Assembly: GCA_003151825.1 (NCBI GenBank)
Contig: PLYO01000031.1
Span: 4,096 to 68,095 of the forward strand
Origin: Ignavibacteriota bacterium
Lineage (GTDB): Bacteria; Bacteroidota; Ignavibacteria; Palsa-1295
Length of the DNA: 64,000 nt
Direction: 5' to 3'
Each line of letters opens with the position of its first letter. Positions within the stretch are counted from its first letter, which is position 1. The position numbers and the translations under genes are program-made. A model generated the notes under the pieces. The model was not told the DNA's origin. It did not search any database and was given only the letters and a program-made list of their open reading frames with translations. This document shows, piece after piece, positions 1-64,000 of this stretch.

Positions 1-558
1 GCTCAGCGCATTCTGACCGGAATAGCCATCGACGGCCAATGTCAACCAATCAGTGAGCGTAAGCTCCACGCTGCCCAGCGCGCCCAATTTATTTCCGGCG
101 CCGGTTACCGCGTCCGTCGCATAGTAAGCACCGCCATCCAGACGCAGGCTGCCAAAAAACTTATATCCTGTCATTGCGTATCCGAAAATTCCAGCACTCC
201 TGCCCGACGTGAGAGGAAGATAGGCATGGATTCCTTCCGTCAGCGTCCACGGAGCAGTAGTATCGAGGGATTGACTATGCTTAAAAGTTACTATTGCCGT
301 CCAGAGCTTATCACCCACGTTGATGTAACCGGGAAGATTTACGCCGCCCTCGAAATTATAGCCATAACCAATCACGACGCGTGGCGTGAGCGCGTAGTAT
401 TTCGGATCGGCCAGCCGGAACGGTGCATCCACTTCGCCATAGACCGTGCCCGGAGCGAGTACGTCCTGGCTCGGCACATTAAAGATGGTTTGCTGTGCAT
501 AGGCGTTTCCCGCCATGCAGGATACCGCCAAGAGGATAAAAAATACGCGAGATTTCAT
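1..558 (-). CDS. Secreted/outer-membrane protein, 5' part (runs off window edge)
   Basis: Manual translation: MKSRVFFILLAVSCMAGNAYAQQTIFNVPSQDVL... is open to position 1, with a signal peptide and beta-strand-like pattern. Not in the ORF track because it is truncated. Confidence 0.75.
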   Translation of the reverse strand, partial: MKSRVFFILLAVSCMAGNAYAQQTIFNVPSQDVLAPGTVYGEVDAPFRLADPKYYALTPRVVIGYGYNFEGGVNLPGYINVGDKLWTAIVTFKHSQSLDTTAPWTLTEGIHAYLPLTSGRSAGIFGYAMTGYKFFGSLRLDGGAYYATDAVTGAGNKLGALGSVELTLTDWLTLAVDGYSGQNALS

Positions 559-642
559 ATCTTCAATTGGTTATCAAAGAATTATGCCAACTTGCAAAAA
601 GGCGATTTTTTAACCAAATAGGTAAGCAACTCCTTTATTCAT

Positions 643-680
643 TATAGCATTTCGCTATGGAATCATAGCGAAATACCATA
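643..680. promoter_or_regulatory. Inverted repeat ATTTCGCTATG-gaat-CATAGCGAAAT (terminator or activator site)
   Basis: Perfect 11-bp arms at 649-659 and 664-674, between the regulator stop and the next gene. Confidence 0.45.
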
Positions 681-695
681 CTGTCGGACATTCCT

Positions 696-2048
696 TCACT
701 CGATCCCATACATCCTGAGCTTTCTGTAAAGCGTCGTCGTTGCAATGTTCAATTGCTTTGCGGTGAGTAGTTTGTTGCCGCCATTGCGTTCGAGCACTTC
801 GAGAATGTACTTCTTTTCTATTTCATCGAGCGGCGCGATTTCGCGTGGCTCGCGATTCGTGGAAAGCGCGGCGGGCCTTTTGAATAATTCCTCTGGTAAA
901 TGTTCGAGTTCAAGTGTGCCGTCGTCAGCAAAAATGAGCGCGCGCTCGATCACATTTTTCAGTTCCCGAACGTTGCCGGGCCAATCGTAGTCCACAAGGG
1001 CTTCGAGAGCATGCGGAGAAATAGTATGAACTTTACTTCCAATCTTCGGCGCAAGTTCCGCCAGCAATGCCTGCGCGAGGAGCGGAATATCTTCCTTGCG
1101 TTCGCGGAGTGGCGAAAGATGGATTGCAACAACTTTGAGACGGTAGTAGAGATCTTCACGGAACGAATGGTCCCGAATCGCCTCCGCGAGATCGCGATTG
1201 GTGGCAGCAATCACGCGAACGTTTACGCTTCGAGCGCGCGAGCTTCCAACCGGCAAGATTTCGCCTTTTTCGAAAAATCGGAGAAGTTTCACCTGCGTCT
1301 CCGGCGACATTTCTCCAACTTCATCTAAGAATACGGTTCCTCGATCCGCCGATTCGAGAAGCCCTTTCTTATCGCGATTGGCCCCGGTAAATGCGCCGCG
1401 AACATATCCGAAGAGTTCGCTCTCCTGAAGGTCGCGCGGAACGGCACCGCAATTGATTGCAATAAAAGAACCATTTCGCCTCGGGCTATTGGCATGAAGC
1501 ATTTCGGCGACCAATTCCTTTCCTGTACCGGATTCGCCGGTGATTAGCACACGGGCGTCCGTCGGAGCGACCCTGCGCAGCACTTCATGAAGTTGAGCAA
1601 TCGCGGGGCTTTTTCCAACAATGCGGCCAAACGCATATTCTTCTCGAGTTTGTTTTCGGAGCCGATCGATCTCGCGTTTCAGCGCGCGTTTCTCAAGCGA
1701 TTTTTCAACTACGAGCACGATCTCTTTATAGTCTGTATCTTTCGTGAGGTAATCGGCGGCGCCGAGCTTCATCGCTTCGACGGCATTTTCGATTTCCGCG
1801 TGAGCCGTGAGCACAATGACTTCCGAATCCGGCGTAAGCCTGCGCGCTTCGCGCAGCATATCGAGACCGCTTTTGCTGCCCATGCGCATGTCGGTAATGA
1901 TAAGATCGATTCCCTGATTTTCAGAAATGGCGCTCATCGCATCCTCTACGCCGGAAGCCAGCAGCACGTCATGCCCGTAGTGCTCCAAAATCGTTTTGTA
2001 GTTGCTGCGCGCGGCGGCTTCGTCGTCCACTAAAAGAATTAAGGACAT
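696..2048 (-). CDS. Sigma-54-dependent response regulator (NtrC family)
   Basis: Receiver domain, GESGTGKE Walker A, GAFTGA motif, C-terminal HTH. Confidence 0.95.
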   Translation of the reverse strand: MSLILLVDDEAAARSNYKTILEHYGHDVLLASGVEDAMSAISENQGIDLIITDMRMGSKSGLDMLREARRLTPDSEVIVLTAHAEIENAVEAMKLGAADYLTKDTDYKEIVLVVEKSLEKRALKREIDRLRKQTREEYAFGRIVGKSPAIAQLHEVLRRVAPTDARVLITGESGTGKELVAEMLHANSPRRNGSFIAINCGAVPRDLQESELFGYVRGAFTGANRDKKGLLESADRGTVFLDEVGEMSPETQVKLLRFFEKGEILPVGSSRARSVNVRVIAATNRDLAEAIRDHSFREDLYYRLKVVAIHLSPLRERKEDIPLLAQALLAELAPKIGSKVHTISPHALEALVDYDWPGNVRELKNVIERALIFADDGTLELEHLPEELFKRPAALSTNREPREIAPLDEIEKKYILEVLERNGGNKLLTAKQLNIATTTLYRKLRMYGIE

Positions 2049-2064
2049 TGCGGAATGGTATGGG

Positions 2065-3147
2065 CTAAAGAATCAGCATCGCATCGCCATAGCTAAAAAA
2101 GCGGTAATTATTTTCGATGGCGTGTTCGTAACATCGTAGCAGAAACTCTCGTCCCATGGATGATCGGTCATCCATAAATGCGGAGATCATCATGAGCAGC
2201 GTCGAGCGCGGAAAATGAAAGTTCGTAACGATGGCATCCGGCACTTTGAATTGGTATGGTGGATAAATAAAGATACCGCTCATGCCGGAACCAGCACGAA
2301 CTCCCCCACCTCTGGCAAGAGGAGGGGGCTGGGGGGTGGTGACCGCGAGTGTTTCCAATGCCCGGACGGTCGTAGTACCAACGGCAATGCACCGCTTCCC
2401 TTCCCGTTTCGCGTCATTGATGATTTCTGCATTCGCCTCATTCAGTTCGAAATATTCCTCGTGCATTTTATGCTGCGTAATGTCATCGGATTCAACCGGA
2501 CGAAAAGTTCCGAGACCGGTATGCAAGATCAGATATGCGATTTTTATTCCTTTCGCTTCGGTTCGTGCCAAAAGATCGGAAGTGAAATGGAGTCCCGCCG
2601 TAGGCGCGGCAACGGCGCCTGGCTGGGACGCATAAACCGTCTGGTATCGCTCCTTGTCCGATTCTTCCGTCTCGCGATGAAGATACGGCGGCAGCGGTAC
2701 ATGGCCAATCCGTTCTATTACCTGCCAAAACGCTGCTCCCATTTTATCGAAGCGAACAATTTTCTCGCCTTCGCCCAAATCAGATTCTACTTCGCATATA
2801 AGTCCATCGAATTCTATTCGATCCGCTATTCGCGCTTTCCGAGCGGGCGCGGCAAGCACCTTCCATCGCCCTTGATCTTCTTCTAATTGCTGATGAAGCA
2901 GAATTTCAATCCGTCCACCCGTCCCACGTTTTCCGATGAGGCGCGCGGGAATGACTTTTGTTTTATTGAGCACGAGCACATCGCCGGGATTCAGGTAGTC
3001 TAAAATATCCACAAACATTTTATCTTCCCACGTCTCGGAATCGCGGTGTACGACAAGCAGGCGCGAGTCTCCACGAATCATCGGTGGATATTTCGCGATT
3101 AAAAGTTCCGGCAGCGGATAATTGTAATCGGATAGACGGGTACTCAT
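2065..3147 (-). CDS. queA: S-adenosylmethionine:tRNA ribosyltransferase-isomerase
   Basis: VPLPPY, YQTVYA, AAPTAGLHF and YRFFSYGDAM motifs. Start moved to the ATG overlapping the upstream stop (ATGA). Confidence 0.95.
   Translation of the reverse strand: MSTRLSDYNYPLPELLIAKYPPMIRGDSRLLVVHRDSETWEDKMFVDILDYLNPGDVLVLNKTKVIPARLIGKRGTGGRIEILLHQQLEEDQGRWKVLAAPARKARIADRIEFDGLICEVESDLGEGEKIVRFDKMGAAFWQVIERIGHVPLPPYLHRETEESDKERYQTVYASQPGAVAAPTAGLHFTSDLLARTEAKGIKIAYLILHTGLGTFRPVESDDITQHKMHEEYFELNEANAEIINDAKREGKRCIAVGTTTVRALETLAVTTPQPPPLARGGGVRAGSGMSGIFIYPPYQFKVPDAIVTNFHFPRSTLLMMISAFMDDRSSMGREFLLRCYEHAIENNYRFFSYGDAMLIL
2301..2340. repeat. Short GC-rich hairpin element in frame inside queA
   Basis: CCCCCACCTCT-ggca-AGAGGAGGGGG hairpin, encoding TTPQPPPLARGGGV in the protein. 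Confidence 0.55.
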
Positions 3148-4661
3148 GCTTTTCGAAGCTTTGTGGCAACTTCGGAGAAGCGGGCCTTGAATAGCTGCGG
3201 ACGGATAAAATACTCGGTAAGGATGCAAGGAACGAAAATGACAAAAGCAAAAATGACAAGCCGCAACAGGGGGAGTTCAATGCCGATCGCGGGCGGCATT
3301 GCCAAGGAAAGTGCTGGCCCGACGCCAAAGCCGATCATCAGTGCAACGATTGCTCCGATGATTAGCGGCAATTGAAAATTCTCGCGCCAGCGAATGCCAA
3401 CAATGCGCTTCAGATAAACAAGCAATCCAGCATAACCCAATACATTCACCAAAGAAACGGCAAGCGCGATATAAAGAATGCCACCCCATTGGAAGGCAGC
3501 GATCAGGATTACGAGCAACACGAGTTGCAATCCGCGAACGACGGAAATTTCCGTGAGCTTCAGCGTAGCACCTAAAATCATTTTGGCATTCTCAAACAGC
3601 GGGACGGTCAGCACAAGCCCCGCAAGAGCTGTCAATGGTTCCGAAACACCTCCCCAATTCGAGGAAAGGAATACACGGACAATGTCTTTGCTTTCGAATG
3701 CCATAAAGATCGCCGCCGGGATCATCAGCCGCACGAGAAAGAAATTCGTGATTGCAAAGGCGCGCTCGAGCATCGCGCGGTCATGCTGGATGCCGGCATA
3801 CGTCGCAATCGAAACGCGCGCGACGATGGGCGCAACCGCAGTTGCCGGAAGCAATGCAATCGTAAATGCTTGCGCGTAATATCCAAGATAAAACGAGCCG
3901 AACAGAAACGCGACGAGGACATTGTCGATCTTAAAGAGCCAGCTTTCGAACACGCGGTTGAAGAGCACTTTCGTTCCGAATTTCCAAAGCCAGCGAGCAG
4001 TTCCCTTATCGTAATATTTCCAGGGATGTTTTTGGAGCGTCGCAAGTCCGGATTTTTTCACGTAATGCCGGTCGAGCCTGTACCCAAAAATCGTGGAAAG
4101 TATCGTCGCGAGAGGAATGGCCCACGCTCCCCCGCCCATCAGCGCAAACACGACGGACGAGGCATGAAGAATAACATTTACAATCAGCGTGACGCGCGAA
4201 ACTTTCGAATAGGATAGTTCCCGTTCGAGGATTTGGGTGTAAAACGTATCGAGCGAGGCAATAAAACGCTGCACGGCATAGACGCCAACGAGCGCGGCGA
4301 GAATCACTCCATGCGTCTTCGATAGCGAAAACAGGCCGAGCGCCATCGCAAGAATGGTGAAAAAACCATTTGTGCCTACCGTCAGGATAAAAACATTCTC
4401 TTTCAAATTCGGAAGCGGCTCGGTAACAAGATTATCGCGGACATTGATGATGGCGCTCGTAAACGAAAACGCGGCAAAGCTCACCACCAGATCGACAAAA
4501 CTCATCGCCGCCTGATACAATCCCACCTGCTCCGGCGTGAGCAGCAACGCCAGAGCTTTGCGCGCCGCGATGCCAAGTAATATCGAGAGATACGTCGCGC
4601 CGGTGAGCAACGCCGCCCCACGCACCGCCCTTCTTCCGATTGGAGAAGCAACTTCGCTCAT
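3144..4661 (-). CDS. Oligosaccharide flippase (Wzx/MOP family)
   Basis: Many TM segments, LLTPEQVGLY N-terminal motif, LGYYAQAF. Confidence 0.85.
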   Translation of the reverse strand: MSEVASPIGRRAVRGAALLTGATYLSILLGIAARKALALLLTPEQVGLYQAAMSFVDLVVSFAAFSFTSAIINVRDNLVTEPLPNLKENVFILTVGTNGFFTILAMALGLFSLSKTHGVILAALVGVYAVQRFIASLDTFYTQILERELSYSKVSRVTLIVNVILHASSVVFALMGGGAWAIPLATILSTIFGYRLDRHYVKKSGLATLQKHPWKYYDKGTARWLWKFGTKVLFNRVFESWLFKIDNVLVAFLFGSFYLGYYAQAFTIALLPATAVAPIVARVSIATYAGIQHDRAMLERAFAITNFFLVRLMIPAAIFMAFESKDIVRVFLSSNWGGVSEPLTALAGLVLTVPLFENAKMILGATLKLTEISVVRGLQLVLLVILIAAFQWGGILYIALAVSLVNVLGYAGLLVYLKRIVGIRWRENFQLPLIIGAIVALMIGFGVGPALSLAMPPAIGIELPLLRLVIFAFVIFVPCILTEYFIRPQLFKARFSEVATKLRKA

Positions 4662-5368
4662 GCGGTCCCTAAATACGCAAGTTTCACGTCCTCATTCTGA
4701 GCAAGCTCCTTCGCAGGGCCCGAAAGAACAATCGTTCCAGTTTCGAGCACGTACGCCCAGTGCGCGATGGTCAGTGCGAGATTAGCGTTTTGTTCTACCA
4801 GAAGAATCGTCACGCCAAGCTCGCTATTGATTTCGACAATTTTTTCGAAAATAGTTCGTACTAATTTCGGCGCGATACCGAGCGAGGGTTCGTCAAGCAA
4901 GAGCATCGTTGGTTTGGACATGAGCGCTCGCGCAATCGCCAGCATTTGCTGCTCGCCGCCGGAAAGCGTACCCCCTGGCTGCCAGAGGCGCTCCTGGAGA
5001 CGCGGAAAAATCGTAAAAACAAAATCGAGATCGCGCTTGATGCCTTCCGCATCCTTTCGGAGATAGGCGCCCATTCGCAAATTTTCCTGCACCGTGAGAT
5101 TAGCAAAAATCATCCGTCCCTCCGGCGCCTGCGCGATGCCGCATTTTACAATATCGTGCGGCTTTTTATGCGTAAGCTCGTTTCCATGCCAGCAAATCGA
5201 TCCGTGCCGCGCTTTGTGCAGGCCGGAGATTGTTCGCAGCAGCGTCGTCTTACCCGCGCCATTCGCGCCGATGAGCGTGACGATGCCTTTCTCCGCTACA
5301 TCGAGCGAAATTCCTTTCAGCGCTTTGATGCCGCCGTAGGAAACGTGGAGGTCGCGGATTTCAAGCAT
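4658..5368 (-). CDS. livF: Branched-chain amino acid ABC transporter ATPase (LivF-like)
   Basis: GANGAGKTT, LSGGEQQMLA, LLDEPSLG, LLVEQNA. Confidence 0.88.
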   Translation of the reverse strand: MLEIRDLHVSYGGIKALKGISLDVAEKGIVTLIGANGAGKTTLLRTISGLHKARHGSICWHGNELTHKKPHDIVKCGIAQAPEGRMIFANLTVQENLRMGAYLRKDAEGIKRDLDFVFTIFPRLQERLWQPGGTLSGGEQQMLAIARALMSKPTMLLLDEPSLGIAPKLVRTIFEKIVEINSELGVTILLVEQNANLALTIAHWAYVLETGTIVLSGPAKELAQNEDVKLAYLGTA

Positions 5369-5491
5369 TCGTTCGGGTGATGATTTTACATTGGACTTGG
5401 TCTGCCAATATCTGAACGCTGAATACGGGCGGCAAATTTCAAATTCAATGCAGATTCGAAACGATTAATGCAAAGTTACGTTTTTTGCTAC

Positions 5492-6262
5492 ATGCAAACC
5501 ATCGTCATTATCCCTGCGCGCTATGCATCCCAGCGGCTGCCCGCCAAACCGCTCGTCCTCATTCATGGCATGACGATGATCGAGCGCGTCTATCGACAAT
5601 GCCAGCACGCGGAGGAGATCGATGCCATTTATGTCGCGACCGATCACCCGGCAATCGTTCAGGAGGTCGAGCGATTCGGGGGCCGCGCCATTATGACTTC
5701 TCCGGATTGCCCATCCGGCACGGATCGTGTCGCCGAAGCTGCGGCGAAGCTAAATCTTGACAAAAATGATATTATCATCAATGTGCAGGGCGATGAGCCG
5801 CTGATCGATCCTGCGGTCATCACCGCGTTAGCGAGTCAGATGCGAGTGCATCCGGAAATACGGGTCGCTACTCCGGTCACGCCGCTTCGGCACGCGGAGG
5901 ATCTGACAAATCCGAACATTGTTTTTGCAGCGAAGAATAAGAACTGCGACGCGCTGTATTTTTCAAGACATCCTATTCCCTTCCTCAGGGAACTTGGCGC
6001 CGAGGCCGTTCTATCGTGGCCAAAACAGCATCTGTACTTTAAACATATTGGCGTGTATGCCTATCGCGCGGAAGTATTGCAACAATTCATCGCGCTTGGC
6101 GAAAGCCCGCTCGAACGCGCCGAACGCCTCGAACAACTGCGGTTATTAGAAGCAGGAATTCCGATTCGATGTATCGAAGTTCAGCACGAATCGGTCGCAG
6201 TGGATACCATCCAGGATGTGCGGGGAGTCGAACTGCTGATCGAGGAACGGGGACTCGCATGA
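5492..6262 (+). CDS. kdsB: 3-deoxy-manno-octulosonate cytidylyltransferase
   Basis: IPARYASQRLPAKPL, SGTDR, NVQGDEP, LEQLRLLE. Confidence 0.95.
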   Translation: MQTIVIIPARYASQRLPAKPLVLIHGMTMIERVYRQCQHAEEIDAIYVATDHPAIVQEVERFGGRAIMTSPDCPSGTDRVAEAAAKLNLDKNDIIINVQGDEPLIDPAVITALASQMRVHPEIRVATPVTPLRHAEDLTNPNIVFAAKNKNCDALYFSRHPIPFLRELGAEAVLSWPKQHLYFKHIGVYAYRAEVLQQFIALGESPLERAERLEQLRLLEAGIPIRCIEVQHESVAVDTIQDVRGVELLIEERGLA

Positions 6263-7380
6263 CCATCGAGCAAGCCCGACGCGAATTTCCGCACACCATG
6301 AGCGACATGGTGTATCTCAATCATGCCGCCGTCGCGCCGCTTTCGTTCCGCGTGCGTGACGCCGTCGATCGCTACCAAACGCGGCGCGCGCTGAAAGGCA
6401 TCGAACCGTATCCCTGGATCATGAAAACCGTGCAGGAAACGCGCGAGCTGCTCGCGCAAATGCTGCACGCCCGCGCCGATCAGATGGCGTTCGTGCTTAA
6501 TACCAGTGATGGATTGAATATCCTCGCGCAAGGCATCGCTTGGAAACCCGGCGACCGCGTTTTGCTCAATGATTTGGAATTTCCCGCGAATGTGTATCCG
6601 TTTTTGAATCTTCAGAGACAGGGCGTTGAGGTTGATGTTATTCGTACAAAGGACGCAAAGGTCACAAAGGACGAAATTGCTGAGAATTTGACGGAGAAAA
6701 CGAAACTTGTTTCACTCAGCCATGTGCAATTTGCTACGGGTGCGAAAGCCGATCTTACTGCTATCGGCAAACTTTGTAGAGAACGCGATATTCTCTTCGC
6801 TGTCGATGCGATACAATCGCTTCCCCACTCAGAAATTGATGTCCAGCGCGACAATATAGATTTTCTTTCATCGGGTTCCCACAAATGGATGATGGCCGAT
6901 ACCGGAGCTGCATTTATCTACGCCGGCGACCGCGCCCTCGAACGTATTCATCAAGCCTCGCTTGGATGGACGAGCATTGATGATCCCTTCGACTTTACAC
7001 TGCGTCCTGATGAACTCCGTACCGGCGCTGCGCGATTCGAAAACGGCACGCTGAATTTCGCCGGCATCACCGCGCTGAATGCCTCGCTAAAGTTCTTCTT
7101 TGAATTTGGACTAAAAGAAATAGAACGCAATGTGCTCGATCTTTCTGGCTATCTTATCAACCGCCTACAACAGCGCGGCGTGGAAGTAATTACGCCAAAA
7201 GACGAGCGTGAGCGCGCGGGAATCGTTTCCTTCAATTTTCCCGATGCAGAAAAAGTATTCGAGCGATTGCACAAGCAAAATATCATTATCTCGCTCCGCC
7301 AGGGCCGCCTCCGCGTTTCCCCCCATTTTTATAATACGGAGGAGGAGTTGAGGAAGCTGATGGTGGGGTTGTTTGAGTAA
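6259..7380 (+). CDS. Class V PLP-dependent aminotransferase / cysteine desulfurase-like
   Basis: YLNHAA, VDAIQS, SHKW and LRVSPHFYNT motifs. ATGA overlap with kdsB. Confidence 0.9.
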   Translation: MTIEQARREFPHTMSDMVYLNHAAVAPLSFRVRDAVDRYQTRRALKGIEPYPWIMKTVQETRELLAQMLHARADQMAFVLNTSDGLNILAQGIAWKPGDRVLLNDLEFPANVYPFLNLQRQGVEVDVIRTKDAKVTKDEIAENLTEKTKLVSLSHVQFATGAKADLTAIGKLCRERDILFAVDAIQSLPHSEIDVQRDNIDFLSSGSHKWMMADTGAAFIYAGDRALERIHQASLGWTSIDDPFDFTLRPDELRTGAARFENGTLNFAGITALNASLKFFFEFGLKEIERNVLDLSGYLINRLQQRGVEVITPKDERERAGIVSFNFPDAEKVFERLHKQNIIISLRQGRLRVSPHFYNTEEELRKLMVGLFE

Positions 7381-7551
7381 GAATGACGAGTTAGTGCCAC
7401 TCCTTGACTTGAAGCATTATCACTTGCACCGAGTCATAAACACGAATGCCTTTTTGCGGATTTAGAAGTTCGATGATCGCATTGTTCCGGTGCAAGGATG
7501 GATTTATACCGTAATGCTATGAGTTATGAGATTTAGTAAGGAACAAAAAAT

Positions 7552-8202
7552 ATGATCGAGACTCCTGAGGTTAAGCCTAATAAAAAAGGAAAGCGTGTAA
7601 TCATTATATTACTCGGCTTTTTTCTCTTTCTTTGCATTATTGTGATCTTTGCATCGAATCAGAGCGAAAAGCCTACTCAACCTAATTCTACCACTTCCGC
7701 ACCACACGCGTTCGTTCCCTACTCACCACCTCCTCCCTCCTCCGAACCAAATCCTACTCCTACGCCGGTTGTTGACGAAGGAAGATGGAGTTATAATGCG
7801 AGCTATGATCAGATGCGCCAGATAACGACTGTTTTCGCAACGCTCGAAAGTAGCTCAATCCTAAATTTTGATTTCCCTTATAATGGAGGAGCAACACCAT
7901 CAATACAGTTAAGGAAGGAAGGCAATGGCAGCAGCGAAGCTATGCTGAAGATTGATAAGGGTCAGTTTATGACGAGCTATGACGGAACTCGCATTGCTGC
8001 AAAGGGAGATAATGGGCCAGTTCAATATTTTGAAGGAGATGAGTCAGCTAACGGACGGAGCGACATTCTTTTCATCGAACCTGCATCCAGATTGATTGCG
8101 CTGCTCAAAAAAAGTGCCCATGTAACTTTAGAGGCTCCCTTTTATGAAGCTGGGCGCATCCAAATGGAATTTGAGACCACGGGTCTTGTGTGGCCTCCCT
8201 AG
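7552..8202 (+). CDS. Membrane-anchored hypothetical protein (cassette 1)
   Basis: N-terminal TM helix, Pro-rich linker, globular C-domain; more AT-rich than neighbours. Confidence 0.8.
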   Translation: MIETPEVKPNKKGKRVIIILLGFFLFLCIIVIFASNQSEKPTQPNSTTSAPHAFVPYSPPPPSSEPNPTPTPVVDEGRWSYNASYDQMRQITTVFATLESSSILNFDFPYNGGATPSIQLRKEGNGSSEAMLKIDKGQFMTSYDGTRIAAKGDNGPVQYFEGDESANGRSDILFIEPASRLIALLKKSAHVTLEAPFYEAGRIQMEFETTGLVWPP

Positions 8203-8225
8203 GCGACTCAATAGTAGAATATAGT

Positions 8226-8291
8226 TCACCCCATCCCCTGCCGCTTGTGCAGATATTCCAGCCCGCTGCGGCGGGCGCGGTGAAGCGGAAC
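8226..8291 (-). repeat. Copy R1 of the DUF58 gene 3' tail
   Basis: TCACCCCATCCCCTGCCGCTTGTGCAGATATTCCAGC versus 10828ff: 3 mismatches in 37 nt. Confidence 0.9.
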
Positions 8292-8320
8292 TGTTACGGC
8301 TGCTTAATTGCTAAACCATC

Positions 8321-8539
8321 ATGAGATTATCTGTTCAATACGTAAATGACGTGCAGGGAAACGTTCAGGCGGTGCAAGTGCCCGTCGGCGAATGGAAGCG
8401 GCTTTTAAAGTCGATGCGAGGTTTGGAGCAGCGGCTGAAGCTGAAATCAGACCTGACGGAGGCGCTTGCGGAGGTCGAACGAAAACGCGCCGGCAAACAG
8501 AAAATGGAGTCGCTGGACGAATTTCTCCGTGCCTTATAG
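8321..8539 (+). CDS. Putative antitoxin
   Basis: 72 aa, overlaps the toxin start, ends LDEFLRAL. Confidence 0.75.
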   Translation: MRLSVQYVNDVQGNVQAVQVPVGEWKRLLKSMRGLEQRLKLKSDLTEALAEVERKRAGKQKMESLDEFLRAL

Positions 8540-8861
8540 CCTTAGCCCGACGGAACGGTTCAAGCACGAAGCGAAGCGGCTGATCAAAAAATATCGGTCG
8601 CTGACTTCGGAGTTACAAGAACCCTCGGAATTGCTCAAAAGCGATCCCCATCTTGGGCAAGACCTCGGTGCTGGATTATTTAAGATCCGGCTCGCCATTC
8701 AAAGCAAAGGAAAAGGAAAAAGTGGAGGAGCGCGAGTTGTGACTTATGTGATTGATAAAGACAAGGTCGTGCATCTTCTCACAATTTATGATAAAACCGA
8801 GCTTGATACGATCAGCACCCAGATTTTACGAGAGATTGCTCACGAAATTACCGAAAAATAA
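8529..8861 (+). CDS. RelE/HigB-like type II toxin
   Basis: GTG start; KKYRSL, KIRLAIQSKGKGKSGGARV, LLTIYDK. Confidence 0.85.
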   Translation: MPYSLSPTERFKHEAKRLIKKYRSLTSELQEPSELLKSDPHLGQDLGAGLFKIRLAIQSKGKGKSGGARVVTYVIDKDKVVHLLTIYDKTELDTISTQILREIAHEITEK

Positions 8862-8921
8862 TAATTGTCCAATTCCCCAAAAATAAATTAGCGTAATCCA
8901 TACAATCCGCGTAATCCAGGT

Positions 8922-8988
8922 TCACCCCATCAACTGCCGCTTGTGGAGATATTCGAGCAGCGCCGCGACGGGCGCAGTGGAAGGAAAC
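8922..8988 (-). repeat. Copy R2 of the DUF58 gene 3' tail
   Basis: 38 of 39 nt identical to 10828-10866. Confidence 0.92.
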
Positions 8989-9008
8989 TAAGATTTTGCG
9001 TAAGTGTT
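8984..9008 (+). promoter_or_regulatory. ECF-type promoter-like motif GAAAC-N16-TGTT
   Basis: Starts at the end of R2 and ends 9 nt before ATG 9018. Confidence 0.45.
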
Positions 9009-9017
9009 ATAAACGGT

Positions 9018-9230
9018 ATGAGCACAAAGACGGTATCTAAAACACGCGGCTTAAAGGAGCGCTCGCGGAAATCTCCAAATGGCCGGAGTCCGCGTACCAC
9101 TGCCTCGCTATGGGAAAAAATTGACGAATTAATCGCTCCCATCCCCGCATCGGAATGGTCGAAACTCCCTAAGGATGGTTCCGTTAACGTTGACCATTAC
9201 CTCTATGGCGCTCCGAAGCATCAGCCTTGA
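9018..9230 (+). CDS. Putative antitoxin
   Basis: Small ORF ending LPKDGSVNVDHYLYG, overlapping the PIN gene. Confidence 0.75.
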   Translation: MSTKTVSKTRGLKERSRKSPNGRSPRTTASLWEKIDELIAPIPASEWSKLPKDGSVNVDHYLYGAPKHQP

Positions 9231-9643
9231 TGCAGTATTTTGAAGATACCGGCTTTTGGATCGCTCGGCTCTCACGCAGCGACCAATGGCATACACAAGC
9301 TGTAGCTATTAGCGGAAGCTTCCAGCCATCCGACCGATTCTTTACCTCGGATTTCGTTCTGCTTGAATTGTTAAATTATTTTTCAACAGCGGGTTCATTG
9401 CTTCGCTTGAAATCTTCTACTATCGTTGAGGAGATCGAGAATGATCCTCACCACCGCATTCTTTCTACTTCATCAGAACACTTTCGCGAGGCTCGAAAAA
9501 TGTATGAGCGTCATTCCGACAAAGCATGGAGCCTAACCGACTGCTCTTCTTTCCAGCTGATGCGCGAACTCGGCATTCAGAATGCTCTCACGTTCGATCA
9601 TCACTTCGAGCAAGCCGGATTCCGAACGATACCCGGAATATAG
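9227..9643 (+). CDS. VapC-type PIN-domain toxin
   Basis: F-E-D-T N-terminus, VLLE, SLTDCSSF, LTFDHHF. Confidence 0.9.
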   Translation: MMQYFEDTGFWIARLSRSDQWHTQAVAISGSFQPSDRFFTSDFVLLELLNYFSTAGSLLRLKSSTIVEEIENDPHHRILSTSSEHFREARKMYERHSDKAWSLTDCSSFQLMRELGIQNALTFDHHFEQAGFRTIPGI

Positions 9644-9648
9644 AGAGC

Positions 9649-9669
9649 TTATCCGTCAACACTGCTTGT
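9649..9669 (-). repeat. Degenerate copy R3 of the DUF58 tail
   Basis: TTATCC-GTCAAC-ACTGCTTGT versus TTATCCCATCAACTGCCGCTTGT, 5 nt after the PIN stop. Confidence 0.4.
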
Positions 9670-10071
9670 CCTACAGAAACATACTGCGCTTCTGCCTTCA
9701 GTGATTGAATAAACATGCCACTCTCAAGCTTTATGACAGGGTACTGAGGGATTTTATAGCTATTCTATGCGATTTCTGATAGAATAAGGGATTATTTAAT
9801 AAAAAAGCAAAATTTCTATAAGAAAGCGAAACATTTATCGTTTTTATGCGTATAACCCAATTGCGAGCGTTGAGAGTGTAAACAGACCGCTGCCAGTACA
9901 GGCATGTATGATCCCTGCACAATGAAATCAAATGGCGCACTGGGGGCAATTCAAAAAGTCCTGCGCGGGTCTACCCTTAGCTTAGGAGACATTAGTTGCC
10001 GTGTTCTTTGAAAATGTATTGTGGCCTGTTGTAGTGTACTTTACGACAGGACTAAAATGATTGGAACGGAC

Positions 10072-10141
10072 TTATCCCATCAACTGCCGCTTGTGGAGAT
10101 ATTCCAGCAGTGCGCGGCGGGCGCGGTCGAAGGGCGTGAAC
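10072..10141 (-). repeat. Copy R4 of the DUF58 gene 3' tail
   Basis: Minus strand reads TPFDRA-RRA-LLEYLHKRQLMG*; all 5 differences in the first 45 nt are synonymous or stop-preserving. Confidence 0.92.
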
Positions 10142-10175
10142 CCAATCCTTGCGCTCATTCGTTAAGTCAAACAGC

Positions 10176-10532
10176 ATGAAACAAGCTTATCGCCAAACGC
10201 CTGCGCCAACGCACTCGCCGAAGAATCCGCGAGTGCAAACAGCGCGCGCGGTAAAAGCGAGACGAAAGCAAACTGTTTCGACTCCGAACGGTTCTCTTGC
10301 CGTTGATTCCACTATCCCTCGTTCGTTCGTGCCGATCTGGGAGATAAGTGAACAGGAACGCGAGAAAATTCGCAAAGACCTTGTCATTGGCCTCAAGGAG
10401 ATGAATGACCTTTATCTTGAGGAATCAAAAGCTTGGTATCCACTCGAAGAAGAAGTGTATGAAAAGTCAATTCGAAACGCTGGGCCGGGGCGACCTCATA
10501 CGAGTCGTCCTCGATCCCGTAAGAGGGCATGA
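10176..10532 (+). CDS. Putative antitoxin partner of MazF
   Basis: Upstream of and overlapping the PemK/MazF gene; acidic C-terminal part. Confidence 0.65.
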   Translation: MKQAYRQTPAPTHSPKNPRVQTARAVKARRKQTVSTPNGSLAVDSTIPRSFVPIWEISEQEREKIRKDLVIGLKEMNDLYLEESKAWYPLEEEVYEKSIRNAGPGRPHTSRPRSRKRA

Positions 10533-10824
10533 ACAATCGGGAATCCGCCCCGCTGTTGTTCTCTCGCCACTACTGATCAATGAGTTTTCCAGTACGATCT
10601 TAGTTGCCGCTTTAACCAGCAAGCGGCTCGATCGAATTTTATCTGTTGAAGTTCTGATCGAAGCGCCGGAAGGTGGTTTAAGATCGGATTCCAAAGTGCT
10701 TCTTCTTCAAATTCGATCGATCGACAAGAGTCGAATCATCGGCACATACGGCTCCTTGACTCAAGACACCATGAACCGAGTCGATCAAGCCCTCGCCATT
10801 GCGACAGGATTGCTGAAGCTATAA
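10459..10824 (+). CDS. PemK/MazF family toxin
   Basis: RGD..V.LDPVRGHEQSGIRPAVVLS, QIRSIDKSRI. Confidence 0.92.
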   Translation: MKSQFETLGRGDLIRVVLDPVRGHEQSGIRPAVVLSPLLINEFSSTILVAALTSKRLDRILSVEVLIEAPEGGLRSDSKVLLLQIRSIDKSRIIGTYGSLTQDTMNRVDQALAIATGLLKL

Positions 10825-10827
10825 CTC

Positions 10828-11733
10828 TCACCCCATCAACTGCCGCTTGTGCAGATATTCGAGCAGAGCGCGATCGAATGGCGTGGTGGTTTCGAGAAGC
10901 AGGTAATCAATCCCTTCGGCGATGAGGGAATCTTTCAAAGTTCCGAGGAATGCTTCTACCGATTTCTGATAGCTTGCCTGCATCTGGTATGGCTGGGTGC
11001 GAATTTGCTCGCCGGTTTCAATATCAACAATCGTAGCGTCGGCGGTTTCCAGTTCTAAGGTTCGTTCGGCGGGATCGAGCACTTGAAATGCAATGACTTC
11101 ATGTCCGGCATGTTGCATGAGCGAAAGCGGGAGCTTTATTTGGTCCGGCTCGTCTAAAAAATCGCTGATTACGATGACAAGTCCACGCCGCGTAAGTCGT
11201 TCGGCCACGCGGCGGAGCGCGGTTTCGGTGCGCGTGGCGTGCGATGGTTCCGTCGTTTGCAGCACACGCAGCATCTCCCGCAAATAACTTTGCTTGAGCC
11301 GCGCCGGCATGAAGGTGCGAAGCTCCTCATCGAAAATCGCGAGGCCAACAGCGTCTTGCTGTCGCATGAGCAAATATGCAAGCGCGGCGGCGAGCATTGT
11401 CGCGTACTTATATTTTGTAATGCGTTTCGGATCGCTCGTGTAATTCATCGAGCGAGAAGCATCGACGATAATATGCGCCTTGAGATTCGTTTCCTCTTCG
11501 TATTGCTTGATGTAATGCCGGTCGGTACGCGCGAAAAGTTTCCAATCTATATTGCGGATGGCATCGCCCGGCAAATAGGGACGGTGCTCCGCAAACTCGA
11601 CGGAAAAACCATGATACGGCGATTTATGCAAACCCGTAATAAATCCCTCCACCACGAATTTCGCGACCAGCTCCATCGAGCCGAGATTGGATGCGATTTC
11701 GGGTCGGAGATATTCGGTGGATTCGTCGGCCAT
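10828..11733 (-). CDS. DUF58 (vWA-like, MoxR-associated) protein
   Basis: GLHKSPYHGFSVEFAEHRPY..GD..R.IDWK, IKQYEEE, ISDFL. Confidence 0.92.
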   Translation of the reverse strand: MADESTEYLRPEIASNLGSMELVAKFVVEGFITGLHKSPYHGFSVEFAEHRPYLPGDAIRNIDWKLFARTDRHYIKQYEEETNLKAHIIVDASRSMNYTSDPKRITKYKYATMLAAALAYLLMRQQDAVGLAIFDEELRTFMPARLKQSYLREMLRVLQTTEPSHATRTETALRRVAERLTRRGLVIVISDFLDEPDQIKLPLSLMQHAGHEVIAFQVLDPAERTLELETADATIVDIETGEQIRTQPYQMQASYQKSVEAFLGTLKDSLIAEGIDYLLLETTTPFDRALLEYLHKRQLMG

Positions 11734-11742
11734 GGGGAAAGC

Positions 11743-11770
11743 GCTAAGTGCTGAGTGCTGAGTGCTGAGG
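11743..11770. repeat. Heptamer tandem repeat (GCTGAGT)x4 forming the hisC 3' end
   Basis: gctaagt gctgagt gctgagt gctgagg. Confidence 0.7.
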
Positions 11771-12865
11771 AATTCGCGTCATAATTTCTTTCATTGCACG
11801 GATTGCCCGCTCATTTTCCTCCATTGTTCCGATGGAAACGCGGACGCAGTCCGGAAGTCCGGAGCCACCCAACGGACGCACGATGATGCCACGGCGTTCC
11901 ATCTCTGCTACGAATTCGTTCGCCGCTTCAACGGACGCGAATGGAAGCAAAAAGAAATTAGCCGCCGTATCGGCAAACGGAATACCAAGTTCGCGGAACG
12001 CCTGTTTAAGATACTCCTTGCCGATCTGATTTATTTCGATGGTCTTGGCAAGAAATTCGTCATCGTCCAGCGCAGCAATTCCTGCGGCTTGCGCGGGCGA
12101 GCTTGGTTCGAATGGCAGCTTCACTTTCAGCATCGGCACGATAATTTCCTCCGGCCCCGTTCCGAAACCAATGCGAAGCCCTGCCAGTCCATGCGATTTT
12201 GAAAAGGTGCGAAGCGTAAAAACATTCGGGCGAATATCGTCCATCAATGTAAAATAATCCGGCACATCTGAAATTGCGAAATCGTAATAGGCCTCATCGC
12301 AAAGAATGATAACGTCTTTAGGAACCTGATGATAAAATGCTTCGAACACCTTGCTGCCAAAAACGCTGCCCGTTGGATTGTTCGGATTTGCGAGATAGAT
12401 GAGCTTCGTGTTTTCTGAAATACAATTGACAATTGCATTTAAATCATAAGCAAAATCGCGCATGGGAACTGTAATGAGCTTGAGGCCAATCGCATGCGCA
12501 AGCACATAGAAACCAGTAAACGTCCCATCGCTCGTCAGGACTTCATCGCCTTTTTCGAGAAACGTCCGCATGAGCGTGTTCATCACGCCCTCGCTACCAG
12601 AACCGGCGATTACCTGATTGATGGAGAGCCGATACTTTTTCGCAATCGCTTCGCGCAACGATTTTCCACCGTTCGGATAATGATGGATTCCGGCAAGCGC
12701 GTGACTCACAGCTTCCATTGCCTTCGGCGATGGGCCGAGGGGATTCTCGTTCGAGGCGAGCTTAATCACATCGGCCAGACCGTGCTCGGCCATGACCTCT
12801 TCGATCGGTTTGCCAGGTTTATAGGCCTGAAGCGCTGCAATATGCGCGGGAGGGGTAATTTTCAT
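11744..12865 (-). CDS. hisC: Histidinol-phosphate aminotransferase
   Basis: KLASNENPLGPSP, NPNNPTG, DEAY, RTFSKSHGLAGLRIG. Confidence 0.93.
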   Translation of the reverse strand: MKITPPAHIAALQAYKPGKPIEEVMAEHGLADVIKLASNENPLGPSPKAMEAVSHALAGIHHYPNGGKSLREAIAKKYRLSINQVIAGSGSEGVMNTLMRTFLEKGDEVLTSDGTFTGFYVLAHAIGLKLITVPMRDFAYDLNAIVNCISENTKLIYLANPNNPTGSVFGSKVFEAFYHQVPKDVIILCDEAYYDFAISDVPDYFTLMDDIRPNVFTLRTFSKSHGLAGLRIGFGTGPEEIIVPMLKVKLPFEPSSPAQAAGIAALDDDEFLAKTIEINQIGKEYLKQAFRELGIPFADTAANFFLLPFASVEAANEFVAEMERRGIIVRPLGGSGLPDCVRVSIGTMEENERAIRAMKEIMTRIPQHSALST

Positions 12866-13013
12866 CTTTCGAGAACCGTGTTCGGCTCGGAAACGAAGAG
12901 CGCGGCGATTGTGTCTCACAAATCATCATACACTTGGCATAAAGAAAAGAAGTGGTATTTCTTGCATTTCCAACCATTATTTTGTATATTTGTGGGGCTT
13001 TAGGGATTATTAG

Positions 13014-13760
13014 ATGATTAATTTACGCCGGGCGACTTTTTTTGCCACCCTTTTTTTCATGGGCCTTCTGGCCCTGAGCGGGTGCCGTACCTCTCAGCAG
13101 CAAGCGCATCGCGCGAATGCAGGAAAGAATGCCTCGGGCGGTCCCGCGCTTTCGCGGCAAATGGATTCGCTGCTACTCATCGAGCAAAAGCTCATCGAGG
13201 TCATCGATTCTATGACGGATCTCGTCAAGGCCGACCATGCCCGCATCCGCGCGCTCGAAGAGCATACGCAGACGATGCAAACGTCCTCCGCCACGCCATT
13301 ACCCCCGAACGATCCTTACCCGTCCCCTGCAACCGAGGAGCCGCATGAGACTTACGTACCGCCAGCCGCTACCACTTCCGCAGCATTTCAGGAACGCTAC
13401 AATTCCGCACTTCATCTTTACAACGAAAATAATTTTAAAGAAGCGCTGGGAGAATTTAAATCCCTCGAGCAAGACGACCCTAACGGTACCTACGCCGGGA
13501 ATTATAAATATTGGGAAGGCGAATGTTATTACGCCGAAAAGCGCTATAACATGGCGGTGCAAACGTTCGGGAAGGTGCTCGAATCGTTTCCTAATTCTAT
13601 AAAGGTCGCGGCTGCCGAGTTCAAGATCGGAGAATGCTACGAACGGCTGAATTTACCGCAAAGCGCACGCGCGGCCTACGAGCACCTTATAGCCGATTAC
13701 CCAAGTTCGGAATACCGCGCCCGCGCCGAGGCACGACTAAAAGCTTTGAAAGATGAATAA
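13014..13760 (+). CDS. TPR lipoprotein, CpoB/YbgF-like
   Basis: Lipobox LSGC, coiled segment, YWEGECYY TPR repeats. Confidence 0.8.
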   Translation: MINLRRATFFATLFFMGLLALSGCRTSQQQAHRANAGKNASGGPALSRQMDSLLLIEQKLIEVIDSMTDLVKADHARIRALEEHTQTMQTSSATPLPPNDPYPSPATEEPHETYVPPAATTSAAFQERYNSALHLYNENNFKEALGEFKSLEQDDPNGTYAGNYKYWEGECYYAEKRYNMAVQTFGKVLESFPNSIKVAAAEFKIGECYERLNLPQSARAAYEHLIADYPSSEYRARAEARLKALKDE

Positions 13761-14604
13761 AAAAAATATGATACGACCCATTCGCCTTTTTTGCCGCATC
13801 GCCTTTCCTTTGGCGTTGGCTTTTAGCACAAGCGCGCGCGCGCAGGACGCCGATCAGCCATCCGGCGAGCTTCCGACGCTCTTTAGCGTCAAGGCCAGCG
13901 CCGGTTTTGGCCTGGGGCGCGCCACGCAGCTCTATGGCTACGATGGCAATTCCGAAGTATGGTGGAGCACCGGGCAAGGAGCGAAAATGAACATCGCGCT
14001 CGATCTACCCATTCTGCCCATCGACGTCGTCGATTCCGCGGGCAGCAATAGCGGAACCGTTCCCGTTGTGGGCTTGGAACTCGAAGCCGCTTCCGGTTAC
14101 GATCTCTCGACGGGTGGCACAACGAACGATCCCATTGGAGGCGGATCTATTCAAACGACCACACGCACCTCCTCTTACATCCCGGTCACGTTAGGCTTGA
14201 ACGCGCGCACTAATTTTGGCGGAGGCTTGCCTTCGGTTTATATTGGCGCGGGCGGCGGCGTATGGATCGTGGGAGATTACGAGGAGGACGTTAGCTTCTC
14301 GAACAATGCTTCCGGAAGCTTCACGCGCCAAATGCACCCGCCCATCCCCTTCGGGTTGTATGGCGCAATCGGATTTGAATTGCCGCTCGCATACGATCCC
14401 GACGCCGGCAACAGCATGTTCGATCTTTTCGCCGAAGTGCGCCTGACGGAAATGACCACGTATATTTATAGCTACGATGTAACCGGAGGGGGTCAGACCT
14501 CCACGCTAAGCACGCTTTCGGATCCGTATCTCTCTCTGAAGGACCAAGCGCGTTCGGCTTCGAATGTTTCGCTCTCACTCGGATTCAAATTCAATCTTTA
14601 TTAA
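13753..14604 (+). CDS. Outer-membrane beta-barrel protein
   Basis: Signal peptide, alternating strand pattern, C-terminal LGFKFNLY. Confidence 0.75.
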   Translation: MNKKNMIRPIRLFCRIAFPLALAFSTSARAQDADQPSGELPTLFSVKASAGFGLGRATQLYGYDGNSEVWWSTGQGAKMNIALDLPILPIDVVDSAGSNSGTVPVVGLELEAASGYDLSTGGTTNDPIGGGSIQTTTRTSSYIPVTLGLNARTNFGGGLPSVYIGAGGGVWIVGDYEEDVSFSNNASGSFTRQMHPPIPFGLYGAIGFELPLAYDPDAGNSMFDLFAEVRLTEMTTYIYSYDVTGGGQTSTLSTLSDPYLSLKDQARSASNVSLSLGFKFNLY

Positions 14605-14613
14605 GAGGCGCCC

Positions 14614-15285
14614 ATGCTACCACATAAATCACGCTTTATATTTTTTGGATTCCTCGCATTCTCTTTGGGCTTTGTCTCATGCCGTTCTTCAAGAACGAAC
14701 AAGACGAATGCGACGCATAATAAAACAACAGCGCCAGCAAATGATACTGGCACGCCGAGCGCACGAACCGTCCTAACTCGAGCCGATAGCGCCCTTGCCC
14801 GCGTGAATCAACTTTCGGATGAGGATCGCGAAGCCGCGCCGATGGCTGAGCCATCCGGCGAGCCTAATTTCGCACCACCCCGCACAGCCTGGGGCGCTCC
14901 TAACGTGCCGCAGCCAAATCTGACCGATTACGGTCTCTACGAAGCCGCGCTCGGCTCGTACAATGGCCGTAAGTACGACGAAGCCATCGCGCTGTTTTCT
15001 CAAATAGTTACCAAAGGGCGTCCGCCCGAACTTGTTCCGAACGCTTATTATTGGATGGGTGAAGCTTTCTATGCCGAAAGCCGCTACGCGGAATCCATCC
15101 CCTATTTCGAATACGTTACCCACGTCGGACCGCAATACAAACGCGAGATGGCGTTCTTCAAGCTTTCACGCGCCGCGCTGCATCTCGGCAACAAGCAGGA
15201 CGCCAATATGTATTACGAGCGGCTCCGCAACGAGTATCCGCGCAGCCAATATATTGCCACGCTGAAGAAACTCGGAGCGCGATAA
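14614..15285 (+). CDS. TPR lipoprotein, CpoB/YbgF-like
   Basis: Lipobox FVSC, NAYYWMGEAFY TPR. Confidence 0.8.
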   Translation: MLPHKSRFIFFGFLAFSLGFVSCRSSRTNKTNATHNKTTAPANDTGTPSARTVLTRADSALARVNQLSDEDREAAPMAEPSGEPNFAPPRTAWGAPNVPQPNLTDYGLYEAALGSYNGRKYDEAIALFSQIVTKGRPPELVPNAYYWMGEAFYAESRYAESIPYFEYVTHVGPQYKREMAFFKLSRAALHLGNKQDANMYYERLRNEYPRSQYIATLKKLGAR

Positions 15286-15348
15286 TCTACCCGAATTCTT
15301 TCGGGATGACTTCGGGTTGTGGATTAGCCCATTAGGGCTGGTCTTTCC

Positions 15349-17010
15349 ATGGTCTTACTTTTTCGCGAGCGGATCGTTTGCATTATTGCCTCGGCACTGA
15401 GCCTTGTGCTGGCTCTCACGCCCACCGTATTGCGTGCGCAACTTATTCCTCACATTGCATTCAACCACACTTATGGCGGCCTTCGGGAGGATGAAGGCTG
15501 CGGCACCATAGTCCAGACCGGCGATAGCGGCTTCGTCGTGGCGGGTTATACGGGCGATACTGTCGAACCGGGGCTTCCCGATTATCACGGCGGCTTCGAA
15601 GACGCATGGATAATCAAACTCGATAACGCCGGAAACATCGTCTGGCAAAAATGTCTCGGCGGGAGCAAGCAGGAAGAATGCAATTCGATGATCCAGACGA
15701 GGGACGGCGGATATTGCCTCGCTATTCGAACGGAATCATTCGACGGGGATGTCGTCGAAATCGACAGCGCTTACGGCGGTGGCAGTGATGGATGGATCGT
15801 CAAGCTGACGCCCGATCACCAAATCCAGTGGGCAACGGTCATCGGTGGCTCCAATTGGGACGACGTGCTCGGCATCATCCAGTCAGATGATGGTGGCTAT
15901 GCCGTTGCCGGGTACACCGAGTCAAACGACGGATGTGTTACAGGTCATTACGGCGGAGACAGTGTCCAAGACGATGACGCATGGATCACAAAACTCGATG
16001 ATTCCGGCAAAGTTCAGTGGTCGAAATGCTATGGCGGTTTGGAACAAGATTGGGCCGAATCCATCGTGCAAACTCCGGACCACGGCTACTGCTTTGCCGG
16101 CTTCACCTATTCGCATGACGGCGATGTTTCCGGTCTGCACGGCTACCCTTTGCATACAAGCTCCGATGCGTGGGTGGTAAAACTCGACTCCGCCGGCAAC
16201 ATCGAGTGGCAGAAATGCTTAGGCGGCGACAGCACCGACTGGGCCACGTCAATCGCGCTGACATCCGATAGCGGCTTCATCATTACAGGCGGCACCTATT
16301 CCAACGATGGCGACGTCACCGGAAACCACGGCGGCGGCGATGAGTGGGTCGTGAAACTTACCGCATCCGGAAAAATCCAATGGCAAAGATCTCTCGGAGG
16401 AGACACTACGGATAGAGGATGGTCCGTCAAGCAAACTTCCGATGGTGGTTACATCACGGCTGGCATGACCATGTCTAACAACGGCGATGTCTCCGGCAAT
16501 CATGACGGGGGCGACGCATGGATTGTCAAACTCGATGCGAATGGTACCACCGAGTGGCAGAAATGCCTCGGAGGTACCAAGCTCGATGTCGGCTATAACG
16601 TCATTCAGTTGACGAATGACGACTACGCCTTCACCGGCTGGACTGGGTCCTCGAACGGAGATATTCTGTTCAATCATGGGAATGTGGATATGTGGGTCGT
16701 AACATTAAGCAACAGCTCCTCTGTCACGAATGGGACCATCCCATTACCTGGCTCGATTTCGCTTTATCCTCAGCCCGCAACTAACTCAATTACAATAGAT
16801 TACAATATCCAATCGGCAACATCGAATTTACGGATTGAAGTACGTAACGTCCTCGGCATGATCGTCTCTCGCACTGACGAAAACCCAGGCCTATACGGCC
16901 CCCATGAAGCGCAGCTCGATCTCACCGGCCTCATGCCCGGCTGCTATTTCGTTTCGATTTCCGGGCCGGGATTTTCCGCGTCCGCGCCGTTTCAGGTTAT
17001 ACCGAGGTAA
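15349..17010 (+). CDS. Secreted beta-propeller repeat protein with T9SS-type C-terminal domain
   Basis: Repeats DAW(I/V)VKLD..G..WQKCLGG; C-terminal LYPQPA...GCYFV. Confidence 0.85.
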   Translation: MVLLFRERIVCIIASALSLVLALTPTVLRAQLIPHIAFNHTYGGLREDEGCGTIVQTGDSGFVVAGYTGDTVEPGLPDYHGGFEDAWIIKLDNAGNIVWQKCLGGSKQEECNSMIQTRDGGYCLAIRTESFDGDVVEIDSAYGGGSDGWIVKLTPDHQIQWATVIGGSNWDDVLGIIQSDDGGYAVAGYTESNDGCVTGHYGGDSVQDDDAWITKLDDSGKVQWSKCYGGLEQDWAESIVQTPDHGYCFAGFTYSHDGDVSGLHGYPLHTSSDAWVVKLDSAGNIEWQKCLGGDSTDWATSIALTSDSGFIITGGTYSNDGDVTGNHGGGDEWVVKLTASGKIQWQRSLGGDTTDRGWSVKQTSDGGYITAGMTMSNNGDVSGNHDGGDAWIVKLDANGTTEWQKCLGGTKLDVGYNVIQLTNDDYAFTGWTGSSNGDILFNHGNVDMWVVTLSNSSSVTNGTIPLPGSISLYPQPATNSITIDYNIQSATSNLRIEVRNVLGMIVSRTDENPGLYGPHEAQLDLTGLMPGCYFVSISGPGFSASAPFQVIPR

Positions 17011-17035
17011 TGCGCGTATTGTATTATAGAATGCG

Positions 17036-20000
17036 TCAGTGTTGAACTACGAATGAACGTGAAATCTCTTCGCGGGTTTGCTGGAACCCTCGTTCAAGAT
17101 ACAGGAAATATTCCCCGGATGCGAGCGAGCTTACCGAGAGACAGATGGGAGAGGATTGCGTGGCGCCCTGACTCGCTAAAGTACCCCTCGCATTGAATAC
17201 ATACCATCGCACGCTACGGTCGAGCGCGGTGGTATCGAGAGAATATCCTACTTCTATCGTTCTCGCCGCCGGGTTTGGGTCGATGCTTGAGATCGCAAGT
17301 ATATGAGTTGCCATGAACCTGCTCAAAAGCGAATCGCCACATCCGAGCGTAAGCGCGAAGCGGCTCGCGTTGGACGAAGAAAGAGAATAATCAAGACAGT
17401 CCGCAGTGAATGAAGAACTTGCCATCGAAGTGAGCGCAATATCCGTCGCGAGCGAATCCGAGACGAACGGCCTCGCAATAACCCGAAGCGCTTCGGACAT
17501 GTTGTTATCTTGCGAAGCGGCGAGGAATGTTGCAAGGTTGATCGAAATGTCTATCGTGATCGTGTCGGCAATCATGTTCCATTGCTTGACGTCGATCGCC
17601 TGGTCGGACACTTCGACATTAATAGGGGCAAGCACGTCCGTGTTACAAACGATTTTAAATTCCATCGGGAGCGTGCCTCTTTGCGGAGCTTGGGGTATGT
17701 TCGATACCGAAAGATCGAGCGGGATTGTCACCGTATCGAGCACACCGGCCGAAAGCGGAATTGGCGGAGCGATTTCCGCGCGGAATGCCGCGCGTGGCAG
17801 ACCATTCCCGTTCAATTGGATGGTGGTGTCGTGCTCATGACCATTTGCATCGGAATAAAAAATAGTGGCGCTGCCGCTTGCAGCACCGGAAGCAGCGGGA
17901 GAAAATGTAAACGGAAGCCTTGCGCTCGAATCATGCGAGAGCATTTGTGGAAGCGTTGCTTCGAGCGGCGAAAAAATGCCCGAGGGTCCTGATTTCATAG
18001 AATCGACACGAATCCACGCGCAACTCGAATTCGAGAATGCAACCGAGGAAGTGTCGAGTCCGCAATTTGCGACAGCGCCCTGGAATTCGATCGTCGTTGT
18101 AGCGAGCGCGACGCGTGGCGAATCGGGTATGCCGGTCGCGGTGAATTCGATTTGCGAACTGCCGCCATTCGTCGTGATTGCTAACGAAGCGAGATAATTA
18201 CGGAGCGAATCCGGCGCGCAGGTAAATCGCAAGACTTCCGAATCTCCTCTCGGAAGATTTTTTGGCAAAATCGTATCAAGTCCGAACACGCGTACGTCTC
18301 CATGGGGCTGGAACTTTAAGAAGCGAAGCGTATCGCACGCATCGTTGAAGATGGTAAGCTGCGCAGTGCTGTCCGCGCATAGAGCGACGTTGCCGAATGT
18401 GAGCGAGGAGTCGGAAAGTTTGAGGTGCGAAGGTATGCCGGTCCCCGAAAATGAGATTTGCGAACCGTTGGCATTGGTCGTGATTTTAAGCGAAGCCAGA
18501 TAATTTCGAAGGGAGTCCGGAGCGAAGGCGAAGTGGAGCACTTCCGAATCTCCAGGTGGCAGATTTTGTGGCAAAGTCGTACCCAGTCCAAATGCGCTTA
18601 CGTCTCCATTCGGCTGATACCGTACAAAGCGAAGTGTATCGCATCCATCGTTATAGATGGTAAGCTGCGTGGTACTGTCCGCGCAAACTGCGACGCTTCC
18701 GAATGCGAGCGAGGAATCGGATAGCTCGTAATGAGCTGGTCCGGGGCGAATGATACCCGAGATAGCGAGCGTCGTATCATAAGCAACGGTGTCGTTTAAT
18801 TCAAAAACGCGATAATAGAAATGCAGAACGCCCGATGCCGTGCCGGGAGCGTGCGCAGTAAGCCCTACGCCAACGTCCTTCGATTGAAATTGATCGAGTA
18901 TCGCTGGGAAACCGCCCGAACCTGACAATAAAAACGCGGAGCCGGAATCGAGCAATAACGAATCGAGGATGAGTGGGTTGCAACCAGGGTTGAGAATCCT
19001 GAGCAGCCCGATTCCCGTATCGCAAGCGGTTGCGAATACCGTGTCCATAATAAGGCCGAGGGCCGCTTTCGGCTCGATGGCTCTGGCCGAGATCGGAATC
19101 GTATCGTTTCCGTCATTGGTCTGAACGATCAGAATTGCGCTGTTGCCTCCGTTCGTAAGGGGTTGGTATCGTAAAATTATGAGTGCGGTGTCGCCAGCTA
19201 CCAGTATTTTGGGAGAAGCGTTTGCAAAGAATATAGAAGTGTCTCCGGCGAGGGCAACGCCGTCAAATTCCAGTTCATCGCATCCATCGTTGCGGAGCGT
19301 GAGCGTGTCGTAGCCGAGTGCGCCGGGGCATAGCGTTAGCGATCCAAAATCGAGCGAATTTGGAGAGATCGTGCGGCCATGCGGCCCGGGAAAAACAACG
19401 AACGTAACCGGAGCCGAATCGTCATAATCCAGCCCACCCCATCGCTGGCGTATATGTAGTAACTCGGTGAACGTTCCGGTTTCGAATGGCGATACCGATG
19501 CTTGAATTGTTAAACTGGAGTCACTCGATGTGAGGTTCGAGACCGAGAGGTGTACCCCGCCCGAGTCATTGCCCGTGAGATACATCGTGTCTAACAGATA
19601 CGCATAGCATGCCGCGGGAATGGTCGCGACCACGAACTTTGAAGAGTCGCAAAGCCCGATTTGAATGGTATCCGGCGATATAACCGGCGCGGGTATTTGA
19701 ATGTTTGCGATTGCGGTATCGTCGGAAAATTTCCACACATTCCCCAGCGAATCCGAGGCGATGATCGTCGTGTCATTAACGACGGTAAGCGTGCGTGAAT
19801 CCGCTACGCTCGAAGGCCCGCCAATGACGTTCCAAGTCGCGCCCTGGTCGGTTGAACGGATAACCCCCTCGGTCATCGTTTGGCAATAGATGCCGTGAGT
19901 TGAAACCACGATGCCGCCCGTGAGAAACCGTCTGGGAGCAGTGAAGACTGTGTCCCACGACACCCCCCCATCGGCTGACCTGAGAATATAACCATTGAAA

Positions 20001-20767
20001 AGGTTAAAGGCATAATAATTTTCGTTTGCTACATACAGGATGTTATCGTCACAGGAATCGACCGCCATCGTAAAACAATCGTTACCGAATTTACCGCCAG
20101 GTTCCCTCCAGGTTTGGCCGCGATCTGTCGTGAGCCACAGGTCATTTAATAATAATTCCTGTCCACCGGATCCGGTGGACACAAAAGTGTCCACCATATA
20201 GTAACACTTGTTTCGATCATGGTTTGTCCTCACGCAGAAAACAGCGTTCGTGGGCGAAACCTGCCATGAAGTGTCAACCGTCGCGCGTTCCGCTGCTCCA
20301 GCTCCACCCACCACGAACATCCCTGCATTCTCACTGTCGAGGAGAACGGCGGACCAACTCGGGCCTGCTCCCGGGACAGAGAGCCAATGCTGACCTCCGT
20401 CGGAAGTGAGAAAGACGCCGCCGCCATCGCTCACGATTCCATGATTGGTGTCGGAAAAGTCAATATCGGTGATCCCAAACCAGGGCGACGAGGAGTTGAT
20501 TGGGGGAAGTGAAAGCTGTGTTGTCCAGGTTTTTCCGGTATCCGTCGAAAGATAAAGTTTGTCCCTGCCAAACCACAATTTTCCATTGCGGAATGCGAGG
20601 GCTCCTGTCTCGGAAAGATAATTTCCCGGTCCGGCTCGGGCGAGCTGCGTCCATTGCGATGTTGCGTCTTGCGCAGAAATTTGCGTGAGCACGAGCAGTA
20701 CCATCAGTCGTATGAAATAACGCGCTCGGATAACGAAGCACGACCTGTGTAACTTATGGACTCTCAT
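17036..20767 (-). CDS. Large secreted protein: BNR/Asp-box propeller, Ig-like (ASH-type) repeats and T9SS-type CTD
   Basis: S.D.G.TW Asp boxes, LDFG..N.G repeats, IDPNPA...GEYFL. Start uncertain; the ORF-track start overlaps the next gene. Confidence 0.82.
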   Translation of the reverse strand: MRVHKLHRSCFVIRARYFIRLMVLLVLTQISAQDATSQWTQLARAGPGNYLSETGALAFRNGKLWFGRDKLYLSTDTGKTWTTQLSLPPINSSSPWFGITDIDFSDTNHGIVSDGGGVFLTSDGGQHWLSVPGAGPSWSAVLLDSENAGMFVVGGAGAAERATVDTSWQVSPTNAVFCVRTNHDRNKCYYMVDTFVSTGSGGQELLLNDLWLTTDRGQTWREPGGKFGNDCFTMAVDSCDDNILYVANENYYAFNLFNGYILRSADGGVSWDTVFTAPRRFLTGGIVVSTHGIYCQTMTEGVIRSTDQGATWNVIGGPSSVADSRTLTVVNDTTIIASDSLGNVWKFSDDTAIANIQIPAPVISPDTIQIGLCDSSKFVVATIPAACYAYLLDTMYLTGNDSGGVHLSVSNLTSSDSSLTIQASVSPFETGTFTELLHIRQRWGGLDYDDSAPVTFVVFPGPHGRTISPNSLDFGSLTLCPGALGYDTLTLRNDGCDELEFDGVALAGDTSIFFANASPKILVAGDTALIILRYQPLTNGGNSAILIVQTNDGNDTIPISARAIEPKAALGLIMDTVFATACDTGIGLLRILNPGCNPLILDSLLLDSGSAFLLSGSGGFPAILDQFQSKDVGVGLTAHAPGTASGVLHFYYRVFELNDTVAYDTTLAISGIIRPGPAHYELSDSSLAFGSVAVCADSTTQLTIYNDGCDTLRFVRYQPNGDVSAFGLGTTLPQNLPPGDSEVLHFAFAPDSLRNYLASLKITTNANGSQISFSGTGIPSHLKLSDSSLTFGNVALCADSTAQLTIFNDACDTLRFLKFQPHGDVRVFGLDTILPKNLPRGDSEVLRFTCAPDSLRNYLASLAITTNGGSSQIEFTATGIPDSPRVALATTTIEFQGAVANCGLDTSSVAFSNSSCAWIRVDSMKSGPSGIFSPLEATLPQMLSHDSSARLPFTFSPAASGAASGSATIFYSDANGHEHDTTIQLNGNGLPRAAFRAEIAPPIPLSAGVLDTVTIPLDLSVSNIPQAPQRGTLPMEFKIVCNTDVLAPINVEVSDQAIDVKQWNMIADTITIDISINLATFLAASQDNNMSEALRVIARPFVSDSLATDIALTSMASSSFTADCLDYSLSSSNASRFALTLGCGDSLLSRFMATHILAISSIDPNPAARTIEVGYSLDTTALDRSVRWYVFNARGTLASQGATQSSPICLSVSSLASGEYFLYLERGFQQTREEISRSFVVQH

Positions 20768-20838
20768 AACTTTATAGCAATGCAATGAAACCATCATGAA
20801 AAGGCAGTAGTAGGTGATAAGGTTGCACCCTATGAGCA

Positions 20839-21780
20839 TTAAAACGACACCAAATCCACCCCCGTCGTTCGGATGCCGAGCATGACATACTTCGCATTGC
20901 GAGGGATGGGCGTTTGGCCGTCGTCTTGCCACTGTTCCCACCCGGCGTAAAACTGCATCCGTCCCGCGCGGCCATGTAACTCATAGCCAAGTTCGGCATG
21001 GCTGTCGGCAGTGAGCTTTGCAATCGAAGAAAAACGGCTGACGAATCCGCTGTCGCGGCCAAAGGCGGTGAAATTTTCGTTTATCATAAGATAGAGCGAG
21101 CTGCGATCCCATTCCATGAGCTTCGATTGAAACGCCGGGCCAAGCGACCATGCGAGGTCCTGAAAATCGGTGCCGATATAATCGTCGCTCGTTGGAATGC
21201 GGTAATCCTCGCGGACGAGATAGGCGTCGGCATGCAGCCATGCAGTCGTTGGGCAATCTAATCCGAACAGTTTATCGCTTCGGAAAATGGCCTTGCCGGA
21301 AAGCGAGCAATAAATGAGCGTGCGCTGCTGATTAATATCCGAATAGCCGTTGGGATCGATGTTGTCGATGTCATGCCGGCAGCGATAAATGGTTCCGACC
21401 TGCCAATCGAATTGGGAATTTTCGTGAACGGCATAAACGAGTCCTTCTTCCCACATCGCTCCGCGCGGCTTGAAGTCGATGTCGTTATGGGTATTTGCAA
21501 GAAGTTCCATGCCGGTATATCCGAAAAGCGATTTATCGCCGCCCCACCGCGCAAATTCCCAAATGGCACCCATCGAAACCGACCATCCCCATCGGTCGCT
21601 GTCGCTGCCAAATCCGCGCTGGACTTCGGCCCAATAGCCGGCGTGGTCGAAGATGGAAGTGGTATCGGTTTTTCCCGTCCATTTCGGATCGAGCAGGAAT
21701 CCGCGCGTGGGAAAGATGGGGCCGGCAATCGCGGCATGGGAAAATGTTAGAAAAAGCGAGACGAGAATAATTTTTTTCAT
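20839..21780 (-). CDS. Secreted/outer-membrane hypothetical protein
   Basis: Signal peptide MKKIILVSLF...AIA; terminal Phe. Confidence 0.75.
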   Translation of the reverse strand: MKKIILVSLFLTFSHAAIAGPIFPTRGFLLDPKWTGKTDTTSIFDHAGYWAEVQRGFGSDSDRWGWSVSMGAIWEFARWGGDKSLFGYTGMELLANTHNDIDFKPRGAMWEEGLVYAVHENSQFDWQVGTIYRCRHDIDNIDPNGYSDINQQRTLIYCSLSGKAIFRSDKLFGLDCPTTAWLHADAYLVREDYRIPTSDDYIGTDFQDLAWSLGPAFQSKLMEWDRSSLYLMINENFTAFGRDSGFVSRFSSIAKLTADSHAELGYELHGRAGRMQFYAGWEQWQDDGQTPIPRNAKYVMLGIRTTGVDLVSF

Positions 21781-21824
21781 AAAAATTTATTTAGAATAGC
21801 AAAGCAGACTCCGATTAGAATAAC

Positions 21825-21965
21825 ATGTCATCCTGAGCGGAGCAAAACTCCGTCCGCCCCCAGCGGACGGAGTTTTGCGGAGTCGAAGGATCTCGTGTAT
21901 TACAAGAGATCCTTCGACTCCGTTCGTCCCTCGTTCCTCGGGACGAACTCCGCTCAGGATGACAT
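21825..21965. repeat. Multi-arm palindromic element, type A (ATGTCATCCTGAGCGGAG...CTCCGCTCAGGATGACAT)
   Basis: Terminal inverted repeats plus inner stem GGAGTCGAAGGATCT/AGATCCTTCGACTCC and two side hairpins. Confidence 0.9.
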
Positions 21966-22027
21966 ATTAAACTTAATGAGGGTGGGGTTTTAATATGCCA
22001 TTGCATACCATTGCATCAGTTCGTTCG

Positions 22028-22035
22028 TATTTTTG
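22028..22035 (+). promoter_or_regulatory. Bacteroidota-type -7 promoter box TAnnTTTG
   Basis: cgTATTTTTG upstream of sucD; same box at 12985, 50979 (+) and 5471, 41791, 47596, 58466 (-). Confidence 0.6.
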
Positions 22036-22076
22036 TAGAATAAACGGTGTTTGCTCGATTTACAATTTGAAATTAC

Positions 22077-23177
22077 ATGAGTGTTTTAGTAGATAAAAAG
22101 ACGCGGCTCGTCGTGCAGGGAATAACCGGAAGCGAAGGCTCTTTCCACACGCGGCAGATGATCGAATATGGCACGAAAGTCGTGGCCGGCGTAACGCCGG
22201 GCAAGGGCGGGACAGTGCATGAAGGTGTGCCCGTGTTCAATACCGTGGCTGATGCCGTGCGCGAAACAGGCGCGAACGCGGCCTGCATTTTTGTGCCGCC
22301 GCCGTTCGCTGCGGATGCCATTCTCGAATCGGCCGCGAGCGAACTCCCGCTTGTCGTCTGCATTACCGAGGGTATTCCGGTGCGGGACATGATTCAGGTT
22401 TACGATAAGATTCAGCATTCCAAAACGCGGCTGATCGGCCCCAATTGCCCGGGCGTCATTTCGCCGGGTAAAGCGAAGATCGGCATTATGCCCGGATTTA
22501 TCCATAAAGAGGGGCGCGTGGGAATTATCTCGCGCTCTGGTACCCTGACGTACGAAGCCGTGAAACAGCTGACGGACGCGGGGCTCGGACAATCGACGGC
22601 CATTGGCATTGGCGGCGATCCCATCGTCGGCACACGGTTTCTTGATGCGATAAAACTTTTCGCAAGCGACGATGAGACCGATGCTGTAGTGATGATCGGC
22701 GAAATCGGCGGCACGGCTGAAGAAGAAGCCGCCGCGTGGATCGGCAAGCATTTCGGGAAGCCGGTCGTTGGATTTATTGCCGGCCGCACTGCGCCGCCCG
22801 GTCGCCGCATGGGTCATGCCGGAGCAATTATCTCCGGCGGCAAAGGCACGGCGGATGAGAAGATAAAAGTCATGCGCGAAAACGGAATTACCGTTGTCGA
22901 TAGCCCCGCTCTAATGGGTGAAACGGTCGTGAAAGCGCTTGGCAGCAAAGCACGAAAATGGGTTGCAGTGAGAGGCTTGAAAATCGAGAAAATTGCCGTT
23001 TCTAAAGAAGGCAAAAAGGCGAATGTTATTATGCTGAAATCGCCTAAACCAAAGGTTTCTAAAAAAGCTGTAAAACCTTTGAGGAAGGCAGTTAAAAAAG
23101 CCGTGAAGCCTGCGAAACCAGCACCAAAAAAGAAAGCTACTCCACGCCCAAAACCGAAGAAGCGTATTGGGCGTTAA
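22077..23177 (+). CDS. sucD: Succinyl-CoA synthetase alpha subunit with Lys-rich C-terminal tail
   Basis: [28 protein letters not shown]. Confidence 0.96.
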
Positions 23178-23207
23178 AGCTGGCAAAGTATTAGAAACAT
23201 CACGGTA

Positions 23208-23801
23208 ATGCAAGCCCCCCTTCGTCGCTTCGTGGTCGCATTCGTCCTATTTGTCGCATTAGTCCCTTGTAAGAAATTATGCGCTCAGGACTCCGCAAAA
23301 TACCTCAGCAAAACCTGGCGCGATTCCGTGCTGAATTATCAGGGAAGACTTGATTCGTATCGCCAGGAATTGTACAGCTACGACCTGGGAATGACGTTCG
23401 GAATGTTGCCCATTATGGGAGAATCGTATGCCGGCAAAATGGGAACGGGCATTGCCTATTTCGCGGCACGGGTTGCAACGGTTGCGATCGGGGTGGTGGG
23501 CGCCGTGCGGCTCATTGAACGCAAACCGAGCTTCGGACTCGACATCGGAATGCTTGTCGGCGGAATTGCTGGATGGATAGGTCTTAAATTCTCAGAGCTT
23601 GCCGATATTCGGCATACCGTTTCCGAACGGAACGAGGATCTCGTCGATAAATGGCAAATCGCCACGCCGGACATCGAGCCGCATTCCATTCGCTATCCCG
23701 CGAAAGATTGGCCAACGTGGGTAACAAGCACGCCCGAAGCTCGACATCCTGAGAATGCACGAGAAGCGATAGATAAACCGCTCCCATCAAGTAACGAGTA
23801 A
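23208..23801 (+). CDS. Hypothetical membrane protein
   Basis: Signal-like N-terminus and two hydrophobic segments. Confidence 0.7.
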   Translation: MQAPLRRFVVAFVLFVALVPCKKLCAQDSAKYLSKTWRDSVLNYQGRLDSYRQELYSYDLGMTFGMLPIMGESYAGKMGTGIAYFAARVATVAIGVVGAVRLIERKPSFGLDIGMLVGGIAGWIGLKFSELADIRHTVSERNEDLVDKWQIATPDIEPHSIRYPAKDWPTWVTSTPEARHPENAREAIDKPLPSSNE

Positions 23802-23867
23802 CGGGTAACGAGTACCGAGCGAACGATGTTTAGTGACGCTCATCACTCATCACTCGGTACTCGGTAC
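23791..23867. repeat. Inverted pair of heptamer tandem arrays
   Basis: (GTAACGA)-type x4 at 23791-23818 and (CTCATCA/CTCGGTA) x4 at 23839-23867. Confidence 0.65.
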
Positions 23868-23882
23868 AATCCACTCAAAAAA

Positions 23883-24311
23883 ATGTCAATAGAAAAAACG
23901 CTCTGCATCATCAAGCCCGACGCAGTCACCGCAGGTAATTCCGGAAACATTATCGCGCATATTCAGAAAGAAGGCTTTCGCATTCTCGCCATGCGAATGA
24001 CGACGCTCTCGAATAAATCGGCATCGAAATTTTACGAAATTCACAAAGGCCGTCCATTTTATGAGGGATTAGTCGAATTCATGTCGAGCAGCGCCTGCGT
24101 GCCAATCGCGCTCGAAAAGGAGAATGCGATTGCCGAATGGCGACGCGTTATCGGCGCAACCGACCCCGCCGAAGCTGCGCCAGGCACCATCCGCAAGCTC
24201 TACGCCAAGAACAAAGGCGAAAACGCCGTGCATGGCTCGGACTCCGTCGAAAATGGACTGCGCGAGATCGCGTTCTTCTTTACCGAAGGCGAGTTGGAGG
24301 ATTTGAATTGA
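23883..24311 (+). CDS. ndk: Nucleoside diphosphate kinase
   Basis: KTLCIIKPDAV, GATDP, NAVHGSDS. Confidence 0.96.
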   Translation: MSIEKTLCIIKPDAVTAGNSGNIIAHIQKEGFRILAMRMTTLSNKSASKFYEIHKGRPFYEGLVEFMSSSACVPIALEKENAIAEWRRVIGATDPAEAAPGTIRKLYAKNKGENAVHGSDSVENGLREIAFFFTEGELEDLN

Positions 24312-24317
24312 TGTATG

Positions 24318-24337
24318 GACCGGGTTTTAACCCGGTC
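24318..24337. repeat. REP-like hairpin
   Basis: GACCGGGTT-tt-AACCCGGTC; same core at 55169-55188. Confidence 0.65.
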
Positions 24338-24403
24338 ATGTCCCTTGTAAAGGGCGCGGCGTCAAAGGGACGCATTCCCATCCCTCTCGCGTTTTCATTT
24401 CCG

Positions 24404-24937
24404 ATGCTCAAACGCCTACGCCGTCTCTCGACGGAAATCCTGCAAAAAAATCCGTGGTGGGAATACCGGCGGGATGAATATCTTCATCCCGATGATTCTC
24501 GCGGCGAATTTTTCTATGCCCACACACTTGGCGCCGTCTTCGTGATTCCGGAAATGGAGAAAGGGCGTTTATTTATGCTACAGCAGTTTCGGTATCTCAA
24601 TCAGAGGGAAAGTCTGGAGTTTGTGGGCGGCGGAATGAAGGATGGTCAAACGCCTGATGAGGCCGCGCAGGCAGAATTAGTCGAAGAGGCTGGTTTTCAG
24701 GCAAGCGAATTAATTCCGATTGGATGGTTCAATCCAATGAACGGAGCGACCGATGAGGTGTGTTACGTGTTTATTGCACGCGGGCTAACTGCGATGAACG
24801 CCCATCCCGAAGTGAGCGAGGAGTTCGAACTGGTTACGGTCACGCGGAACGAACTCGAAGCCATGATAGCCAATGGCAAAATCTGGGATGGAATGACGCT
24901 CGCGGCTTATGCGCTTTATCGAAATTACTCTGGTTGA
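24404..24937 (+). CDS. NUDIX hydrolase (ADP-ribose pyrophosphatase-like)
   Basis: GG.....TPDEAAQAELVEEAG Nudix box, QFRY. Confidence 0.88.
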   Translation: MLKRLRRLSTEILQKNPWWEYRRDEYLHPDDSRGEFFYAHTLGAVFVIPEMEKGRLFMLQQFRYLNQRESLEFVGGGMKDGQTPDEAAQAELVEEAGFQASELIPIGWFNPMNGATDEVCYVFIARGLTAMNAHPEVSEEFELVTVTRNELEAMIANGKIWDGMTLAAYALYRNYSG

Positions 24938-24949
24938 TCGGAAAATAAG

Positions 24950-26185
24950 ATGAATAATTTAGACTCAATAACATGTCATCCTGAGCGGAGCAGACCGACG
25001 CGACAGCGTCGGTCTGCGGAGTCGAAGGATCTTTCGTGGTGCGAGCAAAAGATCCTTCGACTCCGCAATGCTCGCTTCGCGAGCATTGCTCCGCTCAGGA
25101 TGACAGGGATGGTGATGCTTTCGCTGATGGGATTCATGGTTCCCGTTCACGCTCAAACTTCCGACCTTCGCTTGCACTTCCATGAAGGCGAACTGCACCG
25201 CGTGGTCACGACGGAAATTCTTCGGCTTGCAATGCACTTCCCGCAGGTGGATGAAGATGATGCGAAGCCCAGCATTCGGACATCTGTCTATTGCTTCACA
25301 GAGCGGGTCGATAGCGTCCTTCCCGATGGCTCCGCGGTTATCGCAGCCTCGCTCGATTCGTTCAAGACGGGTATTGATTTTGGCGAAGGGAAAAAAGCCG
25401 AAAATTTCTTTCGCTTCAATTCCGCCGGCGATTGGGACCTTACGCACGAACTGCACGACATCAAAGTCCTGCCACGCGCGCAATTCCTCGGCCAGACGAT
25501 TCGCTTTGTCATGCGGCCCGATGGGACCGTCGCGCGGTTCCTGAACCTGGATGACTTCCACGAAGCGGCGATCGGTCATGGCTATGATTACGATCTCGTT
25601 CATGCGATGCTCTCATTGAGCGATTCGTTGCGCATGGGGCAATTGCTCGAATATGGCTCTGGCGGGATTGCTGCCGCTCGAACGGCCTACACGTCACCAT
25701 CGACTACAGCCGAAATTCCGATTACACGAACCGTTTCAACGACGCGGTCGGGTTCCGAAACGCTCGATGTACATGTCCGGTATTTCGATCCGCCGCAACG
25801 CATCGAATATTTGGAGGGCATTGCGATGCCGCTCGGTATTCTCGATTATCACGGCGGCGGGTCGGGGAACGTAACGCTTTCAAAAGGCTATCTCAAGCAT
25901 TCGTTCTTCGAAGACACCGCGAAGGTGCGGCTACAGGTCGATATCGATACCATTCCAGAGGAGATTACCCGCGCGGTTACCACCGATGTGTTCCCAATCT
26001 CTGTCCTGCACGGCAGAGTTTCCATCAAGGAAATTAATATGCATAGCGGTGTCAATAATGACTCCTTGGAAAATGCTTTGAAGGGTGCCATTCCAAACAG
26101 CAATCGTAATAGCGATCGGGTCGCCCCGACCGCGAAGCCCGAAGCACCGCCAGCAAAAGACGATTCCAACTCCGGAGCGCACTAA
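24950..26185 (+). CDS. Secreted hypothetical protein with a palindromic element in its N-terminus
   Basis: 411-aa ORF with VHA-Q cleavage site; an alternative start is near 25100. Confidence 0.75.
   Translation: MNNLDSITCHPERSRPTRQRRSAESKDLSWCEQKILRLRNARFASIAPLRMTGMVMLSLMGFMVPVHAQTSDLRLHFHEGELHRVVTTEILRLAMHFPQVDEDDAKPSIRTSVYCFTERVDSVLPDGSAVIAASLDSFKTGIDFGEGKKAENFFRFNSAGDWDLTHELHDIKVLPRAQFLGQTIRFVMRPDGTVARFLNLDDFHEAAIGHGYDYDLVHAMLSLSDSLRMGQLLEYGSGGIAAARTAYTSPSTTAEIPITRTVSTTRSGSETLDVHVRYFDPPQRIEYLEGIAMPLGILDYHGGGSGNVTLSKGYLKHSFFEDTAKVRLQVDIDTIPEEITRAVTTDVFPISVLHGRVSIKEINMHSGVNNDSLENALKGAIPNSNRNSDRVAPTAKPEAPPAKDDSNSGAH
24974..25105. repeat. Multi-arm palindromic element, type A, 132 bp, in frame
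   Basis: Same terminal and inner stems as 21825-21965, with different side hairpins. Confidence 0.9.
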
Positions 26186-26238
26186 TCACCGCATTGAAAA
26201 TTCTTATTCGTTCACGTATTTTTCTTCCTCCTTTATCC

Positions 26239-27291
26239 ATGCAAACCCTTCGATTTTTCTTCGCGTGTCTGTTCCTGGCGGCGTTAGCCTCGTGCGGCAA
26301 AAAGGAAACGGCTCCGCAAACCGCAAGCAATATGTCCATCGATACGACGAAAAAGGCGCAAGCAGTCGCGATCACGGATACCAGCCACCATTTATTTTTT
26401 CGGCCCAAGGCGGGTTCCGTCCAGCGGTATCATATTGTGGATCGGCTCTCGATGAGTACGAGTGATTCCGAGCCGGGCGCTGCCGGTGCTGCAAAGCACA
26501 CGGCTTCGAGCACGACCGAAATTTACCTCCATCAGACGGTAAAAAACGTGCGCCGCGATAGCTCCGTCGAACTTGTCCTCCGTGTCGATTCTGTCCGCCT
26601 GACTTCCCAGCGTGACACAACGAAAACAGAGTATTCGAGCACTAATCCGAAAGACACGTCGGCTAACGAATTCGAGGAGTTCAAAATTTTGATGGGAAAG
26701 AACTTTTCCATCCTCACGAATAAGAATGGGGATTTGGATTCCATCACGGACGTGAGCAGCCTCACGAATGCGCTTCTTAAATCGGTTCCCGATTCGGAGC
26801 GAACCAATCCTCAGGTTCTTCGATATGCGACCGAGCAAGCCGAGCAGGTCGCCAGCGCTTATATCATGCGTGTGCTGGTACACAGTCCCACGCGGGCGCT
26901 GATCCAGGATACGACATGGCGCAGCGCTTCGGATGTGAATCTCGATGTCGCGCAGGGATTGTCGTTCCCAGTACATATCGATGCGACCGAGACGGTACGG
27001 GGCCTCGAAAAGCGCGATAATCTCGTCCTTGCCGTCTTAGAGGACTCGACGACGACAACGCCTCGAAAGCGCGTCTTCGATGAAGGGCCTACCACCGCGA
27101 CCATCAGCGATTTCCGAGCGACTTCGCGCAGCGTCGTCCGTATCGAAGACGCAACGGGACTGTTATATCACCGGGCCATGACGGAAATGCGGAATTTCAC
27201 CATCGTGGTCGAAAGCAAAGAGCACGCCGGCGAGAAGCGAACGGTAACGCAACACGGTTCGGAGGAATTAGTGACTGAACGCATCGAGTGA
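26239..27291 (+). CDS. Hypothetical lipoprotein
   Basis: Lipobox LASC; beta-rich, similar in style to the upstream gene. Confidence 0.78.
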   Translation: MQTLRFFFACLFLAALASCGKKETAPQTASNMSIDTTKKAQAVAITDTSHHLFFRPKAGSVQRYHIVDRLSMSTSDSEPGAAGAAKHTASSTTEIYLHQTVKNVRRDSSVELVLRVDSVRLTSQRDTTKTEYSSTNPKDTSANEFEEFKILMGKNFSILTNKNGDLDSITDVSSLTNALLKSVPDSERTNPQVLRYATEQAEQVASAYIMRVLVHSPTRALIQDTTWRSASDVNLDVAQGLSFPVHIDATETVRGLEKRDNLVLAVLEDSTTTTPRKRVFDEGPTTATISDFRATSRSVVRIEDATGLLYHRAMTEMRNFTIVVESKEHAGEKRTVTQHGSEELVTERIE

Positions 27292-27374
27292 ACGAAAACA
27301 AGAAATCGTCTACGGCGAGGAATTCCTTGAGCCTCCGCAAGGTTCGCATAACGGATACAGATAACGGAGTTGAA

Positions 27375-27448
27375 CACCAACGCCGCGCCGGTTGGCATTA
27401 GAGAAGCCGATGGCGCGGAAAAATGCTCTCTAATGTTTAGTCTTGGTG
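27375..27448 (+). promoter_or_regulatory. Candidate structured 5' leader (hairpin plus loop pseudoknot)
   Basis: Pairings 27383-96/27406-18, 27396-404/27427-35 and 27375-80/27443-48. Confidence 0.35.
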
Positions 27449-27452
27449 CAGC

Positions 27453-29756
27453 ATGAATACTAAGGAACGCGACGAACTCGAACGAGATGGCCCGGTTTCG
27501 GAACCCATTTCCGGAGAAGATGACGCTGCCAATGCGGGCCACGGTCCGCAGCGGCTGAAGAAGATTATTTTTGACGATTTTCAAATCTCTCGCGCCGAGC
27601 AGCAGGCTCAGGTAGATGAGGAACGCAAAGCGTGGCATGAACGTGAGGAACGATTGGAGAAGGAAAAGCCCGCGCTCCTCCGCTTCGCCGTCCCACGGCT
27701 TAAATCCCTGCGCGACGAGATGATCGGCGTACAGAACAAACTTCCTTTTTTTCGAAAACCGCAGCATGAGGAGGAAGTGTCGGCCAGTACCTCGGGTGAA
27801 CAACCAGACCTGAAGAGCGAACAACCGGAATCGAACGGCGTCTATTTTGCCGAGCACGAGCGCGCGGTCATCCGCGTGACTCGCATCCACCACGAAAAAG
27901 CCGAAGTGGCATCATCCCCTGAAGACACGATCGCTCCCCCATTTGATGGGGCGATGGAATTCAACTCGGATCTGCTGCAAAGCGAGTTCGTTCCCGAAGC
28001 CCTCGTCGAAGAGTATCGAGAGGAGACGATTGAACCAGAAGTGGATGAAATAGTGAGCGGATATTTCGAGAGATCGGATGTTGTGGTTGAAGAATTTCCT
28101 TCCGCTTCGGAAGCATCGGTTCACACTCGAGTGATCGCGCCAGAGATGGAAGAAGAGCTATCCCTCGACGCAAAGATCGAACCATCGCTTCTGTCGTTTC
28201 TCGATGCATTGCGGGCCTTCGATTCGTTTCCTCGCCGATCCTACGAATCGCGCGACCCCCGCGCGGATTTTGTTGCTCTCTTAGGGGAACTGCTCGATAT
28301 TCTTCGGGATGAGCTGAACGCGGCGAGCGCCATGTTCTTCTGGGTCAATGCGAAGAAGCAGCAGCTTGTACTCGAAAGCGCCGCGCTCGACGACCGCTCG
28401 TTCCAATTCCTGGCCTCCGGCAAGCGATTCCCCATCGAACTCGACGCCGTAAGCCGCATCGTGACGAAGCGCCGGCCCGAACTCCATGCTTCGATCTCTC
28501 CGCAAGCAGAACTCGATCTCATTCCGTACTATCGTGACGCCATCGGGACTGCATCCTTTGCCGGGATGCCCGTTTTATTTGGGGATGGTCTCGTGGCTGT
28601 GCTGACAGTCGATTCCACCGTGCCGGATCATTTCAGCGCCGAAACGCTTCGCATTTTAACGAATCATTCGAAGTTGATTTCGGGGCTGATTCGCTCCTAC
28701 ATCGAAAAATACGATCTGCTAGCTGCGGCGCGCACACTGGATGCAGCGCGTAAACTCCACGAGATGGTCAGCCCCGATGCATCGCTCCGTATGCTCCGTG
28801 ATCAGCGACGAAATCCGGAGTATGTGCTCCGCGCGCTCACGGAGGCAGCGGGAGAAATCATCGACTGGGATTGGCTGGCCGCCGCTTCCTTCGACGATGC
28901 GCGTCGGCTTTGGAATATTTCGAGCCTTCAGTCCAAGCGCGCCGGGGCATACGTCCCTCCGATGTCCGCCATTTCGATGGAAGAAAGTCTGGTTGGCAAA
29001 TGTCTGGCTTCGGGCCGGAGCTTGTGCATCGATGCGCTCGGCGCGCAGAGTATTCGATACAATGTCGAGGAGGACTCTCATGCTGCTGCCGGACATTCGT
29101 TTATGGTCATTCCGATACGGACCACGACAAAAAATTATGGTGCCCTTGCCATCGAGCACACCGATCGCGCGCGATATACGGACGCGGACGTGGAAACGCT
29201 TGAGCATCTCGCGCGTAGCGCAGCGGCGGCACTTGAAATTATCGTGCTCGGCGAAATGGTCGGCGAGCGAGCGCTCACGGATCTGCTCACGGGCGTGCTC
29301 AACAAACGCGGCTTGCTGGACCGCGCCAATCAAGAACTTTCGCGCGCCATGCAATTCGATGAGCCGCTCACGTTCGTGCTGTTCGAGATCGATGGCGCCT
29401 CGGAATTTCGTTCCAGATTTTCACAGGAGGATTCGGACACCATCGCTCTTGCGATTGCTCGATTGCTCCGGTTTGGCGTGCGGCCGTTCGATGTCGTGGC
29501 GCGCACGGACGAACATACCTTCGCCGTCATCCTCGTGAAAAGAACAGATGAAGAAGGCTATCTTTGGAGCGAAAAGATGCGCAAGATGATCGTGAGCGAA
29601 GTGATTGCGATCGGCAAGCGGAGTTACTCGGTGACGTCCTCGATCGGGGTTTCGGGCGCGCGGCGGGATGGTTCCGTTGAAGAATTGATCCAGGGCGCCG
29701 AGCTGGCGCTCGAACGCGCGCGTGAATTAGGTGGCAACAATGTTATTGTGTATTAA
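27453..29756 (+). CDS. Tandem-GAF protein with degenerate GGDEF domain
   Basis: Two GAF-like regions; TDLLTGVLNKRG; active site reads RTDEHTF. Confidence 0.85.
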   Translation: MNTKERDELERDGPVSEPISGEDDAANAGHGPQRLKKIIFDDFQISRAEQQAQVDEERKAWHEREERLEKEKPALLRFAVPRLKSLRDEMIGVQNKLPFFRKPQHEEEVSASTSGEQPDLKSEQPESNGVYFAEHERAVIRVTRIHHEKAEVASSPEDTIAPPFDGAMEFNSDLLQSEFVPEALVEEYREETIEPEVDEIVSGYFERSDVVVEEFPSASEASVHTRVIAPEMEEELSLDAKIEPSLLSFLDALRAFDSFPRRSYESRDPRADFVALLGELLDILRDELNAASAMFFWVNAKKQQLVLESAALDDRSFQFLASGKRFPIELDAVSRIVTKRRPELHASISPQAELDLIPYYRDAIGTASFAGMPVLFGDGLVAVLTVDSTVPDHFSAETLRILTNHSKLISGLIRSYIEKYDLLAAARTLDAARKLHEMVSPDASLRMLRDQRRNPEYVLRALTEAAGEIIDWDWLAAASFDDARRLWNISSLQSKRAGAYVPPMSAISMEESLVGKCLASGRSLCIDALGAQSIRYNVEEDSHAAAGHSFMVIPIRTTTKNYGALAIEHTDRARYTDADVETLEHLARSAAAALEIIVLGEMVGERALTDLLTGVLNKRGLLDRANQELSRAMQFDEPLTFVLFEIDGASEFRSRFSQEDSDTIALAIARLLRFGVRPFDVVARTDEHTFAVILVKRTDEEGYLWSEKMRKMIVSEVIAIGKRSYSVTSSIGVSGARRDGSVEELIQGAELALERARELGGNNVIVY

Positions 29757-29816
29757 CAGGCTAAAACATTGTTGCAACAATATACGACATTTTTCTTAAA
29801 AATCCAAATTTCACTC

Positions 29817-29842
29817 GGAACGAACGAAAATTACGGCTCGTT
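29817..29842 (+). promoter_or_regulatory. ECF-type promoter-like motif GGAAC-N17-CGTT upstream of rpoD
   Basis: Motif read directly in the intergenic DNA. Confidence 0.4.
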
Positions 29843-30121
29843 CACGGATACACTGTGGGAGAATGCTCCGGGTGGAGCGATTATTTCCACATGCCGAAAT
29901 GGTCATGCAGAGCTATGGAATCGAACGAGTGACCGCTCGGCGAAAATGGTAAAAGAAGGTTCAGAAAGAAACGAACAACCATAATTTTCCATTGATACCG
30001 CAACCAGATTTTATCCTCGTTTCCTGTCGATTCTGTCAATATCGCGGGTGGGCCAGCGCGCGCGCCCACTTCTCGGCTTCCTAACGCTTTAACGCTAATA
30101 ATTTTCCGAATCCGATTCATC

Positions 30122-30985
30122 ATGCGTATCTCAAAACAATACACGAACCGCGAAAGTCAATCGCTGGACATGTACCTTCAGGAGATCGGCCGGGTCGATC
30201 TTTTGAACTCCGAGACGGAAATCTCGCTGGCAAAGAAGATCAAGGAAGAAGCAGTCGATTCGCAGCGCGCGCTCGAAATCCTCGTCAAAGCAAATTTGCG
30301 CTTTGTCGTTTCCGTCGCAAAGCAATATCAGAACCAGGGGCTTTCCTTAGGCGACCTGATTAACGAAGGCAACCTCGGGCTTATCAAAGCCGCGCGCCGG
30401 TTCGATGAAACACGCGGGTTTAAGTTTATTTCGTATGCCGTATGGTGGATTCGGCAGTCGATTCTTCAGGCGCTCGCCGAGCAATCGCGTATCGTCCGGC
30501 TGCCGTTGAACCGCGTGGGCGCGTTGAACAAAATTTCGAGAAAGTTCTCGCAGCTCGAGCAAGAGTTCGAGCGGGAACCGACTGCCAATGAACTGGCTGA
30601 AAAGCTCGATATGTCCGCGACGGAAATCGCCGAGACGATGCGCATTTCGGGACGCCATCTCTCCGTCGATCAGCCGTTTGCCGTGGGTGAGGATAACCGG
30701 CTGCTCGACATCTTGCAGGACTTGCAGCAATCTCCGCCGGATTCCGTGCTCATGAGCGATTCGCTCAAGCTCGAAGTCTCCCGCGCGCTCACCGCGCTCA
30801 CGACGCGCGAGCGCGAAGTGATCGAGCTGTACTTTGGCTTGAATGGCGTTCGTCAACTCACGCTCGAAGAGATCGGCGATAAATTTGCGCTCACCCGCGA
30901 GCGCGTCCGCCAAATAAAAGAAAAAGCCATCCGCCGCCTGCGCCACACACCGAGAACCAAACCGCTGCAAAATTATTTGGGATAA
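30122..30985 (+). CDS. rpoD: RNA polymerase sigma-70 factor, short RpoD/SigA type
   Basis: [42 protein letters not shown]; no region 1.1. Confidence 0.92.
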
Positions 30986-31016
30986 ACGCTTGCAATCTTC
31001 TTATTGTATTAATCCC

Positions 31017-33641
31017 ATGAAAATAAGGGTTGCGCTTTTCATCGTCATTCTCCTGTTTGAAGGAACAAAGGTCAGCGCGCAGTGGCGGATCCTCACCCGG
31101 AACGTTGTCAGTGGTTATTCTTTCAGCCCTGAGCGCGGTGAAGTGGGTGCACTAACATTCAAGGATGGGGTTGTGTGGGGCGGCTTCGTTGGGCTTTCGT
31201 ATAGCCTTGACTCTGGCAGAAACTGGTACAGGTCAAGTCTTCCGGCGTATGCAATTCAGGATATTTCTTTTTTGAATAGGGATACCGGTATCGTTGCGAC
31301 CGATTCCGGTGAGTATCAGACGACGGACCAAGGAGCACATTGGCAGCGAGTTGCGCAGGAAGACCTCTGTTCGCGAGTCTTCTATGCTTCGCCATCCGAC
31401 ATTTATCTTAATTGGTCCTGTTCGCACGATGGGGGTAAAACATTCGAAGGTTATACATGGGAAGGAGACATGCCCTGGGCCGTACCGACTCTCGGAATGG
31501 CCATCGGGAAGCATGGTACGATCCTTCTATTGACGGCGGCGAATTCGGCGTCGATCGCGCCTTCGGACTTAACGTACAGCCCGGACGGTATCACCTCGTG
31601 GAATACCATGAACGGCATTGTTGGCCCCGATCATTACTCGCTCGATATCGATTCTTGCTATGGATCGACGTTATACGTAGTAAAAGAGAACTATTATGAT
31701 TCATGGCTCGATGATGAGGATCCACCGGAGGATAAGCTATCCGATATTTGTACAAGCACCGATGCGGGCGGGTCGTGGAATGTAACCTTCTCTCATTCGA
31801 TTCCATATCTTGCTGGATCGTTCACGGGTGCGAAGCATGCTCAATATGCAGCAACCCTCCACGATGGCACGCTTCGTTCGACCGATCATGGCCTTACCTG
31901 GGACAACATCGGCGGTCCGACGAATAAAGCAGACAGCCGCTGCCTATTCGCTGTAAACGATAATCTTGTCTTTGCTCTCGATTCCAACGGCGATTTTTGG
32001 GAGACCACGAACAGCGCAGGCGATCCTATTCCAGCGATTGACGACGAACGCCATCTTGCACAAGACACGCTGTTCGAGCAGGACACCGTTTCATGCGGAG
32101 GATACATTTGGAGGAAAATAAATTATCAAAGCACGGCGTGTAGCCCCCATGTTACTTCGGTCGATTTCGGTTCGGTTACCAATGATTACGGACTCGAAAC
32201 GGGCCCGGGCCCCGATTCCATTCATGTGGTCTTTCATCCAACGCGGGTGGGGACGATAAGAGCTTTCCTGCTTCTGGGACTCACGGACGGCAGTACCGAT
32301 ACGGTTTATCTGCAAGGGACGAACGTCGGAACGGTACCGTTTTATGCCAGTCCCGATACCTTGTTTGTTAACGATACGGTAGAATGCGGAGATTCTATTG
32401 AACACACGCTCCTCTTTCACTACACTAACTGCGGCTCCCCGGTTAACGTAGCGTCTCTATCGCTTATCGGCCCAGACGATCAACAGTACGAATTCCACGA
32501 ATTCGAACCGGACTCTGTGACCGTCAGCTTCCATCCATTCAATGCCGCTTCTTCACGAGCCGCGTTACTCATTCAATGCGACGATGGCCGCGTCGATACG
32601 GTCTTTCTTCGCGGTTACAACCGTGCGCGTCCGTTCCAATATTCCACATCCCGGTCGTCACTTTTTACCCAAGATACTCTCTCGCCTTGCGACAGCCCGA
32701 TAGTGGACACCATTGCATTTACCTTTTCTGGATGTATGGCTCAGATCGTATCGCAGCAAATTACTGGGGCTGCCTCGGCTGACTATTCCGCCATAAGGCT
32801 GCTTTCCTCTCCTCTCGTAACGAGCGATACGATTATTATCTCATTCAAGCCGGCTGCGGCAGGAGCGCGAGCCAGTGCGCTCGAACTGAGATTTGACGAT
32901 GGCACAATGGCTACGATCCCTCTGGAGGGTGCGGGTGCGGGAGGCCACTCGCTCTCGCTTTCGACAACGGACGTAGCAACCGATACTTTAGGCGCCATCG
33001 TAGCGGTTCCCATTGAAATCGAAGGACTCGATCAGCCGGAGGATGTCGATGTCACTCTTCACTATGCTGGAACTATCGAGTACGTCGGGTCCACTGAGTA
33101 CGTCGGGTCGGCCTCACCTACCAATCCATCTCTGGATATTCCCGGCGAAAAACAGTCCGGTCGTTCGAAGCTTCATATCATTCAGGCCTCGCCAAATACC
33201 ATTGCCGGATATTCAAATTTTATCGTCTTTAACGATTCGCTTGCGCTCGAATATGTAACCTTTGACTCGCTCCGTTTTTCGAGCGCGGTGACTCCCTGTG
33301 ATTATGCGCTTTCGCAAGACTCCGCCGTTTCGAATATTATTGCTCCGTCCGGTTGTGAGATTCCAATACTTTCAAACTATATTCACCTGGGCATAATGCC
33401 TCAACTAACGCTCGTTCCAAACCCAACGGCGGGAACCGTTTCCATTATCTCGGACCAAGACCAGGGATTGGCAACCGTTTCGGTCATTGACGGTCTGGGT
33501 TCGGTGCGGCTTAAAACGCAATGTATGCTTATGGCTCATACTCCTTCCTTCCTCACGCTCCCGCCCGTTGGTGGCGTTTATGAACTTCGGATCGAATCTG
33601 TTTCTGGCAACAGCAGTGCGCGCGTTGTGGTCATTCGATAG
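31017..33641 (+). CDS. Secreted Asp-box propeller and Ig-like protein with T9SS-type CTD
   Basis: S.D.G..W repeats, LVPNPT C-terminus; same architecture as 17036-20767. Confidence 0.82.
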   Translation: MKIRVALFIVILLFEGTKVSAQWRILTRNVVSGYSFSPERGEVGALTFKDGVVWGGFVGLSYSLDSGRNWYRSSLPAYAIQDISFLNRDTGIVATDSGEYQTTDQGAHWQRVAQEDLCSRVFYASPSDIYLNWSCSHDGGKTFEGYTWEGDMPWAVPTLGMAIGKHGTILLLTAANSASIAPSDLTYSPDGITSWNTMNGIVGPDHYSLDIDSCYGSTLYVVKENYYDSWLDDEDPPEDKLSDICTSTDAGGSWNVTFSHSIPYLAGSFTGAKHAQYAATLHDGTLRSTDHGLTWDNIGGPTNKADSRCLFAVNDNLVFALDSNGDFWETTNSAGDPIPAIDDERHLAQDTLFEQDTVSCGGYIWRKINYQSTACSPHVTSVDFGSVTNDYGLETGPGPDSIHVVFHPTRVGTIRAFLLLGLTDGSTDTVYLQGTNVGTVPFYASPDTLFVNDTVECGDSIEHTLLFHYTNCGSPVNVASLSLIGPDDQQYEFHEFEPDSVTVSFHPFNAASSRAALLIQCDDGRVDTVFLRGYNRARPFQYSTSRSSLFTQDTLSPCDSPIVDTIAFTFSGCMAQIVSQQITGAASADYSAIRLLSSPLVTSDTIIISFKPAAAGARASALELRFDDGTMATIPLEGAGAGGHSLSLSTTDVATDTLGAIVAVPIEIEGLDQPEDVDVTLHYAGTIEYVGSTEYVGSASPTNPSLDIPGEKQSGRSKLHIIQASPNTIAGYSNFIVFNDSLALEYVTFDSLRFSSAVTPCDYALSQDSAVSNIIAPSGCEIPILSNYIHLGIMPQLTLVPNPTAGTVSIISDQDQGLATVSVIDGLGSVRLKTQCMLMAHTPSFLTLPPVGGVYELRIESVSGNSSARVVVIR

Positions 33642-33656
33642 TCCGGAGAGAATATG

Positions 33657-34313
33657 TTATAAAGCGATAACGAGCAATTCCACCAAGTTGCGGATCGCAT
33701 AATCGGGCTGCAATTCGCGCAGTCGCTCGCCGCCAAAGCCATATAGTGCGGCCACGGTTTTCGTTCCGGCATTTTTCCCGGCCATAATATCCGCGGCGGT
33801 GTCACCGATCATGATTGCGCCAGAGGGAAGTATATTCAGGTTCTGGAGCGCCTTAAAGAGGGGTTCTGGATCGGGCTTATGGCGGACAACATCCTCCAAC
33901 GATACCACAACATCTAAATAATCGGCAATACCATTTTGCTCAAGCGAGAGAATGGATGTGCGATTAGACCGCGTAGTAATGGCAGCAAGTTTCAGGCCGT
34001 GATGTTTGAGCGCATCGAGAACGTTTCTCGTATCTGGAAAAAGTTTAGCGAGATGGATATTGTCTTCCTGAAATTGCCGGTGGGTTTCCGCAAGAGAGGC
34101 TGCAGTATAGCCGGGAGCCATCTTCGCGTACACCTCTTCGAGTGGCCCACCCATGAGTTGTGAGATTTCTTCACGAGGAAGCCGCGCAATGCCGTAAACG
34201 TCGAACGTATGCTCGAACGCGCCATAGATATAGTCGAACGTATCGAGCAGCGTGCCGTCAATGTCGAAGAGGACTGCACGTATCTCGGAAAACATGGTTT
34301 CGCGTTCACCCAT
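33657..34313 (-). CDS. HAD-family phosphatase (Gph/PpaX-like)
   Basis: FDIDGTLLDT, KPDPEP, IGDTAADI. Confidence 0.9.
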   Translation of the reverse strand: MGERETMFSEIRAVLFDIDGTLLDTFDYIYGAFEHTFDVYGIARLPREEISQLMGGPLEEVYAKMAPGYTAASLAETHRQFQEDNIHLAKLFPDTRNVLDALKHHGLKLAAITTRSNRTSILSLEQNGIADYLDVVVSLEDVVRHKPDPEPLFKALQNLNILPSGAIMIGDTAADIMAGKNAGTKTVAALYGFGGERLRELQPDYAIRNLVELLVIAL

Positions 34314-34779
34314 GATTGGTTGTTAGGTCACGCTCCATCGCAAAACATGGAATCATTCCCATGCCCATTACCGCGCCCGTCTCGACGAAGCCATTGCCAA
34401 GATAGAACCCTTTTGCTGTCCGAGTACTTTCGAGTACAACCTTCCGCAAACCAGACGCGCGAGCATGGTCCATCATATCATTTAACATTGCTTTGCCAAA
34501 ACCTCGGCCAAGATATTCGGGAAGCAGGTAACAAAGAAGAATTTCGCCTTCGATTGTCATGAGGGCCGTGCCTGCGGTAGTATCGCCATCGAGCGCGACG
34601 ATCCAATAATTGTTCGGGTTCTCGATTCCCCGCTGCATGTTTTCTGGCGTTTTGTTCGCGCACCACGCGGCAAGAACAGCATCATCGTTATTGTAATCCG
34701 GTCCACATACCTCGCGGATTGAGCGGACGAGAAGGGCCGCGACGGCTTCGGCGTCTTCGGGTATTGCTCGACGGATCAT
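34306..34779 (-). CDS. GNAT N-acetyltransferase
   Basis: MIRRAIPEDAEA start, PEYLGRGFGK, FYLGNGF. The ORF-track N-terminal extension overlaps the ccm genes. Confidence 0.88.
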   Translation of the reverse strand: MIRRAIPEDAEAVAALLVRSIREVCGPDYNNDDAVLAAWCANKTPENMQRGIENPNNYWIVALDGDTTAGTALMTIEGEILLCYLLPEYLGRGFGKAMLNDMMDHARASGLRKVVLESTRTAKGFYLGNGFVETGAVMGMGMIPCFAMERDLTTNHG

Positions 34780-34796
34780 CAGAAATCGATTCGCGA

Positions 34797-34922
34797 TTAG
34801 GAGTCTTTCTCCAATTTTCGCACTCGCCGCTCGATGCCAAACAGGAAGAGAAATAATCCCAGCCAAATGACCGAAGAAATTATTCCAACGACGTAGAGCG
34901 AGTTGTGTTCGAGAAAATCCAT
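34797..34922 (-). CDS. ccmD: CcmD-like small membrane protein (41 aa)
   Basis: Manual translation MDFLEHNSLYVVGIISSVIWLGLFLFLFGIERRVRKLEKDS; directly after ccmC. Confidence 0.75.
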   Translation of the reverse strand: MDFLEHNSLYVVGIISSVIWLGLFLFLFGIERRVRKLEKDS

Positions 34923-34933
34923 CGTATAATTTA

Positions 34934-35911
34934 TTAAGCTTGCTCCATTTTTTTATCTTGCAAGCGAAGAATGCGAGTGTAAAGATCTTTAATCCAGAGA
35001 AAAACCAACAGAAATAAGAGCACGGAAATCCAGTGCATGTCGAGGAGGGTGGGATCCGTGTGAGTTCTGCCCGAGAGATTAATAATTGGTGCGTCGGCAT
35101 TGATAATCCCACCTCCACCACCCGGGTGAAGGCTTTGAGTAATCCGCGGCAGAATGAACATTAGAAAAGGAACGGTCACAAATGCAATAATATTATAGAC
35201 CGCCGCAATGCGCGCCTTTTTATCCTCACTCTCTTCTAAAAGCGAGCGTAGCATGAAATACGCCCCATAAATCAAGAGTAAAATGAAGATGGAAGTCTCG
35301 CGCGGATCCCAATTCCAGAACGTGCCCCAGCTAAATCGCGCCCAGATCGAGCCAGTAACGGTCGCGAGCGCGGTGAACAGAAATCCTCCCGTGGAGGCCG
35401 CTCGCGCGCGCCGGTCGAAATCGAAATCTTTCTTTACGAGGTAGAGAATCGAATAGATCGTTCCCATGAGGAATGCGATAAACGCCACCATCGACATCGG
35501 AACATGAAACAGCATGTTGCGTCCAAGCTCGCCAAGCCCCTGAATCATGGGAAACGTCATGATGGGGTTCACCCGAATGATTTCAACAAGGTCAAAGGCT
35601 TTTGCGTGGCGATTATATGCAACGCTCATGACCAGCACATCGCCCACTTTATCAATCGCATACGTCCCATGGGATTTATCCGTCACACAAACGCGCCCGC
35701 GCTTCCCATAAAGATCATTAAACAAAGCTCCCGCAGAATCCGTGGAAACCAGCGTCGCCTTGACCGGCGTGACATCCTGCACGCCGTTCATGGAGAGCAT
35801 CGCCGCATCTTCGAAGCTGCCGCCGATTGGCGTTTCGAAAGCAACGAATACCTGCACCGTGAGCGCGATACCGAGGCACCAAAGAAAAATATTCGAGCGA
35901 AAGGTGTTCAA
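34934..35911 (-). CDS. ccmC: Heme exporter / cytochrome c biogenesis protein CcmC family
   Basis: FHVP, WGTFWNWDPRET (WWD domain), SLHP; probable TTG start after ccmB. Confidence 0.85.
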   Translation of the reverse strand: MNTFRSNIFLWCLGIALTVQVFVAFETPIGGSFEDAAMLSMNGVQDVTPVKATLVSTDSAGALFNDLYGKRGRVCVTDKSHGTYAIDKVGDVLVMSVAYNRHAKAFDLVEIIRVNPIMTFPMIQGLGELGRNMLFHVPMSMVAFIAFLMGTIYSILYLVKKDFDFDRRARAASTGGFLFTALATVTGSIWARFSWGTFWNWDPRETSIFILLLIYGAYFMLRSLLEESEDKKARIAAVYNIIAFVTVPFLMFILPRITQSLHPGGGGGIINADAPIINLSGRTHTDPTLLDMHWISVLLFLLVFLWIKDLYTRILRLQDKKMEQA

Positions 35912-35915
35912 TGTT

Positions 35916-36584
35916 TTAATCCCGCCAGATGACATCGAACAGCACATAGCTGACGAGTACCATCGCAACATCAAACGAAACAAGTATCAAAAGGTCTCCC
36001 TGAGTATTTTCGATGGCGTTCGATACTTCCAGCGCGATACGTGTTGCATCCGTCGTGGCAATGACGAGCGGCATGAGCACGGGCAGCGCAAGAATCGGCA
36101 GCAGCGCGCCTTTTTGTGAGGCACGGCTAATGAGCGCGGAGAGAATTGTCGATACCGCAGCGATGCCAATCGCGCCTAACGCGAGTTGCACACTAAAGGC
36201 CGGCCAGTCGCGAATATGAAAATCGCGCGTGAAGAAAAATTCGAAAAATAATACCGCCGAAATCGCAAGCGCCAGCATCAACGCCAGATTATACACGAGC
36301 TTGCCGATAAAGACACTTTCGCCGTTCGCGTAAATGCGAAGCAGCAGCGCAGTTCCACGTTCCTCTTCGGAAACGAACGAACGTGCCAAGCCCGTCATCG
36401 CGCCAAAAAATAGGGAAATCCAAAGCAAGGCGCTCAGAATACTTGGCTGAAGCTGCTCGCCCGGCGTCGAATAAAGTATGACGGCGACCGTAATCAGCAA
36501 GAACATGATGACCGCGCTCACGCCATAGCGCGTTCGGAACTCGACGCGCAAATCTTTGCGAAGAATGCCTTGCCACGACGACAT
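35916..36584 (-). CDS. ccmB: Heme exporter protein CcmB
   Basis: KDLRVEFR, F..EEERGT, LLPILALPVLMP. Confidence 0.9.
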   Translation of the reverse strand: MSSWQGILRKDLRVEFRTRYGVSAVIMFLLITVAVILYSTPGEQLQPSILSALLWISLFFGAMTGLARSFVSEEERGTALLLRIYANGESVFIGKLVYNLALMLALAISAVLFFEFFFTRDFHIRDWPAFSVQLALGAIGIAAVSTILSALISRASQKGALLPILALPVLMPLVIATTDATRIALEVSNAIENTQGDLLILVSFDVAMVLVSYVLFDVIWRD

Positions 36585-36585
36585 T

Positions 36586-38160
36586 TTATTTAATTCCCAA
36601 TGACTTGAATGCTTGCGGCAAGTGCGCGATCACATCCGTAGCGGTCATGGAATGCGTTGTTTTTTCTTTTGCGGCAAAATCGCCCGCAAGACCGTGCAGA
36701 TAAACAGCGGCCATTGTGGCTTCACCCGGGCTTTCGGGCATTTGCGCAAGAAGGCTTACAATCATTCCCGCGAGCACATCGCCCGTGCCGGCGGTAGCGA
36801 GGCCAACGTTACCGGTCGTATTGATATACGCTGTTTTGTCGGGTGTTACAATGTATGTTGGCGCACCCTTCATAACAACAATGCAGCCCGTCGTTTCAGC
36901 AACTTCACGCGCAACGGCAAGTCGATCGCGCACCACTTCGTTCAGGGGCCGATCAACAAGCCGCGCAATTTCACCCGCGTGAGGAGTGAGGATCGTTGGA
37001 GCTTTACGCTTTTTAAGAATATCGAGATGCCCCTCCAACGTACTCAGCGCGCCGGCGTCGATCACGATTGGCTTTTCTACTTCGGAAACGATTTTTAGAA
37101 TGAGTGCTGTCGTTCCCAAGATGACCGGCAAGCCGCAGCCGATGAGCACCACATCCGCACGTTTGAGTTGGCCTTGAAGCTCCTCCCACGCCGGAAGATC
37201 CGGGCTGCCGTTCGTTTCGCTTTGCAGACCGTGCGTCATTAGTTCCGGCATCGCCTGCGCAACAATAGGCCGCTCCGATTCGGGAATCGCGACGGTAACC
37301 ATTCCACAGCCAGATTTCAGCGCAGCCATTCCAGACATGATTGCCGCGCCCGTCATGCCACGCGAGCCGCAAATGGTAAGGACACGGCCTCGCGTCATCT
37401 TCGACGCCGTGTAAGGAAAGGTGCGAATGGCAAGCGCAACATCGCGCGCACCCATAAGGAATGCATTGGCTGGTATCGAAGACGATTCAGCGCCAAGCGA
37501 AGCAACGGATATATCCCCCGTAAAAATGCGCGACTCGGCCCGATAAAAACCTATCTTCGGCGCGCCCATGGTGACCGTCCTATCAGTGCGGACGATGAGT
37601 TGAGAGGATTCGTCCGCTTCGAACGCGCCGTGATCAGCATCGAGTCCGGAAGGAATATCCATCGCAAGCACTTTGGCGCCCAGCGCTTCTTTGAGCATTT
37701 GAATGGCTTTTATGCCTTCGGCAATCGCACCTCTTGCCGTGCCGCTTGAACCTGTTCCAAGCAAAGCATCTACGATAACATCAGGGCCATCAACTATCTC
37801 GATTATATCTTCGGCTTTTTCGAAGGAATAAATCTCGTCGGGATCGATCAGCTTCGAGAGTGCATCGTATTGCGCTTTTGCATTGGGCGAAAGCTTCGAT
37901 TCGTCGCCAGCAAGAAAGACCGTCACATTATACTCACGCTCGGTAAACAATCGCGCGAGGGCCATGCCATCGCCACCGTTATTGCCGGTACCACAGATGA
38001 TTACGATTTCACTCTCGCCCGGAACTTCAAGCCAATCGCTCATCGTATTTAGTGCAGCGCGTGCGGCATTCTCCATCAGCACCGGCGATGGAATGCCGAT
38101 GTCTTCAATCAGATATTTATCGAACGCACGGGATTGGGCGGCTGTAAAGACCGGTTGCAT
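36586..38160 (-). CDS. nnr: Bifunctional NAD(P)H-hydrate epimerase/dehydratase
   Basis: LMENAA, GNNGGDG, DIPSG, LTPHAGE, AGTGDVLAG. Confidence 0.93.
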   Translation of the reverse strand: MQPVFTAAQSRAFDKYLIEDIGIPSPVLMENAARAALNTMSDWLEVPGESEIVIICGTGNNGGDGMALARLFTEREYNVTVFLAGDESKLSPNAKAQYDALSKLIDPDEIYSFEKAEDIIEIVDGPDVIVDALLGTGSSGTARGAIAEGIKAIQMLKEALGAKVLAMDIPSGLDADHGAFEADESSQLIVRTDRTVTMGAPKIGFYRAESRIFTGDISVASLGAESSSIPANAFLMGARDVALAIRTFPYTASKMTRGRVLTICGSRGMTGAAIMSGMAALKSGCGMVTVAIPESERPIVAQAMPELMTHGLQSETNGSPDLPAWEELQGQLKRADVVLIGCGLPVILGTTALILKIVSEVEKPIVIDAGALSTLEGHLDILKKRKAPTILTPHAGEIARLVDRPLNEVVRDRLAVAREVAETTGCIVVMKGAPTYIVTPDKTAYINTTGNVGLATAGTGDVLAGMIVSLLAQMPESPGEATMAAVYLHGLAGDFAAKEKTTHSMTATDVIAHLPQAFKSLGIK

Positions 38161-38528
38161 TACACTATTGGCTGAATAAACTCCAAACGGTTGCCGAATG
38201 GATCGCGAGTTTCAAACCGTTCATACCCCGGAATCGGTTCGCCGGTCAAAATGGTGCATCCTGCAGAAGTGAGGATGTTTTGCCAAGCATCAAGGTCGTT
38301 CACTTGATAGGCAAGGTGAGTTTTCGTGATTGAGTCCGATTTTTTCTCTTCAACACCAACATGCACCTGCTGGTCCGCGAGCTGAAGCCAAAACCCGCCT
38401 CGCGACCGAAGGCTGTCCGGTTTCGGTATCTCTTTGAGTTTCAAGAGATCACAATAGAATGCTCTCGCCGAGGTCTCGGCACCAATCGGGATGGTTATCT
38501 GGGCATGATGAAGACGAACGATATGCAT
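38160..38528 (-). CDS. VOC/glyoxalase family protein
   Basis: LHHAQI, RAFY, HLAYQV, RDPFGNRLEF. Confidence 0.88.
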   Translation of the reverse strand: MHIVRLHHAQITIPIGAETSARAFYCDLLKLKEIPKPDSLRSRGGFWLQLADQQVHVGVEEKKSDSITKTHLAYQVNDLDAWQNILTSAGCTILTGEPIPGYERFETRDPFGNRLEFIQPIV

Positions 38529-38533
38529 GTCAA

Positions 38534-40042
38534 TCACTGCACATAGAACGTCTTGGCAATATTCGTCAAGATCATCGGAAAAATACCGAGAAAGAACAGT
38601 CCGACCGCAGCGAGGACAAGCGCAGCCCACGCGCTGATGGTATCGCCCTGAATAGCAACCGCTCCTCCCGGAGAAACAGCAAACTCTTCACCAGCTTCCG
38701 GTTCCCTAAAGTACATCACAACCATTACGCGAAGATAGAAATAAACCGAAATAAGCGTGGCGATCATGCCAAGAACGGCATAGACGGTTAGGCCGCTTCG
38801 AATGGCTGCAGCAAACACGTAATACTTAGCGAAGAAACCACCGAATGGAGGAATGCCGGTGAGCGAGAGCATCATGATCGACATGATAGATGCCATCCAG
38901 GGGCTGCGGCGCCCAAGTCCGGCGAGGTCACTAAGTTCCACCGCGCGGCCACTCTCTTTCTCAAGCATTGCAACCACGCCGAATGCGCCCATTTGCATGA
39001 GCGTATATACCGTGAGATAAATGGTAACTGCGGTTGCGCCTTCGCGGTCCATCGCAGCAACACCGAGCAGCATGTATCCCGCGTGCGCGATACTTGAATA
39101 CGCAAGCATACGCTTTAAATTCATTTGAGCAAGCGCGGTGATGTTACCATAGAACATCGAGGCAAGCGCGATGACCGCAAGGATGGTCTGCGTTTTGTGC
39201 ATGGCATCGGGATCCAATGCGATTGGCCCCATCGCAATGTTAAATATCAGAATGAGCGCCGCAAACGCACCGGCTTTTCCAGCCGTAGAGAAGAAACCAG
39301 CAACGACCGTTGGTGCACCCTCATAGACATCCGGCGCCCATTGATGGAACGGAAATGCCGCGATCTTAAAGCAAAATCCGACGAGCAGCATACCGGTCCC
39401 CATCCAGAACATGTGGCTGGCCAAGATGGCATGGGATGAAATGGGATTTTGAAGCGCCTTCGTAATTACATCGAGATTTGTGGTAGCAAACGTTCCATAG
39501 AATAATGCGATACCATAAAGGAAGAAACCTGTGGAGAACGCACCGAGCAAGAAATATTTAAGCGCGGCTTCATTCGACTCGCGGCGCTTGCGGAAAAGTC
39601 CTGCAAGCACATAAAAAGCGATAGACATCGTCTCCAATCCGAGAAACGTGACAATGAGATCGTTGCCGGAAGCAAGCATGATCATTCCACAAGCGGAAAA
39701 AAGCGTGAGTGCGCTGAACTCCCCGACCATCACTCCTTCATCTCTCAAATATCGCTCCGCAAGCAACACCGCGAGAATGACGCCAACCGAAAATAGGATC
39801 GCGTAAAAATTGGCAAAGCTATTATTGAGGATCATGCCGCTAAAAATGCGGCCTGTGTTATCAAGATTTAGATAGGCGGCAATAGCGGCGGCCAACGCGC
39901 CGAGCACGGTGAGAAACAGCGGAATGCGCAAGGGAATTTTTTCGAAGGCGTCCCACATCAGCACGACGACGCCCGTTCCCGCAAGAATGAGGAGAGGCAT
40001 GATGCCATAGATGTCGCGGGCGGTTACTTGAAAAGCGATCAT
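38534..40042 (-). CDS. nuoN: NADH-quinone oxidoreductase subunit N
   Basis: EAALKYF, PFHQWAPDVYEGAP, KRMLAYSSIAHAG. Confidence 0.95.
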   Translation of the reverse strand: MIAFQVTARDIYGIMPLLILAGTGVVVLMWDAFEKIPLRIPLFLTVLGALAAAIAAYLNLDNTGRIFSGMILNNSFANFYAILFSVGVILAVLLAERYLRDEGVMVGEFSALTLFSACGMIMLASGNDLIVTFLGLETMSIAFYVLAGLFRKRRESNEAALKYFLLGAFSTGFFLYGIALFYGTFATTNLDVITKALQNPISSHAILASHMFWMGTGMLLVGFCFKIAAFPFHQWAPDVYEGAPTVVAGFFSTAGKAGAFAALILIFNIAMGPIALDPDAMHKTQTILAVIALASMFYGNITALAQMNLKRMLAYSSIAHAGYMLLGVAAMDREGATAVTIYLTVYTLMQMGAFGVVAMLEKESGRAVELSDLAGLGRRSPWMASIMSIMMLSLTGIPPFGGFFAKYYVFAAAIRSGLTVYAVLGMIATLISVYFYLRVMVVMYFREPEAGEEFAVSPGGAVAIQGDTISAWAALVLAAVGLFFLGIFPMILTNIAKTFYVQ

Positions 40043-40053
40043 ATTATTCTTGT

Positions 40054-40199
40054 GTCATTGCGAGGAGAAAGAAGCGACCTCAGGAGCTTCTTTCGACGAA
40101 GCAATCTCGTGAGATGAACGAAGAGATTGCTTCGTCGGAATCACTGCCGCGCATGATCGGTCATGCGCGCTCCGCTCCGTGATTCCTTCTCGCAATGAC
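40054..40199. repeat. Multi-arm palindromic element, type B, forming the nuoM C-terminus and stop
   Basis: GTCATTGCGAG...CTCGCAATGAC ends; inner stem CGACGAAGCAATCTC/GAGATTGCTTCGTCG. Confidence 0.88.
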
Positions 40200-41785
40200 G
40201 TTCCAATGTGCGTTCGTTGGGCAGTCGATACCCCGCTCTGCTTCATCTTCAGCAAATCGTCCGACATCTGATACATCGTCCGTTCGCTCATCTTCATAAA
40301 ATTCATTGGCTGAATGCCAATCCAGATCATGAACACGACCATTGGCACAACGGCTACGAGTTCCCGCCAGTTTAGATCGGGGGTCGCGTGTCCGCCGTGG
40401 TCGGCTTCGGCGGCATGACCGTGGTCGTGTCCGGCGCTCGGCTTCGCGCCTTTCGGCAAACCGAAAACGAAACGCTGGTACATCCAAAGCAAATAAACAG
40501 CGGCGAGAATAACGCCTGTTGCGCTCCAAATTGCATAGGACCACGTATTCAGCACGGGAGAATAATACGCGCCCATCATTGTAAGATATTCGCCGATGAA
40601 ACCGTTAAGTCCCGGCAACCCAACGCTGGAAAAAACTGCAATGCCGAAAAATACTGAGAAGAGCGGCACCATCTTCGCAAGTCCGCCATATTCCGAAATT
40701 TCCCGCGTGTGACGGCGGTCGTACATCATGCCAAACATCATGAAGAGCATTCCGGTCGAAAGGCCGTGATTTATCATTTGAATGACCGCTCCCTGCAATC
40801 CCTCGCGCGTCATCGAAAAAATGCCGAGCACGATAAATCCCATGTGCGCAACCGACGAATACGCGATGAGCTTCTTCACATCCGTCTGCACCATCGAAAC
40901 GAGCGCACCGTATATAATGCCGATCACGCCGAGCACAGAAAACAGCGTGGAATAATCGAACGCCGCCTGCGGGAACATTTCGAGACAAAAGCGGATGAGG
41001 CCGTAGGTCCCCATCTTCAACAGTACGCCGGCAAGAATGACGGAACCAGCCGTTGGCGCTTCGGTATGAGCATCCGGCAGCCAGGTATGAAGCGGAAAGA
41101 TTGGAACTTTGATTGCAAAACTCAACGCGAATGCGAGGAATAGATAATGCTGAACGTCTATCGGAAGCTGACGCGAAACGACGAGCAGCTTTGTAATATC
41201 AGTCGTGAAATGCCCGGTGATATGCCCTGCTTCGATGCCCAGCCAGATAATGGCAACAAGCATTATCAGCGAACCCGCCATCGTATAGATGAAGAACTTT
41301 ATCGCCGCATAAATCCGCCGCTTGCCGCCCCACACGCCGATGATAAAATACATCGGAATGAGAATCACTTCCCAGAAAATGTAGAACAGGAAAAGATCGA
41401 GCGAGCAAAATACACCGATCATTCCTGCTTCCAGCAGCATGAGCAGCGCCATGAAAGCCGGTACGCTTTTCGTGATCGAATTCCACGTTCCGAAGATCGT
41501 CACGATCATGAGGAATGTCGTGAGCAGAATGAGCAGCATCGACATTCCATCCACGCCGACAAAATAGGTGAAGATTAGGCCCGGCAACGCAATCCAGGGC
41601 ATTTGCTCGGTGAGCTGATACCCGCCCAACGCAGAATTGAACTGCATGTAAACGACGAGCGAGATCACGAACGTGATGATGCTTGTCACGAGCGCGACCC
41701 ACTTCGCGGCTTCGGCCTTGCGCACCACCAGCGCGGCTAAAGCGCCCAAGAGCGGGAAAAAGATTAGTAGTGATAAAATACCCAT
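40055..41785 (-). CDS. nuoM: NADH-quinone oxidoreductase subunit M
   Basis: FYIFWE, KVPIFPLHTWLPDAHTEAP, KKLIAYSSVAHMG. Confidence 0.95.
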   Translation of the reverse strand: MGILSLLIFFPLLGALAALVVRKAEAAKWVALVTSIITFVISLVVYMQFNSALGGYQLTEQMPWIALPGLIFTYFVGVDGMSMLLILLTTFLMIVTIFGTWNSITKSVPAFMALLMLLEAGMIGVFCSLDLFLFYIFWEVILIPMYFIIGVWGGKRRIYAAIKFFIYTMAGSLIMLVAIIWLGIEAGHITGHFTTDITKLLVVSRQLPIDVQHYLFLAFALSFAIKVPIFPLHTWLPDAHTEAPTAGSVILAGVLLKMGTYGLIRFCLEMFPQAAFDYSTLFSVLGVIGIIYGALVSMVQTDVKKLIAYSSVAHMGFIVLGIFSMTREGLQGAVIQMINHGLSTGMLFMMFGMMYDRRHTREISEYGGLAKMVPLFSVFFGIAVFSSVGLPGLNGFIGEYLTMMGAYYSPVLNTWSYAIWSATGVILAAVYLLWMYQRFVFGLPKGAKPSAGHDHGHAAEADHGGHATPDLNWRELVAVVPMVVFMIWIGIQPMNFMKMSERTMYQMSDDLLKMKQSGVSTAQRTHIGTSLREGITERSAHDRSCAAVIPTKQSLRSSHEIASSKEAPEVASFSSQ

Positions 41786-41804
41786 TTATACAAAAATACG
41801 AAAT

Positions 41805-42131
41805 TTACTCTATACCCCTTAGTAATTCACGAAGTTCGGCATCCGAGATAGAGCTTTTCTCGGATTTATCGTAAATAGAGAGCAAATAGACGGTTGCACG
41901 TTCGACATAGATGTATGAAATTACTCGGCCGCCCGTAGATTTGCCCCGGCCTTTCGATTTTATCGCCAAACGGATTTTGTAGCAGTTGTGACCGATAGCT
42001 CTCCCAAGCTCCGGGTTTTCCTGCAACTCAGCGCCAAGGTCAAGAAGGTCTTGGCGAAGAGAGCGGTATTTTTTCGCTAATACTTTAGCTTCGCGATCAA
42101 AATGAGGGGTGGTTCGGACTGAATATGCCAC
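41805..42131 (-). CDS. RelE/HigB-like toxin
   Basis: KKYRSL, YKIRLAIKSKGRGKSTGGRVI, LLSIYDKS; same family as 8529-8861. Confidence 0.85.
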   Translation of the reverse strand: MAYSVRTTPHFDREAKVLAKKYRSLRQDLLDLGAELQENPELGRAIGHNCYKIRLAIKSKGRGKSTGGRVISYIYVERATVYLLSIYDKSEKSSISDAELRELLRGIE

Positions 42132-42133
42132 TG

Positions 42134-42337
42134 TTATAGCTTCTTCAAAAGCTCTTTCAATTCAGGAAGCTCTATCTCGCCACGTTTATGACGTTTCACG
42201 TCCTCAACAGCATTGCGTATTCCCTTGATGATCTCCGCTTTTTCAGGCGTCAGCCGAAGGGTTTTCGCGCGAATATTTCGCATCAGTTCAAAAAAGAACG
42301 GTGCCCGCTTATCGTCCACTTCTACGAGAACTTTCAT
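42134..42337 (-). CDS. Putative antitoxin
   Basis: MKVLVEVDDKRAPFFFELMRN..., directly upstream of the toxin. Confidence 0.78.
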   Translation of the reverse strand: MKVLVEVDDKRAPFFFELMRNIRAKTLRLTPEKAEIIKGIRNAVEDVKRHKRGEIELPELKELLKKL

Positions 42338-42346
42338 GCTACGAAT

Positions 42347-42371
42347 AACGCGAATGCAAATTGATGGTTCC
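42347..42371 (-). promoter_or_regulatory. ECF-type promoter-like motif GGAAC-N16-CGTT
   Basis: 9 nt before the ATG; identical spacing at 43199-43223 with a different spacer. Confidence 0.6.
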
Positions 42372-42425
42372 TGAATGACACAAAACAAGTAAAACCCGAA
42401 AACATCTTAAAATAAATTGTATCTA

Positions 42426-42816
42426 TCAAAGAAACGGATTTACAATGCGAACTCCTTCGATGATTTGATTATGCTGAAAATCTTCAGAGTAAAGCATAGA
42501 GCACTCCGCTTCGATGGCTGAGGCAAGGATGAGGCTGTCGTAATAGGAATAACGATAGCGAGCGGGCTTTTTTGATTGTTGCGATGGAGACGATTAAAAT
42601 ATCCACCGCGCTAACAACTTCATCGGCTATCGCGTCAATCTCTGGCCAGGAAAAACGGAATTTACCAGAGGAAAGCACATTCGAGAGTTCCGAAAGAACC
42701 TGAGTGCTACAAACTCTACCAACTCCTAAAAAAGCATCGCTCGCCTTCCGGTATTTATCCGGCTCAACTCTGGCGTAGTTATAGACGACAATGTTCGTAT
42801 CGACGAAACGTTTCAT
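42426..42816 (-). pseudogene. Frameshifted PIN/VapC toxin
   Basis: MKRFVDTNIV...IKKA, then in a shifted frame RYRYSYYDSLILASAIEAECSMLYSEDFQHNQIIEGVRIVNPFL*. Confidence 0.85.
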
Positions 42817-43046
42817 CGGCGGCGGTTCGCTTCCTCTCGATCGAACTTCCACCCGCGAGTGTCGATGCTAACTGCGTTGAAATGCGCATGAACCTCCTCG
42901 ACCGTCGAAAAAACGCGATTGCCGGGGCTTGTCTCGCCATTGGCTCCAAGATCGGATAATATCACTTCAACCGTGTGCCCGCGAAGCTCTTCGGGCACTT
43001 CGAGCACGATGGTTTCTTCCGTAGGTGTAATAATTTGCGTGAACAT
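42813..43046 (-). CDS. Putative antitoxin
   Basis: Ends WKFDREEANRR; ATGA overlap with the PIN gene; AGGAGG RBS. Confidence 0.8.
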   Translation of the reverse strand: MFTQIITPTEETIVLEVPEELRGHTVEVILSDLGANGETSPGNRVFSTVEEVHAHFNAVSIDTRGWKFDREEANRRR

Positions 43047-43078
43047 AATTCCTCCTGATACCCAGAACAGGGTTGTCT

Positions 43079-43189
43079 CTACTTAGTTTCACATCGCGTG
43101 CCAAGCAAACCCTTCGGAATGCGAATATTCCGCATCCGTTCAAAAAAGAACGGTGCCCGCTTATCGTCAACTTCTACAAGTATTTTCAT
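43079..43189 (-). pseudogene. 5' remnant of the 42134-42337 antitoxin
   Basis: 43121-43203 matches 42269-42351 at 75 of 83 nt; reads MKILVEVDDKRAPFFFERMRNIR and then diverges. Confidence 0.88.
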
Positions 43190-43224
43190 GCAAAGAATAA
43201 CGCCAGTACATTAAGCAAGTTCCT

Positions 43225-43299
43225 CTCGGACTTGCGCACAAGATGTGCAACAAGCGCGCCGAGGAACGGGAAAAATATGAGGAGTGAAAGTATGCCCAT
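43225..43299 (-). pseudogene. 5' remnant of a nuoM allele (25 codons)
   Basis: MGILSLLIFFPFLGALVAHLVRKSE versus NuoM MGILSLLIFFPLLGALAALVVRKAE: 20/25 aa, 53/75 nt. Confidence 0.88.
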
Positions 43300-43323
43300 T
43301 AAAGTCTATCTTTAACTTATTCG

Positions 43324-44694
43324 CTAACGATGTACGATGTGTCTATTTATCACATGCTCTCCGGCCCGGACGACAACGAAATAGTCTCCAGAAGGCAGTG
43401 AGCCATTGTCGAACAGAATAGGAATTTCATGGTCTCCAGCGGAATAATAACCATCAATCTGGGACAGAAGCGTTCTGCCCAGGAGATCGACCAATTCAAG
43501 CGAAACCTGTTCAGGCTGGCCCAAGGAAATGCGGATCGTTGTGACGTTATCGAAGGGATTCGGATAATTCTGGACATCAAAATCAGAAGACTCCGGGGCG
43601 GAAATGCTATTTACTTGCGAGTTCACTCGAATCTTGTACATAGATCCACCAGCGCAGTAGCCAAGCGTATCGCCAAAGAATCGAAAGCGATTGGCATACG
43701 TCGATTGATTGCCGAACGACCATGTTTCGCCGCCATTGGTCGTCGTGTAAACGCCGCCGACGGCCAAACCCCCTGCCCAGCCAATGCTATCCGTAATAAA
43801 TCCGATGCCCTGTAGATCAAAAAAGTTTGGTGTGATGACCTTTCTCACCCAGGTCAGACCGCCATCGGTCGTCTTCAAAAAGGTTGTATTCTCGGTCTCA
43901 TCTTCTGATTCGATGGAGACATATCCGACCGATCGAGATGGAAACGAAATCTTCCAGCACCAGCCATCCGAATCCGGGGACTGGTATCGCTGGCTCCAGC
44001 TCTCGCCGCCATCGGACGTGAAGAGCACGATCGCCGACGAATTCCATTCCGGGTATGATCCACCCACCACGATTCCGGAATCTCTCGACCAAAAATAAAT
44101 ATCAATGAGCCGCGTTGCGTAGGCGTTCATGTCGATTGATTCCCAACTTGTTCCGCGGTTTGTCGTCTTCAGAATGTAGGGTGGTCCATCCCATTTACCG
44201 CAGATGTACACCACGTCGGAATCGCAGGCCCACATGCCACAAAGACCGGCAGGCTTTTCGCCTTCGATCTTCGAATCGGCGACGGCCCACGTCGTTCCGC
44301 CGTCGGTCGTCTCGTAGAGGATCGCCGTATCGCTACTGGAGAACGCCGCTTCGAGGCCGAGTGTCCCGACCCAACCATGGAGCGAGTCCGAAAAACGAAT
44401 CGAACGAAGATAGCCTCCCATCGAATCGCGCACAACGGTCCACGTTGTTCCACCATTCGTCGTCTTGTAGATCTTTCCAAATTCAGTAATTGTATCGGAT
44501 GCGACGGAAAAAGCGTGGACCGCCCATCCGAGTTCGGGCGTGAGAAAGAAGACATCGTCGTACCGTTCACTCGACCAGGTGGTGCTCGGATGGGTAGCGG
44601 GCCATGAATCGGGATGAAGATCCTGCCATATAATCTGCTGCGCATGGGCACGATACGGTGAGAGTAGGAAAAGTAATGTAAGTAATCGTTTCAT
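43324..44694 (-). CDS. YCF48/Asp-box propeller protein with T9SS-type CTD
   Basis: KTT.GG.TW repeats, NYPNPF...GDYFV. Confidence 0.87.
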   Translation of the reverse strand: MKRLLTLLFLLSPYRAHAQQIIWQDLHPDSWPATHPSTTWSSERYDDVFFLTPELGWAVHAFSVASDTITEFGKIYKTTNGGTTWTVVRDSMGGYLRSIRFSDSLHGWVGTLGLEAAFSSSDTAILYETTDGGTTWAVADSKIEGEKPAGLCGMWACDSDVVYICGKWDGPPYILKTTNRGTSWESIDMNAYATRLIDIYFWSRDSGIVVGGSYPEWNSSAIVLFTSDGGESWSQRYQSPDSDGWCWKISFPSRSVGYVSIESEDETENTTFLKTTDGGLTWVRKVITPNFFDLQGIGFITDSIGWAGGLAVGGVYTTTNGGETWSFGNQSTYANRFRFFGDTLGYCAGGSMYKIRVNSQVNSISAPESSDFDVQNYPNPFDNVTTIRISLGQPEQVSLELVDLLGRTLLSQIDGYYSAGDHEIPILFDNGSLPSGDYFVVVRAGEHVINRHIVHR

Positions 44695-44707
44695 CCACTA
44701 TCAAATC

Positions 44708-46663
44708 TTAAAACATCACCAAATACCCCACTACCGCTAAAAGCCCGACGACGATCAGCACTGCGTAATTCTGCGCGATGCCGGTTTGAATGCGGCGAAT
44801 CGTTCCGGAGCCGATCTCCGTGATATGCGCCAGGCCGTTTACAAAACCATCGATGATCTTCACATCAACGATCTTCCATAAAAAGCTATTGCTGAAATTG
44901 AACATCGGCTGAACGATGGCCTTATCGTACATTTCATCGACGTAAAATTTATTATGCAAAAGCTGGTATCCACCGCCGAGCTGCGCTTCGTCCTTCGCAA
45001 GCGTCAGGCGCTTTTTGTAAAAACGAACCGCGAAACCTATGCCTAATACAGCGATGCCAACGGAGACAGCCATCAGTCCCCATTCGAGTCCGGCGCTATC
45101 TGCTGCACCTGCGACAAGCGAAATTTGCTCGCCGCGTTCGAGCACGGGACTCAGCCAGCTTTCGAACGCATTTCCGGCATGGAAAACGGAGGGCATTGCG
45201 AGAAATCCGCTAACCGTTGCAAGCGCGGCAAGCACGACGAGTGGCAGCCACATTTTCCAATCCACTTCGTGAGGCGGATGATGCTCGGCATCGAAGCGTG
45301 GCTTACCATAGAATGTCAGAAAAACGAGGCGGAACATGTAGAATGCTGTCATCAGCGCAGCAATTGCACTGATAAGCCATAGCACAATCGAACCACGGCT
45401 AAATGCTTGCCATAAAATTTCGTCCTTCGAGAAAAATCCGGCGAATGGCGGAATGCCTGCAATAGCAAGCGTGGCGAGGAAGAATGTCCAGAATGTGATG
45501 GGGAGATATTTTTTCAGTCCACCCATTTTCTGCATATCCTGCTCGTGGTGCATCGCATGAATGACCGCGCCAGAGCCTAAGAATAAACATGCTTTGAAGA
45601 ATGCGTGTGTCACGACATGAAAAACTCCAGCCGTGAACGCACCCACTCCAAGCGCGAGGAACATATATCCCAACTGCGAGACGGTCGAATACGCGAGAAC
45701 TTTTTTAATATCATTCTGGAAAATACCGATCATCGCGGCGAAAATGGCGGTCACCGCTCCAATGGCCGCCACCACGCCAAGTGTTGTTGGTGAAAGCGCG
45801 AAGAGGATATTCGATCTTGCAACGAGGAAAATACCACTCGTTACCATCGTCGCCGCATGGATAAGCGCGGAAACGGGCGTTGGGCCGGCCATGGCATCCG
45901 GTAGCCAAACATACAGAGGAATTTGCGCGCTCTTGCCGCAGCAGCCTAAAAACAACATTAGTGTTATTAATGTGACGTATGGGTCGCCATTGGACACATG
46001 GCTGGCTGCGCCAGCTGTTTTTACACCATCAATGATATTGCCGCCAGAGCCGAGGACATCAAGATAATTTAGTGACTGAAACAGCCACAGCATAATACCC
46101 ATCGCTACCAAAAATCCGAAATCGCCAATGCGGTTTACGATAAATGCTTTTTTTGCGGCATCGTTATTTTTATCTTCATCGTACCAGAATCCGATAAGGA
46201 GATAGCTGCAAAGGCCGACTCCCTCCCATCCTAAGAACGTCCACAAATAGTTATCGGCCATGACAAGCTGGAGCATCATGACGATAAAAAGATTCATATA
46301 GACGAAGAAGCGCCAGTAACCACGGTCGCCCTTCATATAGCTGATGCTGTACAGATGGATGAGCGCGCCTACACCCGTAATAACCAGCATAAACACGATC
46401 GAAAGCTGATCGATGAGATACGCGATATTCACCTGCACGCGCCCGACGTGAATCCAATCCAGCATCGTGTAATGGATCGCGCGCTGATCGGCGGGACGGG
46501 AGAGCATGTCGAGGAACAGCCCCGCCGTGATGATAAAGCTGATAAAAACAGCAATGGTAGCAATCCAGCCCGCCATCTGGCCCTTCATCCGAGAGCCAAA
46601 AAGCGTATTGATCACGAACGCCGCGAGCGGAACGAGAACGATATATGGAATTAGGTCAGTCAC
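44708..46663 (-). CDS. nuoL: NADH-quinone oxidoreductase subunit L
   Basis: GWEGVGLCSYLLIGFW, WLPDAMAGPTPVSALIHAATMV. Confidence 0.96.
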   Translation of the reverse strand: MTDLIPYIVLVPLAAFVINTLFGSRMKGQMAGWIATIAVFISFIITAGLFLDMLSRPADQRAIHYTMLDWIHVGRVQVNIAYLIDQLSIVFMLVITGVGALIHLYSISYMKGDRGYWRFFVYMNLFIVMMLQLVMADNYLWTFLGWEGVGLCSYLLIGFWYDEDKNNDAAKKAFIVNRIGDFGFLVAMGIMLWLFQSLNYLDVLGSGGNIIDGVKTAGAASHVSNGDPYVTLITLMLFLGCCGKSAQIPLYVWLPDAMAGPTPVSALIHAATMVTSGIFLVARSNILFALSPTTLGVVAAIGAVTAIFAAMIGIFQNDIKKVLAYSTVSQLGYMFLALGVGAFTAGVFHVVTHAFFKACLFLGSGAVIHAMHHEQDMQKMGGLKKYLPITFWTFFLATLAIAGIPPFAGFFSKDEILWQAFSRGSIVLWLISAIAALMTAFYMFRLVFLTFYGKPRFDAEHHPPHEVDWKMWLPLVVLAALATVSGFLAMPSVFHAGNAFESWLSPVLERGEQISLVAGAADSAGLEWGLMAVSVGIAVLGIGFAVRFYKKRLTLAKDEAQLGGGYQLLHNKFYVDEMYDKAIVQPMFNFSNSFLWKIVDVKIIDGFVNGLAHITEIGSGTIRRIQTGIAQNYAVLIVVGLLAVVGYLVMF

Positions 46664-46666
46664 GAA

Positions 46667-46969
46667 TTACCACTTCAAAATATTAACTTTCGTTACATCC
46701 ACGGTCTGCTTATTGCGGAAGAGCGAAATAATTATTGCAAGGCCGACCGCTGCCTCCGCTGCTGCAACGGTCATTACAAAAAAGACGAGAATCTGTCCGG
46801 TTTGATCACCTAAAAATTGGGAGAACGCGATGAGCGTGAGGTTAACGGCGTTCAGCATCAGCTCCACGCTCATAAAAACGACGATCGCGTTGCGCCGAAA
46901 AAGCACGCCCGCCGTACCGATCACAAAGAGGATCGCCGAAACCGCAAGATAATGACTTAGAGGCGCCAT
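46667..46969 (-). CDS. nuoK: NADH-quinone oxidoreductase subunit K
   Basis: [23 protein letters not shown]. Confidence 0.96.
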
Positions 46970-46975
46970 TTAATA

Positions 46976-47014
<39 letters not shown>

Positions 47015-47059
47015 CTTTGGCCCATTTGTCCCAAAAGTCCCATCCGGCTCACTGAAAAG

Positions 47060-47569
47060 TTAAACAAGTTTTTTCTTCGCCAAAATAATAGCCCCCACCG
47101 CTGCCGAAATAAGTATCAACGAAGCCATCTCGAATGGAAACGAATATCCGGTATAAAGCGCGCGACCAATGGATTCCGTAGTGCCAAGCACACCGGCCAT
47201 CGGACTGATGGATTTCGGCAGCTTATCCTCCGACATGAAGATCATCGCAAGAATTTGAGCGAGCACGCCGAGCACTGCCAGAATGCCGACCATTGCCTTC
47301 CAATTATTAGTGATTCGAATATCCTCGCTCTCGAGATTGAGCAGCATGATAACGAAAAGCACCAGCACCATAATTGCGCCGGCATAGACCGCAACTTGAA
47401 CAACAGCAAGGAATTGCGCCGATAAGGTCAAGTAAATTGCAGCAAGGAAGCAAAACGTGAGTACGAGCATCAGCGCGCTGACCACGGCGGATCGGCGCGT
47501 AATCGTAAGCAGCGCGAAGATAATCGCGCCCGCGCTCAAGACATAAAATGCAATTTCAGGCAGTGGCAT
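47060..47569 (-). CDS. nuoJ: NADH-quinone oxidoreductase subunit J
   Basis: QVAVYAGAIMVL, PFEMAS. Confidence 0.95.
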   Translation of the reverse strand: MPLPEIAFYVLSAGAIIFALLTITRRSAVVSALMLVLTFCFLAAIYLTLSAQFLAVVQVAVYAGAIMVLVLFVIMLLNLESEDIRITNNWKAMVGILAVLGVLAQILAMIFMSEDKLPKSISPMAGVLGTTESIGRALYTGYSFPFEMASLILISAAVGAIILAKKKLV

Positions 47570-47647
47570 TCGGAAATTTGTAGAACGAAGTCTTACAAAT
47601 TTACGAACAATTAGGACGAGATGCGAAGATTAAGGACTTTTTTCAGA

Positions 47648-47780
47648 CGTCATTGCGAGAAGTCCCGGAGGGACGACGAAGCAATCCATTGAGATTACGC
47701 TTGCTCTCACGAGATTGCTTCCCTCGTTCCTCGGGACCGCTTCTTCGCATCGCCGACGATGCACGCTCCTCGCAATGACG
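47648..47780. repeat. Multi-arm palindromic element, type B, intergenic
   Basis: CGTCATTGCGAG...CTCGCAATGACG; inner stem GAAGCAATC/GATTGCTTC. Confidence 0.88.
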
Positions 47781-47807
47781 TTCTTGAAAATCTTAATGAG
47801 GTGCTCT

Positions 47808-48428
47808 CTACCTAAAATACCCCACAAACCCGATCGAAGGTGTGGGAAGTATGTCGCCTGATGGCATGAAGGCGGTGAACATGAGGTTCAACGTCATCCC
47901 GACATTACGTCCATAAGGAATTTCATATCCTAAGCCAAATCCGAGACGGTACGGCGAATTAAGCTCATTCCCGCTCGCATTATTGGTATTCGAATTATTA
48001 CTATTCGAGCCATAACGATTCGAGTTATCTTCATTCGAGCCATCGTTGTAATAATAATACCCTCCGCCGGCGACGAGATAAAGACGAGTCACTCCTAAAA
48101 ATAGATCGTACTGAAGTTCCGCGCCGATGTCGTACATCCCGACATTGCCATCTTTGAATGGCATCCCGGTGATCTGAATTGCAATCGGGCTGTATGGGAG
48201 ATGATCTTTCAGCGTCAGCCCCACGCCGGAGACAAAGCTCGCGCCGAAACCGACGCCATAATAATTATCCGCAAAGACGTGCTGAACGCCGGCCTCGCCT
48301 GCGGTGATCGTCGTTTGACCGAACGCCGGACCGCTCGAAAGCGAGATGACGAGAATGGGAATTAATAATGCACCGAACCTGAATGACTTAACAGTATGCG
48401 ATTGTTTTTTTATGTTCATCATGGCCAT
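47808..48428 (-). CDS. Small outer-membrane beta-barrel-like protein with Asn-rich loop
   Basis: Signal peptide, alternating strand pattern, NSNNNSNTNN loop. Confidence 0.7.
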   Translation of the reverse strand: MAMMNIKKQSHTVKSFRFGALLIPILVISLSSGPAFGQTTITAGEAGVQHVFADNYYGVGFGASFVSGVGLTLKDHLPYSPIAIQITGMPFKDGNVGMYDIGAELQYDLFLGVTRLYLVAGGGYYYYNDGSNEDNSNRYGSNSNNSNTNNASGNELNSPYRLGFGLGYEIPYGRNVGMTLNLMFTAFMPSGDILPTPSIGFVGYFR

Positions 48429-49771
48429 ATTCTTGTTAGCGTCCTCGGAAATGGAATCGCTTCACGAATATGCTCCAGATCGCAGACCCACATGACTAAT
48501 CGTTCGAGTCCGAGTCCAAAACCGGCGTGCGGAACGCTTCCATATCTCCGAAGATCGAGATACCATTCAAAGACGGATTCCGGAAGGCGATGTTCCACTA
48601 ATCGGGCCTGCAACTGGGTTAAATCGTCTTCACGCTGGGAACCGCCGATAATCTCGCCAAATTCGGGGAAAAGTACGTCCATTGCAAGCGCCTTATCCGG
48701 CTCGTTCGGATCGCGCTTCATGTAAAACGCTTTTACAGCGGCGGGATAGTGGTGAACTATTACCGGCACATCGTAGAGTGAAGTAAGTGCGATTTCATCA
48801 TACGCGCCGAAATCATCGCCGTATTCGAATCGCTTGAAGGTTGGCGGTAATGGGTCGCCGGACGCAAGTTTTTCATCCCAATATGTGTCGAGAATTTTTG
48901 CGGCCTCATCGTAATGCATTCGGACGAATGGTTTTAGAATACTTCTGCATCGCGCTTCGAGCCGGCCTGAGTTTTCATCTAAAGTTCCAAGCTCGGCAAG
49001 GCGCTCTGCGAGAACTTTACCTATGACATAATGAATGAACTGTTCCGCAAGCTCCATGTCGCCTTCTAAATCCATGAACGCAACTTCCGGCTCGACCATC
49101 CAGAATTCGTTGATGTGACGCTTCGTCTTCGACCGCTCTGCGCGGAAGGTTGGGCCGAATACATAAACCTTCCCGAACGCCATCGCGCCGGCCTCGCCAT
49201 AAAGCTGACCGGATTGCGAGAGATAGGCCATCCCTTCATCGAAATATTTGGTTTCGAAAAGCGTGCTGGTTCCCTCGGCAGCATTTGGTGTGAGAATCGG
49301 TGAGTCAAAGCAAATAAAATCCCGCTCATGAAAGAATTCCCGAATCGCCCAAATGATGGTATCACGAATTTTCATCGTTGCCCACGGACGCGAATGCCGT
49401 AGCCACAGATGCCGATGCTGCATCAGATATTCGATCCCATGCTCTTTCGGCGTAATGGGATAATCGGTTGCGATTGAGATCGTTTCGAGCTTGGAAACGA
49501 ACAGCTCGACATCGCCGGGAGCCTTCCCTTTCGCTTCCTGCACTTTACCGGTCACGGCAAAAGTCGATTCCTGCGTCAGCTCATTGGCAAGAGCGTAACT
49601 GGCTTCGTCCACCGCGTTCTTCATTACGACGCACTGGCACACGCCGGTGCCGTCGCGGAGCATCAAAAATTGTATTTTCCCGCTCGATCGCTTATGCGAA
49701 AGCCACCCGCGCAGGGTTACTTCTTCGCCAACTTGCTTGCTAAGATCGCCGATATAATCCGTTTGTATCAT
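48419..49771 (-). CDS. asnS: Asparagine--tRNA ligase
   Basis: LRDGTG, YLSQSGQLY, GPTFRAE, EIIGGSQRE, PHAGFGLGLER. Confidence 0.95.
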   Translation of the reverse strand: MIQTDYIGDLSKQVGEEVTLRGWLSHKRSSGKIQFLMLRDGTGVCQCVVMKNAVDEASYALANELTQESTFAVTGKVQEAKGKAPGDVELFVSKLETISIATDYPITPKEHGIEYLMQHRHLWLRHSRPWATMKIRDTIIWAIREFFHERDFICFDSPILTPNAAEGTSTLFETKYFDEGMAYLSQSGQLYGEAGAMAFGKVYVFGPTFRAERSKTKRHINEFWMVEPEVAFMDLEGDMELAEQFIHYVIGKVLAERLAELGTLDENSGRLEARCRSILKPFVRMHYDEAAKILDTYWDEKLASGDPLPPTFKRFEYGDDFGAYDEIALTSLYDVPVIVHHYPAAVKAFYMKRDPNEPDKALAMDVLFPEFGEIIGGSQREDDLTQLQARLVEHRLPESVFEWYLDLRRYGSVPHAGFGLGLERLVMWVCDLEHIREAIPFPRTLTRIWP

Positions 49772-49888
49772 GCCCGTTAAACCCTGATTCGCGCAAAATC
49801 CGTTCAAATAAAGAATGTCTGAACCATGATTTATGAGATTTAAGGGATTTTTGAGAGAAGAATCACGTTTCGGTGCCGCTTGGCAGTA

Positions 49889-49927
49889 CGAATTTTCATA
49901 ATTCATAATTCATCATTCATCATTGCC
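49889..49927 (-). repeat. Inverted copy of the 39-bp heptamer element
   Basis: Reverse complement is GGCAATGATGAATGATGAATTATGAATTATGAAAATTCG. Confidence 0.8.
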
Positions 49928-49931
49928 ATCA

Positions 49932-50003
49932 GATCCCGTAGCTCAGTGGTAGAGCATCTGACTTTTAATCAGAGGGTCGTCGGTTCGAGCCCGCCCGGGG
50001 TCA
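49932..50003 (+). tRNA. tRNA-Lys (anticodon TTT)
   Basis: Acceptor GATCCCG/CGGGGTC, D arm GCTC/GAGC, anticodon arm TCTGA-CTTTTAA-TCAGA, GGTTCGAGCC T loop; no encoded CCA. Confidence 0.93.
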
Positions 50004-50014
50004 CAAAAATTTGT

Positions 50015-50040
50015 GGAATTCACCATGAGATTAGACCGTT
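50015..50040 (+). promoter_or_regulatory. ECF-type promoter-like motif GGAAT-N17-CGTT
   Basis: 3 nt after the duplicated tRNA end and 9 nt before ATG 50050. Confidence 0.55.
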
Positions 50041-50049
50041 CTATCGAAT

Positions 50050-50331
50050 ATGATAAGTGATAAAGAAGCCATTGAAAAAGCTGCCGATTATTTGAAATCG
50101 CTGTCATCAGAGTTGCCAGGTGGTTTGTTAGACCGTCCCGAACGTGTTAGGCTTGAATCCATCAAGCAAAATAATGGGGGATGGGAAATTGTTTTAAGCT
50201 ATTTTACCAAAGCTACCAAACGAAAGCCGGAATGGGTTAATGTGCTTGAAGGCGTTAGACGATTTAAAGAATTTACCGTTAATGCTAAGGGTCAGATCGT
50301 TGCAATGCAAGATCCGACATTAGTCGCATGA
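50050..50331 (+). CDS. Small hypothetical protein, probable PIN partner
   Basis: 93 aa, ATGA overlap with the PIN-like gene. Confidence 0.7.
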   Translation: MISDKEAIEKAADYLKSLSSELPGGLLDRPERVRLESIKQNNGGWEIVLSYFTKATKRKPEWVNVLEGVRRFKEFTVNAKGQIVAMQDPTLVA

Positions 50332-50828
50332 ATTACGATATTCGTTTTGGGGGACGCGATATTCTTCTCGATACCAATCTTTTGGTGATCCTCGTCGTTG
50401 GTTATACTCATCCGTTATTACTACAAAAAGCTCGATTTTCTGGATATACTATTCTTGATTTTGAATTGCTTCACTCGATTGTGAGTGCATGCCGTAAATG
50501 CGTTACTACCCCTCATATCATTGCTGAAGCAAGCAATATTCTTAAAAAAGCTGGAGGGCACGCAGACGATTGCCGGGAAACGCTCGGAAGAATTCTTGGG
50601 TCATGGAAAGAACGTTATTTTGCCAGCGAGTCGTTATTAATGGGGTCTGATAATAAGATTTCGCTCAGACTTGGAGTCGCCGATGGAAGTACCTTGCAGG
50701 TCGCAAAAAAAGGAACTATCATTTTAACGGCTGATGCACCACTTGCTGCGTGGCTCAAGCACAGCGGGCACACCGTTTACGAATATTCCATTCTTCGACA
50801 ACTTCAAGATAAGCTAATTAGATCATAG
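50328..50828 (+). CDS. PIN-domain protein
   Basis: ILLDTNLLV, TTPHIIAEASN, GVAD, ILTAD. Confidence 0.82.
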   Translation: MNYDIRFGGRDILLDTNLLVILVVGYTHPLLLQKARFSGYTILDFELLHSIVSACRKCVTTPHIIAEASNILKKAGGHADDCRETLGRILGSWKERYFASESLLMGSDNKISLRLGVADGSTLQVAKKGTIILTADAPLAAWLKHSGHTVYEYSILRQLQDKLIRS

Positions 50829-50835
50829 CCAAAGA

Positions 50836-50910
50836 ATGATCGTTACCGTCGATAAAAATTCGGGATTTTGCTGGGTCGTCGGTTCGAGCCCGCCCGGGGT
50901 CACAAAAATT
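50836..50910 (+). repeat. Chimeric junction: ispH first 40 nt fused to the tRNA-Lys 3' end (38 nt)
   Basis: 50836-50875 matches 54210-54249 at 39/40; 50873-50910 matches 49974-50011 at 38/38; GGG is shared. Confidence 0.95.
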
Positions 50911-50990
50911 GGCTTTTTAGAAGCTTACGGTATTATTGTGTTTTTATTTGATTTTGCTGGCGGAACCCATTTCCTTCGTATTTTTGTATC

Positions 50991-51821
50991 ATGGTGAACC
51001 AATTAACCGCGAAGTACCTAATGAAAATAATCGTCATTCTCCTGCTCATCGTTGCGACGGCATCATCCGCCTCCGCTCAATCTTCGACCCCGGAGACTAA
51101 GATTCTTGGCCCTTACGTGCTCAAGCAGCAAAAATCTACACACCTGTACTCCGGTCTTACGAATACGTTGTTTGTGTCGGTAACTAAATTCGTCGGAGAT
51201 TATCGCTTGGATTTCTTCGTCGGCGGCGAGAAAACTAATTTTTCCGAGAATGATCCGACGATTAAGGTCACACCCGTGCTCGGTAAAGATGAAGGCAAAA
51301 CAGGAATACTCAAGGTAAGCGTTAAGAAACCCGGTCAACATTCATTTGCGGTTATTCGTGAGGACACTTTCAAAATTGAACCACCTCCATTATTTGCTGT
51401 TGCTGAAGGCGACCTCGAAGAGGGTGATCCACTTCTTATTAAGGCATGGCTTGGTACTATGGACAATCCGATCGAACTTCCAAAAGGACTACAAATGGAA
51501 GCCGTTCCGGGCTTCTTCGATGGAGGTGTCGCCAATATTACCGACAAAGGAACTATGGAAAATGGGGGCGATTCCTTCTTTGGAGGGGATAAAAGGAATG
51601 ATTCCCATCACACGATTGCAACAGGTGCCGAGCCAGCAACAACTGGACATCATTTCTTCTTTGATTTTATGCCATCGCAACAGCAAACAAAAGTAGTTCA
51701 AAAGATGGGAAAGGAGCTTAACGTCACTGTGATTGATCCCCTCACCGGCCAAGCACGCACATTCCAAGTTGCAGTATACCCGAAGAGAATGGGCGTGGAA
51801 TCGGATGCGCCTGAGAAGTGA
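50991..51821 (+). CDS. Secreted hypothetical protein
   Basis: Signal peptide MKIIVILLLIVATASSASA (start may be 51021). Confidence 0.75.
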   Translation: MVNQLTAKYLMKIIVILLLIVATASSASAQSSTPETKILGPYVLKQQKSTHLYSGLTNTLFVSVTKFVGDYRLDFFVGGEKTNFSENDPTIKVTPVLGKDEGKTGILKVSVKKPGQHSFAVIREDTFKIEPPPLFAVAEGDLEEGDPLLIKAWLGTMDNPIELPKGLQMEAVPGFFDGGVANITDKGTMENGGDSFFGGDKRNDSHHTIATGAEPATTGHHFFFDFMPSQQQTKVVQKMGKELNVTVIDPLTGQARTFQVAVYPKRMGVESDAPEK

Positions 51822-51832
51822 ATTGGGGCGTA

Positions 51833-51858
51833 GGAACGGCTGAGACTTGCTGCTCGTT
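51833..51858 (+). promoter_or_regulatory. ECF-type promoter-like motif GGAAC-N17-CGTT
   Basis: 12 nt before ATG 51871. Confidence 0.55.
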
Positions 51859-51870
51859 CGTCACGATGTC

Positions 51871-52107
51871 ATGAATAAAAAGAATGTTCAAGCCTTTGCA
51901 AAATGGTTTTCGGCGAAAGGAATTCGTCCCGATTGTCCCCAATGCGGATGGACTAACGTTAACTTTGATCTTCTAACTGTAATAGCCCATGAGCCTTCAC
52001 ATGAAGAGAATACGCATCACCACCATTTGCTCGCACTTAGGTGTCCAAATTGTGCAGCAGTGCGACTCTTTGATGCTGAGACGATGGGGATAGTTGTACC
52101 GGGTTAA
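51871..52107 (+). CDS. Small zinc-ribbon protein
   Basis: CPQCG and CPNCA pairs. Confidence 0.7.
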   Translation: MNKKNVQAFAKWFSAKGIRPDCPQCGWTNVNFDLLTVIAHEPSHEENTHHHHLLALRCPNCAAVRLFDAETMGIVVPG

Positions 52108-52124
52108 GATTGAGCTCTTCAATC

Positions 52125-52472
52125 TTACGACATACGTACGGGAGGCCTGCGAGCAAGCCCAATTTTCAAGGCTCTAAAAAATCGCGTATAGCCACAGGCG
52201 GCACAACTAACGGCAATAAAATCGCTGTCAGGAAATTGCATTTCTCCTCGCGCATAATCAATTGCGGGAATAGAAAACCTCGCTGATTCCGTACCCGCTT
52301 CTTTGCCACACTGCGAACAAACTCGCGGTACGGTTGAAAGGAACTTCCCTAAGATTTCATGCTCTTTTTGAGTAAGAATGAAATCGGGCTGCGCCTCATT
52401 CTCTCCGTAGGGTTCTCGTGTGCCAAAATTATTCATAATCATCAAACGAAATAGAGAGTTCTTAGCCCTCAT
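52125..52472 (-). CDS. Small zinc-ribbon protein
   Basis: CSQCG and CAACGYTRFF; start uncertain. Confidence 0.65.
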   Translation of the reverse strand: MRAKNSLFRLMIMNNFGTREPYGENEAQPDFILTQKEHEILGKFLSTVPRVCSQCGKEAGTESARFSIPAIDYARGEMQFPDSDFIAVSCAACGYTRFFRALKIGLARRPPVRMS

Positions 52473-52571
52473 TTCAAAAATAATCCGATAACAGTTTCCA
52501 ACTCCGAAATTGAAAAATTTGGTTCAGAGTCAATGCGAAGGATGAGTTCCCATCGGCCCTGAACCAATTGG

Positions 52572-52805
52572 TTAGTGTTTCCCATAAGTTTCCGTCTGCT
52601 CGTGGCAGGGGATACAAAGAGCCTCACAATTAGAAAGCCCATCATGCCCCAAAGAAGCTTGAGCAGTCTTATGATGAGCGTGCCAGTTTGTTCCATACAA
52701 CTGAGTGTTGCAGCGCCCAGAATGTACGTGTCCCAAACGTGTGCATTCGCAACGATTGCCAGCCCTCTGTAGAGCTTGCATTCTTACACTTTCACTAAAA
52801 GCCAT
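52572..52805 (-). CDS. Small HNH endonuclease-like protein
   Basis: RCEC...RC...HAHH...G.DGLSNCEALCIPCH. Confidence 0.8.
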   Translation of the reverse strand: MAFSESVRMQALQRAGNRCECTRLGHVHSGRCNTQLYGTNWHAHHKTAQASLGHDGLSNCEALCIPCHEQTETYGKH

Positions 52806-52957
52806 GTTTTTATGGTTTACCCATTCACTCTCGGTGTAGATCGGTGTTTCCGATTCACCCCAATATGCCGCGGGTCACAGCACACAGTGCAATATAAAAC
52901 ACTGGATTGTGACATAAGTTCATGCTTCCTGCCATTTTGGCATGAAAAATTCCACCC

Positions 52958-53326
52958 TCATTTCGGCTCCCATAACTCGATGGGATTGCCCTCCGGATCG
53001 TTCAAACGAGCGAACCGTCCGTAGGGAGTCATCTCCGGATCGAACGTGACTTCGATCTTGGAAGCGCGAAGCTGATCTACCAGCGTGCCGAGATCGCGGA
53101 CACGAAAATTGATCATCCACTGCTTTTCGGCATTCCCAAAATACTTGGTATCCTCCGGGAACGGTGAGAAGACGGTTGTCCCTGCCTCCTGCGTCCACGG
53201 CTCCTGGCCTTCCCCTGTCGGAACAGGATCGATACCGAGATGTTCCTTATACCACTGAGCGAGTGCGGGTGCATCCTTCGCACGGAAGAACAGCCCACCA
53301 ATTCCAGTAACATGTTTATTTGCCAT
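52958..53326 (-). CDS. VOC/glyoxalase family protein
   Basis: VTGIGGLFFRAKD, MINFRV, DPEGNPIELWEP. Confidence 0.9.
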   Translation of the reverse strand: MANKHVTGIGGLFFRAKDAPALAQWYKEHLGIDPVPTGEGQEPWTQEAGTTVFSPFPEDTKYFGNAEKQWMINFRVRDLGTLVDQLRASKIEVTFDPEMTPYGRFARLNDPEGNPIELWEPK

Positions 53327-53428
53327 ATTTTGGAAACCAGTTTGTCAAAATAAAAAGTTGCTTTATTTCGGTAATGGTGTCATAATTGGCGTGGATGCCG
53401 CAATTTCGCATGTCGTTGGCCCCTAACC

Positions 53429-53548
53429 ATTTCACATCTCTTAAAGGCTGAGGATGCTGTTGAACTTGATCCTACGAAATTGACGATTGATGGGCACGTT
53501 GAGCGAGTGTACGAGTTGGCAAAAGCCATGCTGGAATTATTGAAATAG
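53429..53548 (+). pseudogene. Probable 3' remnant of cytidylate kinase (cmk)
   Basis: ISHLLKAEDAVELDPTKLTIDGHVERVYELAKAMLELLK* resembles the Cmk C-terminus (SPL.KA.DA...DTT..TI...V). Confidence 0.6.
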
Positions 53549-53566
53549 CATAATGCTTATTAGACT

Positions 53567-54157
53567 ATGAGCAAAACTGCGGTCGCACTGTTTTTTCTGA
53601 CTATTGCAGTTCCGACAATGAGTCAGACTGTCTCGCGAACACCGGTCGCTTCAAAGGATAGCGCGATAATAGCCACTGAAGATTCGCTTGCAATAGTTGA
53701 AATGTTTGCTCGGCGGCATCCAGAATCACCGTTTCTCAAAAGAGATATTGCAATCGGTGGGTCGCTTGGAACTCCTGGCATTGTGAATTTTATTGCTGAA
53801 GGATATTATGACCGCGTGGGTCTGCGCATTGAAGGAGGAGCTATGTTAGTATTACTTGCATTTGGCGCTGGATGGCAAGCCGATGTTAGCTATGTGCTGT
53901 TGAGAGGCTCCGATTACCTTCTGGAATGCTCGGCAATATATTTCAAAAGCATTTTTACAAGCTTCGATGCCGGCGAGACAACATGGTACAACGGAATAGG
54001 CGTAGGCATGGGAGTAACTTCAGGACCTATTTTTCTCCAATTGGGAATCGGGCATACTCGTTCGGGAGACCAGTACACCGCGGAGAATCCCAATAAGATA
54101 CTTATCAATGGATTGCCAATGAGTGGGCAAGTTGGCCTTATACTTCCATTGCATTAG
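53567..54157 (+). CDS. Secreted/outer-membrane hypothetical protein
   Basis: Signal peptide and Gly-rich beta strands. Confidence 0.7.
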   Translation: MSKTAVALFFLTIAVPTMSQTVSRTPVASKDSAIIATEDSLAIVEMFARRHPESPFLKRDIAIGGSLGTPGIVNFIAEGYYDRVGLRIEGGAMLVLLAFGAGWQADVSYVLLRGSDYLLECSAIYFKSIFTSFDAGETTWYNGIGVGMGVTSGPIFLQLGIGHTRSGDQYTAENPNKILINGLPMSGQVGLILPLH

Positions 54158-54209
54158 CTGACAGGTGACACCTTAACGATTTTACAGCTGTGCTTGTTTA
54201 GATTTATTA

Positions 54210-55169
54210 ATGATCGTAACCGTCGATAAAAATTCGGGATTTTGCTGGGGCGTGGTTCGCGCGGTGAACTTCGCCGAGGCGGAGCTTGCCGGACAGTCCG
54301 GCAACGGGCGCGCGCCTCGGCTGTATTCACTTGGCGATATTATCCATAATCCGGTGGAAGTGGATCGTTTGCGTTCGGAGGGCCTCGAAACGATCACGCA
54401 CTCCGATTTCGAGCGCATTGCTGAAGAGAACCGCGCGCTTGGTATCGAATCCAAAATTCTCATTCGCGCGCATGGCGAACCGCCGTCAACCTTTGCAAAG
54501 ATGCGAGAACTTGGGCTTGGTATGGTGGATGCTACCTGTCCCGTCGTGGCCAAAGTGCAGGAGCGCATTTATAAATTCTACGAAAAAGGTTACCAGATCG
54601 TTATCTTCGGGAAAAAAGATCATGCGGAAGTGATCGGACTTCGCGGCGTAGTCAATGACGAAGCCATCGTCATTAAATCTGTCGAAGAAGCATTGGCGAA
54701 AATTAAATTCGACCGGCCAACCGTCGTGTTCTCGCAAACGACGATGGATCGCCCCACTTTCCGCGAAATCCGCGACCGATTGAAAGAACGCATCGCCGAT
54801 CTCGTTGTCGATACGATGGAAGAAACCGCCATCGAATTTCAAGCGAAAGATACCATCTGCGGACAAGTATCGGGGCGCGAAACGAAGCTCGTCGAGCTTG
54901 TGCGAACGCAGGATGTAATCGTCTTCGTCGCCGGACGGAACAGCTCGAACGGCGTTGTGCTCTTCAACATCGCGCGCGAAGCCAACCCGCGCACGCATTT
55001 CATCGAAGACGAGCGGGAACTGGATATGGCGTGGTTCGATAATGCAGAAACGGTTGCCATCACCGGTGCAACGAGCACCCCGCAATGGCTGATGCAGCGC
55101 GTCGCCGATGCGATCTACAAAATGTGCGGCGAACCGGAGAAAGCGGAATTGCTACCTATCCTCGTGTAA
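54210..55169 (+). CDS. ispH: 4-hydroxy-3-methylbut-2-enyl diphosphate reductase
   Basis: GFCWGVVRA, IIHN, RAHG, DATCP, DTIC, SSN, TGATSTP. Confidence 0.96.
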   Translation: MIVTVDKNSGFCWGVVRAVNFAEAELAGQSGNGRAPRLYSLGDIIHNPVEVDRLRSEGLETITHSDFERIAEENRALGIESKILIRAHGEPPSTFAKMRELGLGMVDATCPVVAKVQERIYKFYEKGYQIVIFGKKDHAEVIGLRGVVNDEAIVIKSVEEALAKIKFDRPTVVFSQTTMDRPTFREIRDRLKERIADLVVDTMEETAIEFQAKDTICGQVSGRETKLVELVRTQDVIVFVAGRNSSNGVVLFNIAREANPRTHFIEDERELDMAWFDNAETVAITGATSTPQWLMQRVADAIYKMCGEPEKAELLPILV

Positions 55170-55220
55170 ACCGGGTTTTAACCCGGTTCAGAAATGCCCG
55201 AGTTGAAACCCGGGCTACAC
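55169..55220 (-). repeat. REP-like doublet between convergent ispH and ruvA
   Basis: GTAGCCCGGGTTTCAACTCGGGC...AACCGGGTTAAAACCCGGTT; GTAG overlaps the ruvA stop. Confidence 0.7.
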
Positions 55221-55811
55221 CGCACTTGCTTCTTTCAACGCCGTCTTAATCAACTTCTCGACGTTCGCAGCCATTTCCGGCTGGTCGCGCACCACATCTC
55301 GAATTGCTTTCTCTGCCGCGTTGCGTTGATAGCCTAAGGCAAGCAGTGCTTGCAGCGCATCGTTGCGAACTTTACCGCCACCTTCGGATGGCGCAGAATA
55401 AATTTCTTCTTTCAATAATTTATCACGTAATTCTACAATAAGCCGTTCGGCGGTTTTGCGGCCAATGCCGGGAATTCCGATGAGACGGTGAACATCGCTT
55501 GCGCGGATAGCTTCGCGCAGCGGAGCTTCGCCGATTCCGGAAAGAATCGCGATCGCGCTCTTCGGGCCAATGCCGCTAATGGCCACCAGCTGATCGAATA
55601 GCGCGCGCTCGGCGAGCGAGGCAAAGCCGAAGAGCGTCATCGAGTCCTCGCGAACGACAAGGCGCGTCCAAATTTCGTATTCCTTGCCGATTATCACGGC
55701 ACGGTCGTATGCTTCCTGCGTGCAGAGCACCTCATAGCCCACTCCACCCGCCTCGATAACAAGCGTGTAGGGAGTACGAAAACGCAGCTTTCCGCGAAGA
55801 AGGGCGATCAT
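55215..55811 (-). CDS. ruvA: Holliday junction branch migration protein RuvA
   Basis: GVGYEV, VRED...LFGF, ISGIGPKSA, IPGIGRKTAER, ALLALGY. Confidence 0.96.
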   Translation of the reverse strand: MIALLRGKLRFRTPYTLVIEAGGVGYEVLCTQEAYDRAVIIGKEYEIWTRLVVREDSMTLFGFASLAERALFDQLVAISGIGPKSAIAILSGIGEAPLREAIRASDVHRLIGIPGIGRKTAERLIVELRDKLLKEEIYSAPSEGGGKVRNDALQALLALGYQRNAAEKAIRDVVRDQPEMAANVEKLIKTALKEASAV

Positions 55812-55879
55812 TTCAGTATATTTGTAGTGTCAATGATAAGCTCCAACAATTGCTAATAAATAAGAGTTAAGGTGAGGCG

Positions 55880-56018
55880 GTCATACTGAGCGGGGTTCGG
55901 CGCAACGAGCATCGTGGCCAATACGGCGGAGCCGAACGAAGCCGAAAAAGCTCATGCGTTAAACAAAAGACCGCTTGACTCCGCAAGACTGCGCTTTGCC
56001 CCGGTTTGCTCCGCTCAG
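55880..56018. repeat. Degenerate type A palindromic element
   Basis: GTCATACTGAGCGG...GACTCCGCAA...TTGCTCCGCTCAG. Confidence 0.6.
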
Positions 56019-56059
56019 AGGGTATGAAATGCAATTGCACCAAATCGGTATCATCCTAC

Positions 56060-56722
56060 TCATGGAAATTCGGCTAGGATGGTCTCACCTGCGCGGACTT
56101 TATCGCCATTTTTAACGGAAATCGATGCTTCGAGCGGAGTAAACACATCCACGCGCGAGCCAAATTTTATCATTCCGAAACGTTCGCCGGCCTCAATACG
56201 ATCTCCCACCTTCGCTTCGCAGACAATCCTTCTGGCAATATAACCCGCGACTTGAGCAAAAAGAATTTTGCGGCCATTCATTGCAAGACCGATAAGCGCC
56301 CGTTCGTTACGGCGCGTTGCTTCGGAATCGCTCGCGACGAGAAATTCGCCTTTGACGTAACGGAAATACTCCACGATCCCGGTCATTGGCGAACGATTGA
56401 CATGCACATCGAGCGGCGACATAAAAATCGAGATGAGTGTTGCCCTCGCCTTCAGGAATTCCGGCTCCTCCACTTCGCTGATGCCCACGATTACTCCATC
56501 CGCCGGAGACACAACCAATTTACTAACATCGATCCCATCCGTCCTAATAGTCCTATCCGGGTCACGAAAGAAGTTTAAGGAAAAAATAGAAAGAAATAAT
56601 GCTACAGCGATGAGGACGACCTGCAGCCACGCTTCATCCGTCCACACCGCAAGGCCGATCAGCAGGAGTGCGATGACGAAGATGGCGACTAATACGTCCC
56701 TACCGTAGCGTGTGAGTGACAC
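56060..56722 (-). CDS. psd: Phosphatidylserine decarboxylase (short type)
   Basis: FFRDPDR, SPADG, SIFMSPLDVHVNRSP, FGMIKFGSRVD. Confidence 0.93.
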   Translation of the reverse strand: MSLTRYGRDVLVAIFVIALLLIGLAVWTDEAWLQVVLIAVALFLSIFSLNFFRDPDRTIRTDGIDVSKLVVSPADGVIVGISEVEEPEFLKARATLISIFMSPLDVHVNRSPMTGIVEYFRYVKGEFLVASDSEATRRNERALIGLAMNGRKILFAQVAGYIARRIVCEAKVGDRIEAGERFGMIKFGSRVDVFTPLEASISVKNGDKVRAGETILAEFP

Positions 56723-56741
56723 AATGTGTGTAAATAATCAC

Positions 56742-56800
56742 GGTGTGGCGCGGGCTTCAGCCCGCAGCCAAAAGCACCGGGCTAAAGCCCGGGCTACACC
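56742..56800 (-). repeat. REP-like inverted doublet
   Basis: GGTGTAGCCCGGGCTTTAGCCCGG...GCGGGCTGAAGCCCGCGCCACACC; GTAG overlaps the purC stop. Confidence 0.75.
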
Positions 56801-57510
56801 ATTTCCGTTACCCTTCTGAGCATCTCGGCATAAGCTTCTTCCACCCCACCTAAATCTTGCCGAAAGCGGTCCTTGTCGAGCTTCTTGCGCGTCACGGCAT
56901 CCCAGAAACGGCAGGTATCCGGCGAGATTTCGTCCCCTAAAAGTATTTCTCCCTTATGCCTGCCAAATTCGAGCTTAAAATCGACCAAAATAATCCCCCG
57001 ATCACGGAAAAAAGCTTTTAGAATATCGTTGATTTTTAGCGCCGAATGGCGGATGAAGTCGATCTCGTCTTCGGTTGCAAGGCCCATCGCAAGGGCGTGG
57101 CTGTCGTTGATGAGCGGATCGCCGAGCGCGTCATCCTTATACGAGAATTCGAATGTGGGATGCTTGAATTCAAGACCCTCCTGTACGCCATACCGCTTCA
57201 CGAACGAACCAGCAGCGATATTGCGGACGATCACTTCCAGCGGAACGATTTCGAGGCGCTTTACGAGCATATCGACGGGCGTTTGCTGCTCGACGAAATG
57301 TGTGCGGATGCCGCTTGCTTCGAGCATTTGAAAGAGAGCGCTCGACATCGCGCAATTGACTTCGCCCTTGTGCGCCCAGCTACCCCGCTTGAGCGCGTTG
57401 AAGGCCGTCGCATCGTCCTTGAATTCCTGAATAACGGTGTCCGGCGAGCCTTTTACCGTAAAGAGTTTCTTCGCTTTGCCTTCGTAAAATTGTGTTTCTT
57501 TTTCTGCCAT
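56794..57510 (-). CDS. purC: SAICAR synthetase
   Basis: YEGKAKK, FKDDATAFN, LVDFKLEFG, DEISPDTCRFWD. Confidence 0.96.
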   Translation of the reverse strand: MAEKETQFYEGKAKKLFTVKGSPDTVIQEFKDDATAFNALKRGSWAHKGEVNCAMSSALFQMLEASGIRTHFVEQQTPVDMLVKRLEIVPLEVIVRNIAAGSFVKRYGVQEGLEFKHPTFEFSYKDDALGDPLINDSHALAMGLATEDEIDFIRHSALKINDILKAFFRDRGIILVDFKLEFGRHKGEILLGDEISPDTCRFWDAVTRKKLDKDRFRQDLGGVEEAYAEMLRRVTEMV

Positions 57511-57523
57511 GATTAATGATTGT

Positions 57524-57613
57524 CTGAACCTTGATTTGGGGCGGTTTTTAAGATTAATTAGATTTGGATTCCCATCTCCGAAATCTCCTTAATCGCCCCA
57601 AATCATGGTTCGG
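57524..57613. repeat. Inverted repeat with 9-nt periodic GATT units
   Basis: GAACCTTGATTTGGGGCG...CGCCCCAAATCATGGTTC; related half-copies near 8894-8924 and 49819-49850. Confidence 0.55.
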
Positions 57614-57614
57614 C

Positions 57615-58457
57615 TTATTGAAATAACCCTAAAAACGCGCCGAGACTGACGACGAGTCCCGAGCCATTGATGCCGGTAAGTCCGGTTGAACTACCAAGGG
57701 TAATGCCCTGGTCTTTTGTCCAGGTTCCCATCGAAGTTCCCTGATACGCGGCCGTAAGCCGGAACATCAGGTACCCCACCGGTGAGTACTCGAATTGCAA
57801 CTGCGGCATGTAAAGGAAAAAATTCGAGGAATAGGTATGCGTGGTATATGGCGAGGAGCCGTTAAACTCTTGAGCTATATCGAAATCAACTCCATTGACG
57901 TCTTGCCGGGCGTAGATGTTGACCGCGCCATATCCGAGCGCGATGCCCGGAACGATGTGGAAGCGGCCCGTGCGAAGCGGCAAAACATAATCGATCGTCA
58001 GTGCGGCGTACCCAATTTGATACGTCAGATAGCGGTTCACCGAAGTGCTGTCTGCCCCGACCGTGGTATTGGTGCATCCGCAATCGACGCTCGTGCCGCT
58101 ATAGCCCATGCCGCCAATTCGGAGATTTTTGACCCACGGAAGCGTAATAAATCCTTGTCCGCCAATCATCCACACTTCCTGACGATAATTCTTTTCGACG
58201 AACGGCTGCGCGACGTTCGCGTTGAAGACCGTGAGGTTCGGAGTAAAATACGCCCCCAGGATTCCTCCACCCACCGAAAAGAACGATGGAGCGCCCTTAT
58301 CTTCGTCCTGATACAGCTCTTCGTCGTTCCAGTGCGTGGTATCGCGCTGAATTTGAGCAAGCAGGATTCGGGGGAATGTCATGCTGGCCCCGAAAAATAT
58401 CAGCAAAATCAAAAAATTATATCGTTTTCTGAGAATCATGGTGTGTGGTCTATTCAT
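57615..58457 (-). CDS. Outer-membrane beta-barrel hypothetical protein
   Basis: Signal peptide and alternating Gly/aromatic strands. Confidence 0.72.
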   Translation of the reverse strand: MNRPHTMILRKRYNFLILLIFFGASMTFPRILLAQIQRDTTHWNDEELYQDEDKGAPSFFSVGGGILGAYFTPNLTVFNANVAQPFVEKNYRQEVWMIGGQGFITLPWVKNLRIGGMGYSGTSVDCGCTNTTVGADSTSVNRYLTYQIGYAALTIDYVLPLRTGRFHIVPGIALGYGAVNIYARQDVNGVDFDIAQEFNGSSPYTTHTYSSNFFLYMPQLQFEYSPVGYLMFRLTAAYQGTSMGTWTKDQGITLGSSTGLTGINGSGLVVSLGAFLGLFQ

Positions 58458-58460
58458 TTA

Positions 58461-58613
58461 TTAGACAAAATTACGAACTTTCGGAGCGTGGGGCGGTGAT
58501 TCCTTCTCGGCCAGCTTCACAAGACCGAGAAGTAGTGCGTTTTTTTTGAGGAGCCAGATGCTTTCTTCGCTTGCCAGACGCATAGCGCTATCAATTTTGA
58601 TCTGATCCAGCAT
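58461..58613 (-). pseudogene. Possible 5' remnant of an MqnC/CofH-family gene
   Basis: MLDQIKIDSAMRLASEESIWLLKKNALLLGLVKLAE resembles the RL..EE...L...LL.LG..A N-terminus of the family; follows mqnE-mqnA. Confidence 0.4.
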
Positions 58614-58642
58614 CTTCTATTGAATATTGAAAAACTCACGGG

Positions 58643-60574
58643 TTAAAAGCCCTCGGACAGGCTAAAAGCCTGTTCTACACGGTCGGTTGAATTCAGGTTT
58701 GCATATTCCATCTCGAACTCCGCCATTGCCGCGTACTCTTCGAGCGTGAAGCGGTAGCGGAATTGCGAGAGATAATCGGATACTTCGGCTTCGCTCATGC
58801 CAAGGCGCGCGCCGTGCTCGCGGCCAATTTTGCCGAAACGATTTGCGGGTTCCGCAAGCGAATGCTCCAGCGACTGCAAAATTTCTTTCCTTGCGTTTTC
58901 CGTCGTGCCTTTGCGAATCGCCCAGACTGCAAAAACAAACGGCATTTCTTTCCACGCGTACCACTCTTCCGCAAGATCGAACACTTTGCCGAATCCAGGA
59001 ATGCCGCCGCCGTAAGCGCGGCGAAGGGCTTCATCGCCAATGAGAAGGATGGCGTCAAAGTTTGAATAGTCATGTGACCCATCGGTCGGATGAGTCCTAT
59101 GAAAAACAAAATTGTTAATTCCAAAGCGATTCTCAAGGAGCACACGAAGCAATTCAACGCTCGTGGAAGTTTCAGCGGTAATGCTAATTTTTTTGCCCGA
59201 AAGTTCTGGCCAATCGTACTTGCTGAACAGCAGCACGGAATTCGCTTTGCCCTTCACGGCCACGCCATAATCGAGTCTTTCGAACTCATCGCTCATGGAC
59301 ATATAATCTCGGAGCGACATCGGGCCGGCAGCCACGCTCCCCTGCTCCGAGAGTTTGCCAAATACTCGCGGAGCAAGCGGAGCCAGCTTTACAATTGTTG
59401 AGTATTCCGGGAATGAATTATAAAACGGCACGGAATTAAGATACGGCATTTTGCTAACCACTGACCATTCCGGTTTCGGATAAACCGCAATGGGATTATA
59501 CCAGACATCGCGCTCGACGGGAAGCTTTCCGGCATCGTGGATGATCGAGATAAGCTTGCCTTTCGCAAGCTCCATTGGGCTGATCGCGCCGGCATCGTGC
59601 GCGATGCGCTCTTCGCCGACGGTACCGTCCATATCGTCCGCGCCGAAACTTAGCGCGATCGTCGCGACTTCCGCCGTGAGCATCACCCAATAGGCTTTGA
59701 TGTGCGGCACATTATCGAGCATGAGCCGCGAGACAGCAATGGTTTTAAGATCATCTACAGCGCTCGTAAAATCATTCCGGGTTTTGATGCCCGTGTCGCC
59801 CGGTTGGAACGCGAGTGGAATAAACGAGAGAAATCCATTGGTCTCGTCCTGACATTCACGAACACGGAGCATGTGTTCGACGCGCTCTTCAATCGTCTCG
59901 ATGTGACCGTAAAGCATCGTCACATTCGATTGAATGCCAAGGCGATGTGCGGTGCGGTGAACATCAAACCACGTTTTCGCGCCGATTTTTTGATGGAAAA
60001 GATGTTTGCGAACGCGCTCAGAAAAAACTTCCGCGCCCCCGCCGGGCATGGTGCGAAGTCCTGCTTCTTGAAGCTCGCGCAACACTTGTTCATGCGATTT
60101 CTTGAACTTCTTGGAAAAAAAATCTATCTCGACTGCGGTGAATGCTTTTACATCGACATTCGGAAATTGCGTTTTGATTTGGCGCACCATGTCGATATAA
60201 AACTCCCACGGCCATTTGGGATGTAGGCCGCCGGTAATGTGAACTTCGTGCAAATCCGGGCGCAGCTTGGAAAGCATTTCGGCAATCGTCATTTCATACG
60301 CTTCCGGCGAATCGGGCTTGACAGCGAAATCGCAAAACTTGCACGAGAGCACACAGATATTCGTCGGTTCGAGTTTGCGGTTGAGAACGAAATAAACGCT
60401 GTCGCCCGATTTCGCGCGCGCGACGGCGTTGGCCATGCGGCCAACTCCGATGAGATCGTCAGAGGCGAAAAGCCCGAGGCCATCCTCTTTCGAGAGCCGC
60501 TCGCCCACACGGATTTTATCCCAGAGGGGATAAAGTGATTTATCGCGGAAGGTAAAATTATGGGGAAAAGTCAT
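58643..60574 (-). CDS. mqnE: Aminofutalosine synthase MqnE fused to chorismate dehydratase MqnA
   Basis: CVLSCKFC radical SAM motif, PGGGAE, HIKAYWVM; C-terminal PYLNSVP, SVLLFSK, TSVEL, LLIGDEAL, PFVFAVW. Confidence 0.88.
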   Translation of the reverse strand: MTFPHNFTFRDKSLYPLWDKIRVGERLSKEDGLGLFASDDLIGVGRMANAVARAKSGDSVYFVLNRKLEPTNICVLSCKFCDFAVKPDSPEAYEMTIAEMLSKLRPDLHEVHITGGLHPKWPWEFYIDMVRQIKTQFPNVDVKAFTAVEIDFFSKKFKKSHEQVLRELQEAGLRTMPGGGAEVFSERVRKHLFHQKIGAKTWFDVHRTAHRLGIQSNVTMLYGHIETIEERVEHMLRVRECQDETNGFLSFIPLAFQPGDTGIKTRNDFTSAVDDLKTIAVSRLMLDNVPHIKAYWVMLTAEVATIALSFGADDMDGTVGEERIAHDAGAISPMELAKGKLISIIHDAGKLPVERDVWYNPIAVYPKPEWSVVSKMPYLNSVPFYNSFPEYSTIVKLAPLAPRVFGKLSEQGSVAAGPMSLRDYMSMSDEFERLDYGVAVKGKANSVLLFSKYDWPELSGKKISITAETSTSVELLRVLLENRFGINNFVFHRTHPTDGSHDYSNFDAILLIGDEALRRAYGGGIPGFGKVFDLAEEWYAWKEMPFVFAVWAIRKGTTENARKEILQSLEHSLAEPANRFGKIGREHGARLGMSEAEVSDYLSQFRYRFTLEEYAAMAEFEMEYANLNSTDRVEQAFSLSEGF

Positions 60575-60703
60575 TAGGCCAGTCTGAAAAGTAAGTCGGC
60601 AATACTAAACACGCGCTTGGTAGATTATGCTCCATGCAGCAAATGAAACTCCTCGGCGCATGATCGTCGTTCCAGCAAACAATTCCTCTCTTTTCATCAT
60701 CTC

Positions 60704-62587
60704 ATGCGCTATTTCTTTTTCTCTGGGCTGTTATTGCTGAGCCTTACACCACATGCACGGTGCCAGACCACCGCCGGCAAGGATTTCTGGCTCGGCTTCA
60801 TGTATAACGATTCGGGCATTCGCAATCCGATCGAACTGACCGTCTATCTTAGCTCTCCGCTCCATACGAGCGGCACTATTTCCATGCCCTCGACACATTG
60901 GGAACAACCGTTCGAAGTTGAGCCGGGTAAAGGAACTTCGATTCGAATCCCATCGGATATTGGCATGGCTCGCGTTTCGGAAATTTCCGAACCGAAGGCC
61001 ATTCATATCGAATCGCTCGACACCATTGCTTGCTTTGCGTTAAATTACAGCGCGCAGACCTCGGATGCCTCGGTCATCCTGCCGTCCAAAGCGCTTGGAA
61101 GAGAATACCGTGTCATGGCTTACACTCCCGCCGGGTATCCAAGCGAGAGTATGATCGTGCCTGCATGGGACTCAACTTCGGTCGAAATCACTCCATCGGC
61201 GGAGACATTGAGTGGAAAAAAAGCACAGATTCCTTTCACGGTCACGCTTTCACGCGGAGAAGTGTATCAAATTCAATCGACCGGCGATCTGACCGGCTCG
61301 CGAGTTATTTCCACGAAACCGGTCGCGGTGTTTGGAGGATCAGCATGTGCGTCCGTCCCAGCCGGCTCGGATTTTTCCAATCATCTCTTCGAGGAAATGT
61401 ATCCGCTCCCCGCATGGGGAAAACAATTTGTAACAATTCCCCTAAAAAGCCGCAAGGGAGATACATACCGGTTCCTCGCCTCAGAAGACAGCACGACGGT
61501 CGAGATTGGAGAGAAGCAAGTTCATCTGAACTCTGGGCAATTTTTCGAATGCATGCTGAAAGCGCCCACGTCCGTTTTTGCCTCGAAGCCAATCTCGATC
61601 GCGCAGTTCAGCAATAGCTCCTCCTTCGATAAGAATGAGAATTCCGACCCCTTTATGATCATGCTCAGCCCAAACGAGCAAATGCTGCATAGCGTCACGT
61701 TCAATGCGTTTCAATCCAAAGTCATTACGGCTTATTATTTAAATGTGCTTATCCCATTCGCCGGCCACACGCTCCTTCAGCTTGATGGAAAAGTTGTCAC
61801 GACAAAGGCTGTCCCTGGCGACACGGAATACAATTTCGCACAGCTTGCGATCGGCGCGGGCGATCATACTCTTTCCTGCGATAGCGGCTTTATCGCTTAT
61901 GTCTATGGCTATGGCGTTGCCGAGTCCTACGGCTATTCGGCGGGTGCATCGATCAAAGCTATTCAGCATTTCGTGCTTATTCATGGCCGTGCCATCGATA
62001 AAAAGACTGGTAATCCCGTGGCGGCGCGAATCGTCTATCAAACACTTCCCGAGGGCCGTGAAGCTGGAACCGTCAATGCAAATCCGACAACGGGAGACTA
62101 CACCGCTGTCCTCCCGACGGGATTTACGTATGGAATCCGCGCGGAAGCTCAAAATTATTATGCAATCAGCGATCACCTGGAAGCACTCGACACCACAAAC
62201 GATATGCGTGTTTCCCGCGATTTAGAACTCGCGCCGATCGAAGTCGGGCAAGTCATTCGGCTCAATAACGTGTTTTTCGATCTCAATCAAACGGTACTCC
62301 GTCCCGAATCGTATCCCGAATTGGATCGCGTGGTTAAATTGCTCAAAGAGAATAAAGATATTTCCATTGCCATTAGTGGCCACACAGATAATATCGGATC
62401 GGACGAAGATAATATGAGGCTTTCGATTGGCCGCGCGGCCGCCGTTCAGGATTATATCACTCACTCTGGCATCGATTCGAATCGTGTGACCGCCAAAGGA
62501 TTTGGCAAAACCCAACCCATCGCTACCAACGACACCGAGGAAGGACGGCAGCAAAACCGGCGGGTGGAATTTGCGATTGTGAAATAA
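60704..62587 (+). CDS. IgGFc-binding-like N-terminal domain fused to an OmpA peptidoglycan-binding domain
   Basis: GKDFWLGF, KPVAVFGG, DPFM, FIAYVYGY; GHTDNIG...NRRVEF. Confidence 0.87.
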   Translation: MRYFFFSGLLLLSLTPHARCQTTAGKDFWLGFMYNDSGIRNPIELTVYLSSPLHTSGTISMPSTHWEQPFEVEPGKGTSIRIPSDIGMARVSEISEPKAIHIESLDTIACFALNYSAQTSDASVILPSKALGREYRVMAYTPAGYPSESMIVPAWDSTSVEITPSAETLSGKKAQIPFTVTLSRGEVYQIQSTGDLTGSRVISTKPVAVFGGSACASVPAGSDFSNHLFEEMYPLPAWGKQFVTIPLKSRKGDTYRFLASEDSTTVEIGEKQVHLNSGQFFECMLKAPTSVFASKPISIAQFSNSSSFDKNENSDPFMIMLSPNEQMLHSVTFNAFQSKVITAYYLNVLIPFAGHTLLQLDGKVVTTKAVPGDTEYNFAQLAIGAGDHTLSCDSGFIAYVYGYGVAESYGYSAGASIKAIQHFVLIHGRAIDKKTGNPVAARIVYQTLPEGREAGTVNANPTTGDYTAVLPTGFTYGIRAEAQNYYAISDHLEALDTTNDMRVSRDLELAPIEVGQVIRLNNVFFDLNQTVLRPESYPELDRVVKLLKENKDISIAISGHTDNIGSDEDNMRLSIGRAAAVQDYITHSGIDSNRVTAKGFGKTQPIATNDTEEGRQQNRRVEFAIVK

Positions 62588-62614
62588 TTCGCATCTACTC
62601 GCTCCTTTACTTCC

Positions 62615-63808
62615 TTATGACTCTTGAATTGAGAGATCGGGCGGAACTAAAACATCTCGTCCAGTCCTGAAATACCGTTTTAGCCTGAGAAAATGCTTCT
62701 CATAGAGATGCCAGCTTAAGAAGGCCGCGAGAGAACACGTTCCAAAATAGAGAAAGAATAATTCCACCTCGGCAACGATGCGATGGCTTGAAATCCAGCC
62801 GGGCGGCGAAATGAGAACGAAAAATGCCAGCGGAACATGAAGTATATACAGCGCATAACTATATTTCCCAAACCACCTCAGGACGCGATGAGAAAAAAAT
62901 CGGACAATGCGTGTTTTCCGGTTCCCAATTGCCGCGTAAATCAGCCACATAAAAAGGATGGCAAGTAGTGGAAGCGCGATAAAATTTCTTCCGATTGACA
63001 CAATGGAACTTTGCTCCCATTGCGCGCCGAAACCATCGTAATTCGTAAGCAGATACGCCGCAACGATAAGAATTGCCGCAAGAAAGCGCGGCGGCCGTAA
63101 CCCTTTCCATGCGCCCGAAGAAGTACTCCGAATCGACAACGCCAAATACCCTCCCAGAAGAAGCCCATCGCAGTGCGTGGCCGAGCTGAAAAAGAGCGCG
63201 CTATAGCTCATCCCGCAAAAATGAAGGATGATTCTCAACATCGAAACGCCAACGAAAGCCCAAAGCAACCCTTTTCGAAATCCTTCTAACGTTCGGGCAA
63301 AATAAAGAATCAGCGGCCAGAGAAAATAAAATTGCTCCTCGATCGCAAGCGTCCAGAGATGGGAGAGAAAATTCACTCCCCAGCCATAGCGCGCGAAATA
63401 AAAATTACTGGCATAGACCCAAAAATAGGGTCCGGAATCCGGAATGCCCGTTTGAATTCCCATGCGGGGCAGAATGAGCAGCACCACAACAAGCACAGCA
63501 TAGTACAAGGGGAAAATGCGCAACACGCGCCTTGCATAAAAAGAAGAAAAATAATGCTTGTGAAATTTTGCATCGGCAAGGATGCCCGTAATCAGAAATC
63601 CCGAAAGGACAAAAAAAAGATCGACGCCAACCCACGCGAATCCCCACAATGCCGCGATATGCGTAAGCCACCGTTCGCGGATGGGAGCGAGCTGCAAGAA
63701 ATGATGCAGAACGATGAGCAGCGCCGCTGTACCGCGCAATCCATCGAGGGCGGGATAATGGCGAGGCGTCGATTGCGAGTTCGACCAATCCGTCATAACA
63801 TCATTCAT
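62615..63808 (-). CDS. Acyltransferase 3 (OafA-like)
   Basis: LDGLRG, GVDLFFVLSGFLIT, HLWTLAIEEQFY, SYALYILH; start moved downstream of the map stop. Confidence 0.9.
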   Translation of the reverse strand: MNDVMTDWSNSQSTPRHYPALDGLRGTAALLIVLHHFLQLAPIRERWLTHIAALWGFAWVGVDLFFVLSGFLITGILADAKFHKHYFSSFYARRVLRIFPLYYAVLVVVLLILPRMGIQTGIPDSGPYFWVYASNFYFARYGWGVNFLSHLWTLAIEEQFYFLWPLILYFARTLEGFRKGLLWAFVGVSMLRIILHFCGMSYSALFFSSATHCDGLLLGGYLALSIRSTSSGAWKGLRPPRFLAAILIVAAYLLTNYDGFGAQWEQSSIVSIGRNFIALPLLAILFMWLIYAAIGNRKTRIVRFFSHRVLRWFGKYSYALYILHVPLAFFVLISPPGWISSHRIVAEVELFFLYFGTCSLAAFLSWHLYEKHFLRLKRYFRTGRDVLVPPDLSIQES

Positions 63809-63825
63809 GACTTGGTCGCAAACGT

Positions 63826-64000
63826 CTATTTCGTTAATATCTCTCCACCACCGCGCCGCACGACAACCGTATGCTCGAAATGCGCGCTCGGCTTGCCGTC
63901 GGCGGTCAGTACGGTCCATTTATCTTTCGCGGTTCGTACTTTCTCGGTTCCCATGTTTATCATCGGCTCGATGGCGAACGTCATGCCTTCTAAGAGTTCG
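63826..64000 (-). CDS. map: Methionine aminopeptidase, 3' part
   Basis: Manual translation GMTFAIEPMINMG...DKWTVLTADGKPSAHFEHTVVV...EILTK*. Confidence 0.92.
   Translation of the reverse strand, partial: ELLEGMTFAIEPMINMGTEKVRTAKDKWTVLTADGKPSAHFEHTVVVRRGGGEILTK

Follow-up and report, generated by a model that had tools for sequence, protein, structure and literature searches.

The window, by which we mean the whole 64,000-nt stretch of DNA that was analysed, contains a locus in the order tRNA-Lys(UUU), cargo A, a scar in which the start of ispH is fused to the end of the tRNA gene (ispH'|tRNA'), cargo B, and intact ispH. Its features are listed below.

48419-49906, minus strand: asnS, asparagine--tRNA ligase (NCBIfam equivalog NF003037, 527 bits against a cut-off of 414; Pfam tRNA-synt_2)
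49932-50004, plus strand: intact tRNA-Lys(UUU) (ARAGORN; Rfam RF00005, 67.4 bits, Rfam span 49932-50003)
49974-50011, plus strand: first copy of a direct repeat, the 3' part of the tRNA (positions 43-73, about 30 nt) and the 8-nt trailer CAAAAATT
50050-50828, plus strand: cargo A, two overlapping genes for proteins of 93 aa (50050-50331) and 166 aa (50328-50828)
50835-50875, plus strand: ispH' scar, position -1 with codons 1-13 and 1 nt more, GTT at codon 3
50836-50997, plus strand: chimeric 53-aa ORF from the ORF list, ispH codons 1-13 and then through tRNA'
50873-50875, plus strand: the joint, GGG common to ispH' and tRNA'
50873-50910, plus strand: tRNA' scar, second copy of the direct repeat
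50911-52957: left 2-kb block of cargo B, with a 276-aa signal-peptide protein, two small zinc-ribbon-like ORFs, and a 77-aa HNH-like ORF (ORFs; weak Pfam matches)
52958-53326, minus strand: glyoxalase/VOC-family gene (Pfam Glyoxalase, 5.5e-08)
53426-53546, plus strand: 3' remnant of cmk, the last 36-40 codons or so (from cmk proteins of relatives)
53567-54157, plus strand: 196-aa signal-peptide protein of family F6 (tblastn to relatives)
54209-54249, plus strand: resident copy of the ispH 5' repeat, GTA at codon 3
54210-55169, plus strand: intact ispH, 319 aa (Pfam LYTB, 1.3e-80; NCBIfam equivalog, 319.5 bits against a cut-off of 276)

The conserved flanks asnS on the left and ispH on the right are both possible long homologous anchors, and the synteny of asnS and the tRNA was also found in five relatives (G014, G006, G009, G002, and L052). 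The intact tRNA-Lys(UUU) was the sole tRNA called by ARAGORN in the 64-kb window, and Rfam returned no other RNA family within 49000-55500. The tRNA' scar, called by neither program, is not a functional tRNA, and the chimeric 53-aa ORF is probably meaningless.

Cargo A had a GC content of 0.41-0.44, below that of the flanks (0.48-0.55), and encodes a toxin-antitoxin-like pair whose proteins had no match in Pfam, PADLOC, or NCBIfam. The AlphaFold2 model of the second protein had a pLDDT of 68, and its top Foldseek rows were mostly PIN domains, with a best E of 0.016 and none at E<=0.001. Profile search gathered 2120 cluster representatives, and a sub-threshold PIN or DUF188 match was present in 2 of the 10 relatives scanned. 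The 166-aa protein may tentatively be called PIN-like.

The left 2-kb block of cargo B was missing from the B-like allele of a relative (L054), where the glyoxalase gene abuts the tRNA; by tblastn, this gene adjoined the tRNA in both G014 (95% identity) and L054 (75%). All 13 of the cmk proteins from relatives had their only match in the window at 53426-53546, the lowest E being 9e-10. A full cmk lies on another contig of the genome, to which the remnant was 73% identical over 82 nt, and the remnant is a third flanking-gene scar. The 196-aa F6 gene is the usual upstream neighbour of ispH in the genus, occurring in G010 (two copies), G002, G009, G007, and L054.

Repeats at the joint

The two copies of the tRNA repeat (49974-50011 and 50873-50910) agreed at all 38 nt (spacing 899 in the repeat search), and those of the ispH repeat (50835-50875 and 54209-54249) agreed at 40 of 41 (spacing 3374); the pair containing the latter had a full extent of 50835-50879 against 54209-54253. 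The only mismatch in the ispH repeat was T at 50844 against A at 54218, which makes codon 3 GTT or GTA, both Val. Repeats of this exactness, 38 and 41 nt long in 64 kb, are far beyond chance. An earlier note, made from the letters alone, had described this anatomy of tRNA, A, ispH'|tRNA', B, and ispH, together with the GGG overlap and the silent GTT/GTA change in the ispH copy, and our results agreed with it on each count, the bases 50873-50875 belonging to both repeats. Both tRNA copies ended in the identical 8-nt trailer, whereas relatives diverged within 3-6 nt of the tRNA end, so either the donor and the recipient were very close there or the sequence of one lineage was duplicated.

When the tRNA region was aligned locally with the start of ispH, the best alignment had 14 identical columns in 17, started exactly at the joint (49974/54247), and spanned ispH codons 13-18 and the T-arm of the tRNA. 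The look-alike sequence of the two genes, to which attention had been drawn before, is real, but such strength is not rare: equal similarity was reached in 13.7% of 2000 shuffles and in 10.8% of 443 other 140-nt windows, and the patch is no stronger than chance similarity.

Mismatch-free contigs from 2 of 4 public runs, the two belonging to different studies, crossed position 50873 and reached 31 nt or more to either side of it (X1 record 2, 50262-51254; X7 record 26, 50780-50930), and cargo A and cargo B were each present in all 4 runs. A lack of reads across the joint, or fractional coverage of A and B, had been named beforehand as a sign that the junction was false; these checks came out in favour of a real joint, with contigs of two studies spanning it and both cargos present in every run. 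The joint is real and is no assembly error. That the assembler merged the strain variants tRNA-A-ispH and tRNA-B-ispH would suit a source genome that is a MAG of 51 contigs with 6.57% contamination, but this is hardly credible when separate runs of two studies show the joint without mismatch, and no k-mer path leads from ispH' to tRNA' because GGG is all they have in common.

Alleles and scars in relatives

The site was empty in L052, with 51 nt from the tRNA to ispH. L054 carried a B-like single allele in the order tRNA, glyoxalase gene, cmk', 196-aa gene, and ispH, and L055 had the order cmk-A1-A2-ispH, in which an A-like cassette, with 68% and 52% protein identity to the cargo A pair, lies directly upstream of ispH with cmk and not the tRNA at its left. 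The single alleles that the earlier note proposed to seek in relatives were thus found in approximate form, while the exact single allele A or B of the same species was not found among the relatives' loci.

An ispH 5' fragment upstream of a cassette, together with a full ispH, was found in 3 of the 13 genomes of the same genus whose sequence reached 1.4 kb or more upstream, and in none of 4 other-genus loci of the family or 5 metagenome contigs. These scars comprised 82 nt (93% identical) in G004, 59 aligned nt in G014, and 33 nt in G013, and their ends were variable, at ispH positions 51-57, 74, and about 90. The scar and the resident ispH start of G004 differ at several sites, so they came from two lineages. 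The scars of G014 and G013 are decayed, and set against these, with the scar of the window only 1 of 41 nt off the resident ispH, the claim that the junction is the freshest event in the window is plausible.

Identity between the window and L054 was 95-100% over 53536-54314, which holds the 196-aa gene and about the first 100 nt of ispH, against 52-87% leftward and 87-90% rightward of this segment. This pattern indicates a recent homologous exchange whose breakpoint lies at or in the ispH 5' end. By the evidence of the relatives, the position directly before ispH is a hot spot for cassettes.

Origin of the joint

The reading that we prefer, at a probability of about 0.5, is that homology-facilitated illegitimate recombination (HFIR) left the joint as its scar at the cassette hot spot upstream of ispH, where it stacked a second allele beside the resident one. 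Two strains would have carried different cargo, allele A and allele B, between tRNA-Lys and ispH, and a linear piece of DNA of one strain would have entered the other; we infer both the linearity of this DNA and its route of entry. One end would have recombined through long homology, in asnS/tRNA or in ispH, and the other, because it had too little homology, would have been joined illegitimately at the GGG microhomology on the 14/17 look-alike patch. Through this GGG join of one end, the incoming allele would have been stacked beside the resident instead of replacing it, and the product would be ispH codons 1-13 fused to the tRNA end of about 30 nt and its 8-nt trailer.

In HFIR, a microhomology of 3-10 bp is usual at the joint (PMC3240628), and the GGG, at the start of the best tRNA/ispH alignment, falls within this range with 3 nt. 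The conserved asnS/tRNA and ispH flanks of the site could serve as the anchor, and the recent homologous exchange has its breakpoint at or in the start of ispH. The reading also draws on the lack of a recombinase in the cargo ORFs scanned and of a PF00589 match on the contig, on the alternative alleles of relatives, on the recurrent ispH-start scars and the cmk remnant, and on the lower GC of cargo A. Against it, a classical HFIR event usually costs the recipient a stretch of DNA roughly as long as the insert (PMC3240628); this usual, though not obligatory, deletion was not evident at the locus, which retains intact genes on both flanks as well as both cargos. The 8-nt trailer shared by the tRNA copies, the want of an exact conspecific single allele among the loci, and the chance-level strength of the look-alike patch also weigh against HFIR. 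Homologues of comEC and dprA were found in the genome, but they are weak evidence for HFIR because they were also matched in 10 and 11 of 14 control genomes, and natural transformation in this uncultured lineage is unproven. The broader proposal, in which an illegitimate join stacked two alleles of a single hot spot, holds.

As to which cargo was the incomer, two observations were made. The layout of cargo B matches the nearest relatives; the older scars of relatives, however, fit an entry anchored in ispH, which here would make B incoming.

A possible though doubtful alternative is that the segment 'tRNA end - cargo - ispH start' was closed to a circle at the GGG and then integrated by a single homologous crossover, the circle measuring 899 bp with A (crossover in the 38-nt tRNA repeat) or 3374 bp with B (crossover in the 41-nt ispH repeat). 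It predicts exactly the observed product, a unit between direct repeats of both homologous pieces, and the 8-nt trailer shared by the tRNA copies fits a crossover inside the tRNA repeat. In E. coli, most of the linear DNA that came in was closed to circles and inserted by a single crossover; duplications arose in this way, and not by HFIR, in 56 of 60 clones (PMC3240628), a result that favours a circle for products that bear duplications. Circle crossover in E. coli conjugation likewise leaves the homologous segment directly duplicated to either side of the unit, but the duplications there measured 109-950 bp, against 38 and 41 nt here (PMC3240628). Two rare steps would also be required, and a linear fragment that has a single long homologous arm leads to the same product with no need for recombination through short homology. 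The crossover would have only 38-41 nt of homology, which is near the lower limit for RecA-dependent exchange. Neither the 899-bp or 3374-bp circle nor a deletion joint was seen in the 4 public runs, whose contigs drop rare forms. Of the earlier proposal of a circularised allele integrated in tandem, the tandem product stands, while the circle re-integrating through 38-41 nt gained no support from these runs.

Unlikely is a wider reading, in which, in this Ignavibacteriota/Kapaibacteria-like genus, small cassettes that lack an integrase would dock at the first 40-90 nt or so of ispH together with the end of the gene before it (tRNA-Lys or cmk), with units that carry fragments of both flanks, perhaps as small circles, leaving one genome and re-entering another via short conserved ends. 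If it were true, the arrays would resemble those of integrons but lack an integrase, would always share the orientation of ispH, and would often be coupled to it in translation, and the A+B array could resolve to either single allele via the 38-41-nt repeats. The locus does not fit an integron proper, which has an IntI integrase with attI and, where its cassettes end, attC hairpins: the contig had no tyrosine recombinase, and of the 12 inverted-repeat pairs listed none lay at a cassette border.

Improbable is a microhomology-mediated tandem duplication of the tRNA(43)-to-ispH(40) segment, followed by replacement of one cargo by a foreign allele via homologous recombination. The same GGG joint would be created, and the L054 comparison shows that such replacement does occur at the locus, but two events are needed, a kilobase tandem repeat is unstable, the replacement itself needs a 38-41-nt arm, and a tandem of identical cargo was found in no relative examined.

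More improbable still is an integrase-driven tRNA-Lys island, in which 'A + ispH'', with the 38-nt repeats as attL and attR, would be a small non-autonomous element that an integrase from elsewhere mobilised in trans and that gained ispH' by aberrant excision. A direct repeat of the tRNA 3' part, from the T-arm to past the gene end, is the classical signature of such islands, which are integrase-mediated and in which tandem accretion occurs; the locus shares with them the complete tRNA, the insert, the 3' tRNA fragment as a direct repeat, and two tandem units. Three matches to PF00589, the tyrosine recombinases, were found elsewhere in the genome (contigs C42, C33, and C27), but none lay on the contig of the window (C12), and Pfam found no integrase or recombinase domain in the 10 cargo ORFs scanned. 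Unlike in tRNA islands, the start of ispH is also duplicated, and the boundary of the repeat is set by the ispH microhomology: its left edge matches, to the base, both the ispH' end and the point where the look-alike patch begins, which an island does not predict. GGTTCG is the identical 6-nt core of the patch and the only stretch able to serve as an overlap, yet tRNA-type sequence follows GGG immediately, with no ispH-type run up to GGTTCG, so the exchange fell outside the only possible overlap. The scar ends of the relatives vary, which also argues against an island, and no unrelated elements with the same 38-nt att were seen in tRNA-Lys of relatives in the loci examined.

Known systems and meaning

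The process is of a known kind, and the locus represents no new type of mobile element. As in the HFIR of Streptococcus pneumoniae, Acinetobacter baylyi, and Pseudomonas stutzeri (PMC3240628), foreign DNA was added beside a conserved anchor, with a 3-nt GC-rich microhomology and without a recombinase gene. Unlike in those cases, recipient DNA was not deleted, the host is uncultured, and the joint lies inside sequence homologous between donor and recipient, so that both flanking genes leave short duplications. The T6SS orphan immunity arrays of Vibrio cholerae and the orphan 3' ends of Rhs/CDI, for which HFIR was proposed and no integrase found (PMC5361080), are similar in that a new module stands beside a conserved gene end, the old one is pushed along, and fragment scars remain. 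In those arrays the modules are effector-immunity pairs, anchored in the conserved 5' part of the effector gene, whereas here the anchors are a tRNA and the essential ispH, and the scar derives from both flanks.

The joint would be an unusually legible natural record of cassette gain, with no mobile-element machinery, at a hot spot between core genes: pieces of both flanking genes meet there, the microhomology can be read base by base, and relatives show the empty, single, and scarred states. A 'tRNA island' signature could form with no integrase at work, a point of weight for programs that call islands automatically. For the organisms, it would mean that uncultured peat and permafrost Ignavibacteriota-like bacteria trade small toxin-antitoxin-like and other cassettes via recombination anchored in an essential gene.

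Structure of the locus and its support in sequencing runs

Contig C12, which carries the window, belongs to a metagenome-assembled genome of 3.59 Mb in 51 contigs (completeness 98.4%, contamination 6.6%). The features at the locus were as follows.

Features of the locus (coordinates, strand, description)
48419-49906, minus strand: asnS (NCBIfam equivalog, 527 bits; cut-off 414)
49932-50004, plus strand: tRNA-Lys(UUU)
50050-50828, plus strand: cargo A, overlapping ORFs of 93 aa (A1) and 166 aa (A2)
50835-50875, plus strand: ispH', 41 nt duplicated from the start of ispH
50873-50910, plus strand: tRNA', 38 nt duplicated from the 3' end and trailer of the tRNA, overlapping ispH' by GGG
50911-54208: cargo B, with a 276-aa signal-peptide protein, two zinc-ribbon-like ORFs, an HNH-like ORF, a glyoxalase-family gene, a cmk remnant and an F6 gene
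54210-55169, plus strand: intact ispH
beyond ispH, minus strand: ruvA

The two tRNA copies were identical at 38 of 38 nt and the two ispH starts at 40 of 41 nt, the sole mismatch being the silent GTT/GTA change in codon 3; with the GGG overlap between the copies, every element of the structure described in the earlier note was correct. An AT-rich motif of ~35-45 nt, containing TTCATAATTCAT-type short repeats, is located directly 5' of tRNA-Lys (49885-49931) and may represent an element of promoter type or a dispersed repeat. It accounted for 25 of the 33 own-genome matches listed, on many contigs and at 84-97% identity (71% for one longer match), and a run resembling it was also present 5' of the tRNA in the related contig L052. 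Scans for promoters and terminators gave counts not above those in shuffles. A chimeric ORF of 53 aa (50836-50997) opens with ispH codons 1-13, including the start signals, and continues across tRNA' into the first part of cargo B.

Four public sequencing runs from four studies were compared with 49800-54400. Position 50873 was bridged with 0 mismatches and at least 31 nt on either side by a 993-nt contig of run X1 (50262-51254) and a 151-nt contig of run X7 (50780-50930). X1 was the best match and may be the source sample, while X7 came from a different study with a different habitat label. A 65-nt contig of run X6 (record 19) was left out of this count, having only 27 nt on the left, and a contig of run X5 (record 10) stopped at 50874, as expected for a repeated 31-mer, and gave no bridge. 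Because ispH' and tRNA' have just 3 nt in common, no path between them exists for a k-mer assembler; together with the mismatch-free bridges in two studies, this led us to reject an assembly chimera as next to impossible. The suspicion that the assembler had joined strain variants was thus answered by the bridged junction, and also by the presence of parts of both cargo A and cargo B in all four runs. Depth in X1 was of the same order for A (~4.3) and B (0.04-4.7), a depth that cannot give copy number. No deletion or circle joints were listed among the contigs of the four runs, a form of data that loses rare variants.

Cassettes upstream of ispH in relatives

Forty relatives were searched with the window DNA and 16 regions were fetched. 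A 22-mer from the start of ispH was also used to scan genome and metagenome collections, each scan giving 7 stretches. Of these, 3 in all were dropped as chance matches since tblastn found no ispH in them: the high-GC L056, and L049 and L057, both of which represent one intergenic sequence of cyanobacterial type. The layouts were mapped from blast and ORF families.

Layouts 5' of ispH in relatives (F6, a family of ~200-aa signal-peptide proteins; G, genomes; L, fetched loci or contigs)
cmk-ispH adjacent: L025-L028 (each of the 4 family loci from other genera); in or close to the genus, G011, G008 and L058
cmk-F6-ispH: G003 (one F6 copy); G010 and contig L053 (two F6 copies)
cmk-two-gene cassette-ispH: G012
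cmk-A1-A2-ispH: L055 (proteins 68% and 52% identical to cargo A)
tRNA-F6-ispH: G009
tRNA-F6-F6-ispH: G002
tRNA-other cargo-ispH: G006
tRNA-glyoxalase-...-ispH: G014
tRNA-glyoxalase-cmk'-F6-ispH: L054 (cargo B minus its left 2 kb)
empty site, 51 nt from tRNA to ispH: L052

These varied layouts mark the region directly 5' of the ispH ATG as a cassette hot spot, in which the cargo is oriented as ispH and its stop often overlaps or almost abuts the ispH ATG. In the sub-clade of G009, G002, G006 and G014, asnS-tRNA-Lys lies on the left in place of cmk. The single alleles that the earlier note expected among relatives were recovered in part: an empty site (L052) and a B-like allele (L054) were found, the latter missing the 2-kb block 50911-52957 (the 276-aa protein, the two zinc-ribbon-like ORFs and the HNH-like ORF) so that its glyoxalase gene abuts the tRNA, but the A-like allele (L055) has cmk rather than the tRNA on its left. 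The ispH of G006 (L031) reads as three separate ORFs and has a stop at codon 121, probably through assembly indel errors rather than as a pseudogene. Palindromic elements of ~115-125 nt with the ends GTCATTSCGAG...CTCGSAATGAC (S = C or G), which look like a MITE or REP family, were present 3' of cmk on contig C30 of the own genome (L059, ~2240-2366) and within the hot spot of G014 (L029, ~2264-2378).

The two genes of cargo A overlap by ATGA, a type of overlap frequent in toxin-antitoxin pairs. No match was found in Pfam, PADLOC or NCBIfam for cargo A, A2 included, or for the two-gene cassette of the relatives. The profile search with A2 gave 2120 cluster representatives, and sub-threshold matches to PIN or DUF188 were obtained for 2 of the 10 relatives scanned. 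Two homologues of A2, P0002 and P0003, share 85% and 80% identity with it. The structure model of A2 (mean pLDDT 68) retrieved mostly PIN domains in Foldseek, all with E above 0.001 and the best at 0.016, and A2 is tentatively predicted to be PIN-like. Among the 34 other genomes of the order (species representatives), 4 carried distant A2 paralogues only, at 27-35% identity; a distant paralogue (32% identity) is also encoded in the own genome (contig C16, 62052-62501; L066). An R-x4-H motif, read by eye in the two-gene cassette of G014, G013 and G012, makes this cassette a candidate 'HEPN-like' one.

Remnants of the flanking genes were also found at the hot spot. The first 120 nt of each ispH were compared with the upstream DNA of the same locus in 13 same-genus genomes with at least 1.4 kb upstream (G005, with 170 nt, was excluded), and partial ispH starts were detected in three of them. 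G004 has the layout cmk-ispH'(positions 7-88, 93% identical)-F6-ispH, and its scar starts with TTGATT where the resident gene has ATGCAA, which indicates two lineages of origin. In G014, ispH' extends up to position ~74, is decayed by a 12-nt internal duplication and is followed by the two-gene cassette and full ispH. In G013, the tRNA trailer is joined at AAAAATT to ispH'(19 to ~57), followed by the same cassette. The same comparison revealed no such scars at the 4 loci from other genera, nor on 5 metagenome contigs; short self-matches in L039 (17 nt, E 0.006) and L056 (13 nt) were treated as chance.

A cmk remnant comprising the last 36-40 codons is located in cargo B (53426-53546) and also in L054; all 13 cmk queries matched it and nowhere else in the window. 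The full cmk is on contig C30, and the remnant is 73% identical to it over 82 nt of DNA. In G012, the ~40-nt leader of the two-gene cassette supplies the final codons of the cmk ORF. This leader accompanies the cassette in G014 and G013 as well; as a possible cmk fragment, it was not counted as a second joint of both flanks. The window and L054 were 95-100% identical at 53536-54314 (F6 and about the first 100 nt of ispH), against 52-87% on the left side of this block and 87-90% on its right, which points to a recent homologous exchange ending at or within the ispH 5' end.

Origin of the joint

The simplest account of the joint is homology-facilitated illegitimate recombination (HFIR), to which we give a probability of about one half. 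A linear fragment from a strain with the other allele would enter, recombine at one end via one long homologous arm and be joined at the opposite end by microhomology. The incoming fragment could be left-anchored (asnS/tRNA-A-ispH 1-40) or ispH-anchored (tRNA 43-end-B-ispH...), and both versions would give the same product. The layout of cargo B, common to the nearest relatives G014 and L054, and the sequence 3' of tRNA', which is similar to the degenerate tRNA terminators of G014 and G006, suggest B as the resident. B as the incomer is equally credible, as the scars of G004 and G014 fit ispH-anchored entry and a recent exchange ended in ispH. GTT, carried at codon 3 by 11 of 19 sequences, is the prevalent allele among relatives and does not discriminate between A and B as incomer.

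When the tRNA region is aligned locally with the 5' region of ispH, the best alignment (14 of 17 columns; GGGTCGTCGGTTCGAGC against GGGGCGT-GGTTCGCGC) starts exactly at the joint. Since 11-14% of controls reached similarity of this strength, the patch is no designed site; it is simply the best foothold on hand, as a microhomology-guided join would use. HFIR joints have 3-10 bp of microhomology, according to PMC3240628. The idea that the 5' end of ispH holds a special site for recombination was also considered and rejected: codon identity over the first 16 codons was 0.62 versus 0.48 elsewhere, the top window with the next ones at 0.60, and such a synonymous-site peak, barely above others, is expected of a gene start. 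The 7-mer AAAAATT recurs at 50904-50910 and 52945-52951 (the borders of the 2-kb block), in ispH codons 7-9 and at the tRNA-ispH' joint of G013; being AT-rich, it may recur by chance.

The model of the earlier note, a circularised fragment integrating in tandem, is possible but less probable than HFIR. Its product is identical to that observed, and the 8-nt trailer CAAAAATT is present in both tRNA copies while relatives diverge 3-6 nt past the tRNA end, which favours a circle or very close partners. The integrating crossover would, however, be limited to 38-41 nt of homology, close to the minimum on which RecA-dependent exchange can act. It is unlikely that integrase-less cassette circles dock at ispH starts and upstream-gene ends in the genus. 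For the circle itself there is a precedent in E. coli, where duplication products arose mostly from circularised fragments (56 of 60 clones; PMC3240628). A tandem duplication with later replacement of the cargo is improbable.

An integrase or CIME model is more improbable still. The cargo carries no recombinase, and the three PF00589 matches of the genome are on other contigs. Moreover, the sequence turns tRNA-type immediately right of GGG, and this switch, placed there rather than within the identical GGTTCG core, counts against the action of a site-specific recombinase on a pseudo-site. Although the locus looks like a tRNA island, it lacks both the integrase and the exchange within the core that mark one.

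The nearest known process is HFIR. The closest described genomic pattern is that of the orphan-module arrays at V. cholerae T6SS and at Rhs loci, for which HFIR has also been proposed (PMC5361080). The event is of a known kind, and the locus adds a new, well-documented case of it.
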